Below are positions 1 to 64,000 of a stretch of DNA of 64,000 nucleotides, piece by piece. The stretch spans positions 1-64,000 of the forward strand of contig CAWJTV010000018.1 in NCBI GenBank assembly GCA_963845755.1. Direction: 5' to 3'. A program made the position numbers and the translations under genes. The stretch is from an uncultured Planctomycetota bacterium (GTDB lineage: Bacteria; Planctomycetota; Planctomycetia; Isosphaerales; Isosphaeraceae). Position 1 is the first letter of the stretch. Each line of letters opens with the position of its first letter. Below the pieces are notes generated by a model that saw only the letters and a program-made list of their open reading frames with translations, ran no database searches and was not told the DNA's origin.

Positions 1-713
1 CCCACAATCATGTGTTCGACTATCAGGCAAATCGTGACTTCTATCGAGCCGCAAACTTTGACGTTCTCGAACTGAGTAACGACGAGTTCGAGAACGTCAT
101 CCCAGACCTTTTGCGATCAGACTTATCATCGGAAGGGAATTATAAAGATCGTATTTGCATCGATATATCAAGCCTTTCTCGTCTTAGAATCGCCCATGTT
201 ATCTCATCCTGCTGTGATATAGTGAGCAGACATGGCATCGAAGTAGATTTCATCTACTCCGGCGCAGAGTTTTCGCAGCCGGCCGACGTTCTTGAGCTGA
301 ACGTATCGTCGGGGCCTGTAACTCCGTATTTCGGCCGGATGGTCGGATCAACCCGACAACCCTGCTGCGGTGATCATCGGCCTGGGTTACGAGACGGATC
401 GAGCGATCGGAGGCTGTCGAGTATATCGAGCCGGCAGAGATCTGGGCTTTGGGCCGTCCGACCACGAGGTGGAATACACCAAGGCCATCCGCACCGCCAA
501 CGCTCAACTGCTTGAGTATCTTCGTGAGGATCGTCAATGGGGGTATGCTCTCTATCGCCCATACGAATGTTTTCACATGCTGGAATCTCTCGCCTATGGA
601 TTACTCCGAACCAGGCGACCCGTAATACTGCCGTTCGGGCCCAAGTTATTTATGCTAAACAGCCTTCTCGTCGCTTCGGTCCACCCTGAGGTCGCTGTTT
701 GGAGGTTTAGCCC

Positions 714-2198
714 CAATACCGTTTAAGGAAGCATAACCACTGTCTCTGCAAAGGTTTTCTTCAAGGGCGGAATGTGTCGATGTTTGGATCGTTTCTTTTT
801 CCACTTGGACATTTTAACGCTTGATCACTCGCGGATTGATCCGGTTCCTCCGCATTTCGTCATCGGTGCGCTCCCCCTGCATCTCCCACAACAATCCCTG
901 GTACCACTCCTCGAACGCCTCGGGGGTCGAGCTGTTGCATTCTGGCAACCGGCACTTGAGGATCTGGAAGCACCCCAGAAACGACAGCCGATCCGGGTCC
1001 AGCCCCACGGTCCCGGCCGCCGGCAACCATCAAGGCTCGGATCACGAAATGACCCAGCGACAGCGCAAGATCTCCTGGATCACCCCCGCCGGGGTCTCGC
1101 TTCGCATCTGTGCCGGCTTGGTCGCCCGCCGCGGATCATGATGGGTCTTTTGCTCATCATAGACCAACTCCTGTTCCCATCTCTCGTGATAAAGAATAAT
1201 CAATTCTTCAGCAGGATAAAGCTCCGCGTCAAGGAGATTCGTGATCAGCACATGAGTTTCACCGTGTCCGACTCGTTGCGGGTCGTCCAGTGTATAGCGG
1301 ATCACCCGGACGACGATCCAATCCCGATCGATCTGACGGTCGTAGCAACCCCGATAAATCTTGGCCAGGTACGAGCCATCCGCCAGGTTTTGGATCGACT
1401 TGAGGATCAAGCCGCTTTTCACGCGTGCCAACAGCTGGACGCCCCGCAACATCGCCGTTTTCCAGTGGTCATAGCTGAAAACCCGCGATCCTCCAACAGG
1501 AGCATCTCCGGAGTCAGATGGCGGAGCAAGCCGCCGACCATCGACGGTTCGCCGTGGCGATCGACCGGACCACGAAGGCCAGTTCGATGTGGGTCCCCAA
1601 TTCGACCAGGCTCAGCTTGCGGACTTGGGGGAACGCGCCGTCGCCGCGGCCCGGCCGAGGGGCGCGAAGGCCGCGGCGTTGGCCTCCGAGTCGGGGACAT
1701 CGTAGACGGTCCCATCGATGCCGACCAGGCGGAACCCGCGGTAGAAGGCTCCGGGCGTATCGGGCCGGGCCAGAGGATGAACGACGTGCTCGAACAGGTG
1801 GCGGACCGGCGCGATGCCCAGGCGTTGCCGGGCCACACACAGGCTGGATCGATGGGGACTCTCCTCGCCGACTCGGAGCCGGCGTGCATGCTTGAAGACT
1901 TGGCGGATCGGCAAGTCGGTCAACAGCCCCATGGCCAGGACCACCCAGCAAACAATCTCGTGGGTCAGTGTGCAACGTCGTTGATTGGTTTTACCGGTGG
2001 CCGCGAGGACTTGGCGAACGGCCTCGGGCGAGATAATCTGTTCCAGTCCCGCCAAGCGATCCAAGATCCGGCCCGACGCATCGGGCGGCAGCGTGCAATG
2101 TCCGTGCGGCATGCGAGTCATGGCCTCCGTGTTGCTTGGGTCGTGAGTAAACCCAAAGTAACAGGAGGCTGTGGCTTGCGCCTATTTCAACGGTATTG
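714..2198 (-). mobile_element. IS4-family insertion sequence (1485 bp) with TIRs and a 10-bp target-site duplication
   Basis: TIRs CAATACCGTT (714-723) and AACGGTATTG (2189-2198). Direct repeat GGTTTAGCCC at 704-713 and 2199-2208. The empty site is visible in the duplicate copy near 2939-2948. Confidence 0.95.
723..2121 (-). CDS. IS4-family DDE transposase (frameshifted)
   Basis: Fragments 1612..2121 (LVGIDGT), 1042..1452 (LITNL...YHERWEQE) and 814..1026 (RRNRINPRVIKR); stop at 723-725. Confidence 0.9.
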
Positions 2199-2371
2199 GG
2201 TTTAGCCCTGGAGACTTCGAAGTTCCCGTCAATCGCATTCCCAATGGTCGTGTTGCTGCGCTGCGGGCATTTTCTCGCCCAAGATTCCTACGAATGACAT
2301 CGACTAGTTTTCGCTTTCAGCGGGAGCCATACATGACTTGAGACCTCCAGATTCGGTAATCTTTACTGGAC

Positions 2372-2626
2372 GAACGGAAAAACGGGGACATACGGAAAAA
2401 CGTACGGAAAAACGGGGACAGTACGGAAAGACGGGGACATAGTGCATATCGACAATTATACGACGCCGTTAACGATATTAGCACATCACGGAAAAACGGG
2501 GACATACACGGAAAGACGGGGACATAGGCGCATATCGACAATTATACGACGCCGCCGATGATATTAGCACATCTATCGATACGCCCTTTGTCCCCGTTTC
2601 GCCCTTTGTCCCCGTTTCGCCCTTTG
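2372..2626. repeat. Stuttered inverted-arm element (ACGGAAAAACGGGGACAT... / ...TGTCCCCGTTTCGCCCT), copy A
   Basis: Repeated partial left arms and right arms around a short AT-rich core (CATATCGACAATTATACGACGCC...), which is itself duplicated. Confidence 0.8.
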
Positions 2627-3112
2627 GAGAACAAGCAGCGTGGCGAGTGGGTGGGTTACTCTTATGGAAAGTGCTGTGCGTTCGAGCCTCGCTACGGGTT
2701 GTGTTCGCCTACCGGCGCGAGCCTGCTGAGGGCTCGCAGTTGGTTGCCTGCCTGGCCGAGGAGGATCGTCAATGGGGGTATGCTCTCTATCGCCCATACG
2801 AATGTTTTCACATGCTGGAATCTCTCGCCTATGGATTACTCCGAACCAGGCGACCCGTAATACTGCCGTTCGGGCCCAAGTTATTTATGCTAAACAGCCT
2901 TCTCGTCGCTTCGGTCCACCCTGAGGTCGCTGTTTGGAGGTTTAGCCCTGGAGACTTCGAAGTTCCCGTCAATCGCATTCCCAATGGTCGTGTTGCTGCG
3001 CTGCGGGCATCTTTCTCGCCCAAGATTCCTACGAATGACATCGACTAGTTTTCGCTTTCAGCGGGAGCCATACATGACTTGAGACCTCCAGATTCGGTAA
3101 TCTTTACTGGAC

Positions 3113-3368
3113 GAACGGAAAAACGGGGACATACGGAAAAACGTACGGAAAAACGGGGACAGTACGGAAAGACGGGGACATAGCGCATATCGACAATTAT
3201 ACGACGCCGTTGACGATATTAGCACATCACGGAAAAACGGGGACATACACGGAAAGACGGGGACATAGCGCATATCGACAATTATACGACGCCGCCGATG
3301 ATATTAGCACATCTATCGATACGCACTATGTGCGCCCCGTTTCGCCCTTTGTCCCCGTTTCGCCCTTT
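3113..3368. repeat. Stuttered inverted-arm element, copy B
   Basis: Left arm GGGGACATAGCGCATATCGA is inverted with right arm TCGATACGCACTATGTGCGCCCC; outer ends are stuttered. Confidence 0.8.
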
Positions 3369-3659
3369 GGAGAACAAGCAGCGTGGCGAGTGGGTGGGTT
3401 ACTCTTATGGAAAGTGCTGTGCGTTCGAGCCTCGCTACGGGTTGTGTTCGCCTACCGGCGCGAGCCTGCTGAGGGCTCGCAGTTGGTTGCCTGCCTGGCC
3501 GAGGAGGTCGTGGCCAGCCTGACTACCGAGCAGCGACTGGCGACCCCTGGCGAAACGCTGATCGTGGTGGGCCACCGGGGTGAGGCCGAGACCTTCCCCT
3601 ATGGCTATTTCCGCGCGTGGCGACTGGAAACGAACACCGGACAGTTTGAACGGGTCTGA
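3369..3659 (+). pseudogene. 5'-truncated hypothetical protein fragment (…YSLWKVLCVRASLRVVFAYR…FPYGYFRAWRL…)
   Basis: Protein-like frame begins abruptly at the right arm of the repeat; no start codon or RBS. Confidence 0.5.
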
Positions 3660-3723
3660 GGAATCGTAGAATGACAGCGAGTCTCGGGATATCCTCGTGG
3701 CGGATGTTGCAAGGGAGGACGTC

Positions 3724-4032
3724 ATGGCTGTCGTGACGATGGAGTTGCCGGAAGGGACCTTCTCCGGCCTGAGTCAGACCCCCGAGGGTTTCTTCCGGGA
3801 GATGCGTCTGGCGGCGGCGATCTTCTGGTACGCGCGCGGGGAGATCTCTCAGGGAAAAGGGGCTGAAATCGCCGGACTCAGCCGACGGGGGTTCATCGAG
3901 GCGCTTAGCCGTGCCGAGGTGGACGCGATCCAGATCGATGAAGACGCGTTAAAGAACGAGGTCGAGCGTGATCTCCAGGCGCGTCGTGAACGCCTCGCCG
4001 CTGATCGACCTGAAGCGCGTCGGACTCCTTGA
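3724..4032 (+). CDS. UPF0175-family protein (putative antitoxin)
   Basis: EMRLAAAIFWYARGEISQGKGAEIAGLSRRGF motif; overlaps the downstream PIN-like gene. Confidence 0.85.
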   Translation: MAVVTMELPEGTFSGLSQTPEGFFREMRLAAAIFWYARGEISQGKGAEIAGLSRRGFIEALSRAEVDAIQIDEDALKNEVERDLQARRERLAADRPEARRTP

Positions 4033-4315
4033 GGTGCTGAACGAGCCCGGAATGCCTGTCGTCGTCCCCGACACGGTCGTGGCTGAGATCGGAGCACATG
4101 GCGCGACCGATCCAGCGGTGATCGCCGTCGGTGCTGCATCCTGGATTCAGGTCGTGCCAGCCCCGATCATCCCCAAGCCGGTTGCCGATTGGAGCCTCGA
4201 TGCCGGCGAATCCGCCGTGTTGGCTCTCGCCCGGATGGAGCAGCCCGGATCTCAGGCCATCCTGGGGAGGTCGTGGGGAGGTCGGGGTCAGACCAAGGTT
4301 CCAGTTATATCGTAA
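3968..4315 (+). pseudogene. DUF3368-family PIN-domain toxin, 3'-truncated at ~4263
   Basis: VVNASPLI and LDAGESAVLALA motifs. Homology stops at ...QAIL, where the expected acidic motif should follow; a stuttered GGGGAGGTCG/GGGGTCAGACC arm begins there instead. Confidence 0.8.
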
Positions 4316-4391
4316 GACGGCCACGGTGAGATTGTACTGACAAGGGGCTCGCACGGCCACTCCGTGCAGAAGAAATACAGAAGCCGAAGCC

Positions 4392-4802
4392 TCAGCTCGG
4401 GACACCGGACTCGAGGTAGTAGATCATGTTCCAGAGGCGGTCGATCTCGCCCCGCTCGATTACCTCGAGGGGCTTGAGACCCCCAAACGCCTCATTCGGT
4501 GTGTCGAGCCAGTTGGGGATCTCCTCAGGCCGGACGACCTCGGCAAGCTTCGCCTGGAACCGCTCGGTCTCGCGGATGCGCCGGAGCCCCGGTTCGTCGG
4601 GCTTCCCTCCCGCCTCCCAACTCGCGATGGCGCGCTCGGAATAACCGGTCAGGCGTGAGAAGAGCTTCCGGGTGAGGCCAAGACTCCGCCGGACTTCCTC
4701 CACTGCCGACGTATCCTTCGAGGCAGACGCCTTCTGCTTCGGGGCGAACTTTCGGACCGGGGGCGTGGTCGGTCTAAACTTCTTCGCGGATCTCGTCGCC
4801 AT
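4392..4802 (-). CDS. Xre-HTH + MbcA/ParS-type (DUF2384) antitoxin
   Basis: HTH (VRRSLGLTRKLFSRLTGYSERAIASWE) plus WLDTPNEAFGGLKPLEVI motif; RBS GAGGAGG. Confidence 0.88.
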   Translation of the reverse strand: MATRSAKKFRPTTPPVRKFAPKQKASASKDTSAVEEVRRSLGLTRKLFSRLTGYSERAIASWEAGGKPDEPGLRRIRETERFQAKLAEVVRPEEIPNWLDTPNEAFGGLKPLEVIERGEIDRLWNMIYYLESGVPS

Positions 4803-4822
4803 GGCTGCTTCCTCCTCAGCCT

Positions 4823-4876
4823 ATTATCCCCTCAGGAGGAAGAAAGGCAAGCGAAACAACATGCAGTTTTGCATGT
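4823..4876 (-). promoter_or_regulatory. Putative sigma70 promoter and palindromic operator upstream of the antitoxin
   Basis: Minus strand TTGCCT (4850-4845), 16-nt spacer, GATAAT (4828-4823). Palindrome ACATGCA-gttt-TGCATGT at 4859-4876. Confidence 0.5.
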
Positions 4877-4887
4877 CGAACAGCCGT

Positions 4888-5478
4888 TTAAGCCTTGCGT
4901 GGTAGTTCGTCTCGGTTCACGATGCGAAGCCAACTCTTCGGGGGGTCGAGGTTCGCGGGGAAGACGATGAGGTTGCTGCCGGCCCTCCGAGCCGCAGACG
5001 GGACGAGGAGGGCTTGGATGTCCAAGTCGTAGGCGAGCCGTCCGATGGCCTGCGTCAGTGCCTCACGGCCCTTCTTCTGCTCCTCGCGCCAGGGCTCGGA
5101 GAGCATCCGCTTCTCCGAGACAAGGAGCAAGCGTCGCACCGCGCCGTCACGGAGGTCGAGGACACGTTCAAGCTCCGCTTCGAGGGCAACGATGACGCGC
5201 GGCATCGCCCTCGATACCGGGAGGCCGTAGTAGCGGAAGTGCTGAAGGGCTTCGGCAACGGCCGTCTCAACGTCGAGACTCGCGTAGACCGTACGGAAGT
5301 CGCCGGGCGGGTTCCAACGGGCGCCTGCGGCCTTACTCCCTGCCCCAATGATGATATCGTCCTTGTTCGCGTACCTCGGCGACGCCGAGCGGAAGAGCTC
5401 CCCCTTCCAGGCGATTGCCCGCGGTAGGCACTTCTCGAGAGCGCGGTGCAGGCGGTCGGTATCGGGGTGGGGCTTCAT
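4888..5478 (-). CDS. RES-domain toxin (MbcT/ParT-like NAD+-targeting family)
   Basis: GARWNPPG...VYASLDVETAVAE...TQAIGRLA...LLVPSA...NLIVF motifs. Confidence 0.9.
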   Translation of the reverse strand: MKPHPDTDRLHRALEKCLPRAIAWKGELFRSASPRYANKDDIIIGAGSKAAGARWNPPGDFRTVYASLDVETAVAEALQHFRYYGLPVSRAMPRVIVALEAELERVLDLRDGAVRRLLLVSEKRMLSEPWREEQKKGREALTQAIGRLAYDLDIQALLVPSAARRAGSNLIVFPANLDPPKSWLRIVNRDELPRKA

Positions 5479-5498
5479 GGGAAGGAAAGGGGAGAAGG

Positions 5499-5755
5499 AA
5501 AGGGGACGGAACGGAATGCCACAAACTTAAGTGGCCTGCTCCATGGCATCGGAAGACAGTTCGTCGGCGAGGTCTTGCCTGAGACGGCCCAGGATAGTGA
5601 CGATACGTAGCGGCACGGGAGGGCTCCTTCGGGGTCTGGATGCCTGGTGACTACCACCAGATTGCCAGGAGCCCCTCTCGTCCTCAAGATACTACGACGT
5701 GTTCAGATGGCGGGGTTTGTGCACTAAGTTCGCGGCATTCCGTTCCGTCCCCTTT
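5499..5755. mobile_element. Internally deleted IS4-like mini-element nested in 13-bp GGGGAC arms
   Basis: 22-bp perfect inverted repeat at 5499-5520 / 5734-5755. Inner ends are AATGCCACAAACTTA / TAAGTTCGCGGCATT. A minus-strand RBS + GTG at 5616 encodes VPLRIVTILGRLRQDLADELS, which resembles an IS4 transposase N-terminus. Confidence 0.65.
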
Positions 5756-6124
5756 TTTCTAGGATGGCAAAGGTGACTTGGATTTGACGTAAGTCGTTAT
5801 TCCTCGGTCGGACCGCCGACCATCGCCAAAGGACTTACGGCGATTCCCAGCGACTTTTGCCATCCTAGTTTTTTTCGCGGTGCCCCACTCGCAGCCCCTC
5901 TTCCATGCCCAACCACGGTCGGGTCGTACCCTCATCGCTCCTTCATTTCGACCTGGTACGCCTTCATACTGCCCCGCGAGGTCAGCGGCAAGGTGCTTGG
6001 CATCATGATCGCTGTCATCATCGATGCCGCCATTCTTCGTTTCCCTCGGTGTGGCGATGCGCCGCACTGGCAACGACCTCTTCCGCCGGGACGCCCACCG
6101 GCATATCGGTTAGGATAGGCTTTC

Positions 6125-6316
6125 TAGAGCGCTTATCAATTGCGTTGCGCACGCCCAGAGCGATGCGAATACACCCCCCGGAACCTCCCCTTCGCAAGGG
6201 GGGGACAGGAAATGGGCCACTCCTCCTCAATTCTCCCCCCCTTGCGAAGGGAGGGTTCCGGGGGGTTCTTTGGGAACCGGATTCGAGTGTGTGCAACCCA
6301 ACTGTGAAGCGCTCTA
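6125..6316. mobile_element. MITE-like element with TA ends and an internal REP-like hairpin
   Basis: TAGAGCGCTT...AAGCGCTCTA termini; internal palindrome CCCCCCGGAACCTCCCCTTCGCAAGGGGGG / CCCCCCTTGCGAAGGGAGGGTTCCGGGGGG. Confidence 0.65.
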
Positions 6317-6359
6317 ACCAGATCAGGAGGACGATCCCTTCCAGCCAGCGAGGCCATCG

Positions 6360-6822
6360 ATGACACCAGGACGAAGGATTCTCCACTTCCCGAATCTCGA
6401 CGAGATCATTCCCGACGTCAACCGGCTGCTCGACGGCCACACGATGGTCGGCCGCTGGTCGCTGGCGGCAGATCTGCCGCCACCTGGCGACCGTGATGCG
6501 CCTGGTGGTGGACCTCCCCGCGTCGACGCCGCACGACGCCTCCGGGTGGGTCGGCTCGGAACAGAAGAGGCAGTTCTTCGAATCGGGCATGGTCCCCGAG
6601 GGGATCCCGACATCGCCGCAGCTCCTGCCCGGCGAGCCGCTCGACGAACGTGAGCAGGCGGCGGGTCTGCGGCGGGCCATCGCCCATTACAAGGCCTCGC
6701 CCGGGCCCGTGGTGCCCCATGTCCTCTTCGGCCCCCTGACCCGGTCGGAATGGGATCGGTTCCACTGCATCCATGCCGCGCACCACCTGAGCTTCGCGGT
6801 CCCGAAGGCGCCCTCTCGTTGA
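6360..6822 (+). CDS. DUF1569-family (DinB-like fold) protein, frameshifted
   Basis: Join of 6360..6653 (GRWSLA) and 6493..6822 (PHVLFGPLTRSEWDRFHCIHAAHHLSF). Confidence 0.8.
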
Positions 6823-6878
6823 CGGGTCAGGGAGGCCGGATCGGATCCGAGGATGCGCCGGGCGAAGCTGGCCCGCCA

Positions 6879-8182
6879 TCAGCCCCCAAACTTGCGGCCC
6901 AGGCGGTTGAGGCACCCCCGCCAGCCCTGCGCGTGAGCATCCTTGTCCGGCTCGTCCCGGAAGCGCTCATGGGTCAATACGAGATCGGTGCCGCCTCTCC
7001 CGGGACGGAATTCGACGGTCACCTGGGTTTCTGGCCAGCCGGGCTTGTAGGGTTCCCAACCCCACGTGTAGCTCAGGGTCCGGGGTGCGTCCACCCGGCT
7101 GTAATGACCGGAAACGAATCGGTAATCCGTCCGACCGGGCAAGAGCATGCCGATGCGATAGCGCCCCCGACCTGGGGGTCGACCTCGCCGATGGTCGGGC
7201 CGAAATCGTCCGAGGGGGCGTACCAGTCGGCCATCTGGTCCGGGTCGATCCACATCGCGAATACCTGCTCGGGCGGGGCGGCGATGTGCATCTCGATGCG
7301 GACCGTCGACTCGGGCGTGCGCGCCAGGTCCGTGATGTCGCGATGCATGAGGCGCGCTTCCTGGTAGCGGCGATCTCGCTCGGGCTCGAGCGCGCGAAGG
7401 ACGATGGGGTCGATGCGAGGATCCGTGGCCGCCTTTCGCGAAGGGGGCACCCGGTCCGGCCCCGGGAGCTCGCGCGCGAGCAGCTCGTAGAAGACGACGC
7501 CTGTGGAGAAGATGTCGGCGCGGTGGTCGACGGCCTCGGGCATCGTGATCTGTTCGGGGGCCATGTAGCGGAGCGTTCCGACCACCCGTCCGTCATCCGG
7601 TCCGCGCACGATCGCCCCGGGGCCGAAGAGCGTGGCCAGGCCGAAATCCACCAACCGCACCCGTCCGCGCGAGTCGACCAGCACGTTCTCGGGCTTGATG
7701 TCCCGGTGGACGACCCCGGCGTCGTGGGCATGCTGGAGGGCCTCGGCGATCTGCGGCACGAGGTCGAGGGCATCGCGCTGGGTGATCGAGCCGTCGGCCA
7801 GGAGCTGCCGCAGGCTGGCCCCCTCGACGTATTCCATCACCAGGCCAAAGAGGTCACCCGCCTTGCAGACGTCGAACACCGTCGCGATGAACGGGTGCCT
7901 CAGCTTCGCGAGCGTTCGCGCCTCGCGCAGGAACCGGTCTTGGAATGCGTCATCGGTCTGGAGGTCGGGCCGGATGACCTTGATGGCGACGAGCCGGTCC
8001 AGGAACGGTTGACGGCCCTTGTAGACGATCCCCATCCCGCCATGCCCCAGCAGCTCCATCACCTCCAGATTGGGGAAGCGCGCGGCCAGCTCCGCGGGCG
8101 TGGGCAGCATGAACCCGGCTGGCGAAAGGAGGGCCGTCTCCTCGCCCCTGGCCGTCGTGGCATCCGCCTCGGAATCTGCCAT
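6879..8182 (-). CDS. Ser/Thr (Hanks) protein kinase fused to a C-terminal SRPBCC/AHSA1-like domain (1 frameshift at ~7166)
   Basis: GHGGMG, VAIK, HRDIKPEN, DFGLA and GTLRYMAPE motifs, then IAAPPEQVFAMW...DPQVGG|RYRIGM...LSYTWGW...GWRGCLNRL. Confidence 0.85.
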
Positions 8183-8452
8183 GGTGCCAGGTCCTCCCCC
8201 TCGTCCGGGCATTCCTGGGTCCTCGTGCCTCACGACCCACGACTGGACATTCTAGCATTGACGTGGCAGGACGTCTTGTCGGGTTTCCGGATCCGTTTGC
8301 GTGCTTCGGTCGGATCGACCGATGCACCTTCGAGAGTCTACTCGCGGCTCGATACCCGTCTGTAGGCGTGTCACTCTCGACTCGTGAACGAGCCATTAAG
8401 AGTGTCAGCCGTCACGCCGCCCTTTTGGGCGGCACCCGAACCGATGAAAAGG

Positions 8453-9489
8453 GCTGCCGCCATGACGCGCGACCTGCTGGATCTGTCCGACTGGCTGACC
8501 AGCCAGGGGGTCACGATCGTCGCGATGGAATCGACCGGTTCCTACGGGAAGCCCGTCTTGAACATCCTGGAGCCGAGCCTTGCCGTGGTCCTGGTCAACG
8601 CCCATCACCTCAAGCAGGTCCCCGGTCGAAAGACCGACGTCAAAGACAGCGAGTGGATCGCCCAACTCCTTCAGCATGGGCTGTTGCGCCCAGCTTCATC
8701 CCGCCGCGACCGACCCGCGAGCTGCGGGATCTGACGCGACAGCGGACCCAACTGATCGGCGAGGAGGCCGCGGTGGCCAACCGGATTCCGAAGGTCCTGG
8801 AGGATGCCAACCTCAAGCTGGGGTCGGTCGCCTCCAACGTCCTGGGCGTTTCCGGCCGGGACCTGATCGAGGCGGTGATCCGGGGCGAATCCGATCCGGT
8901 GAAGCTCGCCGAGCTGGCACGGCGGCGACGGCGATCGAAGAGCCCGCAGCTCCAGCAGGCGCTGCGGGGCTCGGTGACGGAACACCACCGCTTCCTGCTG
9001 CGGTCGCTGATGGACCACCGGTCGCACTTGGAGCGACTGATCGCCCGTTATGACCAACGGATCGACGAGGCCCTGCGCCCTTTCGAGGCGGAAGTCCGCC
9101 GGTTGCTGACGATCCCGGGGGTCGCTCTCCGGGTCGCTGAAGTGGTCCTGGCGGAGATCGGGCTGGACATGTCCCGCTTCCCGACGGCTGGTCACCTCTC
9201 GTCGTGGGCGGGTCTGGCCCGTGGCAATGATCAGAGCGCCGGTAAGCGGCGCAGGGGTCGGACGACGCCGGGCAACCGCTGGTTGAAGACGGCGTCGGTG
9301 CAGGCGGCTTGGGCGGCGTACCGGGCCCAGGGAACGCACCTGTCGCGGAAGTTCCGCCGGATTGCGGGCCGTCGCGGCAAGAAGCGTGCGGCGGTCGCGG
9401 TGGCGCATACGCTCCTCGTGATCATCGACCACCTGCTCAAGGAGCAGACCAACGACCAGGAGGTCATGGGGGAGAACGAAGCGGCCTGA
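8453..9489 (+). pseudogene. IS110-family transposase/recombinase, 5'-truncated and frameshifted
   Basis: MESTG, NAHHLKQVPGRKTDVKDSEW, LLTIPGV, AEIGLDMSRFPT and GNDQSAGK motifs. The N-terminal GLDVHK-type segment is absent. The element probably ends near TTTTCAGAGCA (~9599). Confidence 0.88.
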
Positions 9490-9604
9490 TCGGCCGACGT
9501 CAGCATGGTCCCTGAGCTCGTCCCGGCCCTGCGGGCGCGGACGACGGCGTTCGTTGTCCGCGCTCGTGTGAACCGGCGTCTCCATTTGTTTTCAGAGCAG
9601 ATCA

Positions 9605-11311
9605 TCATTCCTTTCTGGAGCCGATTCTGCGGGACGTCCTGGGGCGGCCTAAAGGGCCGCAGGAACGGCCCCAACAGTGTGGCATGTTACCGTCTGTCGG
9701 GGCCGTTTGGGCAAAAGGGCGAGGGCTCACACGATACACAATATGAACCGCCTCGGCATCGATCTCGACCTTCTTGACCAGTGCACAAATGATCCGACGA
9801 CGCGTCGCCACGTCGCTGGTATCCAAACCGGCGCGTACCTGCGCCCCGAATTCCTCGATCCGACCCATCACCAACCGTAACTCCTCCCGTTGCTGTTCCT
9901 CCTGGTCCATCGCCCGACGCTCCGACTCCAATTCTGACATTCGTGTTCGAGAAATATCCATATCTCTCTGGAATTTCTCCTTCTCGATGTATCCGTCGGC
10001 GTACATCTCCACCAGCCGCGCCAGCCTGCGGCGGACCTGACCGATCAACTTGTCCAGGCTCCGACTCGACTGAGTCGTCCCCTCGCCTCGGTTCGCCCGA
10101 CTCAACCGCCGCTCGAATTCCTCAGCCAACCGCTCCGGCTCCAGCAACAACCCGCGCACATCGGACCACACCGCCTCGTCCAGACGTTCGATCCGGATCG
10201 CCGGATTGTCGCAGATCCGGGCCCGGCCGGCGAAGGACTCGGCCTCCGCCCCATAACAGCGGTAATAGCCATAGCGACTCCCTCCCTTCTTCTTCATGGC
10301 CCGACCGCGATACGCGTAACCACACCGCTGGCACACCACCAAGCCCGCCAGCAGATGGCGCGGCCGGGGGGCCGCCTGGCCGGGATGTCGGCGGTGCTCC
10401 GCCAGCCGCTCCTGCACGGCCTCGAACAGGGCCGGCTCCACGATCGCCGGCACCGGGATCGGGATCTGGTCCTCGGGGGGCGTCGCCGCTTTGGCGGTGT
10501 GTCGCCGTGGAAACTCGGGGACTCCCCGACGCGGGCGCAACCGGGGACGGGCCGGGACGCAATGGACCTTGTTGAAGTGGGCTGTCCCCATGTAAGCCGG
10601 GTTGCGCAGCATGCCCAGGACCGTGGCCCGATCCCAATGCGCCTTGCCCGTGCGGGTAAGGAGCCCGCGTTCTCGCAATCGTCGGCACACCTGACTGAGC
10701 GAACATCCTTCGATCCCCACCCAGGTGAAGATCTCTCGGACCACCTGGGCCTCGGCGAACTGGACGACATACCGGGCCGCGCCACCTCCCTCCTGCTTGG
10801 TGTGGTAATGGTATCCGTAAGCGCGCCGCCCAGGACGCTGACCTGGCCCGACCGCGCCGCGTAGAGCCGGCCGCGGCGACACTTCTCACGGGCCTTGACC
10901 CGCTCGTATTCGGCGATGATCCCCTGGACTTGCAACAGCAGTTGAACCCTCGGGGCTCTCATCGAGGTCGTGATTGAGGAAGACGACCTCGACGCCCTGG
11001 CGGCGCAGCTCGTCGACCACGACCATCTGATACGGGTAATCCCGTGCCAATCGGTCGGGACACTCGATGTAGATCCGGTCGATCGCCCCGGCGGCGGCCG
11101 TGTCGCGCAACCGTTCCAGGGCGGGGCGCCGGAAGGTCTCGCCCGAATAACCGTCGTCGGCGAATTGGAGTTCCTGGGCGACGGTCAGGCCATCGGCCTG
11201 GATCCGCCGGCGCAACAGATCGAGTTGACTGGCGATCGTGTCCTCTTGGGCCTGCTGTTCGGTGGAGACCCTGGCGTACAAGGCGGCGCGGCGGTCGATG
11301 GGTTCGGTCAT
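9605..11311 (-). CDS. Large serine recombinase (resolvase + recombinase + zinc-ribbon domains), frameshifted
   Basis: AALYARVST catalytic Ser, DDGYSG..RPALERL, DRLAR, MLRNPAYMG, LLAGLVVCQRCG...YYRC and a coiled coil. Joined from 10886..11311, part of 10294..10962 and 9605..10882. Confidence 0.92.
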
Positions 11312-11671
11312 CGGAGGGCCCCCGAACGGCCTGGTTGTGTGAACGAATTCAAATCAGAATCAACGAACATTTGTGGTCGTGCCGGCGTCGTCAGCGGCCT
11401 CCGGATGATGGGGAGGGCCTGCTCGAAGGCCAAGGCCAGGGCGCGGAGCTGGCAGCGGGAGGGGACGAACTCCCGGTGGATGCGGAGGCTGTGCCGTCCC
11501 AAGGCCGATCGTCGTGTCATGTCCGCTCTCCGTGGTAGGACGTCGCGAGGACGATCACCTCCATGCAAGCAGCAATCCGGCGTCAGGGTCGGGTTCAACG
11601 CCCTCTGAGGCGGCTCAGAGGGATGACAGTATCAGGTATCAACGGGCTATATGCCACTCTGTTGGGGTCAT
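9665..11671 (-). mobile_element. Compact IS-like large-serine-recombinase element inserted into a REP hairpin
   Basis: 17-bp inverted repeats CCCCAACAGTGTGGCAT (9669-9685) / ATGCCACTCTGTTGGGG (11651-11667), 16/17 match. Flanking direct repeat AGGA(AC) at 9661-9666 and 11672-11677. Confidence 0.8.
11308..11520 (-). CDS. Small basic ORF (70 aa) translationally coupled to the recombinase
   Basis: ATG at 11520 with upstream GGAG; its stop overlaps the recombinase start (ATGA at 11308-11311); lies inside the TIR-bounded element. Confidence 0.6.
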   Translation of the reverse strand: MTRRSALGRHSLRIHREFVPSRCQLRALALAFEQALPIIRRPLTTPARPQMFVDSDLNSFTQPGRSGALR

Positions 11672-11845
11672 AGGAACCCAGCCTGGGGTGAAACCCCAGG
11701 ACTCGTGCGCCCCGCGGTCTTGCTTGTGCACCCCGAGGGGTGCCGGAGGAATCTCCTGCGGCCCTTCAGGCCGCCCGAGACGTGGGCGTGCCGTGGACCC
11801 CGGGTTTCACCCGGGGCTGGGCTGCCGCGGCCCTTCAGGCCGCCG
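11672..11845. repeat. REP-like palindromic cluster (GCGGCCCTTCAGGCCGC and GGGTGAAACCC hairpins); its left part lies at 9643-9666
   Basis: Multiple GC hairpins in inverted arrangement. Confidence 0.75.
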
Positions 11846-11988
11846 GAGATCGGCTGTTCTTCGGCGCAACCTATCTGTTAAGCGCTCTAGAAAGCCTTCG
11901 ATATCCCAGGTCTTGTGCTGATCAAGTGTCTCTGGATCACTCGATCGCGCCTCGGATCCGCTCAAGCCAGTAAGGGCTTCCTTTCCCA

Positions 11989-12908
11989 TCAGCTCAGGCT
12001 GATCGGCTGGTAGATCCACATCGTCCCGCTCGTCAGGTCGTTGAGGTCGTAGGTCCCGATCTGGTCGGTGTAACGCACGGAGTCGGGTGTATCCGCGAAG
12101 CCGACGTTCTGCTCGAACACGGTGATCGTCGATCCCGAGACCGACTCGACGATGGCCGTGTGATGGTCCGCGGTTTTCGTCGTGGAGGACCAGGAGCCAT
12201 TCGGGTGCGTCGTCGTGTGGACGAGCGTCACGTCGCGGAACTGAATCACGTCGCCCGGGACGACGCCGGCCAGCGAATGGCTCGCGGTCGTCACCGTCGT
12301 GACCATCGTCCCCCAGACATAATCCGAGTCGGATCCGGTGGGTCCCAGTTTGGACTCCGACTCCGCCCCGGCCGCGGCGTAGGCGGCATCAACCAGGTCG
12401 GTGCACTGGCCGCCACCGACCTCCTGACCGAGGTGGGCTTCGGCGAACGCCACGATCTTCTGGTTGACTGTGGAGATCTGGGGGGCGGAGAGGGCGTCGG
12501 CGTCGGAGTGGGGGTAGGAGTCGGCGTCGGCGTCGGTGTCGGTGACGGTGACGGCGTCGGAGTGGGGGTAGGAGTCGGCGTCGGTATGAGGGTTGGGCTG
12601 GGAGGTATCACCCAGACAGGCAGTGGAGTCGTCGGATGCCTCGGGTGAGTGTTTTGGGCATGGACATTGGGCTTGGAGGGGTGCTTGGTCTTGTGGGCAT
12701 GGACATTGGGCTTGGAGGGGTGCTTGGTCTTGTGGGCGTGGGCATCGGGCTTTGGGGTGTGCTTGGCCTGATCGGCATTCAAGGTGTGCACCTCGACAGT
12801 AGCCCTCGGGAGCTCGCCGAGGGTTCCCGACGATAGCAGGCACTTGTCTTCAAGCGCGTCGAGGCTGGGCCAGAGCCGGACGCGGCGGGCGTGGCGTGAG
12901 ATGTTTAT
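11989..12908 (-). CDS. Putative exported protein: LEPR-XLL-like N-terminus, His/Lys repeats, Pro-Thr linker and NlpC/P60/CHAP-like Cys-His domain (frameshift ~12490; start codon reads ATA)
   Basis: RHARRVRLWPSLDALEDKCLLS; 39-bp repeat encoding KTKHPSKPNVHAH; (PT)n; VGGGQCTDLV...GDVIQF...HHTAIV. Confidence 0.7.
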
Positions 12909-13188
12909 GATGTGCTCCTTCCTCGCCTTCCGGCGCCTCCATCGGCGAAACCTGCGAAACTATACGTCGCGCACGACCGGCGACGCAAGCGTCCGCTCCA
13001 GGAATCATCACCCGGGGTCGCTACATTCCAAGATCCAGGGGGTCAGAAAGGGCTTACTCCCGGCCTCCCCGCCAGCCGCTCGGGTAGCTCACTTGATCCT
13101 GGTCGAATCGCATGCCGATCATGACAGAAGCGTTTCGCCGCAGTCTCAATAGACCTGTAACTCCGCCGCAGTGCAAGACCGAGGAACG

Positions 13189-13485
13189 ATGATGCCCCGA
13201 ACGAAAAAACTCCAACCGGCCCCGCGCTCACAGCCTCAATCGCCGTGCGCGTCGGTCGATGGTCTCTCGAGCGAGGTGCTGACGCTGGCGGAGGCAGCCA
13301 CATACCTCCGTCTCTCCGAAGCGCAGGTTGTGGATCTAGTTCACTCGCCGGGGCTGGCGGGGCGTTGCATCGCTGGTCAATGGCATTTCCTCAAGGCCGC
13401 CATCCAGCACTGGCTCGCCACGGCGGTGCCCTCATCGCGCTGCGTCATCACAGAAGTTTCACCACACTTTGTCCGTATTTGTTAA
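13189..13485 (+). CDS. Excisionase-like HTH (HTH_17) DNA-binding protein, possibly degenerate
   Basis: EVLTLAEAATYLRLSEAQV...GQWHFLKAAIQHWL. Confidence 0.7.
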   Translation: MMPRTKKLQPAPRSQPQSPCASVDGLSSEVLTLAEAATYLRLSEAQVVDLVHSPGLAGRCIAGQWHFLKAAIQHWLATAVPSSRCVITEVSPHFVRIC

Positions 13486-13703
13486 GGCCCTTCCCGATTT
13501 CAATCGGGGGTGGGCCAACGATTCCAGTCCAAATCGGCCATCGTCATCAGGAATCGTTCGCGGAAGCGCCGAGTGCGGGTCCGCCTTCGCAGGCAGAAGA
13601 GGCACTGGGGACCGGCTTCGAGGACCCCACCGGCCCGGCCCCGGACCGAAACGGACGGCCGCCGGATGGTCATCGGTGCGGGCGGGCATCACGTCGGAGA
13701 CTG

Positions 13704-14143
13704 TCAGCGGTGGGCACCCCTGTCCGGCGCGAACGGATCGGCCGGCATCGCCAGGTCCATCATCAACCGCTTGAAGTCCACCCGATCGCGGAGCGGGTCC
13801 AGCGCGTCCTCGCTGCGGTATTCGTCGAGGCTGCGGTAGCCCATCTCGATGGCCTTGCGGATCAGCGCCGGCCTCGGCGGCCGAGACCCCCGAGCCGCCC
13901 CGGGCGGCGAGGCCGGACACCGCGGCGCAGGCGCACCCGGAGAGGTACTGATGCTGGGCATTCGGAAACGGTTCCGTCGCGTACAACCCGGTGGCTCGCC
14001 GGAGGTCGGCCGCGTCGCCGGCCACGTCACCCGCGGCCAGGCGGGCCAGCCCGCGGTTGAAGAGGTTCTCGGCCAGCCCGGCGCGGTAGCGCGGCACCTG
14101 GGGGTGCTCCCGGACCAGCGACTCGCGGACGGAACCCACCCGC
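13704..14143 (-). pseudogene. C-terminal remnant of a planctomycete TPR-repeat Ser/Thr kinase
   Basis: …KAIEMGYRSLDEYRSEDALDPLRDRVDFKRLMMDLAMPADPF terminus; cut at the GGGGACATCC arm at 14144. Confidence 0.7.
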
Positions 14144-14222
14144 GGGGACATCCTTATTTATTGCCGCAATCTAAACAACCTGGGAGACATACTTCGCTAG
14201 ACTGTGCATCTTTCCACCAGAA

Positions 14223-14377
14223 TTAGAGTCGTCCTCCGTAGGATCCCTGCGCCCTCCGCGCCTCTGGGGATTCCGAATTCCGGATTCGCGATTCCCGATT
14301 CCCGGATCATTCCCCTTCGGGAATCCGGAATCGCGAATCCGGAATCCCGATGGGGTTGGGGCCGAAGGCCGCGTTAG
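14223..14377 (+). mobile_element. ~150-bp non-autonomous repeat (heptamer-palindrome MITE family), copy 1
   Basis: TTAG-AGTCGTCCTCCGTAGG...(GATTCCG)n/(CGGAATC)n...GGCCGAAGGCCGCG-TTAG. Confidence 0.88.
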
Positions 14378-15450
14378 GAATGTCCCCCTCGGACCTGTGA
14401 ATGTTGGGTTTGGCCCGCCATGGAGAGGGTGTTCATGGCCTCTTCGAGCGACCCGATATCGATCCGGAAGGGAGACAGCGCGTGACTCCTGGGTTTCGCA
14501 TGTTCATCCAGATCGCGGACGATCCTGGAAGTGATCTGCCCCCTGACGGCCGCCCATGATCCGTTGTATGCGCCGGCCTGTCTCCGGTAGCAGTCCACGA
14601 TATACCCGGCTCCGAAGAGCTCGACGAGCCGCACCCCGTCACCCGGCCGCGAGTCAGGACCGACGCCGTGACGATTGAAGACCAAGCCGGCAATCGCCGC
14701 GCCGTGGATCGCCACGACCTCCCGGGCGTTCCTCGTCAGGGACAATTGCATGTTCAGGGGCAAGTCTTCGAAGGTGAACCGCACGAAACCCCTCGAGCGG
14801 AGATAATCGCTGACCTCCTCATCGTTGATCAGCGATCGGCCACTCTTCCTTGATATGAAAATCTTTTCTGGTGTAGAGCATTCGTAATTTTCGATTTCAA
14901 AGTCGAAGAGCGCGGGGTCGAAGACCGGGGGCGGGAAGCCGCTGAGATCGAAGAGGCTCCCCCGCACCGGACGGTTCGTATAGACCGCCGGAATGTGGAG
15001 GTAATCCAGGACCCTCCTGGCCAACGGGTGTGCACGCATCCTTGACACCACGACGACGGGGATGTCCTTCCCGGTCGCCTCTCGGATCAGCTTCCGGCAC
15101 AGGAGCACCCTCGTTAAGATATCATGGGCGAGATGGGCTAGGTTTCCTTCGTAAATGTCCCTCGCATCGAACAGATAAGCTCCCTCGGCGTTGTGGATCG
15201 GAAGCCATCGATGCAAGCGACCGCTCAAAAGCTGCCGCACTGAGCGGGCATCTCTCTCGCTCGAACCCCAGGAATGATAACTCACCCCGCTACAGAGCTG
15301 TACGTTAGATCGCAACTCCGGTACGGCGTACCCGGGCATCATGATGCGCTCGGGCTTCGGCTTCCACGCACCGAGCAAGCGAGTCGGGTATCCAAACATC
15401 ATCGCATCGGGAACTTCGTAGCCTGGCCTCGAATAGCTGTACCCGTGCAT
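14374..15450 (-). CDS. Glycosyltransferase family 61 (DUF563-type) protein
   Basis: NLAHLAHD, KIFISRKSGRSLINDEEV, FEDLPLNMQ and VVAIHGAAIAGLVF motifs. Confidence 0.85.
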   Translation of the reverse strand: MHGYSYSRPGYEVPDAMMFGYPTRLLGAWKPKPERIMMPGYAVPELRSNVQLCSGVSYHSWGSSERDARSVRQLLSGRLHRWLPIHNAEGAYLFDARDIYEGNLAHLAHDILTRVLLCRKLIREATGKDIPVVVVSRMRAHPLARRVLDYLHIPAVYTNRPVRGSLFDLSGFPPPVFDPALFDFEIENYECSTPEKIFISRKSGRSLINDEEVSDYLRSRGFVRFTFEDLPLNMQLSLTRNAREVVAIHGAAIAGLVFNRHGVGPDSRPGDGVRLVELFGAGYIVDCYRRQAGAYNGSWAAVRGQITSRIVRDLDEHAKPRSHALSPFRIDIGSLEEAMNTLSMAGQTQHSQVRGGHS

Positions 15451-15602
15451 ACCTCGAACCCCATCGTCAGCCTGGGCAGTATTAATGGATCCTCTGTAAT
15501 GCTACGACACTTGATGATAGAAAGCACTACCCTTCCGTAGGCACGTATTCCTCGCTGGTCGCCAACGACCCGGCCGGTGTCAGATAACCCGACGAACCTA
15601 TA

Positions 15603-15718
15603 GTCTGTCCCAGAAGGGCGAGCGGGGGGCGTCAGCCCCCTGTCCGGTGAGCGACGGACCTCCAAGACAGGGGGCTGACGACCCCCGCTCGCCCGGACCG
15701 GCCCCTTCTGGGACAGAC
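15603..15718. repeat. Small MITE/REP doublet with 16-bp perfect TIRs
   Basis: GTCTGTCCCAGAAGGG / CCCTTCTGGGACAGAC; internal GTCAGCCCCCTGTC / GACAGGGGGCTGAC. Confidence 0.75.
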
Positions 15719-16097
15719 CCTGAGTGGACATTGCGTATCTAACTGACCAGTTTGGGCATGCCTGCCCCCGGTGCCTCGACGGCCGAGAGGCCGATGACGG
15801 CGGCGGGGATAGTCCCGACCCCTTGCCCGAAGACTCGGACCGATGGGCCGATCCTCACGACCGGGCCCCGGGCTACCAGGCGCGATACGCTGCGGGGTTG
15901 GAGGGGCCGGATCGAGTTGCTCGACGCCGGCACAGCGGTCGCCGTTGGCATCGTCGCACCCTATATAGCAGAGGGAAAAACAAAAACGCATCAAAACACG
16001 TTAGAGAACCCTGGGCGAGTCGACCCCAGGGCGACCCGGCCCTCATCCTCGGTCCGGACGGTCGTGATCACGGATGGTCGGACCAGCGACTGGGCCG

Positions 16098-16883
16098 TCA
16101 TCCCGGGATCGTGCGGGCACGATGCAGGAACAGCCCATCAATCCAGTGGCCGTGGCCCTTGAAGTAGATCATCGGATAGAAGCATACGGGGAGGAATTCG
16201 TGATCCGTCAGGTAATCGATCAGTTGGCCCGCGCTGGCCTGTCCGTCGTAGTATCCCGCGAAGGTGATCTCGACGAGAATCATGCCGATTTTCCCCTGAC
16301 CGATCATGCTCCCGCCGCCCTTCATCACCTCGAGGTCGAAGCCTTGAGTATCGGTCTTCAGAACGTCCACGTGGTCGATCGATTCGCGGGCGCAGTAGGC
16401 GTCAATCGTATCGATGCACACCGGGTAACTACTTACGGGCGGAGAGTCGAACTCGCTCCCGCTCTCGAGGAACGAGCTCAGTGCGGATCCTTTGCGCTCC
16501 TTGAAAATCCGCTCGCCGACTTCCGAGCCGACCGCACACCGGCTGATCTTTACGTTGGGGTGTCCTTCAGCCCGATCTTGCAGTTGCGCGAATGCCCGCG
16601 GGCCCGGCTCGAAGCAGTGCACGCGGGCATCCTTCCAGAATCTGAGGATATCCTCAAGTGTCTGCCCGATGTTCGCGCCAACGTCGAAGATGCAAGGGTC
16701 CTGTGTATCTCCGAGGATATACGCGATGTCGCGGAAGGGTGACCGTCCCAGGGGATACCTGCCGGCCCGGTGCAGTTCGAAGCCGCTCTTGCGGATCAGA
16801 CCGGCGATGAAATCACGGTGGAGTCGAGACAACATTCCTGATTCGCCTGGGGGTGGAGTGGGGACGCCGTTTCGTCGGATCAA
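16098..16883 (-). CDS. FkbM-family SAM-dependent methyltransferase
   Basis: IFDVGANIG, HCFEP and DVLKTDTQGFD motifs. Confidence 0.9.
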   Translation of the reverse strand: MIRRNGVPTPPPGESGMLSRLHRDFIAGLIRKSGFELHRAGRYPLGRSPFRDIAYILGDTQDPCIFDVGANIGQTLEDILRFWKDARVHCFEPGPRAFAQLQDRAEGHPNVKISRCAVGSEVGERIFKERKGSALSSFLESGSEFDSPPVSSYPVCIDTIDAYCARESIDHVDVLKTDTQGFDLEVMKGGGSMIGQGKIGMILVEITFAGYYDGQASAGQLIDYLTDHEFLPVCFYPMIYFKGHGHWIDGLFLHRARTIPG

Positions 16884-17282
16884 GGCTCAACGAGATGACG
16901 GGGTGCCATCGTACACCATGATCCCTCCCTCACGGACCATGCGCGGAGGAGGACCCGCGATACACAGACGGATTTCTACCACCCTCAACTCGCCCAGGCA
17001 AGACTTCGCCGAAAGTGGAGGAGGAAAAGACAGCCATGTGGACATTGACGGGATGCGTGATTCGGACCTATGTACGGACGATCCCCATCTCCGCTGTGTC
17101 AGCGGATTTTACAGATGTCGTTTGAAGGCCAATACCGACCAGAAGCCACCTCTGTCTCGTCAGGGAGCACGTCTCGCCATCCTGGTACATCCGGGGAGTG
17201 ACCCCACACAGCCTTATCCGACGTTGGTGATCCGAGGCCGAGCGTCACGCTTTTCCATGACAGGACGTCGGGGTCAGGCCAG

Positions 17283-17820
17283 AATGGCTCACGTTTTTTT
17301 CTAAAGCGAAGAAGGGGCAGGGGATAGACAAAGAGTGGCCTCCTTTGGGACAAGTCTCGATCGATCAACGCGAGATTTGTCCTCACAAGGAGACCACCCA
17401 TGACCCAGACTACACGCCGACAGGTTTCCGACAGGAGGGATTCCCTCGATGCGTCCCAGGGACTCCCATTCCATGAGATCCTCAGAGAGACCATGGTCGA
17501 GCAAGCCTTGGCTGCGGAGGGGGTCGAATACCACGACGCGATCTTCACACCGTTGGTGACCCTCTGTACCTTCCTCTCCCGCGTCTTGGATCCCGATCAT
17601 TCCTGTCACTCGGCGGTCGCTCGGGTCATCGTTTGGGTGGCGATCACTGGCCGCAAGCCGTGCTCGGAGTACACCGGTGCCTATTGCGACGCGCGTCGGC
17701 GTCTTCCCCGGGAAGTCCTCATTCGTCTGGTTCGTCAGACCGGGCGGGAGACCGAACAACGGGCGGGCACAGGGTGGCTCTGGAAGGGTCGGCGCGTCGG
17801 TTTGGCCGATGGCTCAACCG
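17283..17820 (+). pseudogene. Left end and N-terminal fragment of a second IS4-family transposase
   Basis: ORF from 17400: FTPLVTLCTFLSRVLDPDHSC...TGAYCDARRRLP...WKGRRVGLADGST, then an abrupt break. The end AATGGC at 17283 is preceded by a 13-bp arm GGGGTCAGGCCAG. Confidence 0.8.
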
Positions 17821-17928
17821 GGGGGAAACTCGGTGTCAGGGAAAATCGGGCCGGGTCGCCCTGGGGGAGCAATCCCCGGAACGACCCGGCCTCTCGGACC
17901 CCCCAGGAATGTCCCCCTCGGACCCTGC

Positions 17929-18076
17929 CTAACGCGGCCTTCGGCCGCAACTCAATCGGGATTCCGGATTCGCGATTCCCGATTCCCGAAGGGGAAGGAT
18001 TCGGGAATCGGGAATCCGGAATTCGGAATCCCCAGATGCGCGCACGGCGCAGGGATCTTACGGAGGACGACTCTAA
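17929..18076 (-). mobile_element. Heptamer-palindrome MITE, copy 2 (inverted)
   Basis: Reverse complement of copy 1; CTAA at both ends. Confidence 0.88.
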
Positions 18077-18195
18077 TATATTAAGATTCGTTGCTGTGTT
18101 ATGTGCGTGTTGGCGACGGATTCAAGGCGGGCCAGATAAGGGGATTATTTGTCCCCGATATGACCCCGCCCGCGCGGTTAGCCGCCACGTTTCCG

Positions 18196-19380
18196 TCAGA
18201 ACCCGTAGTCGGGGAGGTTGATCTCATCACGCAGTTCGCGGCCGAAGAGGAAATCCAAAACGAATGGGAGCCGCAAGAGTCGCGTGACAACGTCGCGGAA
18301 CGTAAGGCCGAACGCCGTCTTCGGGGCAAATGACGAAGCGAATTTCGCCGCCGATCCCTGCTTGCGCTTCAGGAACGGCATCATCCGCTCCTGGTAGCGG
18401 GCGAAGGCCGCGCCATGATCGCCCCCGCAATTGCGAAGCTCGCCCGCCAGCACGTACGCCTCGGCCATCGCCAGTCCCGTGCCTTCTCCGGCCATGAGGG
18501 AGACGCAGGCCGCGGCATCGCCGACAAGTGCCGTGCGGCCCTTCGCCCAGCGTTCCATCCGAATCTGGCTGACGCGGTCGAAGTAGATGTCGCCGATTTC
18601 CCCCATTGCCGCGAGGATCTGCGGGCACTCCCACCCGACACCGGCGAAGACACTCTTCAGCGCCGCCTTGCGCTCTGGCTCGGTCGAAGGCTCCCCGGCG
18701 GTCAGGTACTCGTCGCGAAAGACGAACAGGAACAGCGTCTTGTCGTCGCGCATTGAGAACCGCGAGACCTGCCGTCCCGGAACCCCGTGGCTGATGTAGA
18801 CGAGTTCATCGCGCGGCCGGTATCCCCCGATCTCGAACGCGGCAACGTGGTAGCCGAGCGAGACCTCGAACGCTTCCTCGGGTCCGAACACAAGCTGGCG
18901 GACGGGCGAGTGCAGCCCGTCGGCACCGATGACCAGATCGACCTCTCGGGGGGCAGCGTGGCCGAATCGGACCCGCACCCGGTCCCCCTCGTCCACGATG
19001 CCCGCCACAGAGTCGCCGAACAGCGTCTCGACCTTCCCCTCCAGGGCGTTGTAGATCACGGCCGCCAGGTCGGAGCGCCGAAGGCTTGTGAAGTGGCCGT
19101 TGGTCAGGCGGCTGAACGCGTCGACCGAGAAGCCGCCGCGCTTGCGGCCCTGCCGGTCCACGAAGAGTACCTCCCTTACCAGGTAACCCAGCTCTCTGAT
19201 CCGGGGGAGCAGGCCCATCGTTTCGGCAATGTCGTAGCCGACCCCCCAGAAGTCGATGACGTAACCGCCGGTTCGGGGCCGGGGCGCCTGCTCGACCAGC
19301 AGCACCTCGTGACCAGATTTCCGCAGCCAGTAGGCCAGTGTCGGGCCGGCGATGCCCACCCCGTTGATGACAATCCTCAT
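18196..19380 (-). CDS. FAD-dependent monooxygenase/oxidoreductase (FAD_binding_3)
   Basis: INGVGIAG, DLVIGADGLHS and LVGDAA...GEGTGLAM motifs. Confidence 0.92.
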   Translation of the reverse strand: MRIVINGVGIAGPTLAYWLRKSGHEVLLVEQAPRPRTGGYVIDFWGVGYDIAETMGLLPRIRELGYLVREVLFVDRQGRKRGGFSVDAFSRLTNGHFTSLRRSDLAAVIYNALEGKVETLFGDSVAGIVDEGDRVRVRFGHAAPREVDLVIGADGLHSPVRQLVFGPEEAFEVSLGYHVAAFEIGGYRPRDELVYISHGVPGRQVSRFSMRDDKTLFLFVFRDEYLTAGEPSTEPERKAALKSVFAGVGWECPQILAAMGEIGDIYFDRVSQIRMERWAKGRTALVGDAAACVSLMAGEGTGLAMAEAYVLAGELRNCGGDHGAAFARYQERMMPFLKRKQGSAAKFASSFAPKTAFGLTFRDVVTRLLRLPFVLDFLFGRELRDEINLPDYGF

Positions 19381-19574
19381 GCACTTCTCGGTCGGCGGAA
19401 CTTGTGATTCTCTTACGAAAATACATTGATAATGGCGGGCCAAAGTCGGCCTGTCAATCAGCGAACTTCCCAATGACTCAATAGGTTATGATGGTTTCAT
19501 CCTTATGAGATGCATAAGCAATTGTCCAATAGGGTATTGTTCAATAGTGTCCAATAGTCCAAGAGGAGTCTCCA

Positions 19575-19727
19575 ATAGAGTCTTCCTCCGTAAGGTCCCC
19601 GCGCCGAACGCCTCTGGGGATTCCGAATTCCGGATTCGCGATTCCGGATTCCCGGATCATTCCCCTTCGGGAATCCGGAATCGCGAATCGGGAATCCCGA
19701 TCGGGTTGCGGCCGAAGGCCGCGTCAG
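19575..19727 (+). mobile_element. Heptamer-palindrome MITE, copy 3
   Basis: ATAG-AGTCTTCCTCCGTAAGG...GCGGCCGAAGGCCGCG-TCAG. Confidence 0.88.
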
Positions 19728-19898
19728 GTGACCGGCGGATCAAGTCCACCCAAGAATTGACCGTTTCCCGACCGAGACTCTCCGGCCTGTCTCAACGGGA
19801 CGAGATCTAAAGGCGTTCTCGGGGCTCACGCCCCGAGCTTTACGATCCCGCCCCATTCGGGGCTCAATCCGGCACTCCCGATTGCCCTTCGACTGGCC

Positions 19899-21116
19899 CT
19901 AGCAAGCCAGCCTCATCTCTCCCTTTTCCGCGGAACCCAGACCATCTCCCGACCTGGTGAGTGTTGCCAGCAACGCCGCTCGGTTCGGCATTGAGTGAGG
20001 GATGACCAGTACGTCGGACCACCCGAAATAGCGGCCCTCCACCGTCTGGATAAAGTCATCGAACCCACGTTCGGGGACGATTCTCAGAGGCGGATCCCAG
20101 AGCGGAGCCAGTGGACCGCCCTGCGCGAGATCGCAGAGCGTCCCAAGGGCACCCAGGCGTTCGAGGTATTTGCGCGGCGAGATCCGGTTCAAGATCGCCG
20201 AGGGAGTGAACTCGACGACCAGTACCGTAGGATGGTTGGCAAACAGGTCTGCCATACCGTCCAGGACTTCCGGCTCGCCGCCCTGAGTGTCGACCTTCAC
20301 AAGCAATGAGCCCGTGATCCCATTGCGGGCGACATAGGCGTCGAGTGAATCGATCTGACAAAGTGAGCATTGGTGCTCACCTTCGATCCATCGGTTGATG
20401 ATCCGGTTGTTCTCGCTGTGCCCGGCTTCCCCGAAGACGAGCCCCAGGCCGGAGTAGTTGCTAATCGCCGCATGCTCGACTCGAACCAGTCCGGACACCC
20501 CGTTGAGGATGACGTTCTGGCCGAGCAGTGTGGCGGTTACTCCCGGCTCGAACGCAACCACGGGTGTATCGTGGCCGTTGACCCGGCTGAACTGGGCCGT
20601 GAAAATGCTCTCGAACCCGTATGATGCCCCCACGTCGATCACCGTACACGGCAGATTCAAGCTCCATAGGTGACGCAGGACACAGGTGGTGACATTCGGC
20701 GCCACACCCTCAAAACGGCGCTTCAGCGAGGCTGGGCATCCTCCAGCGGCGAACGTCGCGGCGTCTTCTCGATCCTGCTGGGTCAACAGATAGTGTCGGG
20801 AGGCCTGCTTGACCGCCTGGTAGCTGGCATCATTCACGTACATGAAGAGCTTCGCCACTCCACAGTCGACGATGTCGATCCGCCGTTGCAACTGGCTCAG
20901 CCGGGCTTCCAACTGGATCACCCGGTCTGCCAGCGCAACCTGCTTCTCAGCCAGGGCATTCAGCGCCTCGGCCATCGGTCGGAGTTCCTGGTGGAGGGTG
21001 GTCGTTGCCACCACGTGGCCGCGGCCGTCTTTGCCCGCCCCGTTCCGGCCGAGCGCGGATTTCAGCTTCGTCTTGACGTAGCGTGGCACAAACTGCTTGA
21101 GCATGGCATCCTCCAT
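19899..21116 (-). CDS. FkbM-family methyltransferase with an N-terminal coiled coil
   Basis: VIDVGASYG, VAFEP and LVKVDTQGGEPEVLDGM motifs. Confidence 0.85.
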   Translation of the reverse strand: MEDAMLKQFVPRYVKTKLKSALGRNGAGKDGRGHVVATTTLHQELRPMAEALNALAEKQVALADRVIQLEARLSQLQRRIDIVDCGVAKLFMYVNDASYQAVKQASRHYLLTQQDREDAATFAAGGCPASLKRRFEGVAPNVTTCVLRHLWSLNLPCTVIDVGASYGFESIFTAQFSRVNGHDTPVVAFEPGVTATLLGQNVILNGVSGLVRVEHAAISNYSGLGLVFGEAGHSENNRIINRWIEGEHQCSLCQIDSLDAYVARNGITGSLLVKVDTQGGEPEVLDGMADLFANHPTVLVVEFTPSAILNRISPRKYLERLGALGTLCDLAQGGPLAPLWDPPLRIVPERGFDDFIQTVEGRYFGWSDVLVIPHSMPNRAALLATLTRSGDGLGSAEKGEMRLAC

Positions 21117-21336
21117 CCTGTTTACGTCGGCCAGGCGGTTGGCTTCCCGTACACTCGCTTCCGGCGCAACGTGACGTATCCTGGAATCGCATGTTCAGAT
21201 CATGCGGTCCCACGATGATCGCACAATCCCTCGCGCGCACCGTTTCCACGGTCTCAGCTCAAGCAGTGAGGTTGTCCAAGGGGCCGTATCGTATCCATCC
21301 ACCTTGGTGGCGACAATACCAGCTATCGACGTCACT

Positions 21337-21491
21337 CTAGCGTTTTCCTCCGCAGGATCCCTCCGCCATGCGCACATCTGGGGATTCCGAATTCCGGATT
21401 CGAGATTCCGGATTCCGGAATCATTCCCTTTCGGGAATTCGGAATCGCGAATCGGGTATCCCTCCTGGGTTGCGGCCGGAGGCCGCGTTAG
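21337..21491 (+). mobile_element. Heptamer-palindrome MITE, copy 4 (diverged)
   Basis: CTAG-CGTTTTCCTCCGCAGG...GCGGCCGGAGGCCGCG-TTAG. Confidence 0.85.
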
Positions 21492-21593
21492 CCCCCTTCG
21501 CAAGAGGGGGATGAATTGGAAAACTCTTCCGGATCCATCGGTTGCGGCTAATCCAACGGGATCGACTTTAGGGGCGAAGCGGGGCATCTCCGG

Positions 21594-22043
21594 CTATCCC
21601 AATCCGGAGTCGCGTCGGACGAGCTGGAGCGTCTTCTCATCGCGTCCACCCTGATAATACTTATCGATCAGCCGGTGGAAGACGGAACCGTCGGGCGAAA
21701 CGCAGGCGAAGAGCGTCGCGCAGGATTTCAGCTTCATGTCGTCAGGCGAGCCGAATATCTCGTTCGCGGTTTTCCCGTCGACGCCCAGGGCCGCCTCGGC
21801 ACACTCGACCAGCCGCGGCCCGAGGAGTGGATGGGCAAGGTAGGCTTCGGCCTCGGCTAATGTCTTGATCGCGTACCGTTGGGACGTCGCGCTGAAGCCC
21901 AGGCCGTCGAATTGCGGGAAGATGTACCACATCCAGTGCGATCGCTTGCGGCCCCTCCTGATCTCGGAGAGCGCCTGCTCGTAATCGTCTTCCTGCGCCC
22001 GGACGAAGCGGATCAGGTTGTGAGGATCGTCGGTAGCCGACAT
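21594..22043 (-). CDS. DUF1810-family protein
   Basis: RFVRAQ...GRKRSHWMWYIFPQ...HPLLGPRL...GSPDDMKLKSCATLF. Confidence 0.92.
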   Translation of the reverse strand: MSATDDPHNLIRFVRAQEDDYEQALSEIRRGRKRSHWMWYIFPQFDGLGFSATSQRYAIKTLAEAEAYLAHPLLGPRLVECAEAALGVDGKTANEIFGSPDDMKLKSCATLFACVSPDGSVFHRLIDKYYQGGRDEKTLQLVRRDSGLG

Positions 22044-22254
22044 GACTTGATCTCCGAACGCCGCGAGAGTCGGGGTTCAGACGATTGTCGCTCAGCGGTC
22101 AGACGAGGGCAACCCAAGGAGGCGTCGGAGTAGCGGGAATCTGCCACCTCCCGGAATCAGTGTACAGACGTTGACAAAAAGTCGATACATCGTTCTAATC
22201 CACGGTCGCGACCGAGGCGACTCGGAGAACCCGACAATTTCCTGGGAGAATCCC

Positions 22255-22755
22255 ATGTCCTACGCTGAAACCATTCTGCCCGAGTTCGATCAGGAGATGG
22301 CGAATACCCGCAAGGTGCTCGAGCGGATTCCGGACGACCGGCTCGATTGGCAGGCCCACCCCAAGTCGCACACGATCGGCTGGAACGCCAACCACGTGGC
22401 GGACATCCCCAAATGGCTTGAGATGGTCCTGACGACGCCGTCGCTGGATATCGCCCCGGTCGGCGGCGAGGCTTATATTTCGCCGAAGCTGGGCAGCCGA
22501 CGGGAGATCCTCGATCTCTTCGACCGCAACGTCGCCGCCGCTCGGAAGGCGATCGCCGCGGTCAAGGACGCGGACGTGGGCAGTCCGTGGACGCTGGCAC
22601 AGGCCGGTAATCCGATCTTCACCATGCCGCGCTCGGCCGTGGTCCGCTCGATGGTCCTCAACCACTTGATGCACCATCGCGCCCACCTGTGCGTCTACCT
22701 CCGCCTGAACGACATCCCGGTTCCGGGGATGTACGGGCCATCGGGCGATGAATGA
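22255..22755 (+). CDS. DinB/YfiT-family protein
   Basis: EFDQEMANTRKVLERIP...NHLMHHRAHLCVYLRL...PGMYGPS. Confidence 0.9.
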   Translation: MSYAETILPEFDQEMANTRKVLERIPDDRLDWQAHPKSHTIGWNANHVADIPKWLEMVLTTPSLDIAPVGGEAYISPKLGSRREILDLFDRNVAAARKAIAAVKDADVGSPWTLAQAGNPIFTMPRSAVVRSMVLNHLMHHRAHLCVYLRLNDIPVPGMYGPSGDE

Positions 22756-22849
22756 GAGGCGGTCTCATCTACTTGAAGTAGCACGTTACCCGTCCGACCG
22801 CTACCGCGTCGCGAGGTCGGTCGAATTCGTTTCTTGAGGGAGGTGTCCA

Positions 22850-23284
22850 ATGACGCTCAGATCGTTCCTCGCATTCGCTCTGCTCATTTCGTACTCGTCG
22901 GCCACTCGGGGCGATGACGCCGGGAACAACGCCCTTGATGGCGCCTGGCTGCCGTCGTCGGCGGAACTCGCAGGGAAGCCATTCCCCGACGAGGTCCGCA
23001 AGAGCATTAGACTCGAGGTCAAGGGCGACCAGTACACCGTGACGGTGGGGAAGAAGCCCGATCGGGGGACCTGCAAGCTGAATCCGTCGGCGAATCCGAA
23101 GGCGCTGGACATTACCGGCACCGAGGGACCGAATAAGGGTAAGACAATCCTGGCCATCTACGAGCGGAAGGGCGGCACGTTGCGGGTCTGTTACGACCTC
23201 AGCGGCAAGGGCCGCCCCGCGGAATTCAAGACCTCGGCGGGGACCCAACTGTTCCTGGTCGAGTACAAATTGCAGAAGCCATGA
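22850..23284 (+). CDS. Planctomycete TIGR03067-type secreted protein
   Basis: Signal peptide; LDGAW...PKALDI...LAIYE...LRVCY...RPAEF. Confidence 0.85.
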   Translation: MTLRSFLAFALLISYSSATRGDDAGNNALDGAWLPSSAELAGKPFPDEVRKSIRLEVKGDQYTVTVGKKPDRGTCKLNPSANPKALDITGTEGPNKGKTILAIYERKGGTLRVCYDLSGKGRPAEFKTSAGTQLFLVEYKLQKP

Positions 23285-23291
23285 GGTGGTC

Positions 23292-24545
23292 TCAGCGACT
23301 ATACCAGGCCACGAGTTTTTCCAGCTCGCCACGCTCGGCCAGGAGATGCATCAAGTATCGAATGTGGGGGAAGCCCAACATCGGGTTACCGCCGAAATGG
23401 TCGTCGACGACCTGGATCGCTTGCTGCACCGCGATCGCCGGAGGCACGCCGGCAATCGCTCGCCTCAGCCACAGGATCATCGGCAGCGTAAGGACCAGCG
23501 ATTCCAGGCCGGCCCAGAGCGGCAGCCCGAAGTTGGGCGGCCCGCAGAATTGCAGCGAATTCAGTTTCACCACATAATAACGTTCCAGAATCTCATCCAT
23601 TTCCGGCGGCATCCCGCTGCATCGTTCGACCTCCTCGAAGCGGGTTTCCGCGAGGAATTCGTTGACGCGAGGCACGCGACCACGGCCCCTGACAAAGCGC
23701 CAGCCGGCGAGCACTCGGCCCAACCGTCCTCCAATTCCTGAGGCTCCGTGCACGTCGCGATTCCTGCGGGCAAAAATGGCCAGCAGGACGCGGAACAGGA
23801 CCCCGCCGAACAGCGGGTCGGGCGGCGGCAGGTCCGTGGGTTCGCGGGGCACTTCCGTTTCCATCGCGCCGCGTACCGCCTGCAAGTACTTACTCAACCG
23901 GTGACCTTGCAGGTTTTCAAACTGTGTCTTGCCTCCGATGCGAGCCACGGCCAGGCATTTGCGCAGCCGCCGTTCCAGACGATCGCCGCGGTCTTGCACG
24001 ATCTCTACCAGCACCTGGACGAGACGGCACACATCCGGCCACGAAAGCTGCTGACCGGCTTGCAGCAAGGGAGGCGGCGCACTCTCCGCCGACCTGCCGA
24101 CGTGTTGCTCCAACAAGCGAGACAGGTGCACCAGGTCTTTCTCGGAATCGGCCACAGGGCGACCCGAATTGGCCGCGGCCGACGGGCAGGAGAAACGCAT
24201 GCCGACGCGCCAGTGGTTGCCCGCGGGTATGAGGACAAAGGGGAACAAACGGCATACGAACGGTTTGACGTCGGCGCCGAAACGCTCGTGAAGCCGGCAG
24301 TGGTTTTCGGTCGTCAAGAAGACGCAGCTCCCATCAGGCCGATGTCTCAGCTTCCATTTCTTGGGGCCCGAACCCGTGCGCACGAACCACGGCTTGGGAG
24401 CGACCTCGGGATCGTTTGCCAGATCCAGGGCTTCGATGCGATGCTTCTCTTCGTCGGTGATCACCGCCTCGATCCGGCAGCAATCGCTGCAGCTATGGCA
24501 ATCCCAGTTTTGCATCAGGGGCAAATTTCGTAATGGGACCGACAT
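23292..24545 (-). CDS. YkgJ-family CxxCxxCC cysteine-cluster protein (FliB-like)
   Basis: WDCHSCSDCC, DGSCVFL, CRLH and KPFVCRLFPF motifs. Confidence 0.8.
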   Translation of the reverse strand: MSVPLRNLPLMQNWDCHSCSDCCRIEAVITDEEKHRIEALDLANDPEVAPKPWFVRTGSGPKKWKLRHRPDGSCVFLTTENHCRLHERFGADVKPFVCRLFPFVLIPAGNHWRVGMRFSCPSAAANSGRPVADSEKDLVHLSRLLEQHVGRSAESAPPPLLQAGQQLSWPDVCRLVQVLVEIVQDRGDRLERRLRKCLAVARIGGKTQFENLQGHRLSKYLQAVRGAMETEVPREPTDLPPPDPLFGGVLFRVLLAIFARRNRDVHGASGIGGRLGRVLAGWRFVRGRGRVPRVNEFLAETRFEEVERCSGMPPEMDEILERYYVVKLNSLQFCGPPNFGLPLWAGLESLVLTLPMILWLRRAIAGVPPAIAVQQAIQVVDDHFGGNPMLGFPHIRYLMHLLAERGELEKLVAWYSR

Positions 24546-24786
24546 AAATACATACCGCCTATCAGCCCGTGGTCGAGATCCTCGGCGACACGCTTTGAGG
24601 TAGTGGATTCTGGTCGTTGCTCGACACGAATACGGGTATTCTGGCAGTCGCCAGGGGAAGATACAAGGCATCGTCCCGCCCACGTCTGTGGCGTTGACGA
24701 ACCCGGGCTCTGGGGACCGGAATTGCCCGCACTCGTACAATGCCGGCAGTTATCCCGAGGAGGACGGCATCTACCAGGAGAACAGC

Positions 24787-25776
24787 ATGGCCAAAGTCGT
24801 GCGATTTCACGAGACCGGGGACCCCGAGGTCCTCAAGATTGAGAATCTCGAAGTGCCGCCGCCCGGGAAAAGCGAAGTGCAGATACGCATCCATGCGTTA
24901 GGGCTGAACCGGGCCGAATCGATGTTCCGCCGCGGCGAGTACCTGGAAGAGCCCAAGCTTCCCGCCCGGCTGGGATACGAGGCCGCGGGGACCGTGTCCG
25001 CGATGGGGCCGGGCGTTCAAGGATTCAAGATCGGCGACCCCGTCAGCACCATACCCAGCTTCTCATTGAATACGTACGGGCTCTACGGCGAACTCGCGAA
25101 CGCCCCGGTCCATGCCGTGACCCATCACCCCGCCTCGCTCTCCTGGGCCGACGCGGCGGCGGTCTGGATGCAATACCTGACCGCCTACGGCGCCTTGATC
25201 GACATCGCCGATCTCAAGTCCGGCGACACGGTCGTGATCCCGGCGGCATCGAGCAGCGTCGGCCTCGCGGCCATCCAGATCGCGAACAAGGTCGGGGCGA
25301 CTCCGATCGCACTGACACGCGGCCCGTCCAAGCGCCAGGCACTCCAGGACGCCGGGGCCGCCCACGTGATCGCCACCGACGAGCAGGACCTGGTCAAGGA
25401 GATCCTCGCCCTCACGGGCGGAAAAGGCGCCAGGGTCGTCTTCGACCCCGTCGGCGGGCCGACCGTCGTGAAGCTCACCCAGGCGATGGCTCAGTTGGGC
25501 ACGCTGTTCCTCTACGGCGCTTTGAGTACAGAGCCCACTCCGCTCCCTTTGATGGAATCTCTCGGTAAGTGGCTCACGATTCGCGGTTATGTGATGCTGG
25601 AAATCACGAGCGATCCCAAACGCCTGGAACGCGGCAAGCAGTTCATCAACGCAGGACTCGCCGACGGGAGTTTCCGGCCGATCATCGCCAAGACGTTTCC
25701 ACTCGAGGAGATCGTCGCGGCCCACCGCTATCTGGAGTCTAACCAGCAGATCGGAAAGATCGTGGTGACGGTCTAG
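24787..25776 (+). CDS. NADPH:quinone reductase-like medium-chain dehydrogenase
   Basis: GLNRAE, LGYEAAG, AASSSVGLAAIQ and ESNQQIGKIVV motifs. Confidence 0.92.
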   Translation: MAKVVRFHETGDPEVLKIENLEVPPPGKSEVQIRIHALGLNRAESMFRRGEYLEEPKLPARLGYEAAGTVSAMGPGVQGFKIGDPVSTIPSFSLNTYGLYGELANAPVHAVTHHPASLSWADAAAVWMQYLTAYGALIDIADLKSGDTVVIPAASSSVGLAAIQIANKVGATPIALTRGPSKRQALQDAGAAHVIATDEQDLVKEILALTGGKGARVVFDPVGGPTVVKLTQAMAQLGTLFLYGALSTEPTPLPLMESLGKWLTIRGYVMLEITSDPKRLERGKQFINAGLADGSFRPIIAKTFPLEEIVAAHRYLESNQQIGKIVVTV

Positions 25777-25829
25777 AGCGTCGAACGCTTGCGTCGCGCA
25801 CGCGCCGGGCCCGATGCGAATCCACCCCG

Positions 25830-27074
25830 CTAACCGCTCCGGAACCGTTCCACCGCCTGTTCGTCAACGTCCAGACCGATCCCGGGGTGTTCGGGGGCGA
25901 GGATCAGGCCGTCGCGGATCGAGAAAACCTCCTGGCTCTTGAGGACCTTGAGACCGGGCGACCACTGTTCTTGCGGCAGCAGAGGAGGCGAGATCAGCGC
26001 GAGTTCTTGCCACTCCGATCCGACGGCCAAGGTCGCCTGGAGCCAGCCGGCGACCCGGAGCGACATCGAACCGTGGAGGATGCACGGTAGCCCGAAAGCC
26101 TGGGCCAGCGCGGCGACCTTGACGCAGGTCAGGATGCCTCCCGACCCGCTCCCCTCCGGCTGGAGGATGTCATAGGTCTTGTGGATCAGGCACTCCCGGA
26201 ACGCGCCGAGGCCGCGGTATCCTTCGCCTCCGGTGATCGGGATGTCAACCTCGGCCGCCAGTCGAGCGGGGCTGACATAGTCCTCGCGGGCGAATGGTTC
26301 TTCGAGCCAGTAGGCGCCTTTCTCCTGCAACCCGCGCGCGACCTCGAGGCCGGTCTGGTAATCCCAGACCTTTTGACCGACGGCCGCCGGCCGGTCGGCC
26401 GTGCGGTCGAACATCACGGCGAAGTCCGGGCCCACGGTTTGCTTGATCGCGCCGCAGGCCGCCACGTCGTCCATCGGGTTCGGCCGCCAGGCGCGGATCT
26501 TCATTCCTTGAAAGTCGGCCTGTTTCAGCTTGACGGCCATCCTGGCCTGTTCTTCATACGGGACATGAGACTGATCCAGCTTTCCTTTCCAGACGCAGGT
26601 GACATAGGCCTTTACGCGATCGGACGAGCCTCCCAGCAGTTTGTAGACCGGTTGGCCGGCGAGCTTGCCGATGGCGTCCCAGAGGGCGTGTTCGACGCCA
26701 CCCCACTGGATGAGTCCGTGTCGCAGGTGTCGCTCGATGGCGAACAGGTCCTGGCCGACGAGCCGCTTCCGGACCTCGGGCAGGACCTCGGACTGTGGGC
26801 CGGCGAACGAGTAGCCGCGAACGCCCGCGTCGGTAACGACCTTCACCACGAGGAAATGATGGTCGTGGCCGGCTTCGTGCTCGGCCCTTGAGACCGGGAT
26901 GTCGATGGGAAAGATGTCCACATCCCGGATCATCACCGGCTTGACCGTCTCCGCCAGTGAACGGAGCGGGCCGAGGATCGCCGCGGATGAGGCGATCGCG
27001 GTACCCAGGAAGATGCGCCGTGTCTGTCGGACAGCCGCACGCGGCTCGCTCAACTGGCTCATGGGATCGCGCAT
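25830..27074 (-). CDS. Mandelate racemase/muconate-lactonizing (enolase superfamily) enzyme with a Tat-like signal
   Basis: TRRIFLG leader; ALWDAIGKLAGQPVYKLLGG, KIR, WLEEP, ITGGE and DILQP motifs. Confidence 0.88.
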   Translation of the reverse strand: MRDPMSQLSEPRAAVRQTRRIFLGTAIASSAAILGPLRSLAETVKPVMIRDVDIFPIDIPVSRAEHEAGHDHHFLVVKVVTDAGVRGYSFAGPQSEVLPEVRKRLVGQDLFAIERHLRHGLIQWGGVEHALWDAIGKLAGQPVYKLLGGSSDRVKAYVTCVWKGKLDQSHVPYEEQARMAVKLKQADFQGMKIRAWRPNPMDDVAACGAIKQTVGPDFAVMFDRTADRPAAVGQKVWDYQTGLEVARGLQEKGAYWLEEPFAREDYVSPARLAAEVDIPITGGEGYRGLGAFRECLIHKTYDILQPEGSGSGGILTCVKVAALAQAFGLPCILHGSMSLRVAGWLQATLAVGSEWQELALISPPLLPQEQWSPGLKVLKSQEVFSIRDGLILAPEHPGIGLDVDEQAVERFRSG

Positions 27075-27291
27075 GGACGTCTCGGCCTTCTCGAAAAAGG
27101 GACGGGCCGAGACGTCGACGTCACGCTCGATCGCCCCGGCCCCGGTGTGTTCCAGAGCCACGCGACCTATTCTTCCTCCCGAGGGTCGCATCCTCAAGGG
27201 AGTTCCGTCGCCCCGCCCGGATCCCCAGAGATCGGTCCGGGGACGAGCGGAGCCATGCGGGGCTGTGCGGTCGGCAACCTCAGTCTGCCGG

Positions 27292-28358
27292 TCAGTCGGT
27301 CACGACGAGGACCACGAATGAGCCTGGCACCATGTTACGTCCCCGACCTCCACCTTTCCCTTTCGCGACGGGGGCCGGTTTGGTCTGTGTCTTCGCGTTG
27401 GCAGTTGGCGCAGGGGTGGCCGCCGAAAGGTAGATTCGGTGCGTCTTCGGGTCGAGCGTCATGGTCCGGCGCCTTGCTGTGTGGGGACGGTCGCGGCGAC
27501 GGCAAACCGGCCGGGAGCCTCCTCGCGAACGACCGTCAAGGTCCCATCACCGCCGTTGGAGCTGAAGGCCAGTCCGCGCTCGGGGTCGAAGACGCAGCCG
27601 TCCGAGCCTCGTCCGATCGGCAATGTGGCGAGGATCTTTCCGCTATCGGCATCGAGGACCACCATGGTCTGGCTGGTCCCACAGACGCTGAACAGTCGCC
27701 GATGCTCGCGGTCCAAGGCCAGGCCGGTGGGCCGGCGGCCGGACCCGAGCGACCAGCGGTTCAGGACCTGGAGCGAGCGAGCGTCGAACTCCACCACTTC
27801 GTTCTTGTCCAGGAGGTTCACGAACACATGACCCCGGCCATCCGCAACGGCCGCCTCGGGGACGCCTTCGAGCGCAACGGTGCCCGCCACGCTCATGGCC
27901 GACGGGTCAACGGCCGTGGCGTCCTTGCTGCCGTGGTTGTAGGTGAAGATGCGATGGCTTTCCGGATCGAACATGATGGCGTCGGGCCGGCCGCCCACCT
28001 TGACCTTGCCCGTGGCCTTGAGTGTCTTCAGGTCGAATGCCGTGACTGTGTCATCCCCACCGTTGCTGGTGAAGCCACGGCCGAGATCGGGAACCAGGGC
28101 GACTCCATGGACTCCGGGCGTGTCCGCCAGCTCGCCGACCGCCTTCTCGGCATCCGTGTCCACGACCATGATGCGGTTGCCGCGCGAGACGTACAGGCGC
28201 TTCGCTTCGGAATCCGCCGTGAGGTAGTCCCACCCGCCCTCGCCTCCAATCGCGATCTTGTGGACCTTCGCGGGCGGAGCCGTAGTGGACTGGGCCTTGA
28301 TGTCCGCCGACATGACCAGCGGCAAGACGGCCGAGAGAGCCAGTGCGTACCGTTTCAT
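27292..28358 (-). CDS. YncE-family secreted beta-propeller protein (C-terminal frameshift)
   Basis: Signal peptide; GGEGGWDYL, TPGVHGVA and GFTSNG motifs; continues ARTMTLDPKTHRIYL in another frame. Confidence 0.88.
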
Positions 28359-28524
28359 CGAGGTGACTCCTGCGTGAAAGGAGATGCGCCAACGCGTACC
28401 CGCCAGATTGGACGTCAATGTATCCGAATCAGCGATGGTCGATCGAGAACCGACCCAATTGTTAATGAGAATTAACTGAAATGGCTGTTCTGCCCGGGTC
28501 GGCACTCATCAGGATGAACAGGAT

Positions 28525-28567
28525 CTTATCTTCGCCTTAAGGTCGGCTTAGGTTCCCCGGCTAGAAT
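28525..28567 (+). promoter_or_regulatory. Putative OmpR-family operator: three CTTA boxes at 11-bp period plus a -10 TAGAAT
   Basis: CTTA at 28525, 28536 and 28547; TAGAAT at 28562; near-identical copy at 29804-29846. Confidence 0.7.
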
Positions 28568-28644
28568 CCTTGCAAGGCCCGGATGCCGTCAACAGCGGCT
28601 CGACGCCGGGGCTGAGCGGGCCTGGATTCGGGAGGAGATTCCCC

Positions 28645-29796
28645 ATGGACGGCCATGAACGTCTGCTGGACAAACTGTCGCACTTCGTCCACAAGCAGTT
28701 GCTGTGGCTGATGATCGCTTCTTACGCCATCGCGGCCTGCGCGCCCTCGATCGGTCTCGCGATCCGGGATGTCTCGATGGGCGAGGTCGCTCTTTTCGGG
28801 CAGTCGATGCGGCTCAGCCTCTCGATGCTGATGCTGGCCTCACTGCTCCTGAACGCGGGGCTGGGGGTCCGGTGGGGCCAGATCCGGGAGATCGTGCGAA
28901 ACCCGCGTCTCCTGGGCGCCGGGTTGACGGCGAACCTGTTGATCCCGATCGCCTTTATCGTGGGCGTCACGCGACTGATGGCGGGCTGGCACAATGCGGA
29001 TGAGGTTCAGAACATCCTGGTGGGGCTGGCCCTGGTCGCCTCGATGCCGATCGCTGGCTCATCGACCGCCTGGGCCCAGAACGCCGACGGCGAGCTGACC
29101 CTCAGCCTCGGGCTGGTCCTGTTCTCGACCCTACTCAGCCCGCTGTCAACGCCGATCGCCCTCCATTCGGTCGGCCTGATGGCGACCGGCGATTACGCCG
29201 AAGACCTGCACGACCTGGCGGCCGGAGGGACGGGGATGTTCCTGGCGGTCTGCGTCCTGGCACCGTCGCTGATCGGCATCGGCGTTCGCCGGGCCGTCGG
29301 TGATGCCCGGTACACCGCCGCCAGGCCGCGCCTGAAGCTGATCAACTCCGCGATCTTGCTGATCCTGAACTATTCCAATGCCTCGGTCTCGCTGCCCCAG
29401 GCCGTGGCGGATCCCGACCTCGACTTCCTCGTCGTGACGCTGGGCCTCGTCGTCGCCTTGTGCGGGCTCGCGTTCGCGGCCGGCTGGACGATCTCGTGGC
29501 TGCTGAAGGCAACCCCGGGCCAGCGAACCTCGCTAATGTTCGGGCTCGGGATGAACAATAACGGCACGGGCCTGGTGCTGGCGTCGATGGCGCTGGCCGA
29601 CCATCCGCGCGTCATGCTCCCCATCATTCTCTACAACCTCGTGCAGCACCTGATCGCCGGGATCGTCGATCGCTTGAGCGGCTCGACGCCCCCATCCTCC
29701 AGCCTCGCGACGGGGCCCGGCCGAGTTCAAGGGACGCACGGACGAGGGCTCAATCCCTTCCGAATGCCTGGGTTGCGGCCGGCTCGGGTGCGATAA
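28645..29796 (+). CDS. Bile acid:sodium symporter (BASS) family transporter
   Basis: Multi-TM protein; MPIAGSSTAW and FGLGMNNNGTGLVLA motifs. Confidence 0.88.
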   Translation: MDGHERLLDKLSHFVHKQLLWLMIASYAIAACAPSIGLAIRDVSMGEVALFGQSMRLSLSMLMLASLLLNAGLGVRWGQIREIVRNPRLLGAGLTANLLIPIAFIVGVTRLMAGWHNADEVQNILVGLALVASMPIAGSSTAWAQNADGELTLSLGLVLFSTLLSPLSTPIALHSVGLMATGDYAEDLHDLAAGGTGMFLAVCVLAPSLIGIGVRRAVGDARYTAARPRLKLINSAILLILNYSNASVSLPQAVADPDLDFLVVTLGLVVALCGLAFAAGWTISWLLKATPGQRTSLMFGLGMNNNGTGLVLASMALADHPRVMLPIILYNLVQHLIAGIVDRLSGSTPPSSSLATGPGRVQGTHGRGLNPFRMPGLRPARVR

Positions 29797-29803
29797 GCTG
29801 GAA

Positions 29804-29846
29804 TTTATCCTCGCCTTACGATCCGCTTAGAATCACGGAGTATGCT
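29804..29846 (+). promoter_or_regulatory. Second copy of the putative OmpR-family operator plus a -10 TATGCT
   Basis: (T/C)TTA at 29804, 29815 and 29826; TATGCT at 29841, with the same spacing as the first site. Confidence 0.7.
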
Positions 29847-29922
29847 GTTCGACACCGCCGGGGAGTCCGAGACCGTTGGCCGGCTTCGAGATATCTCGGC
29901 GGCAAACCCTGGGAGAATCCTC

Positions 29923-30642
29923 ATGCGCAAGCAAATCGCGATGGCAGTGGTTGTCCTCCTCAGTCTTTCGGTCCTTTCGACCGATCTGCGAGCCGACGAG
30001 GAGAAGATCGCCTTCGAGAAGTTACCGGCGGCGGTCAAGAAAACCATCAAACGTAAGTTCCCCAAGGCCGAGATCGAGGGAGCTTCCAAGGAGGTCGAGG
30101 ACGGCACCACGACCTACGAAGTCGAACTCGAAATCAAGGACCGCTCGGTCGATGTCGCACTGAAGGCCGACGGGACAATCCTGGAGATCGAGCGGGAGGT
30201 CCCGGTCAACGAGCTACCGAAGGCCGTGAAGAAGGCATTGGCAGCCAGGTATCCCAAGGCGAAGATTGAGAAGGTGGAAGAGATCGTCAAGGGCGAGCAT
30301 GGGCCGGTCCATTACGAGGTCGCCATCAAGGCTGAGGTCGTCTTTACCGCCAAGGGCAAAATCGTGAAGGGGCACGAGGACGAGGATGAGAAGTCGTCCA
30401 CCAAAGCCAGGAAGTCCAAGAAGGATGACGAGGACGAGGACGAGGATGACGAGGACCAGGATGAGGAGCACGAGGTGAAGGCCAAGAAAGGCGACAAGGA
30501 TAAGGGCAAGATCGTCAAGGAGAAGGAAGACGAGGATGAGAAGTCGTCCATCAAAGCCAGGAAGTCCAAGAAGGATGATAAAGATGACGAAGATGAGGAT
30601 GAGGAGCACGAGGTGAAGGCCAAGAAGGGCGACAAGGACTGA
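29923..30642 (+). CDS. Secreted PepSY-like (BLIP-like) repeat protein with a duplicated acidic/lysine-rich tail
   Basis: Two LPxAVKK..xFPKAxI repeats; ~150-bp tandem duplication at 30352-30640. Confidence 0.8.
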   Translation: MRKQIAMAVVVLLSLSVLSTDLRADEEKIAFEKLPAAVKKTIKRKFPKAEIEGASKEVEDGTTTYEVELEIKDRSVDVALKADGTILEIEREVPVNELPKAVKKALAARYPKAKIEKVEEIVKGEHGPVHYEVAIKAEVVFTAKGKIVKGHEDEDEKSSTKARKSKKDDEDEDEDDEDQDEEHEVKAKKGDKDKGKIVKEKEDEDEKSSIKARKSKKDDKDDEDEDEEHEVKAKKGDKD

Positions 30643-30724
30643 ACGCCGCGGAGAGGCGATCCAATGCCCGGAGGACGTGGTGCCTGCTTCCGTGGTCAAC
30701 AGCGATCCCCGGGCGAGTGGAATC

Positions 30725-31417
30725 ATGGGAATCCGCATCCTGATCGTCGAGGACGAGGTCGAGCTCGCCGACTTCATCGTGCGCGGTCTGCGCGAGGAGG
30801 GGTTCGCCGTCGAGCACGCGATCGATGGTGAGACGGCCTGGGACGCGTTGCGAGCCGGTGTGTGGGACCTGATCCTGCTCGACTGGCGGCTGCCCGGCGA
30901 GGATGGCCTGAGCGTGCTTCGCCGCTTTCGCGGGTCGGGCGGGGTGGCTCCCGTGTTGTTCCTCACGGCACGGGACGGGGTCTCCGACCGGGTCCGTGGA
31001 CTGGACGGCGGGGCGGACGACTACCTCTGCAAGCCGTTCTCGTTCGACGAGCTGCTGGCTCGGATCCGCGCCCTGCTCCGTCGTCGCGAGCGGCTTCCCG
31101 ACCTGGCGATCGCTCACGGTGACATCCGTATCGACCTCGCCACCCAGCGCGCGCAGCGGGCGGGACATTCGCTCGACCTGACGGCCAAGGAGCTGGCGCT
31201 GCTCACGTTCTTCGTGCGCCATCCGGGACAGGTGCTCTCGCGAACGCGGATCTACGACCACGTCTGGGACGAGAACTTCGACAGCCTGTCCAACACGCTG
31301 GAGGTCCACGTGATGGAGCTGCGCCGCAAGCTGGAGGCCCACGGACCTCGCGTCATCCAGACCGTGCGGGGGCGGGGGTATCTCTTCGAAGCCTCGACAC
31401 GCGCGGGGGAGTCATGA
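30725..31417 (+). CDS. OmpR/CusR-type response regulator
   Basis: ILIVEDE, LLDWRLP, FLTA, GADDYLCKPF and wHTH IQTVRGRGY motifs. Confidence 0.95.
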   Translation: MGIRILIVEDEVELADFIVRGLREEGFAVEHAIDGETAWDALRAGVWDLILLDWRLPGEDGLSVLRRFRGSGGVAPVLFLTARDGVSDRVRGLDGGADDYLCKPFSFDELLARIRALLRRRERLPDLAIAHGDIRIDLATQRAQRAGHSLDLTAKELALLTFFVRHPGQVLSRTRIYDHVWDENFDSLSNTLEVHVMELRRKLEAHGPRVIQTVRGRGYLFEASTRAGES

Positions 31418-32877
31418 GCCTGACCGGTCGCTTCTCGGCCTTGTTCCTGTCGATGCTCGCCCTGGTGCTCGTCGCTTTCTCGACGGCTCTGTACGTCTCG
31501 GCGCGCGTTTACCTCGATCGCCGGCTCGACGACCGTCTGAACGCGGCGCTGGCCATCCTGGCGGCGGCGGCCGAGATCCATTCCGACGGCGTGGAGTGGG
31601 AGCCGCAGGAGCGCGTCCTGCCCCTGGGCCAGGACTCGGACCCTGAGCGGCTGCGCTGGGTGGTCTTCGACGATCGAGGCCGTCGCGTCGATCATTCGCG
31701 AAATATCTCAGATGTAGATTTTACGAATATCCCGATATCTTATAATAACACCGGCCGGCTGGTCGATCGTCGAGGACGCGCCTGGCGCGTAGCACGGTGC
31801 CGCATCCAGCCCGAGGCAGCCAGCTCATCCGGCTCTCGAGCCGCGGCCGATCGCAAGGAGAAGCCCGACGCTCAAGCCTACGAAGCGCTCCATCGCTCCC
31901 TGATCCTGACCGCATGGGCCGCCCTGGACCCGACCGAGGCGACGCTTGCCGCTCTGGGCGGGTTCCTCGTCGCCCTGAGCGTGGGGACCTGGCTCGTTGC
32001 GGCCCTGCTCTGTCGGCGGCTCTCCCGGCGGGCGCTCACACCGCTGACGCGGATGGTCGCGTCGGCGCGGGGCCTCGACGCCGGCGACCCCGGCTGGTGC
32101 CTGGACGAGGCCGGGACTGGCGACGAGCTCGACGAGTTGGGGCGTGCGTTCAACGAACTCCTGTCCCGGCTGCACGTCGCCTATGAGCGGCAGCGGCGAT
32201 TTAGCGGCGACGCCTCGCATCAGTTGCGGACTCCGCTGACGGTCCTCATCGGACAGATCGAGGTCGCGCTGCGGCAAGAGCGATCGGGCGAGGAGTATCG
32301 ACGGATCCTCGCGTCCGCGCTGGGGCGTGCGGTCCAGCTCGGCCGGATCGTCGAGGCGTTGATGTTCCTGGCACGCGCCGAGGCGGACGCCCCGCTCCCG
32401 GAATGTGAGCCGATGGACCTGGATCGCTGGCTGGCCGAGCACCTGGCGAGTCGATCCGAAGCCGAGGTTATCCACCTCGACTTGCACGGCGACGGCGCCC
32501 GGGCTCGGGCGCATCCGGCGCTCCTGGGCCAGTTGCTCGACAACCTGCTGGACAACGCCCGAACGCACGGCGGGCCGGGGACACCGATCCGCGTCGAGAC
32601 GAGCCGGGAGGGCGATATGCTGGTCCTCGCCGTCGAGGATGCCGGCCCCGGCATCCCGACGGAGGACATCCCGCACATCTTCGAGCCATTCTATCGATCG
32701 GCGCAGGCGCGCCGCCGGGGCACGTCCGGCGTCGGCCTGGGCCTGGCCGTGGCCCGGCGCATCGCGGTCGCCTTCGGTGGGACACTCAACGTCCGGAGCC
32801 GGCCGGGGAAAGGCGGCTCGTTTCGAGGTCCGACTCGTCGCGATCCTGCCCCTCCTCGGATCGTCAGAGGACCGTGA
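31414..32877 (+). CDS. HAMP sensor histidine kinase (CusS/CzcS-like)
   Basis: Two TMs, HAMP, DASHQLRTPL, NLLDNA, DAGPGI and GVGLGL motifs. Confidence 0.93.
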   Translation: MSLTGRFSALFLSMLALVLVAFSTALYVSARVYLDRRLDDRLNAALAILAAAAEIHSDGVEWEPQERVLPLGQDSDPERLRWVVFDDRGRRVDHSRNISDVDFTNIPISYNNTGRLVDRRGRAWRVARCRIQPEAASSSGSRAAADRKEKPDAQAYEALHRSLILTAWAALDPTEATLAALGGFLVALSVGTWLVAALLCRRLSRRALTPLTRMVASARGLDAGDPGWCLDEAGTGDELDELGRAFNELLSRLHVAYERQRRFSGDASHQLRTPLTVLIGQIEVALRQERSGEEYRRILASALGRAVQLGRIVEALMFLARAEADAPLPECEPMDLDRWLAEHLASRSEAEVIHLDLHGDGARARAHPALLGQLLDNLLDNARTHGGPGTPIRVETSREGDMLVLAVEDAGPGIPTEDIPHIFEPFYRSAQARRRGTSGVGLGLAVARRIAVAFGGTLNVRSRPGKGGSFRGPTRRDPAPPRIVRGP

Positions 32878-32964
32878 TGGGAATGCTCTGCTCCTGGGTC
32901 GGACTCAAGGTAGTCCATAACGTCGAGCGGGCGGATCCTCGCAGGCTTCGACAGCGCCGCGGAT

Positions 32965-33654
32965 TCAGCTCGGCGGAGTGGTCGGATCTTCGGCTGGGGC
33001 CGGTGCCACGGTCTTCTCCCTCGCCGCTTTCGCAGAATCCTTCCTGGCGCGATCGCCGGGGGCGGGCGTGTCCTCGTTTTTCTCCGTGTCCGGCTTCCGC
33101 GGCTCGTTCGCGGGGATGACCCGGAACTTCACGGTCTGGCGGATGGGGGCACCCTGGGCGATCTCGTCGCGGAGGGTGATCACGAAATCGTACTCACCCG
33201 GTTCGAGCCCTTTGAGGGAGACCGTGTTCCGCAGGTAAATCAGCTCCGGGGGCCTATCCATCTTGGGCGTGGTGTAATCCAGCACCTTGAGCTTCTGCCG
33301 TACGAACTTCTTGGCTCCCCGTTTCCGGATCTCTCCGTCCTGGCTGAGATGCGCCTGGTACTGTCCCTTGTTGAGACTGGAGCGATAGTTGAGGGGACGA
33401 TAGTAGATCAGGAGCTTCTCGTCGGCGGTCATGGCCGCGCCCGGCAACGGCTCGTAGTCTTCATAGCCCTCGATGGAGCGGCAGACGACGCCCTCCGTCA
33501 TGCGGAAGATCCGGCGAGCCAGCGACTTCCGGCTGTCCGGCGTTTGACTCGACTGGCCATTGGCAAAGGAGGATGAGCCCGTGGGAAGACCCAGGGGAAT
33601 CACGAGACCGAACCACGCACCCAACGCGATGGCCAGTGCCTTACTCGTGAGCAT
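32965..33654 (-). CDS. Secreted hypothetical protein
   Basis: Hydrophobic leader followed by an Ig-like segment (LEPGEYDFVITLRD). Confidence 0.65.
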   Translation of the reverse strand: MLTSKALAIALGAWFGLVIPLGLPTGSSSFANGQSSQTPDSRKSLARRIFRMTEGVVCRSIEGYEDYEPLPGAAMTADEKLLIYYRPLNYRSSLNKGQYQAHLSQDGEIRKRGAKKFVRQKLKVLDYTTPKMDRPPELIYLRNTVSLKGLEPGEYDFVITLRDEIAQGAPIRQTVKFRVIPANEPRKPDTEKNEDTPAPGDRARKDSAKAAREKTVAPAPAEDPTTPPS

Positions 33655-34070
33655 TAGCGGATACCCGGGAAGATGCCCTGTGCAATCTGGCCGTCCCGAC
33701 CGTGTCGATTCGCCGAGAACATTACGCGCAGATTCAGCGGACCGTCGCCGAATCCGCAAGCGGCGCCTCGCCGGGGATCCGGACCATCGGGACGACTGGG
33801 TGAGCCGCCAGCTTCGGTAGATCCCGCGGGCGCGGAGGAAACGGGCTCTGCACGCAAGTCCTTCGAGGCGACCCAGAAGGGGATGAGGGTCGGAGTGTTC
33901 GCAGGAGATGGTGGGGGAGTTCCGCCCGGGAGGGGGAGCTTGAGCGGAGGGAGGCAAATCGGCCGGACTTCGCCTGCGAGCCGGGCCGATGAACAAGACG
34001 GCGACCTCAAGGAACGGCCGCCGTCTTGCGCAGGGATGCAATTATGTTAATGAGTTCGAAGGACCGGACT

Positions 34071-34922
34071 TCAGGGGCTCGCTCGCCGGGAACGGCGGAG
34101 TCGCAGGGCGGCCCCACCTGCCAGCGCAGCCCAGACCATCCATGTGGTCGGCTCGGGGAGTTGCTGCTCACCGATCGCGGGGACCTTGATCCAACCGCTA
34201 CTGACTTCACCCGAGATGACATCCTGGCCCGAGCCGGCATAGACCTGGATGTAAAACCCGTTGGCCGGGTTCAGTCCGGGGATCTGGCTGAAATTCTTGA
34301 TCGTGAACTCCACGTCGGGATGGGCCGCCGAGGGGTTGAAGGCCAGGGTGCCCGTGTACTGGGCGAGCTGCTGGCCGAAGCTGTACTGGGGGAGCCCCGG
34401 CGTGTTGGTGTCGCTCGAAACGGTGAAGCCGTCGGTACCGCTGCCCACCTTGGTCTTATCCGCGGGGATTCCCGCGATGACGGCGGGCGTGCCGGGTACC
34501 TGTTGACCGGCGATACTGACGGTCGGGGCGAACTGGATGGCGATCGCCTTGTCCCCGGTCATGTTGGGGTTGTTATCCAGACTCGGATTCAGGTTGCCGC
34601 TGGAGTCGCCGAAGATGGCCTCCTGGCCGGCGACGTTCTGGTATCCCTGGACTCCCACGTACATCGTGTTGCTCGCGGCGTCATAGCTGGTCCGGATGTC
34701 CTGGATCATGAAGCCACTGGCCAACTGGCTCGCGGTATTGCCGGTGGGGCCGTCGATCACGCCGGGACCTTCGTTGATCGGGGTGATCTGGACGCCGCTA
34801 TTGGTGCCGGCGAAATCCGTAGCGACATTGCCGGTGAACGTGATGGGGCCGGCCAGGGCCGGACGATTTCCGGCGACCACCAGGCACGCCAGGACCCAAA
34901 CGATGCCACGAACACGAACCAT
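34071..34922 (-). CDS. PEP-CTERM sorting-domain protein
   Basis: Signal peptide; C-terminal LPEPTTWMVWAALAGGAALRLRRSRR. Confidence 0.88.
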   Translation of the reverse strand: MVRVRGIVWVLACLVVAGNRPALAGPITFTGNVATDFAGTNSGVQITPINEGPGVIDGPTGNTASQLASGFMIQDIRTSYDAASNTMYVGVQGYQNVAGQEAIFGDSSGNLNPSLDNNPNMTGDKAIAIQFAPTVSIAGQQVPGTPAVIAGIPADKTKVGSGTDGFTVSSDTNTPGLPQYSFGQQLAQYTGTLAFNPSAAHPDVEFTIKNFSQIPGLNPANGFYIQVYAGSGQDVISGEVSSGWIKVPAIGEQQLPEPTTWMVWAALAGGAALRLRRSRRASP

Positions 34923-35195
34923 GACGAGTCTCCTTCCACGTTATGGTTGTTCTCGTCCCAATCCCGTTGTGACACGTCGGCCGTGCCGGTCGTGATGGTT
35001 GGGGACAAGCTGGTTCTCGATTAACGCTCAGGCAAGCGGGGGACTTCGCTTGCGCCTCTACGTTGTGATCCGGACCGCGGATTGAGTCGCACCTCCGGAT
35101 CGCCTCGAACCAGGATGGCTCGTCCATCGGTTCGAGCGATTCATCCCGTGGGATCCCCTTCCGTGGGGAAGGGTCGCGAAAGAAAGGATGGCGCG

Positions 35196-36737
35196 ATGTC
35201 TCTGTTCACCAAGCTGCTCCAGGCCGTTCAGACGTGGCGCCGCCGTCGCGGACCGAAGACCGCAAAGCGCGCAGGCGTCTCGCTCGAACAACTGGATCAT
35301 CGGCAACTCCTGAGCGTCAACTTTACCGGAAACGTCCCAGTCGATTTTCCCGCTACACAGAACCCAGGCGTCGTGGTCATACCGGTGCCCCAAAGCGTGC
35401 AACCACAGATTCCAACTGTCCTCCAGCCCTTCATTCCGGTCTCGGGGTTCTCGGTTTCGGACATCCGGGTCTCGTACGACGCCGCGGACGACACACTCTC
35501 CGTAGGCCTCAGTGGCCCCCCCAGCGGAAATGCCGGTCAGGGCGAGGTCATCGCTGGTGATGCGGACGATAACGGGAATCCAGGGACAGTCAATCCCAGT
35601 GTGACGGGAGTTAGTCCCGGGTTCATCGATTTCCCGGACTTCACCGGATCGGAGTATATGGGGGCCATCCTGGGCTTTACGGCGCCCAACACTCCCCAGA
35701 TCGTCGCGGGCTTCTCCGAGGTGAGTCCCATCCCGTCGACGCCCTCAAACCCGATCCCGGCCAAGCCTTACGAAGTGGCCGTCGCGAATCCGTCGAACCT
35801 CCCGATGTTCGGTACGGAGCTCCCTCAATTCGTGGGGGGCTACTTCCTGCCGACCTCGCCGACCGCCCCGAATATGGAATTCACGATTACCCATTTCTCC
35901 CAGCTTTACCAGCAGGAGACGGGGAAACCCTTGACTTCCAGCAGCGTGATTTATGTCGGTACCCAGGCGGGCTCGAGCAATGACGGCGGGATCAACGAGT
36001 TGAGCTTCCCCCCCAGTTCGTCGTTCACGATCGGTGCCGCCACGCTCCCCGGGACCTGCCCGCCGCAATCGCCGACGATCTACGTCAATCCGCACGAGCA
36101 TCGAATCGTCGACACACTCCATCGCGATTTGATCCGAGTCACCATCGAGGGGACGTCCGGGTTCAACGTCAAGGACATCAACCCCTCGACGGTGACCCTG
36201 GACGGCGTCCACGCCATCGCTCACGTCACCCGGAAGGTCCGGCGGGACGAGTTCCCGATTGCGACCTACGTCTTCGTGGCCGACCAGTTGCACCTGCCTC
36301 CGGGCCTGAACAATGTCACACTCTCGGGCACGCTCGAAAACGGCCTGACCACGTTCTCATCCTCCCGGGCGGTCCTGAACATCCCCGACGCGGGGCGGGT
36401 CTCCGGCCCCTTGCATCGCTACATGGGGGGCGGGTCGATCTATCGGGCCCTGTCCAAGATCGAGGCGAAGCATCCGGGGACGGTGGCCATCCCTTCGTCC
36501 AACGCCACGGCGGTGAGCGTCTCGAACAACCCCGCGCCGCACGGCCTGGCCAAACTCAAGGTGAGCTACGCGCCGGTGGTGTCCACAGCCACGAACGCCG
36601 GGACCAAGGCAGCACGAACCGAGAAGGCCCGACAGGTGGTCTCGATCCCCAAACGCTCCGAGGCTGGCTCCGAGGCATCCTCCAAGCTCCCCACGAAGCT
36701 GCGACACAGCATGAGCGATTTCTTGCATCACACCTGA
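35196..36737 (+). CDS. Planctomycete extracellular protein with an LEPR-XLL-like N-terminus; paralogue of the adjacent PEP-CTERM protein
   Basis: RRRRGPK...LEQLDHRQLLS; shares FTGNV..DF, SGF...DIR.SYDAA and EFTI..FSQ motifs. Confidence 0.82.
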   Translation: MSLFTKLLQAVQTWRRRRGPKTAKRAGVSLEQLDHRQLLSVNFTGNVPVDFPATQNPGVVVIPVPQSVQPQIPTVLQPFIPVSGFSVSDIRVSYDAADDTLSVGLSGPPSGNAGQGEVIAGDADDNGNPGTVNPSVTGVSPGFIDFPDFTGSEYMGAILGFTAPNTPQIVAGFSEVSPIPSTPSNPIPAKPYEVAVANPSNLPMFGTELPQFVGGYFLPTSPTAPNMEFTITHFSQLYQQETGKPLTSSSVIYVGTQAGSSNDGGINELSFPPSSSFTIGAATLPGTCPPQSPTIYVNPHEHRIVDTLHRDLIRVTIEGTSGFNVKDINPSTVTLDGVHAIAHVTRKVRRDEFPIATYVFVADQLHLPPGLNNVTLSGTLENGLTTFSSSRAVLNIPDAGRVSGPLHRYMGGGSIYRALSKIEAKHPGTVAIPSSNATAVSVSNNPAPHGLAKLKVSYAPVVSTATNAGTKAARTEKARQVVSIPKRSEAGSEASSKLPTKLRHSMSDFLHHT

Positions 36738-36939
36738 TCGGTTGACTCGGCCTCGCGAGCCAGTCGGTCAAGGTCGGGGCGCGCCGTAGCCCGATGGCGG
36801 CGCGCCCGACCGGACCTGGCTTGACCGGTTCGGGGCCGACCGGTTCTCATCATCCGTGTTCGCGCCGGGTCTCGCCCGGCCCACGGACGTTCCGGCAGCG
36901 ATCCACATCACGAGGTGCGACCGGTGGAGAGATGAGACC

Positions 36940-37203
36940 ATGGCGGACTACTCGCCGTACCAGCAGAAGATCATCAAGCGCTATTATCGGAACTACGACG
37001 CGATCAAGCTCCAGAGGCTCTCCGAGCTGACAACCGAGCTCTACCTCGCCGAGGGGAAAAAGCGCGATCGCCTCTGGAATCAGGTCGAGGAGAGTCTCCG
37101 GAAGCTCGAATTCCCCGAGTCGCGGATCGGGCATCTGCTCGAGAAGCGAGACCCCGCGCTCCTCGTGGGAATCCTGAAGGAGCTGGAGGGTCCAGGGAAA
37201 TAG
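36940..37203 (+). CDS. Small conserved hypothetical protein
   Basis: MADYSPYQQKIIKRYY...ELYLAEGKKRDRLW; protein-like composition and an upstream RBS. Confidence 0.75.
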   Translation: MADYSPYQQKIIKRYYRNYDAIKLQRLSELTTELYLAEGKKRDRLWNQVEESLRKLEFPESRIGHLLEKRDPALLVGILKELEGPGK

Positions 37204-37377
37204 AGCGCGTCACGAATGGATGGAGATCGCCGGACGGAGCCGGCTCCTACAAGGAGACGTCGGGCCGGCCGATGGAGGAGGGACCCTGTCGCCCGACCGT
37301 CGGACTTGCTAACTTTGATACGCATCCCACGCCGAACCTGCGGCTGACGTCCCGGGATCGATCCGAGGGCCCCTGTC

Positions 37378-40300
37378 ATGGAGCCGGACAAAAGCGACGC
37401 GAACTTGCTGTTCGGCATCCTGGCGATGAAGTTGCACTTCATTCGCCCGGACGATTTGCTCGAGGCGATGGGGATCTGGTTCCTCGACCGGCAGAAGACC
37501 CTCGGTGAGATTCTGACCGAACGGCAGGCGATCTCCGCGAAGGATCGCGATCTCCTCGAAGCGATGGTCCGCGAGAGCCAGGGTCGCCAGGACCCGCTCG
37601 CCAAGTCGAACGGGCAAGACCGTCCCAAGACCCCGGCGAATCCGCTCGAACGGAACGGGGCGAATGGGGCGATCGAGCGCGACGAGGCTCAGCTCACGAC
37701 CGAGGTCGGTCCGTCGAGCGCCGGCGAATTAACGGTGGACTGGTCGGATCGCCAGAGAGGGAGCGAGGACGAGCGCTATGTCGTCGTTCGTCCTCACGCC
37801 AAGGGGGGAATCGGCAAGGTCTCGGTCGCCCTCGATGTGCAGTTGAACCGCGAGGTCGCCCTGAAAGAGCTGCTGGAGGAGCATCTCGAGAAACGAGACA
37901 GCCGGTCGAGATTCCTCGTGGAAGCCGAGGTGACGGCGCAACTGGAGCATCCCGGAATCGTTCCTGTCTACGGGATCGGCCTGAACGCCCAAGGTGAACC
38001 GTTCTACGTGATGCGATTCATCAAGGGCGAGAGTTTCAAAGAGGCGGTCCAGCAGTTTCACAAGGGCCGCGGCCCTCGTTCGGGCCGGTCCTCGTTGCGA
38101 TTCCAGCAGTTGCTCCGGAGTTTCGTTCGACGTCTGCTATACGATCGAATATGCTCACAGCCGCGGGGTGATCCATCGTGATCTCAAGCCTTCGAACGTG
38201 ATCCTTGGCAAGTATGGCGAAACCCTGGTCGTCGACTGGGGCCTGGCCAAGTGCGTCGGCAAGCACGAGAAGCGGGTCGTGCAGGACGAGGCGACGATCC
38301 GGCCGTCGTCGCACAGCGGTTCGACCGACACGATCGCCGGGTTCGCCGTCGGGACTCCGGCGTTCATGAGTCCGGAGCAGGCGGAAGGCGAGACGAGCCA
38401 CATCGGGTTCGCCAGCGATGTCTACGGTCTGGGGGGGACCCTGTACTACCTGTTGACCGGACAGAATCCGATCACGGACCGAGAGGTCACGACGATCCTC
38501 CGTCACGTACGGCGCGGCGAGTTCCTCCGCCCGCGCGAGGTCAAGCCGGAAATCCCGCTCCCCCTGGAAGCGATCTGCTTGAAAGCCATGGCGTATCGTC
38601 CCGAGGATCGCTTCGCCTCGCCCCAGGTCCTGGCGCACGACCTGGAGCTCTGGCTGGCCGACGAGCCGGTGTCGGCCTGGCCGGAGCCTCCGTGGCTGAA
38701 GCTGCGACGCTGGGTAAACCGAAACCGGACGCTGGTCAGCTCGACCGCGGCGGCATTGCTGGTCGCCCTGGTGACCGGAGCCTATCTGGCCCACGAGTTC
38801 AACCTGAGTAAAGCCCGCCGACAGATTGAGGCCAATGCCCGGGTGAACGCCCTCTCGACGGCCGAGGTCCGGTCTGTGCCGCAGATCGTCGAACAGCTCG
38901 GTGTCGATCGTTCACTCGTCCGGGAGCGGCTGAATTCGCTGTTGAGCGATCGGTCGAGATCCGCCAGTCGGATCGGAGCCGCGCTGGCACTCCTGCCTGA
39001 CGACCCATCGCAAGCACAATTCCTGGTCGACCACCTTATGAAGACGGAGGCGACTCCCGAGGAGCTGCTCGTCATTCGCGACGGCCTGAGGCGTAACAAC
39101 GCCCTGGAGCGGTTCATCGACCCGCTCATGGCCAGTCTCCCCTCGCCTCCAGGGGCACTCAGCAACACTGCACTCCGGGCTCTCGGTGTAGTGGCGCTGG
39201 CCCGACCCGACTGGAGCCGTTGGCCGGAGTTCGCCGACCGGCTCGCCACGAAGCTGGTGCAGGTCAATCCGTTCGAGATCGCAGCCTGGCAGGAGGTCTT
39301 TCGGCCGGTGAGCCTCGAGCTGAATCCACCGTTGCGCCGGATCTATTCGGACCGCTCCCAGGTTGAGCCGCGGGCCCTGGCCTTCTCGCTCCTCCTCGAA
39401 TTCGCGTCTCAATCGGACAATCGCGAGCGTCCCGAGGCGCTGGCCGGATTGTTGCCCGACGCCGACCCGGACCAGTTCCGGTCGATCCTTGACCGCCTGT
39501 CCTCGCCGGCCGATCGCGATCGGGCCCTCGCCGTGATCCTGCCGGCAATCCAGGCGCCGGCGCAGCGCGACCTCGCGCTGGAGGAGCGCCAGGCTCGGCT
39601 GGCGCCGGCCTTGCTCGAGTTCGCGCGGCCGGAATTGGTCTGGCCCATGCTCATGCACCGCGACGACCCGAGTCTGAGTACGGAGTTGATCCACATCCTG
39701 GCCGATTACGAGGTCGATCCGAAAGTCCTGATCGAGCGCCTCAAAGTGGAAACGGATCGTAGCGTACGCCGGGCGCTGATCCTCGTCCTCGGCGGTTTCG
39801 CACCGGATCGCGTCCCGCCACCGCTGCGCGCCGATCTGAAGGTCTTGCTGTTGTCCTGGTACAGCTCGGACCCCGATCCCGGCATCCATGGCGCGGTCAA
39901 CTGGGTCTTGCGGCAGGGGTGGAAAGCCGGCGGCGATTTGAACGCCATCGACCGAGGGATGTCCGGGCCGGAGATCCCGTCCGACCGAAACTGGTTCGTC
40001 AACTCCTCGGGTCGAACCTTCACGATCGTTCGTGGACCGGTCTCTTTCCGGATGGGGACGGTGCCCGGTTCGGACCCGTTCGCCGGCGGTGACGAAACGC
40101 CTCGGGACCGGACGATCACGCGGTCATTCGCGATCGCCAACCGGGAGGTCACGTTGTCGGAATTCCGGCCGTTCCTTAAGGACAATCCCGACATCCTTCC
40201 CGTTTTCAACAGGGCGGGAGTCCGGATGAGAATCCCTTCGGACGACTGCGCCGTCGGCGCGCTGACCTGGTATGACGCGGCCCGTTATTGCAACTGGCTG

Positions 40301-40819
40301 AGCGCTCGAGAGAAGATCCCGGAGGACCAGTGGTGCTATCCCAAGTCGATCGCAGGGGGGATGACCCTGCCCGCGAACGTGGTCGAACGTACGGGTTATC
40401 GCCTCCCGACGGAGGCCGAGTGGGAGTACGCTTGCCGATCGGGGGCGACGACGCCCTGGCCTCAAGGTCTGTCGGAGCCGAGGCTGGCCGACTACGCCTG
40501 GATCCTGCGCGACTCCGGCCGGGTCACGCACCCGCCGGGAATGAAGCGCCCCAATGAAATGGGGCTGTTCGACATGCTCGGGAACGCGTCGGAATGGTGT
40601 ACGGGCACTTTGGATCCGAACTGGGACCCCAACGAGCCGGGGCCGAGGGAAGATACGATTCGGCTCCTGACGATCCAGGACGACCAGGGCGTCGATTCCC
40701 GTGGCGGTTCCTTCCTGGATCCGTCGGCCGATGTCCGCTCCGCCAATCGGAACATCCGTCGGCCGAATGAGCGGCTTCCCTTTTTCGGAATGCGACTGGC
40801 CCGGACCTTGCCCAGGTGA
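37378..40819 (+). CDS. Ser/Thr kinase with a TM segment and a C-terminal FGE-sulfatase (SUMF1) domain (frameshift ~38130)
   Basis: AKGGIG, VALKE, IHRDLKPSN, DWGLA and GTPAFMSPE; FRMG, EVT, YRLPTEAEWEYACR, GLFDMLGNASEW and GMRLART. Confidence 0.92.
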
Positions 40820-40852
40820 GCGAGGGACCTTCTGCTGTGGAGGGGCCGGACA

Positions 40853-42275
40853 ATGTACATCGAACAGCTCAGGCTCAAGAACATTCGGACGTTCCAAGAG
40901 ACGACACTGGATTTCGTTCATCCGGATCGGAAGTTTCGTTCCGATCACTCAGCGGATCAAAACGGGCTTCGGGTTCTGCCGAGACCCCGATTTCCCAACG
41001 TCAACTTGCTTCTCGGAGACAATGGCTCGGGCAAGAGCACGGTCCTCCGGGCGATCGCGATGGCGGCGCTGGGGCCAGTCGTTTACCGAAGATACGAAGC
41101 TGCCCACCAATGGATTGATCCGGCGTGGCCGCGCCGATGGGGCGAGGGCGAAGAGCCCAGGATATCGCGGAATCGAAGCTAACACTGCATCCTCCACGAA
41201 CAAGAGAGTCGATCCGTTAGGTACCTCAACGCTTGTAGTGCATTCAACCTCACTCGCAACGTGGCGAGCTTGGAGAAAGTGACGTTCTCTGCAGATGACC
41301 CTCCTCGAGCTGGTGCCTGAGACGACGTACCAGATCGAAGCAGGTATGGGAGCCTGTTTTCGAGTCGAACAATGAAGCCTTCTTTGCCGTCGGATATGGG
41401 GCCACTCGGCGTGTCGAGACCCCCAGAATCCCTCGACCCGGCTGGCCGGTCCAAGCCGACATTTCTCCGGGCCAGCGAATCTTGAGCTTATTCGATGAGT
41501 CTTTTTCATTGATCCCATTATCGAGCGTGGTTACCTCGGCCTAAGAGTGAGCAACGCGGAGTCGGTATTCAGAGGTCGAGCAACTGCTGAACCGATTGCT
41601 GAAGCCTAGTCATTGCCGGTATCGGGGGATGTCGCGAGAAGATGTCAGTTCTCGATTATCGCAGCCCGGCAGGGGTTATGGCGAAGGTGGTTACGGTGAA
41701 GGTGGTTACGGCGGAGGTAAGTGGCAAGGGGAAGACGATTCTCTGTTTGAACAAGGGGGGGTGAAGATCGAGTTCCGAAAATCTCTCCGATGGTTACCGA
41801 ACCTTTATCGGCTGGGTCGGAGATTTGCTCTTTCACGCCTACTATGGATGCTCACGCGGCAAGAGACTTGTCGATCTTCGCGGGATCGTCATGGTCGACG
41901 AGATCGACCTGCACCTCCACCCGAGGTGGCAGATGACTGTCATCGGGACCGTGGCGAGGACCTTCCCACGAATGCAGTTCATCTTCACATCACACAGTCC
42001 TCTCGTTGCCAGCAGCCTGGAGTGGATGAACATCATCACCCTGAAAGCTCTCAGCCAAGACAAACCGGACCATCGCCAAGCGCTGGAAGGAGAGCATTCA
42101 CGGCCTCGATGCCGACCAGGTGCTGCTCACCGATTTCTTCGGGCTGAAGACGACGAGAGCACCAGGAAAGGTCAGTCAGCTCGAGGAGTTGGAAAAGAAG
42201 GCCCGGCATGGCGATCAAGAGGCCGCACGGAAGATCATCCTCGCAATGAGCCGCGGGATGGAGGAGCCGGAATGA
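40853..42275 (+). CDS. ABC/AAA_21-type ATPase (PtuA-like), multiply frameshifted
   Basis: MYIEQLRLKNIR, Walker A GDNGSGKST, VGYGATRR, LSDGY signature, Walker B MVDEIDLHLHPRWQ and H-loop FIFTSHSP. Confidence 0.85.
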
Positions 42276-43161
42276 TCCGCTCACGCGGCCACGCTTGATT
42301 CTCTCCTACGATCTCGGATTCAGGCGATCAGTCCCAACCTGGTTCGATCGTGCGAAGGCCATCTTGACTGAACTTCCGGCACACCCAAGTCTCAAGGACT
42401 TTCGGCCAATATGGCGTGATATCAAGAAGATTTACATTGAGTTACAGCACTCGAAATGTGCGTTCTGCGAGAAGCCGCTCGAAGGGCGAGATCGAACAGG
42501 ACGTCGAACATTTCCGACCCAAGGCCGAGGTCGAGCCGTGGAGTGTGCCACCGGATCTCGTGCAGGCCGGCGTAAGCTTCGTTCAGCCAGATGATGGCTC
42601 GGCCGAGTTGGGGTACCGGTTCCTGGCCTACCATCCTTTCAATTACGTGATGGCATGCAAGCCCTGCAACTCAGTCCTCAAGAGGAACTTCTTCCCGGTG
42701 GCGAAAGCCCGGAAGACCGGGCGAAGAAGCCACCCTCCTTTGCTACCGAGAAACCCTTGCTGATCTATCCGATCGGTGAAATTGACGTCGATCCCGAGAC
42801 ATTGATTACGTTCGTTGCAGGAGTTGTCCCTCAGCCAGTACAAAGGTCGGGCTTCGGTCGATTGCGGGCACTGGTGACGATCACTATCTTCCAGTTGGGC
42901 GATCCCGTCGAAAGGAAGGTGTTCTATCAAGGCCGTGGCAAGGCAATTCAGAACCTTTACCTCAACCTGAGAGCGACTCGTGAGGATTCGGATCCCGTGA
43001 TCGTGGCTGCGGCCCAGAAGAACGTGGCCCGGATGCTGAAACCGGAAGAACCATTTGCGAGTTGCCTGCGCTCGTTCAACCGCCTTTTCCGGAATTCGCC
43101 GGACCAAGCCCGCCAGGTTTTCAGTGATCTCGCGGAATTCCTCGACACGAACTCACCGTAG
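42272..43161 (+). CDS. HNH endonuclease (PtuB-like), frameshifted
   Basis: ATGA overlap with the ATPase; KCAFCE, DVEHFRPK and LAYHPFNYVMACKPCNSVLKRNFFP motifs. Confidence 0.82.
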
Positions 43162-43202
43162 ATCCGGCTGGGTGGGCTAGGAATGATCCACGCTGGCAAG
43201 TC

Positions 43203-44485
43203 TCAAAACAAGTCCGCCGGATTGGCACTCCAGACCTTGTTGAGCGTGAACACGGCGGACACCAGCCCGACCACGAGCGTCAGGAGGAGAGTGAGGGCCA
43301 GGATGCCGGCGGTCATCCGCATCGGGATTCCGGCCAGGGCCTCCGTGATCCGGTAGAGGCCGAAGCCGAGAATCCCGGCGATGAGGTAAGCGGCGACCGC
43401 GTACAGGATGGCCTGGATCACGACGACGCGCGCCAGGTATCCGTTCGAATGCCCCATGGCCTTGAGCGTCGCGTACTCGGGCAAATGGTCGCGCACGTCG
43501 TTGGAGAGGACCTGGTACACCACCGCCGACGCCACGATCGTCGCGACCAGCACACCAAACGCGAACAGCTTCCCGGTCGAGGTCTGGCGGACCCAGTGAT
43601 CCGACTCGCGGGCGAGGATCTCGGAGCGGGAATAGGGGACGACGTCGGGCGGGAGGATCGCGCGGAGCGCCCGGCACGTGGCGTCGATCGTCGCACCATC
43701 GCTGCGGCGGAGTGTCAAGAAGCCGAACTCGACCGGCTCGATTGAGGGTCGCTCGCACAGCCGCGCGAAATTGACGTCGCTGCAGATGGCCACGCCATCG
43801 GCGGCGAATCCGCGCAGCAGGGAGAAACCCCCCACGATCTGAACCGCCGATCGGCCCATCTCCCACTCGTCATGCCGGCCGACCAGCGGCCAGCCGAAGT
43901 CGAGGTTGGACAGCTCGTCGAGCAGCACGCGCGCCGGACTCCTGTAGCCGCGGCCTGGCATTCTCGATCGATTTCCGAATGGTTCCCCCAAAAGGGTCCT
44001 CTTCCAGGTCGACGCCCAGCACCAGCAGCTCGCGGCGCTTGATCGGCCGGGGGAGCCGGTCGCCGAGTAGCCATCGACGCAATGCCCCGGGCTCGGGTCG
44101 CTCGTCGTCCCAGGCCACGGACGCGTCGTCCGGCGGGTAAGGCGGGCATCGCCAGAGGTTGAACTGGGAATACAGCGGCCGGGCACTCGCGACCACCTCC
44201 AGCGACCGGGCCTGCCGGAGCCGCTCTCGGGGAAACTCACCCGGGGCGTAGAACTGGTCGTACGTCGGGGCCAGGAGGACGATATCGAAATCCAACTGCT
44301 CGTAGAGGTTCGTGGCCGTGATCTTCACGGCCTCGTAGAAGCCCAGTTGGAGCAAGACCATCGTCACCGCGAACGCCACGCCGGCAATCGCCACGACCGT
44401 GCGCCGGGCGCCGTGGACCACGTTGCGCACGCGCCAGAGGGGGATGGGGCGACTTCAACCGCCAGGAGTCGGGCAGGGAGCTCAT
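43203..44485 (-). CDS. devC: DevC-like ABC exporter permease (FtsX family), frameshifted
   Basis: VAIAGVAFAVTMVLLQLGF, YQVLSNDVRDHLPEYATLKAMG and ANPADLF motifs. Confidence 0.85.
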
Positions 44486-44516
44486 CCGCGGTTCGGCCTC
44501 GGTGCGAGTACGTGGG

Positions 44517-45603
44517 TTAACGAGTTCCGCGAGTCTCGGGGGACACTGCCAGCGGCTCCGCGGACGTTCGGATCGTGGCCTCGACCTCCATATTCACGTA
44601 GCGCGCCGCCGAGCCGGCGTCATCGAGCTGGATCGTGACCTCGACCACGCGCAGGTCGCGCAAGGCCCGCGGGTCCACGCTGGTCAGCCGGTTCTTGCCG
44701 ACCATCGAGCCAATCCGCGTGACCTTTCCCTTGACGAGCGTGCCGAGGATGTTCACTTCCGCCGAGTCGCCCAGGTGGATCCGCGGCACGTCGCTCTGGT
44801 AGACCTCGGCCGTCGCGACCATTGAGGATACGTCCCCCATCTCCAGCAAGGTGCCGGCACTGAGCTCTCCGGGGTGGATCAACATATGGAGCACGCGTCC
44901 GCGCGTGGACGCGTGGACCTCTGTTTCCTTCAGTGCGGCTTCGGCGAGCGCGATCTGGGCGTCGAGGATCTCGTCCTCGGGGCCGCGGTCGCCCGCCGCG
45001 CCGCTCGGCTGGGCACTCTTGCGGGCTTCGGCTCCCTTCCCGGCCTCCAGCAACTGGAGGTCGAGATCGGCCTTGAGGGACTGCATCTCAACCTGGTAGA
45101 GCGCCAGCTCCGCGTCGTAGCGGTCCTTGCCCTTGAGCGTCCCGCTGAATTGCTTGTAGAGCCCGCGCGCTTCGTCCAGGCGGGCTTTCGAAGTCTTGGC
45201 CGCCTCGCGAGCCGCGGCCAGGCGTGCGCTCCGCTGGCGGTCGGCGAGCGTCTTGCGGGCGATCGCCAGCGTGCGCTGGTGCTCGGCCGCATCATGACCC
45301 TCCAGGATGGCGAGTATCGCCCCTGGGGAAACGGGTTCGTCTTCCTTGACCGGGATCGCCTCGACGCGCATTCCGGGGCGGACTCCCACGGAGATCAATC
45401 CGCCCGCCGGTTCCAGCCGTGCGAGGGCGACCACCGCGGAGCGGCCCGATCCCTGGCCCGTCCGCCTCTCCTGCGCCGAGGCGGGATCGATCGGCCGCAG
45501 GATCCAGCCGCAGGCTCAGGAACACGGCGGCCGAGACCGCAGAGAGTCCGACAAGCCGCCACACCCGGCGAACCGCGATGAGTGGAATTCCCGGGCGATT
45601 CAT
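44517..45603 (-). CDS. devB: DevB-like HlyD-family membrane fusion protein, frameshifted
   Basis: VVALARLEP, AEVYQSDVPRI, DLRVVEV.IQLD and NMEVEA motifs. Confidence 0.82.
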
Positions 45604-45620
45604 GGACGGCGATCCTCTCG

Positions 45621-45705
45621 GCAGTAGGCAGGAGACGACGGCAACACGAGAGCGCTTCTATTCTCTGGTCTTCACTGCCTACTGCCTACTGCCTACCGCC
45701 GACTG
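45621..45705. repeat. Heptamer (CTGCCTA)n inverted repeat
   Basis: GCAGTAGGCAG ... CTGCCTACTGCCTACTGCCTAC. Confidence 0.6.
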
Positions 45706-45718
45706 CGTCGAAGGCGGA

Positions 45719-46480
45719 TCAACCGACCTTCGCCAGGGCCGGCATGCTGCGCGACGACGTCGCGGCGGCGACGAACGCCTCGATCAGTTGCATGTCCAGC
45801 GAGATGTTCCCCTCGTTCTCGGGGTGCCATTGCACGCCGGTGACCCACCAGGACGGATCCTTCCCTTCGAAGGCTTCGATGAGTCCATCAGGAGCCAGCG
45901 CCGCTACGCGGAAGTTCGGCGCCAGTTTGCGGACCCCCTGGTGATGGTAGCTGTTGACGCGAATCTCGCCCGGTCCGTAGATGTCTTCGAGCCGGGTCTT
46001 GGGTTGCATGACAACGGTGTGGCGATGCGCGCCGCCGTGCAAGTCGCGATGAGGGATGCCCTTGGGCATGTCCTCGGGCAGGTGGAGGAACAACCCGCCA
46101 CCGGCGACCACGTTCAACTCCTGCATGCCCAGGCCGATGCCCAGCACGGGCATCCGGCGCTGTTGCACGACCTTGCAGAGCAGGCGATCCGCCAGCTCGC
46201 GACGCTCGGTCACCATCGTGACGGCCGGATGAGGCGCCAACCCCATCTTGCGCGGATCCAGGTCGTCGCCTCCCGTCAGCATCACGCCGTCCACCCGATC
46301 GAGGATCGGTATGAGATCGGCCTCCTTCGTGAACGGGGGAATGACGATCGGCAGCGCATTGGCGGCCAGCAGGCACTCGAAATAGCCGCTGTGGATGAAG
46401 CTGTGAGGTGTGCGGCCCTTCGCCGAAGCGCGATAGTCCGTGTTGATTCCGATGAGCGGACGGTATTTCATAGCAGCCAT
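45719..46480 (-). CDS. Gamma-glutamyl-gamma-aminobutyrate hydrolase family (peptidase C26, PuuD-like)
   Basis: GVMLTGGDDLDP, LGIGLGMQ, VNSYHHQ and GVQWHPE motifs. Confidence 0.9.
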   Translation of the reverse strand: MAAMKYRPLIGINTDYRASAKGRTPHSFIHSGYFECLLAANALPIVIPPFTKEADLIPILDRVDGVMLTGGDDLDPRKMGLAPHPAVTMVTERRELADRLLCKVVQQRRMPVLGIGLGMQELNVVAGGGLFLHLPEDMPKGIPHRDLHGGAHRHTVVMQPKTRLEDIYGPGEIRVNSYHHQGVRKLAPNFRVAALAPDGLIEAFEGKDPSWWVTGVQWHPENEGNISLDMQLIEAFVAAATSSRSMPALAKVG

Positions 46481-47023
46481 CCCTTCCTTGAAATGGTCTC
46501 GGCGAAATCCGTTCTCGGCACGCCGCCATCATCTGCGGCCCGGTCCCGTTCGAGGCGGAAAAAACCCGGCCCGAAGAACTTCCTGAGATCGAACACGTCA
46601 ACAAATTTGAGATTTTTGATGACGGTCTTCCGCGGCGTACCTTCCTGGTGTCCCCTCGGTCGCCGAGGGGAGCGGTCCTCCGATCATTCCTCCTTTTTCT
46701 TGTGATGTGAATCGTTGTGGAGAAGCCAACCTGACTGATCCTTCAATCGCCTCGCCTTTGGGTTGGGCTGAGGTACGTAGAGTCTACCGATCCGACTCGG
46801 CGGAATTCAAGAAAAATCCCGCGAATCGGCCGGTTTTTTCGCCGGTTTTTTCGTTTCGATCAATCGGGAAGCGAAGTAATCGCTGGCGAGACGAACCTGG
46901 CGGGAGGATGTATCCGCCTGACCACCGATGGGGTCGCCGGCCGCATCAGTGTGTGCGCAAGACGCGCAATGGCTTGCGCAGTCGAAGCGGAGAGCGGTCC
47001 GCCTTCGAGGTCGTCTCGCGTCC

Positions 47024-48848
47024 TCACGGCGACTTCGCCGGAGCGGCGGGCTGGTCCGCTGAGGACTTCGCGACGACGGGGCTCGGGCCGGGCTTGACGT
47101 AGTCCCCTTTCAGATATCGTATCATCATGTCCACGTCATTGGATGTGAGCTGCTCCGGACCGAAGGCGGGCATCTTCTGGTCCTCTTCCAGGAAGCCGTA
47201 TCGGTCGGCGGCGTTGGGCTTGCGGATCATGCGAGCGATCCACTGGGGAGAGCCCCAGGCGAAGAGGTCGGGGGCATCGCGCAGACCCCCCTTGCTGAGC
47301 GCCGCGAGGACGTGACACTCACCGCACTCGCCACCAGTACGAAAGAGCTTGAGAGCCGGATGGCCGGAGACCTCAGGGCTCTTGAGCCACTCGCTGGGGG
47401 TCGTGTCCGGAGGGATCCGGGCGAACGAGGCGACGAATTCGGCGATCTCATCAAGTTGTGCACCCTTGAGCTTGGAGCTTTCCTTCCACTGGGCCATCCC
47501 GTCGCACTGAGGGACTTTGCCGAAGTAGCCCGGCGCCTGCGGATTCTCGAGGAAGCCGCGGATCCAGGTCCGGGAGCCGAATCCCGCCAGGTCGGGCGCC
47601 GTCTGCGTCCCCGATCCGATGCCGCCGTTGACGTGGCAGCCGAGGCATCGCCGCTCCAGGACGGCGCGCCCATGGGTCGCCGGGTCGCGACGAGGAGGTA
47701 CGCCGCGCCATCCGGCGGGATGCCAACCTCGGAGCCGGCCAGCTCAAGCGCCCGCTCGCGCGCGGCATCGGCTTTCTTCCGGGCCTCCTGGAAGAGCGGG
47801 TTGCGGTAGTCATCCCACAACGCCTGCACGGTCAGGAACCCGGCGCCCCCCGCGAGTACGAACACGAATCCGCAGGCCAGGAAGTGGGCGAGCTTGCGCG
47901 GCAGGACCCGATCGAGCAACGGCAGGATCAGCATGACGAGCAGGAGTGACGAGGGGATCACGATCGTGCCGATCACCTCGCGTTTGCCGGGGAAGTACTT
48001 GAGCATCTGGAACAGCGACAGGTAGTACCACTCCGGACGTGCCGGGTACTCGGCACTCGAGGGATCCGCCGGCGCGTCCAGGCTGGCGCCTCCCTCGAAC
48101 AGGACCACTCCTACCACGACGCCGAGCACGAGCACGCCGAAGACCACGTTCCGGAACACCTGCTCGGGCCAGTACGGGGTGGCCGGCAGCGTCTCGGCAC
48201 CGGCGGGCGGCGTCAAGCGGTGTCGATGGGACAGGACGATATGGACCACAAGGAAGGTCACCAGGAGCGCCGGCAACACCGCGACGTGCAGGGCGTAGAA
48301 CCGCGTGAGCGTCTGGTTACCGAACTCGCTGCCGCCCACCACGATCTTCTGGAGGTACGGGCCGACCACCGGGGTCCCGCCGATGATGCTGGTCACGACC
48401 TTGGTCGACCAGTAGCCTTTCTGGTCCCAGGGGAGCTGGTAGCCGGTGTGGCCGAATCCGATCGTGAGGAGCAGCAGGGCCACCCCGAACCACCAGTTGA
48501 ACTCGCGCGGTCGACGATAGGCCCCCGCCCAGACCACCTGGAGCAAGTGCAGACCGAGCAGCACCATCATCGCCTGGGCCGAGAAGTGGTGGAGGCCGCG
48601 GATGAACCAGCCGTACCAGACGTCGTGGCTGATGTAGAAGACGCTCGCCCAGGCCATCGTGGACGACGGGCTGTACGAGGCCATCAGCAGGATCCCGGTG
48701 AACGCCTGGACAAGAAACACCATGGTCAAGGCCGAGCCGAAGACGTACCTCCAGGCGCGCCCCCCGGGATCGAGTCATCGAGAGCCGCGCGCGTGAGCGT
48801 ACGGAACCCCGTCCGGTCGTCGAGCCAGTCGGCCAGTTGCTTAAACAA
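47024..48848 (-). CDS. Cytochrome b (bc complex) fused to a c-type cytochrome region, frameshifted
   Basis: IRGLHH, YRRPREFNW, GYQLPWDQKGYW, LTRFYALH and RPEWY motifs; CxxCH motifs CLGCH and CGECH; TTG start overlaps the Rieske stop. Confidence 0.9.
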
Positions 48849-49425
48849 GGGGGATCTTCTCCTCGCTCACGGTGCGGAAACGCTGGAACTTCACGCGGAC
48901 CTCCGGGTCATCGCCCGGCGTGATCTCGACGTCGAGCCGATCCATGGCACGGGGCGGCACCTGGTTTTTCGGCTTCCCGGTCAGGTCGAACGCGCTGGTG
49001 TGGCAAGGGCAGAGGAACCCTTTCCCGTCGGCCGACAGGTTGACGGGGCACCCCAGGTGGGGGCACTCCGACGTCAAGGCGAGCACCGGTGGATCGGCGC
49101 CTTCCGACTGTCGGATCAGCCAGACCGAGCCAACGGGCTCGCGGGGATACTTGACCCAGGCATCCTGCCGCTCATCGATGATCGCGAACGATCGTGGGAC
49201 GCCGACTTCCAGTTCCTTCAAGTGGGTGAGCGGGCGATATTCCCCTTCCCGGGCCCGCTTCCGCAAGGGTGAGAGGACATACGCCGCGCCCGGTACGGCC
49301 AGGATGAGGCCGAACAGGCTGCCGAGGGCGACGGTGAGGCCGCCGAGAAATCCTCGTCGCGACGTTGGAGAACCGCGATCGGCCGGCTTCTCGGCCGTGG
49401 AGACTCTGACCGACGCTTCATCCAT
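48841..49425 (-). CDS. Rieske 2Fe-2S protein (bc complex)
   Basis: Tat SRRGFL; CPHLGC and CPCH motifs. Confidence 0.95.
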   Translation of the reverse strand: MDEASVRVSTAEKPADRGSPTSRRGFLGGLTVALGSLFGLILAVPGAAYVLSPLRKRAREGEYRPLTHLKELEVGVPRSFAIIDERQDAWVKYPREPVGSVWLIRQSEGADPPVLALTSECPHLGCPVNLSADGKGFLCPCHTSAFDLTGKPKNQVPPRAMDRLDVEITPGDDPEVRVKFQRFRTVSEEKIPLV

Positions 49426-49998
49426 TTCAGAAACTTCCTCGCTGTTCGTCGGCTTGGCCGGTGACCCCGATCGCCCGAGAGGCGAGCATACCTATCTGGT
49501 CGGCGTCCTGCGAATGGTGCAAGACGAACCAGGGAACGCCGGTTTCTCATGCGACCTTGACGTCAGGTAGATGTCGCTGGGTCGGGGTCGAACTCCAATG
49601 ATCTCTTGGTAGTTAGAGCCGGCTCGGTCGATGTTGGTTCTGTCTGAGGCGGGTAACGGGCGGTGAGACTGCGATGTCCCCATATAGTCTAGGTAAACCG
49701 ACGAATCGGCTCAAGAGTCTGACCGCCCGTCCCGATTACGGAACGTCGGAACAGCAGTCTGCGGCGCCGCTTCGGATACCCGGAGGCCTGCGCCGAACCG
49801 TCGGCCGCCGCCCACCGGGAATCAGGAAAGTCTTCCCGGCCCCATTCTTGGGATGGCTCGGAAGCAACAATTTCTGGGGGATCGAGCCCTGAACGGGGAA
49901 CCTCCTCAGAAAGTTGGACAACCCGCCCCTTGGCTGCTTTACTGGGGAAGAGTCGGTTCGCTACGGGAGTGCCGGATCCGGCATTGATGGGGGCTCGA

Positions 49999-51051
49999 AT
50001 GATGAAGATGCGACTCATCCGTCGAAGCCCGTCGTACCTGTTCCCCATGGTCCTGATTACCATGTTTTCCCCGGCCACTCCGGCCGAAACGTTTCCCTGG
50101 CGAGTCTACGCGAACAAGCCGGACGACTGGTACCGCGGCAACGACGGATCGCGAATCGCGGACAATGTCCTCTCTTACCAGTCGGAACACGGGGACTGGC
50201 CCAAGAACATCGATACATCGAAGATGCCCTATCGCGGCGACCGTGCCCGACTTCAGGGGACCTTCGATAACGGAGCGACGATCGGCGAGATCCGATTCCT
50301 GGCGAGGGCCTACGTCGCGACCGATCGCGCGCGATATCGCGACGCGTTTTCCAAAGCCCTCGATCATGTCCTGTCCGCCCAGTATCCGAGCGGGGGCTGG
50401 CCTCAGACCTTTCCGCCGGGAAAGGGGTATGCCCGGCATATCACCTTCAATGACAACACGATGGTAAACATCCTCGAGTTGTTGCGCGACGTCTCGCAGG
50501 CGAAGGTCTTCCCATTCGTAGACGAACCTCGGCGTTCCGCCTGCGGACGGGCGTTCGAGGCGGGGATCCGCTGCATCCTCCGGTGCCAGGTCCGAGTCGG
50601 CGGGCGACCGACGGTCTGGTGTGCGCAGCACGATGAGAAGACCCTGGGACCGCGCGGAGCCCGGACCTACGAGTTGCCGTCGCTGAGCGGCATGGAGAGC
50701 GCGGGTATCCTGCTGCTGTTGATGAGCCTGGAGGACCCGAGTCCGGACGTTGTCCAGGCGGTCCACGCGGGTGCCCGCTGGTTCGAGTCCTCGAAGCTCA
50801 CGGGAATCCGGCAGCGGATCGTCAACGGCAACAAGGTGATCGTGCCGGACCCCAACGCCCCTCCGCTCTGGGCGCGGTTCTACGAGATCGAGACCAGTCG
50901 CCCGTTCTTCTGCGGCCGGGACGGCGTGAAAAAGTACGACCTGGCCGAGATCGAAGCCGAACGGCGGAACGGGTACGCGTGGTACGGCCTGTGGGGAATC
51001 CGCGTGGCCGACCAGTATGCCCGATGGAAGGAGCGCACGAGCCGCCATTGA
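49999..51051 (+). CDS. pelA: Pectate lyase, PL10/PelA family
   Basis: GDWPKN, TFDNGAT, GGWPQ, ITFND, WCAQH, WARFYE and ERRNGYAW motifs. Confidence 0.9.
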   Translation: MMKMRLIRRSPSYLFPMVLITMFSPATPAETFPWRVYANKPDDWYRGNDGSRIADNVLSYQSEHGDWPKNIDTSKMPYRGDRARLQGTFDNGATIGEIRFLARAYVATDRARYRDAFSKALDHVLSAQYPSGGWPQTFPPGKGYARHITFNDNTMVNILELLRDVSQAKVFPFVDEPRRSACGRAFEAGIRCILRCQVRVGGRPTVWCAQHDEKTLGPRGARTYELPSLSGMESAGILLLLMSLEDPSPDVVQAVHAGARWFESSKLTGIRQRIVNGNKVIVPDPNAPPLWARFYEIETSRPFFCGRDGVKKYDLAEIEAERRNGYAWYGLWGIRVADQYARWKERTSRH

Positions 51052-51066
51052 TGGAGCCAAACGGGA

Positions 51067-52071
51067 TCATCCGAGAGCCTGGCCTGGCATCAGAACCTGT
51101 CGGACCGCCTGAAGGACCCGCGCGACGACGTCGGGCACGGGTCCGAAGATCGTGGCACCGGCGGCGGCCCGATGTCCGCCGCCGCCGAACTGGCCGGCCA
51201 GAGCCGAGCAATCCAGGCCGTTGCGAGCGCGGAAGGAGACCTTGACGCCCCCGCGCATCTGTTCGATGAAGAGCAGGCCGACGTCGACGCCGCGCAGGCT
51301 GACCGTGAAATCGATGAGGTCTTCGGAGTCCTGGGGAATCGCCCCGGTGCGCAACAGGTCGTCGCGCATGATGGTCGCATACGCAACGCGCCCATCCACG
51401 TCGGTCTTCATGCCGGCGAGGGTCTCGCCGATCAGCTTGAGCCGTCCGAAGGTATTCCGCTCGAAGAGTTGCCGGTAGATGGTATCGATCGGCGCACCGG
51501 CCTCGATCAACTCGGCGGCCGCTCGCAAGGTGCCAGGCTTCGTGTTCGAGTGCCGGAACCAGCCGGTGTCCATGGCAATCGCCGTCAGCAGGCCGGTGGC
51601 CACTTCGGGCGTGACCGTACCTCTCAGGGCGCGGATGGCCTGGAGGACCAGGCTCCCGGTCGCCTCCGCCGACGTATCTTTGAAGAAGACGGCTCCCAGG
51701 TCGTCCTGGCTGACATGATGGTCGATGACCACCTTCGTGCCCGCAAAATCACGGATGGCCCCGGCCATGTCGCCGAGCTGGTTCCACGCGGACAGGTCCA
51801 GGATGACCACGACCTCGCGATCGATCAACGCCTCGGGTCCAGCGGCGGTCCCGAAGTGCTCGAAGAGCGTATTGTCCGGATCGAGGAAGTCATAGCGCGG
51901 GGGCGTCGGGCTGGCGTTGACCACGCGCACGTCCTTGCCCTTCTGACGGAGCAGGCCGGCCATGCCGACCTCCGACCCCAGGGCATCGCCGTCGGGCCGA
52001 ACGTGCGTCGTGACCAGGAAGCGGTCGTGGGTCTCGATCAGGTCGGCCAGCGGAGTCCAGTCGATGCTCAT
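51067..52071 (-). CDS. nrnA: DHH/DHHA1 bifunctional oligoribonuclease/PAP phosphatase
   Basis: HVRPDGDALGS, IDHH, DTGWF and GGGGHRAAAG motifs. Confidence 0.92.
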   Translation of the reverse strand: MSIDWTPLADLIETHDRFLVTTHVRPDGDALGSEVGMAGLLRQKGKDVRVVNASPTPPRYDFLDPDNTLFEHFGTAAGPEALIDREVVVILDLSAWNQLGDMAGAIRDFAGTKVVIDHHVSQDDLGAVFFKDTSAEATGSLVLQAIRALRGTVTPEVATGLLTAIAMDTGWFRHSNTKPGTLRAAAELIEAGAPIDTIYRQLFERNTFGRLKLIGETLAGMKTDVDGRVAYATIMRDDLLRTGAIPQDSEDLIDFTVSLRGVDVGLLFIEQMRGGVKVSFRARNGLDCSALAGQFGGGGHRAAAGATIFGPVPDVVARVLQAVRQVLMPGQALG

Positions 52072-52480
52072 CTTGGTCCTTGGGGCAGGAAAACCTGGGA
52101 TCCTCGAATCCTTTTCAGCTTAGCGGGCGTTGATCGAGATTGGCAATCGGTCCTCCATCCACGGATCACCCTGGCCGGCCTCCTGAGAGACTCAGCGTTC
52201 GATGTAGCACGGTTGATTGTTACGATAACGGCGATGACCGTCGGAGCGGGCGAGTGGGTCAGCAATTCAACTCGATTCCGTACCGCCTCACGGAAATGGG
52301 GATGGCGAGGCTCTGTCCGAGCCTTTTCCCAATGCGGACCCGCACGGAGGCTCGGCCTTTCGAGGGGATTCCGAGCCTTTTCTCAGGGGAGCGCTACTCT
52401 GCAATCCCTATTGCGCGATGTCCAGGCCCTTGCTGCGAGGCTGAACTTGTCCCTGGAACTCGTCTCGGGCGTTCGCGAGA

Positions 52481-52843
52481 TCAATGCCGCAGTTGTACCG
52501 GCACCTGGTTGATCTTGGCCGCGAGGATGAAGTCATTCTCGGTCAGTCCGTTGACGGCATGGGTCCACAGGGCGATGGTCACATTTCGGTAACCTTCCAG
52601 ATGAATGTCGGGGTGGTGGTCTTCCTCCTCGGCCAGGCCAGCGACCTTGTTGAAGAAGTCGATGCCGGCCATGAAGTCCTTCACGGTCCAGGATCGGCGG
52701 ATTCGCTTGCCATCCGGGTCGAGCGTCCAGCCCTCGACGTTGCGGACCATCGCCTCGGCCTGCTCGCGAGAGAGCCGCGGCACGCCTCCCTCGCAGGGGA
52801 CGCATCGCTTTTGAGTCAATTCTTTCTGGGTCGGAACGTTCAT
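52481..52843 (-). CDS. phhB: Pterin-4-alpha-carbinolamine dehydratase
   Basis: CVPCEGG, AEEEDHHPD and WTHAVNGLTENDFILAAKI motifs. Confidence 0.93.
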   Translation of the reverse strand: MNVPTQKELTQKRCVPCEGGVPRLSREQAEAMVRNVEGWTLDPDGKRIRRSWTVKDFMAGIDFFNKVAGLAEEEDHHPDIHLEGYRNVTIALWTHAVNGLTENDFILAAKINQVPVQLRH

Positions 52844-53011
52844 CGGCGTGTCCTTCTCCCCTCATCATGACGATGTTGGGGGTTCGCGTGCCGCGGCAAG
52901 GCCGCGACGAGATTCGAGATTCGAGATTCCCGATTCCGGATTCAAATCTCGTTCCGGAAACGGGGATTCCAGGAGCTGCGCGGACTGAGCCCCGACCCTG
53001 CATCTGACAGG

Positions 53012-53812
53012 CTATCGGAAGCTCTCGACCTCTCCCGGAAAGCGTCCCTCGGTGACGTCGGCGACGTAAGCCGCGACGGCGGCGCGGATCTGCTGGCCGA
53101 GCTCGGCGTAATGGCGGACAAACTTGGGCCGGAACTGCTCGATCAGGCCCAGCATGTCGTGGACGACCAGGACCTGGCCGTCGCATTGCGGCCCGGCACC
53201 GATGCCGATGGTGGGGATGGGAAGCTCCTCGGTGATCCGGGCGGCGAGACTCGAGGGGATGCACTCCAGGACGACGGCAAACGCCCCGGCGGCGGCGACG
53301 GCCTGGGCGTCGGCCAGGATCTCGTCGGTCGAGCGCTGGACTTTGTTTCCGCCCAGCCTGCGGATCGTCTGCGGTTGGAGTCCGACATGCCCCATCACGG
53401 GAATTCCGGCATCGACCAGGGCGGAGATGGTCGCCGCCATCTTGCGGCCCCCCTCCAGCTTGACGGCCTGGCAATTCGTCTCCTTGAGGAGCCGACCGGC
53501 CGAGCGGAGTGCCTGTCGCGGCGAGACCTGGTAGCTCAGGAACGGCAGGTCGGAGACGACCAGGGCGCACTGCGCCGCCCGGGCGACCATCTCCGCGTGA
53601 TAGATGACCTGGTCGAGCGTGACGCGGAGCGTCGTCTCCCAGCCCTGAATCACGGTCCCCAGCGAGTCGCCGACCAGGAGGCAATCGACGCCGGCTCCAT
53701 CCAGCAGCCGGGCCGTGGGGAAATCGTAGGCCGTCAGGACGCTGATCCTGCGACGGCGTGACTTCCACACCGCGAAATCGGGGATGATCACCGGCCGGGC
53801 GTCAGTTGGCAT
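53012..53812 (-). CDS. panB: 3-methyl-2-oxobutanoate hydroxymethyltransferase
   Basis: LTAYD, LLVGDSLG, VKLEGG, GHVGL and IGIGAG..CDGQVLV motifs. Confidence 0.97.
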   Translation of the reverse strand: MPTDARPVIIPDFAVWKSRRRRISVLTAYDFPTARLLDGAGVDCLLVGDSLGTVIQGWETTLRVTLDQVIYHAEMVARAAQCALVVSDLPFLSYQVSPRQALRSAGRLLKETNCQAVKLEGGRKMAATISALVDAGIPVMGHVGLQPQTIRRLGGNKVQRSTDEILADAQAVAAAGAFAVVLECIPSSLAARITEELPIPTIGIGAGPQCDGQVLVVHDMLGLIEQFRPKFVRHYAELGQQIRAAVAAYVADVTEGRFPGEVESFR

Positions 53813-55319
53813 GCGGATTCATCTCGGCAACGACCAGGTCAACGACGATGACCTCGGGACGATCCACAATGACCTTGTATCGTCGCCGCACTCCATCGTG
53901 CAAGGCCATTCGTCGCGGGTCGGCTTGACAGTCGCCCAGATCGGCGAAGTAACGGGCACCCCGTCGTCGGTAGTATTCGACCAGTTCAAGGGGGTTCTGG
54001 ACCTCTCCCTCAGCCCCCCATTCCCCGGCGGCTCTCCGCGCCGCGGACGGCGTCCATTCCAGCCGGCAGCCGCGGCGGTCGGCCTGGAACAGCAGCGCCT
54101 CCGGCGCGATGACCCAGGCGTCGGCGGGGGTCGTTGTCCCGACGGCCCGGGACGCCGCGATCAGGTCTCGCCACTCGTCCGGCATCCGCCACGTCAACCG
54201 GGTCTGGAGCAGGCAAAGCACGATCAACACCGCGAGGGCCCCGAAGCCGCGTGCCCGTCCCGCGCGGGCCAGATCGTCGAGCGCGTAGCCGATTCCGGCC
54301 GCCGCCACCGGCGCCAGGATCAGGAAGTAGTACTCGTGATGGAGCTTCCGGGCCAGCATGGCCAGGACGACCGAAGCCGAGAGTCCCCAGATCCACCAGA
54401 GCCGGCGGTCATCCGCTGCGACGGACCGGCGCCCGAGCAGCCCCACGATGGCCAGCCCGGCTCCCAACGGCGTGAACGCCCGGACGAACAGGAACCGGAC
54501 GATCCACTCCCAGGTCTCGCGCCGGATCAGTGCGGAAGGCCCGACGAGTCCCATCCAGATGGCACGGTTGTCGGCCGAGGCCCGGGAGCCGCTCCCCCCA
54601 CCGACCAGGTGATCGGCCCAGAAGTACCACGCGAGTGCCGGCAGGAGCGTCGTGCACGCCGCCAGGATTCGGGCGATCCGTCTCCTGCGGGGAAGTGTCA
54701 AGCTCAAGGGGATCAGCAGGAACACGGCGATGATCTTGATCGCGAACCCCAGCGCCAGGAGCAGCCAGCCGGCAGCGAGCCAGTATCGGCGCCCTCCGGA
54801 CTCCCAGCGATCCCAGCAGGCCAGGCCCGCCACGGTGGCACCCAGCATAACCGCGTCGGGCTGGAAGGCGCGGCCATATCGGATCGTCAGCGGGAGGAAC
54901 GCGAAGGTGCCGACGGCCAGGAGCGCCGCGCGACGGGAGCTGCGTCGCCGCAACAACTCGAAGAGCCCCCAGCCCGCGGCCGTCATTGCCGCCGCCGAAA
55001 GGACCCGCCCGGCTTCCTCCAGCGTCAAACCGGAGAGCCGCCTCAGCGACACGACACCGAATTCATACAACGGCGGCTCGACGAGGAAGTAGTTCGGGAA
55101 TGGCGCCGTGTCAACCTGCGGCCGGAGGAAACCCGATCCCCGCTCGAGATTGCGCGCCGCCATGGCCGTCGGGATTTGCCGTCCCACGTAATTCTCGACG
55201 ATCGGCTGGTCGATCCGGGCCAACCGGATCAGGAACATGACCCCGAGAAGAAGGCCCGGCAACCATCCGCCTCCACGCGGGGCCGGCGCGGGCGAAAAGC
55301 CGGCATTCCTGGCATCCAT
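53802..55319 (-). CDS. ArnT/PMT-like (GT-C) membrane glycosyltransferase
   Basis: Multi-TM protein; GRQ..TAM.ARN, EPPLY, YGRAFQPD and HHEYY motifs. Confidence 0.85.
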   Translation of the reverse strand: MDARNAGFSPAPAPRGGGWLPGLLLGVMFLIRLARIDQPIVENYVGRQIPTAMAARNLERGSGFLRPQVDTAPFPNYFLVEPPLYEFGVVSLRRLSGLTLEEAGRVLSAAAMTAAGWGLFELLRRRSSRRAALLAVGTFAFLPLTIRYGRAFQPDAVMLGATVAGLACWDRWESGGRRYWLAAGWLLLALGFAIKIIAVFLLIPLSLTLPRRRRIARILAACTTLLPALAWYFWADHLVGGGSGSRASADNRAIWMGLVGPSALIRRETWEWIVRFLFVRAFTPLGAGLAIVGLLGRRSVAADDRRLWWIWGLSASVVLAMLARKLHHEYYFLILAPVAAAGIGYALDDLARAGRARGFGALAVLIVLCLLQTRLTWRMPDEWRDLIAASRAVGTTTPADAWVIAPEALLFQADRRGCRLEWTPSAARRAAGEWGAEGEVQNPLELVEYYRRRGARYFADLGDCQADPRRMALHDGVRRRYKVIVDRPEVIVVDLVVAEMNPHAN

Positions 55320-55606
55320 TCCACGTTCCTCCGTTTCCTCGCCTCGAGCGACTCAACCCTGATTTCAGGGGCCGCCTCTCCTGTTCCGTCCCGCAACGAA
55401 TTCCTTCGTGATTTTGATGCGCGACCCATTTCAAGAGCCGTCACTGTTGCAATTCGCGGGATTGCCGAAAAACCATTTGCAATAGCCGCGGAATGGTGAC
55501 AGGATGAAGGCACGTCTCATTTCGCAAACCTCAGATCCAGAGCGTCGGTCGGTGGACTCTCGGAGCCGTTGGCTACGCTCGATTCTTGCCTGTGAGGGAG
55601 AGTCCC

Positions 55607-56041
55607 ATGTTGGTCCGAGACGTCCTGGAATCCAAGGGGCGCCGCATGGTCACCATCGACAGCGACGCGACCATCAGCGAGGCCATCGCCAAACTCGTTC
55701 AGAATAACATCGGTTCCCTCCCCGTCGTCGACCACGAGGGCCATCTGACCGGCATCTTCAGCGAACGGGACGTGCTCCGGATCATCCATAACCGCGGCGA
55801 GGGGTTCGGCCGGCTGCGGGTCAGCGAGGTGATGACCCGCGACCCCGTAACCTGCCGGCTCGAAGACGATGTAGCCGACGTCATGGGACAGATGAGCGAA
55901 CGGCATATCGCCAAGATCCCGGTCACGACCGGTGCGGAGCTCGTCGGTATCGTCTCGGTCGGAGACGTCATCAAGGCCCTTCATGATAAGGTTCACACCG
56001 AGAACCAACACCTCATGTCCTATATTCATGGGTCTGTTTGA
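55607..56041 (+). CDS. CBS-domain protein
   Basis: IGSLPVVD..GIFSERD...VMTRDP...GIVSVGDV. Confidence 0.93.
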   Translation: MLVRDVLESKGRRMVTIDSDATISEAIAKLVQNNIGSLPVVDHEGHLTGIFSERDVLRIIHNRGEGFGRLRVSEVMTRDPVTCRLEDDVADVMGQMSERHIAKIPVTTGAELVGIVSVGDVIKALHDKVHTENQHLMSYIHGSV

Positions 56042-56087
56042 TGTTCGCAGTGGTCAGTGGTCAGACAGTACGGATGCGCGTCAATTC

Positions 56088-56241
56088 CTAACGCGGCCTT
56101 CGGCCGCAACCCAATCGGGATTCCCGATTCGCGATTCCGGATTCCCGAAGGGGAATGATCCGGGAATCCGGAATCGCGAATCCGGAATTCGGAATCCCCA
56201 GATCCGCGAGGGCGCAGGGATCCTACGGAGGACGACTCTAA
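56088..56241 (-). mobile_element. Heptamer-palindrome MITE, copy 5 (inverted)
   Basis: CTAA at both ends; sits between CAGTGGTCAGTGGTCAG and ACCACTGACC arms of another heptamer repeat. Confidence 0.88.
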
Positions 56242-56251
56242 CCACTGACCT

Positions 56252-57808
56252 CTAAGGACGATAGTGCGGGTCCCATCTGGCTGGTGCGGCCCCATTCCAT
56301 CGGCTGTAAAGGGCCGTGAGGTCCGCGAGCCGGTCGCGAACGGTCCCATCCAGTTGGTCCTTGCGAAACCGCCATCGCCAGTTTCCTTCGGCCTTGCCGG
56401 GGAAGTTCATCCGCGCCGGGCTATCGAGCCCGAGGATGTCCTGCATGGGGATGATGGTCGTATCGGCGACCGAGGCGAAGACCATTCGGATCAAGCTCCA
56501 GTGAATCTCGTCGGCCGTCGCATGGGCGTAGCGGAGGGCGAAGGCCCGCGCGGCGGCGACCTCGGCCCGGGGCTGGGTGGTCGTGACGGAAGTCGAGTGG
56601 AACCATCCGTAGGTCGTGTCGTTGTCGTGCGTCCCCGTGTAGGCGAGACAATTCGGGACGTAGCGGTGGGGCAGGTGCTTCTCCGAGGCCGGGTCGGCAT
56701 CGAATCCGAACTGGATGATCCGCATCCCCGGTAAGTTGAACTCGTCACGCAGTTCCTCCACGTCTGGTGTGATCACGCCCAGATCCTCGGCGATGAGCGG
56801 GACCAGTCCCAGCTCCCGGCGAATGGTCCTGAAGAAGTCGTGCCCCGGCGCGGGGACCCATCGACCAGTTGCCGCTGTCTCCGACCCGGCAGGAATCTCC
56901 CAGTAGGCCGCAAAGCCGCGGAAATGATCGATCCGGATCAGCTCCACCCGGCTGAGCAGGGCACGCAGCCGGGAGAGCCACCAGCCATAGCCATCCCGCG
57001 TATGGACCTCCCAGCGATAGATCGGGTTTCCCCAGAGTTGGCCGGTCTCGCTGAAATAATCCGGCGGCACCCCGGCCATGAACAGCGGCCGGCCATGTTC
57101 ATCGAGGTAATAGAGCTCGGGGTGGGCCCAGACGTCGGCGCTATCGTGCGCGACGAAGATGGGCAAGTCTCCGATCAGCATAACGTTTTTCGCTCTGCAA
57201 GCCGCGCGCAGCGCCTGCCACTGGGTCTCGAAGGCGTACTGAACGAACTCGTGGAAGCGAATGCCGTCGAACAGGAGCTTCCGCGACCGGGCGCAGGCGG
57301 TCGGGTTCCGATTCAAAAGCTCCGTCTCCCACTCGAACCAGGGCCGGCCGTCGTGGGCGTCGCGCAGGGCCTGGAAGAAGACATAGTCGTCCAGCCAGCC
57401 GCGATTCGCTGCGCAGAATTCCTCGAAAGCGGGGTCTGCTCCTGCCTCCTGGAATCCTTGGAATGCCCGGCGGAGTAGTGGCAGCTTGAGCTTGGCGACC
57501 GCGTCGAAATCGGCGTGATCTTCGGGTAGGTGGGGAACATCAGCGATTTCCCTCGCGTCGAGCCAACCCTGCTCGACCAGTCCATCGGGACTGATCAGGA
57601 GGGGGTTGCCGGCGAACGACGAGGGAGACTGGTAAGGCGACGCGCCGTAACCGGTCGGCCCCAGCGGCAACATCTGCCACCACGTTTGGCCCGTCTCGGC
57701 CAGGAAATCCACGAAAGCATGGGCCTCAGGGCCCAGGTCGCCAATCCCGAATCGGCCTGGCAGTGAAGTCGGATGCAACAGGATGCCGCTGGCCCGCCGG
57801 AGTTCCAT
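56252..57808 (-). CDS. malQ: 4-alpha-glucanotransferase (GH77)
   Basis: SGILLHPTSLP, GDLPIFV, RIDHFRGF, IAEDLG and YTGTHDNDT motifs. Confidence 0.97.
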   Translation of the reverse strand: MELRRASGILLHPTSLPGRFGIGDLGPEAHAFVDFLAETGQTWWQMLPLGPTGYGASPYQSPSSFAGNPLLISPDGLVEQGWLDAREIADVPHLPEDHADFDAVAKLKLPLLRRAFQGFQEAGADPAFEEFCAANRGWLDDYVFFQALRDAHDGRPWFEWETELLNRNPTACARSRKLLFDGIRFHEFVQYAFETQWQALRAACRAKNVMLIGDLPIFVAHDSADVWAHPELYYLDEHGRPLFMAGVPPDYFSETGQLWGNPIYRWEVHTRDGYGWWLSRLRALLSRVELIRIDHFRGFAAYWEIPAGSETAATGRWVPAPGHDFFRTIRRELGLVPLIAEDLGVITPDVEELRDEFNLPGMRIIQFGFDADPASEKHLPHRYVPNCLAYTGTHDNDTTYGWFHSTSVTTTQPRAEVAAARAFALRYAHATADEIHWSLIRMVFASVADTTIIPMQDILGLDSPARMNFPGKAEGNWRWRFRKDQLDGTVRDRLADLTALYSRWNGAAPARWDPHYRP

Positions 57809-57859
57809 GTCCAGTGTCTCCTGATCCCGTCTCGGAACTTGATGAAGGGACGCGCGTCG

Positions 57860-58663
57860 TCAAGCATTCGGCTGGTCCAGGAACCGCTCGACTTCTCGGC
57901 GAAAGCCGAGGTGATCCTCGACGTGCGGCATGTGACCGACGCCCGGCAGGACGACACAGTGTGCCTGGGAGATTCGTTCCGCCAGGTCGCGGGCCATCGG
58001 TGGCGGGTTCACCAGGTCCAGCTCGCCCACCAGGACCAGGGTGGGGGCACGAATCGCGCCGAGCCGGTCCCGGGCGTTATGCTCGATCGCCGCATTCGCC
58101 TGGCGGACAAACGCATCGGGCTCCTGCGGCCACGGGTTGCGCTCGGCGAACTGGATCATCCCCTCGACCTGACCCGGAAGGCGATAGAACGGCGGTGCGA
58201 CCAGCCAGGGGAGGACGGCCCGCGTGAATGCACCGGCGTCGAGCTTGGTCCGGATCGCGACCCACGAGTTGATGACGGCCTCACGCCAGGGGTCGCCCCC
58301 GGCGTGCGTCGATACCAGGATCAGGCTCTTCACCACTCCGGGATGACGCAAAGCCAGTTCCTGCGCGACCAGGCCCCCGAGCGACTGGCCGACGACATGA
58401 GCCGGTAACGCCCCCACTTCTTCGAGCCAGCCCGCCACGTCGTCGGCCATGTCCGCCGTCGTGTAGGGACCGTCCGCCCGATCGCTTTGACCGGCGTCCC
58501 GCGCGTCGAGGCTCATCGTCCGAAACTTTGTCCCGAAATGGCGTTGCGATCGCGGAAACGCCCGGTGGTCGCCCCCGAGTCCGCTCAAGAAGACGAGGGG
58601 ATCGCCCTGGGAGCCGATTACCTCATAATAAAACGAGCGACCTCGAACGACGATCTTGGGCAT
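57860..58663 (-). CDS. Alpha/beta-fold hydrolase
   Basis: GQSLGG nucleophile elbow, GELD and GHMPHVE motifs. Confidence 0.92.
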
Positions 58664-59269
58664 AGGTGGACCGGAATCGTAGGCATTGGCTGATCGGATC
58701 GGCGCACACGGCGAAGCCCTTGAGCCTGATCCCCATCAGCGTAAACAGTTACTCGATGTTGAGAAGGGCAAAAACCGGACCGTGCGCCTCTCCTGATAAT
58801 CGATGCGGCTCCGTGGTCGCCAGGATCAGGTTTAGACTTCCGCATTCGGGCAAACATTCGAGATGAGGGACGATCTCTCCGTAGCACACTACCATTACCA
58901 GGACTGTAAACGGGTCATGGCCAGTCTGTATCGTCCGCGAGGGCATCGGGCAGACAGACCGGGTCGCCCGAGTTTCACCCGGATTCGCTATTGCATGCAT
59001 CGTTCGACGTGTGGTTTCATTGATTATTGAGTATGCGCACCCCGTGTCTTGGGGATGACTGCGTCACGAACGTCTATTTCGATCGTAAATTGAAATGAGC
59101 CAGTTTACACCAAATCCTGCAATCACTCATAGATTCTTCCGGCCGACGAATCATCGTCCGAAGTCATCATGGGAATCGAAAGTGCCGAACTTCAGGCCGC
59201 CGCTGCTTGTGACTCGTAGGAAAATTACGGCGTCACTCGGAGTCAACATCGCAATCGAGGTGACTATCC

Positions 59270-60943
59270 ATGGAAAAACGATCAGCATGGGTGTCCTTCA
59301 ACAAACGGTGGCGGCCGTCGCTGGCTCTCGGTGCACTCGGGGTTTTCCTTGGCGCCATCCTGGGGATCCTGGACCCGGCTACGGCCGGTGATCAACCGCC
59401 CCGGCAATCCGCCAGCCAGAAACACACCGCCACGTCTTCCCAGGTGGCCGCCATCGACCAGGCGATCGCCGCGGTATGGGAAAGAGCGGGGGTCAAGCCG
59501 GCGCGGCCGGCGACGGACGACGAGTATCTCCGTCGCGCTTATCTCGATCTACTCGGCCGGATCCCGAATATTCAGGAGGCTCGGGCCTTCCTGAACATCC
59601 GGGACCACGATAAGCGGGGGAAGCTGGTCGAGTATCTGCTCAATCATCCGGACTATCCCAAGAACTTCGCGACCCAGTGGACCGTCCTCCTGATCGGCCG
59701 TGGTAACCAGGGTCGGATGGTCGACCGCGCGGCACTCACGAGTTGGCTGCGCAAGCAGTTCGGCTCGGAGCGGCCCTGGAACGAGGTGGTTCACGAGCTG
59801 GTGTCATCCTCCGGCTCCAACAAGGACAACGGGGCGGTCAACTACATCCTGGCACACATGGGGTTCGAGGCCGTCCCCTTGACGTCGCGAACCACCCGGT
59901 TGTTCCTGGGACAGCAGATCCAGTGCACGCAGTGCCACGATCACCCTTCCAACGACTGGAAGCAGATCGATTTCTGGGGGATCAACGCCTTTTTCAAGGG
60001 CATCAAGGCCGACCCGGTTCGCAGGCCCAATGCCACCGGTATGCAGGTCGTCGATCACATCGAGGTGAGTGATGAACCGACCGACGCCTATGTCCGCTTC
60101 GACAAGCGTAATGGGATGGTCGGCATCGCCTTCCCGCGGTTCCTCGATGGCCGGAAGATCAGCCAGGGGACCGATGTGAACCGACGCGCCGAGTTGGGGA
60201 AGCTGATCGCCGACCCGAACAACGAGGCGCTGGCCAAAGCGTTCGTCAATCGCATGTGGGGCCACTTCCTCGGCCGGGGTTTCGTCCATCCGGTGGACGA
60301 CTTCGGTCCACACAACCCGCCCAGCCATCCCGCGTTGCTCGACCGGCTCGGCAAGGACTTCCGGGAGAGCGGATATGACGTCAAGAAGCTCATCCGGTGG
60401 ATCATGGCCAGCCGGGCCTATCAGCTCAGCAGCATCAAGACGAAGGGGAGCGAGAAGGAAGAGAGCCTATTCACCTCGATGCAACTCAAACCGATGACCC
60501 CGGAGCAATTGTTCGACTCGCTCCTGACAGCGACCTCGGCTCATCGCGCCGGGGCGGCCGATGAGGGGGGAAGGAGACGCGACGACTGGATGAGGCAGTT
60601 CCTTTTCGCCTTCGCCAACGATGAGGGCGAAGAATCGACGAACTTCCAGGGCACTATTCCCCAGGCGCTGATGATGATGAACGGCGACCTGATGCGGGAG
60701 GCACTCTCGGGCAAGCCCGGCAGCTTATTGTGCGACTTGCTCGAACATTCCGGCGCGCAGTCCCGATCGCCCGAGAACACCATGATTGATTCGCTGTACC
60801 TGGCGGCCCTGAGCCGGCATCCCACGCCCCGGGAACTGACGCAGGCGCGGGAGTACCTTGGAAAGTATCCCGACAGTCTCCAGGTCTTGCAGGACCTGTT
60901 CTGGGCATTGCTGAATTCCAACGAGTTCATCCTCATCCACTAA
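59270..60943 (+). CDS. DUF1549/DUF1553 (PSCyt2/PSD1) planctomycete protein
   Basis: YLRRAYLDLLGRIP, QIQCTQCHDHP, VNRMWGHFLGRG, PSHPALLD and WALLNSNEF motifs. Confidence 0.93.
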   Translation: MEKRSAWVSFNKRWRPSLALGALGVFLGAILGILDPATAGDQPPRQSASQKHTATSSQVAAIDQAIAAVWERAGVKPARPATDDEYLRRAYLDLLGRIPNIQEARAFLNIRDHDKRGKLVEYLLNHPDYPKNFATQWTVLLIGRGNQGRMVDRAALTSWLRKQFGSERPWNEVVHELVSSSGSNKDNGAVNYILAHMGFEAVPLTSRTTRLFLGQQIQCTQCHDHPSNDWKQIDFWGINAFFKGIKADPVRRPNATGMQVVDHIEVSDEPTDAYVRFDKRNGMVGIAFPRFLDGRKISQGTDVNRRAELGKLIADPNNEALAKAFVNRMWGHFLGRGFVHPVDDFGPHNPPSHPALLDRLGKDFRESGYDVKKLIRWIMASRAYQLSSIKTKGSEKEESLFTSMQLKPMTPEQLFDSLLTATSAHRAGAADEGGRRRDDWMRQFLFAFANDEGEESTNFQGTIPQALMMMNGDLMREALSGKPGSLLCDLLEHSGAQSRSPENTMIDSLYLAALSRHPTPRELTQAREYLGKYPDSLQVLQDLFWALLNSNEFILIH

Positions 60944-61038
60944 GGACCCGACCGGCCGGAATCGTCCCGTAAGCGGCATTGCCCTTCGACGAGGCGGACT
61001 GGCGGGCGGTCCGGGCGGATCGCTGGAGAAAGGTTCCC

Positions 61039-62325
61039 ATGTCCGACTTACCCGGGTTCTTCGGTCCGATGACGAGACGCCACTGGCTGGGGCATCTGAC
61101 TGCGACCGCCCTGGGCGTCCCCGCGATCCAGTTTTTCTCATCCCTCGAGGCCAACGCGGCGCACCTCCGAAAGACCAATCGGAGCATCATCGTGCTCTGG
61201 ATGGGTGGTGGCCCCAGCCATCTGGACATCTGGGACCTGAAGCCCGACAGCGAGAAGAACGGCGGACCGTTCCGCCCGATCGACACCTCCGCGCCTGGGG
61301 TGAAGATCAGCGAGCATCTGCCCAAGGTGGCCAGGCAGATGCATCACTTGTCGATCCTCCGGTCGCTCGACTCCAAGGAGGGGAACCACGACCGGGGCCG
61401 CTACCTTATGCACACGGGCTATGCTCCCAACCCGACGGTGGTGCATCCCGGATTCGGATCCTACTGTGCTGTGGAGCTGGGCGAGCGGCTGTCCAATTTC
61501 AGCCTGCCGCATTGCATCGCCATCAATGGCCCGGGCGTCGGTGCGGGGTTCCTCGGCATGTCGTATGCGCCGTTCGTCGTCCAGAACCCGAATGCCCCGA
61601 TCGCCAACCTGAAGCCGCCCAAGGATGTCGAGAACTGGCGGCTGGATCGGCGCCTCGCCATGCTCGGTCAGGTCGAAAATCAGTTCATCTCGACGCGCAA
61701 ATCCCAGGCGGCCCTCGATCACAAGGCGGTCTATAACAAGACGCTGAATATGATGAACTCGCAGTATCAGGACGCGTTCAACCTGGCCAGGGAGTCGGAC
61801 GCGGTGCGCGACAAGTACGGCCGCGGCTCGTTCGGCTCGGGTTGTTTGATGGCCCGTCGGCTGGTGGAGCTGGGGGTCACCTACGTCGAAGTCTCCCTCG
61901 ACGGCTGGGACACCCACGCCAACAACTTCGACGCGCTCTCGCAACGGCTGCTCCCGGAGTTGGACAAGGGGATGTCGTCGCTGGTGGCCGACCTGGCGGC
62001 CCGCCGCCTGCTCGACAACACGACGATCGTCTGGATGGGCGAGTTCGGCCGCACGCCCCGGATCAATCAGAACGCCGGCCGAGACCACTGGCCCCGAAGC
62101 TGGTCGGTCGTCGTCGGAGGCGGCGGCATGAAGAATGGCCAGGCCATCGGAGCGACCGACAAGGACGGCGTGGATATCGTCAACAAGCCGATCGGAGTGA
62201 TGGACCTGGTCGCCACGCTCACCAAGGCCATGGGCATGAACCTCGAGCAACAGTACACCACGCCGCTCGGTCGCCCGATCAAGATCGTCAACGGCGGGAA
62301 ACCCGTCCAGGAGCTCTTCGGCTGA
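61039..62325 (+). CDS. DUF1501 family protein (Tat)
   Basis: TRRHWL, LWMGGGPSHLD, CLMARRLVE.GV, GWDTH and GEFGRTP..N...GRDHW motifs. Confidence 0.95.
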   Translation: MSDLPGFFGPMTRRHWLGHLTATALGVPAIQFFSSLEANAAHLRKTNRSIIVLWMGGGPSHLDIWDLKPDSEKNGGPFRPIDTSAPGVKISEHLPKVARQMHHLSILRSLDSKEGNHDRGRYLMHTGYAPNPTVVHPGFGSYCAVELGERLSNFSLPHCIAINGPGVGAGFLGMSYAPFVVQNPNAPIANLKPPKDVENWRLDRRLAMLGQVENQFISTRKSQAALDHKAVYNKTLNMMNSQYQDAFNLARESDAVRDKYGRGSFGSGCLMARRLVELGVTYVEVSLDGWDTHANNFDALSQRLLPELDKGMSSLVADLAARRLLDNTTIVWMGEFGRTPRINQNAGRDHWPRSWSVVVGGGGMKNGQAIGATDKDGVDIVNKPIGVMDLVATLTKAMGMNLEQQYTTPLGRPIKIVNGGKPVQELFG

Positions 62326-62378
62326 AACGGACCACTCGACCCGCGGACGGCCCACGGGGGTTGGCCGCGGGTCAGTGC

Positions 62379-64000
62379 TCATCGTCTCAAGACTCCCTGC
62401 GTCCTGGTCGCGCGACCCTGTCTCCATCCGATCGCCGCCAGGCCCAGTCCGCCCGCCAGCAGGGTTGGACCTCCGGTCAATGCGGCGCCCCCCAGGACGA
62501 GGGCCATCGCGGCGGCGCAGGCCGTTCGGTAGCCGGACCAGAAGGTGGCGGCGATGGCGGCCGTTACCAGCAGGAGTACGGCGATCGCGGAGCGGTTGAT
62601 GGACGGATCCAGCCTCGGGACGATCCGCCGGTCCTCGAGCGTCAACGCGGCCTGCGACGACGTGTCATCGGTCCCCTTGGTGATCCCTATCATCGCGGTC
62701 GGCTTGCCGAAGGCCCGGATCCGGCCGAGCGACATGGGCTCGGGGATACCAGCCGCGGGACGACTGGCGCCGGCTGCCGATTCCCCCAGGTAACTCCGGG
62801 CCGCTTCCTGGTCTTCCCGCAGTCCGGCGGAGGCCACCGCATCGGCCAGGGCGGTGCGCCGACGGAACCCTCTCGAGGTCCGGATCGCTGGGCGTCCGGA
62901 CACGTCCGGACTCGCGCCACGAGGCGCTCCGCACGGCGCCGCGGAGGGCCAGTTCATGATTGATCAAGAGCGAGACCAGTCGGTTGTGATCGCGCCCGGA
63001 ACTGCGGTCGAGCTGGGCGAGGATACTCCGGATCGACTGCGAAATCCAATCGGCGCGGGCCATCTCGAGTCGCGTCATCGTGGTGGACTCGAAGCCTGCG
63101 GGAAGTCCCGCAACGGCCACCCCGGGCGGTGTGAACACCTCCAGGAAGGACCTCGAAGGCCCGACGCCTACCTTCGGTAGAACGGCCGGCCAGTCGCTCG
63201 ACCGGGACACGCGGGGTGTAAGAAGGCCATTGGTCTTCCAGATGAGGAAGATCCGGTCCTCACGCCGCGCATCCAGGACGATCGACCACCTGCCGGGCGC
63301 GATCGGAAGGGGATGGTAGGATTGGAATCGACGGCCGCCCAGAGGATTGCGCTGTCGGCTGGAAGCTCGATCGTCAGCAGGCGGCCGCTGTCGCGAACCG
63401 TCTCGTAGACCGCGCAGCCGAGGATCGACCGATCGGGCATGACAGTCATCATGAGGTCCGCAATCGCGACCTTGGCGGCATCGTCCTGCGACATGCCCGA
63501 TTCGGGGAATCCCCGCGGCAATCGCTGACGTAGGACCCACGACGGCCTACGCACCCAGTAGGCGCCGGCTGCCGATCCGTGATCTCGGACGAACTCCTTC
63601 GCCTGGAAGTGCATGGCCGGATCGATCTTCTGCAAACCAATGGACTCCTCGGAAGTTAACGGGTAGCCGGTCGCGTTCACGATGGCCAGGTAGGCATCGA
63701 AGGCCCCGTTCCCGCGCGGCACGATCTCGGGATAGACGATGTCGCCGTCGGCCGGCAACGGGCGCTTCGAACGGACGACTAGCCGATGCGAGCCCCAGAG
63801 GGGACGCCTCGGAGTGATCATCCAGCGCACGAAAGGTCCTCGGATCTCGGATGTCAACTGGAAGTTTTCTCCGGAGAGATGAAGCTTCGCCTCGTCGGCC
63901 CACGCTAAAGGGATCTCCAGCAGGATCGACTCGAGCGCGCCTCCCATGACGTCATAGCGCAGGACGGCCACCCATTGGGCGGAGTCCGGGAAGAGCGTCA
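62379..64000 (-). CDS. C-terminal part of a large hypothetical membrane protein (frameshifted; begins beyond the window)
   Basis: Consecutive minus-strand protein-like ORFs 63168..63971, 62665..63540 and 62379..62957, ending in TM segments. Confidence 0.65.

Follow-up and report, generated by a model that had tools for sequence, protein, structure and literature searches.

A 2-kb, two-gene element with the anatomy of a serine integrase system in the REP repeats of an uncultured planctomycete

Introduction

Large serine recombinases (LSRs) are usually the integrases of genomic islands or phages, and that of phiRv1 uses an attB site located inside a REP13E12 repeat. LSRs serve as genome-engineering tools, and how they choose target and direction is an active question. 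The anatomy of serine-integrase attachment (att) sites, including the role of core symmetry in the orientation of insertion, has been described (PMC3783163). The gene of DsiB, an integrase of Dehalococcoides ssrA islands, overlaps attP and attL, and its authors suggested that full function may require the circular form; alignments of this protein were reported to diverge at the C-terminus (PMC3146451). Multi-targeting LSRs form a clade in which the DUF4368 domain is common, the criterion being more than three unrelated target gene clusters for one 90% cluster, and among the target genes listed in the same source 6 of 1069 have transposase activity, which is not an enrichment (PMC10083194).

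Here we report a small element from a stretch of 64,000 nucleotides (the window; assembly GCA_963845755.1, contig CAWJTV010000018.1, positions 1 to 64,000) of an uncultured member of the Isosphaeraceae (Planctomycetota). A preliminary description, made from the sequence of the window, had proposed a cargo-free, multi-targeting LSR insertion sequence that may use REP repeats as attB. No description of such an element family was found in the literature searched, which did not include subscription journals or ISfinder.

Results

The element spans positions 9664–11672 between two GG cores (9662–9663 and 11673–11674), is approximately 2.0 kb long and carries two genes (Table 1). The unit had previously been placed at 9665–11671; its size holds, and its boundaries shift to the bases next to the cores. 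Its 17-bp inverted arms were recovered as described (9669–9685 and 11651–11667, complementary at 16 of 17 positions). On both sides the core is followed by 5 bp and then by the arm, and the resulting 22-bp arms flank the GG; the arm at 9664–9685 encodes the motif H-C-W-G-R on the minus strand. The hexamer AGGAAC (9661–9666 and 11672–11677), noted earlier as a direct repeat, is repeated in the window copy only and is not a target duplication. Across six copies of the element, the 2-bp core is the only sequence common to both junctions; it is GG on both sides in four of them and differs on one side in the other two (GA in the copy on contig C42, AG in that on C13). Judged from the sequence, the inverted ends are putative attP arms around a 2-bp crossover core and not transposon ends, and the anatomy of the junctions is that of attL and attR of a serine integrase and not that of a DDE insertion sequence.

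In both the REP and the intron clade (see below), the 3' end of the integrase gene has a hairpin formed by an inner arm copy. In the 8–9 bp core of this inner arm nearly all changes are A to G, with G-U pairs kept (own count); no pair changed on both sides was found, and an ungapped alignment fits only 13 rows of the intron clade. Searches of the element for an Rfam match and for a sigma-70 promoter-like site detected none.

Table 1. Coordinates of the element, its target and the related copies. Positions refer to the window unless a contig (C) is given.
Feature	Position	Strand	Remark
REP hairpin 1: left B half-site of the target	9643..9661		83 empty units elsewhere span the core
GG crossover core, left junction	9662..9663		
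attP arm at the integrase 3' end: 5-bp spacer + 17-bp arm (9669-9685)	9664..9685		
Subterminal inverted repeat, inner copy of the arm	9664..9707	-	conserved in REP and intron clades
Large serine integrase gene	9605..11311	-	Resolvase, Recombinase and zinc-ribbon domains
70-aa ORF, candidate directionality factor or regulator	11308..11520	-	conserved
25 codons + stop, continuing the integrase frame only via the circle junction	11595..11672	-	motif LIPD[ST]VI
attP arm at the element 5' end: 17-bp arm (11651-11667) + 5-bp spacer	11651..11672		
GG crossover core, right junction	11673..11674		
REP hairpin 2, other B half-site of the target	11675..11701		
Other, inverted member of the REP pair, intact and empty; core GC, not GG	11792..11856	-	
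Second-family copies	C22:804-2824, C6:31937-33953, C16:2838-4853, C24:276-2292, C3:156926-158945, C47:14625-16639		L003, L004

The genome contains six full copies of the element (C18, C42, C11 with two, C13 and C20), which are 99.45–100% identical to the window copy. All six interrupt the short spacer that separates the two hairpins of the repeat, at the identical base and with the identical orientation. Under random insertion, a probability of about 3e-28 is obtained for five more copies landing on this very base in this orientation. The outer flanks of the copies are unrelated, and the REP variants that host them differ in both hairpins and in arrangement; because the hosts diverge far more than the element copies, the insertions must have been independent. 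A profile of the REP repeat yielded 116 matches, including 83 empty units that span the site and 32 inverted pairs within 300 bp, and the core is GG in 61 of the 78 empty units that were parsed. Removal of the element rebuilds an intact REP, as had been noted, and near-identical empty alleles of the window site are present on C19 (94.4% identity over 251 nt), C41 (93.5%) and C5 (91.7%). Larger islands with other boundaries, which had been considered earlier, are contradicted for the six copies, whose flanks rejoin. Together with relatives in two genomes that are flanked by multi-copy REPs of their own, these results support the proposal that REP units serve as attB for a cargo-free LSR element.

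The genome has 10 matches to Y1_Tnp, and in the six cases where a contig holds both, none lies within 45 kb of the REP family. A tie to a REP-associated transposase was thus not found, and the term REP refers here to shape and copy number only.

A 43-bp stub of an element end (C9:40974–41016, L005) lies between two inverted REP arms with a GG core at each joint; it may be what a deletion left of two elements within one REP pair, or the inner inverted repeat may have served as a site. The neighbourhood of the window copy includes a gene for a Ser/Thr kinase fused to an AHSA1-like domain (7073–8233, minus strand), a frameshifted IS110-family transposase gene (8263–9489, plus strand), which ends near the host REP and has no second copy in the genome at the search threshold, and a gene whose product combines Pro-Thr repeats with a CHAP-like domain (11989–12843, minus strand).

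As assembled, the integrase gene consists of two ORFs of 141 aa (11311–10886) and 425 aa (10882–9605), and the true path uses the third frame from an extra base at 10945 to the place behind 10820 where a base is missing. The LSR that had been called full has three Pfam domains (PF00239, PF07508 and PF13408, all above cut-off across the pieces) and is split by two 1-nt indels in the assembly. All six genomic copies carry 1-nt indels, each at different places, and none has an unbroken ORF. In short-read contigs, the extra base at 10945 is absent and the base behind 10820 present in all three covering runs, which come from one study and whose contigs collapse all element copies. The family sequence is therefore intact, and assembly error is the likelier source of the indels in the window copy. 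Freed of indels, the gene at the window locus has 568 codons, the last 18 of which come from REP and flanking DNA. The four cysteines of the zinc ribbon are invariant in 76 aligned sequences, and the protein has weak sequence matches to the chains of TP901-1, SPbeta, TnpX and A118.

No stop codon interrupts the integrase frame ahead of the attachment site; as reported before, the frame crosses the element end and stops at 9605. Varied C-termini are found in the six inserted copies and in the 120 homologues listed, which have unrelated tails after a C-x-G-R-like motif. REP-like tails were seen in 25 of 32 close homologues, a weak result whose pattern was defined after viewing the tails.

When the element ends are joined in silico, the integrase frame continues into 11672–11598 with 25 codons and a stop, giving a protein of 575 aa; this circle geometry was resolved for clades of at least 40% identity. 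Beyond the arm, the tail has a pN/pS of 0.37 (4 sequences), 0.38 (14) and 0.16 (16) in three clades, and the other sense frames have values of 1.1–2.8, all of which are descriptive ratios and not P values because the sequences are related. None of the 34 tails contains a stop codon, and variation falls mostly on third codon positions (9/14, 11/14 and 9/10 columns). The antisense frame that shares these third positions is also low (pN/pS 0.24–0.58), as the sharing would lead one to expect. The sole candidate place for a start codon reads GTG, CTG or GTT, so that no start is shared. A tailed, circle-form integrase of 575 aa is very likely made and selected, and the codon-conserved tail is the best, albeit indirect, support for a circular intermediate. 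The search for circle junctions suggested earlier returned none from the contigs of 4 of 13 listed runs (contigs drop rare forms), from 121 genomes or from viral contigs (intron-clade pattern only), and no circle-form tail was present among the 120 homologous proteins listed.

The 70-aa ORF (11520–11308, minus strand) overlaps the integrase start by ATGA, as first described. Its conservation upstream of homologous LSRs, an expectation of the preliminary description, was borne out by a profile that found it at 78 of 78 loci with at least 44% identity, 38 of them outside the training set. None of 16 more distant loci reached the profile threshold, and most of the nine inspected show a similar ORF by eye. 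Within this genome it occurs only in 12 element copies, and databases hold 468 relatives among 1011 candidates. The conserved core comprises residues 12–40, with a strand-like segment and a helix (predicted at 22–39) kept across the 78 loci; the predicted structure has one helix (mean pLDDT 64). In three clades the core has a dN/dS of 0.48, 0.23 and 0.22, and the tail of the ORF has values of 0.66–0.92. No Pfam or NCBIfam family matched the ORF, none of 120 listed relatives has a Pfam domain, and its Atlas matches are unnamed and all under 0.9. Directionality factors are structurally diverse, share no fold and bind the second DNA-binding domain, to which some of them, being small proteins, add strands or helices (10.1101/2024.06.11.598349). 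Given this diversity and mode of binding, a directionality role fits the small ORF, and by analogy we lean slightly towards a factor that aids excision.

Relatives of the element are found in 28 of 101 genomes of the host family, and others in Alphaproteobacteria, soil metagenomes and plasmids. A clear arm pair was recognized at 94 of 127 loci (33 were dropped because ends were missing or the repeat was unclear), and 93 of these 94 span 1900–2070 bp; arms were sought in fixed windows only, and the loci include duplicates and close kin. The flanks give stronger evidence: matches to Pfam were obtained for 18 of 23 flank pieces, and rejoined flanks hit consecutive profile positions (RVT_1 123/126, Transposase_mut 255/256, IS66 154/155); further flanks match DDE_Tnp_1, MULE and, below cut-off, rve. 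Sister clades of the same layout sit in other REPs, in reverse transcriptases of group II introns and in transposases of the IS5, IS66, IS256 and IS3 families, and in a quick tree the targets sort by clade (those of several loci, e.g. L102, L011 and L020, were read from the junctions). The clade of the window element (60–100% identity) is flanked by hairpin repeats. Empty sites numbered 11 in genome G096 and 48 in G099 (controls 0 and 2); one copy in G096 has a diverged flank, and the repeats of G055 lie outside this count. The geometry of arm, 5 bp and core was present at 13 of the 14 REP-flanked loci tried.

Three loci of G099 (L104, L106 and L107) are nested in the intron clade. Their host repeats form a second REP family, both orientations occur, and one half-site of these repeats resembles the element's own arm. 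Their position is best read as a natural change of target. By eye, the REP, intron and IS5 half-sites have in common a C-rich inner and a G-rich outer part, which may make target switches easy. For a Listeria phage integrase, the outer binding motif is known to lie 5 bp further inward in attB than in attP. Here this shift peaks at 5 in two clades and at 4–5 in one, and at 2 in the family of the window element and the three REP-switched loci.

The genome also harbours a second family of six copies with the same layout (protein 45–57% identical) and a palindromic AT core. Their insertion point in the reverse transcriptase genes of group II introns is the PQG..SP motif; both orientations occur, even within one and the same intron gene, and two of the copies have common flanks. 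A single orientation in six of six copies with the GG core and both orientations with the palindromic AT core match the prediction of serine-integrase chemistry (PMC3783163).

Some relatives have features of their own. At the right end of L011 (G048), the right arm is duplicated in tandem (~22 bp). A member of ~2.04 kb from a cultured strain (L144:1615–3651; NC_007961.1, Nitrobacter hamburgensis X14 plasmid 3) interrupts an IS5-type transposase at its RW-x-VER motif. Plasmids pWW53 and pDK1 carry a 44% homologue, which on pWW53 (NC_008275.1, L143) has a similar small upstream ORF and is followed by a second unit of small ORF and recombinase.

Discussion

The anatomy of the junctions and the six insertions make it probable, with good confidence, that the element moves by serine-integrase recombination, via an excised circle, into another REP unit with a GG core. 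The integrase of an inserted copy, ending in a locus-specific, REP-derived tail, would excise the element at the GG cores, probably with the help of the 70-aa protein as directionality factor. Circularization would rebuild attP and complete the gene with the conserved 25-residue tail; the full-length enzyme would then recombine attP with any GG-core REP unit, and insertion would strip the tail again. There is an even chance that the tail is a built-in switch in this direction, between an integrating form on the circle and a resting or excising form in the inserted state. Copy number would rise when a circle from a sister chromosome or from incoming DNA inserts elsewhere, and landing in repeats and other mobile genes would offer many targets at little cost to the host. 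Tentatively, we see here an unnamed, widespread family of LSR insertion sequences that parasitize repeated DNA, set direction by splitting the integrase gene at attP and encode a new small directionality factor.

Other readings agree with parts of these data. TnpX and TndX are not known to need a directionality factor for excision, and it is possible, if rather less probable than a role in excision, that the same element with the same target excises without one too and that the 70-aa protein regulates or inhibits expression or activity. Its lack of a family match, its single helix predicted at low confidence and its tight translational coupling to the integrase would suit a regulator, and the tail switch alone could give directionality; against this, some known factors are small and have no common fold (10.1101/2024.06.11.598349), and the core kept at 78 loci fits a factor, without being proof of one. 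It is unlikely that conservation of the tail at the 5' end reflects a role as DNA (binding site or promoter) or a small peptide of its own, with the integrase having only one functional form. The searches that returned neither circle-form protein nor junction, the constraint on the mirror antisense frame and the C-terminal divergence reported for DsiB (PMC3146451) would agree with that reading, but the third-position variation in precisely the frame that continues the integrase, the 34 tails free of stops and the unshared start codon speak for a translated extension.

The remaining two explanations concern how the copies arose. That one old insertion spread passively with its REP pair, through a REP-associated tyrosine transposase or segmental duplication, is very improbable: the Y1_Tnp genes in the genome and the two sister-family copies with common flanks would allow for it, but the six REP hosts differ while the element is >99.4% identical, and none of the six Y1_Tnp matches on shared contigs comes within 45 kb of the REP family. 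Least credible of all is an origin of the unit as the leftover end of a larger island or prophage. LSRs are commonly integrases of such elements, and 33 of the 127 loci have no usable end pair; however, joining the two flanks restores an intact REP or gene profile, which leaves no room for cargo.

In this family the autonomous unit is as small as it can be, natural attP/attB pairs are many and target switches are known; the family also offers a candidate new directionality factor as well as a testable second control, the circle-only protein tail. If true, the natural target switches would show how a serine integrase is retargeted. Its insertions are a further way for transposases and intron genes to be inactivated, and the family calls for caution, as integrases taken from inserted copies may miss the true C-terminus.

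Several known classes were compared and rejected. Target duplication with ends of the insertion-sequence type, and with it a DDE insertion sequence, disagrees with arms that begin 5 bp inside the ends and with a 2-bp core as the only shared sequence, and no DDE domain was found in the element. The IS607 family, short serine transposases that begin with the DNA-binding domain and have little target specificity, was rejected by score (NF033518, 33 bits against a cut-off of 110), by the N-terminal catalytic domain and by the fixed target, and a REP-targeting IS110 element, which would have a DEDD recombinase and a non-coding guide RNA, by the absence of a DEDD domain and of an Rfam match and by a 5' end under codon-level constraint. 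REP-targeting insertion sequences of the IS110, IS3, IS4, IS256 and IS5 families (IS621, ISPpu9, IS1397) are likewise small, multi-copy and fixed in their REP position, but they use DEDD or DDE enzymes, and a serine recombinase is absent from the families listed in that source (PMC1525189). TndX-like multi-targeting LSRs with DUF4368 likewise occupy many sites per genome (PMC10083194), whereas here one conserved motif is hit repeatedly, in six of six copies, and DUF4368 was not detected in the integrase. The label cargo-free is supported, and the label multi-targeting, in its published sense, is not.

DsiB comes closer in that its gene likewise overlaps an att site and has no stop inside the element, but it belongs to a multi-gene module of cargo islands with a single-copy target gene, and the accessible text gives no codon-level test of a circle-specific tail of the kind made here (PMC3146451). 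The phiRv1 integrase (Rv1586c) likewise belongs to a serine integrase element beside a multi-copy repeat; phiRv1 differs in being a many-gene prophage, and REP13E12 is listed as a protein-coding repeat and not a short hairpin REP (PMC1931498). Both are partial precedents. With the LSRs of phages and islands (A118/LI, phiC31, Bxb1, TP901-1, SPbeta; CcrB, XisF), the integrase has in common the order of domains, the four zinc-ribbon cysteines and attP arms symmetric about a 2-bp core, although it scores far below the cut-offs for XisF (105 of 375 bits) and CcrB (104 of 900 bits). The element passes the sequence tests for a phage serine integrase system and appears to work like one; it differs in having no phage, replication or conjugation genes, a total length of 2 kb and many copies per genome.
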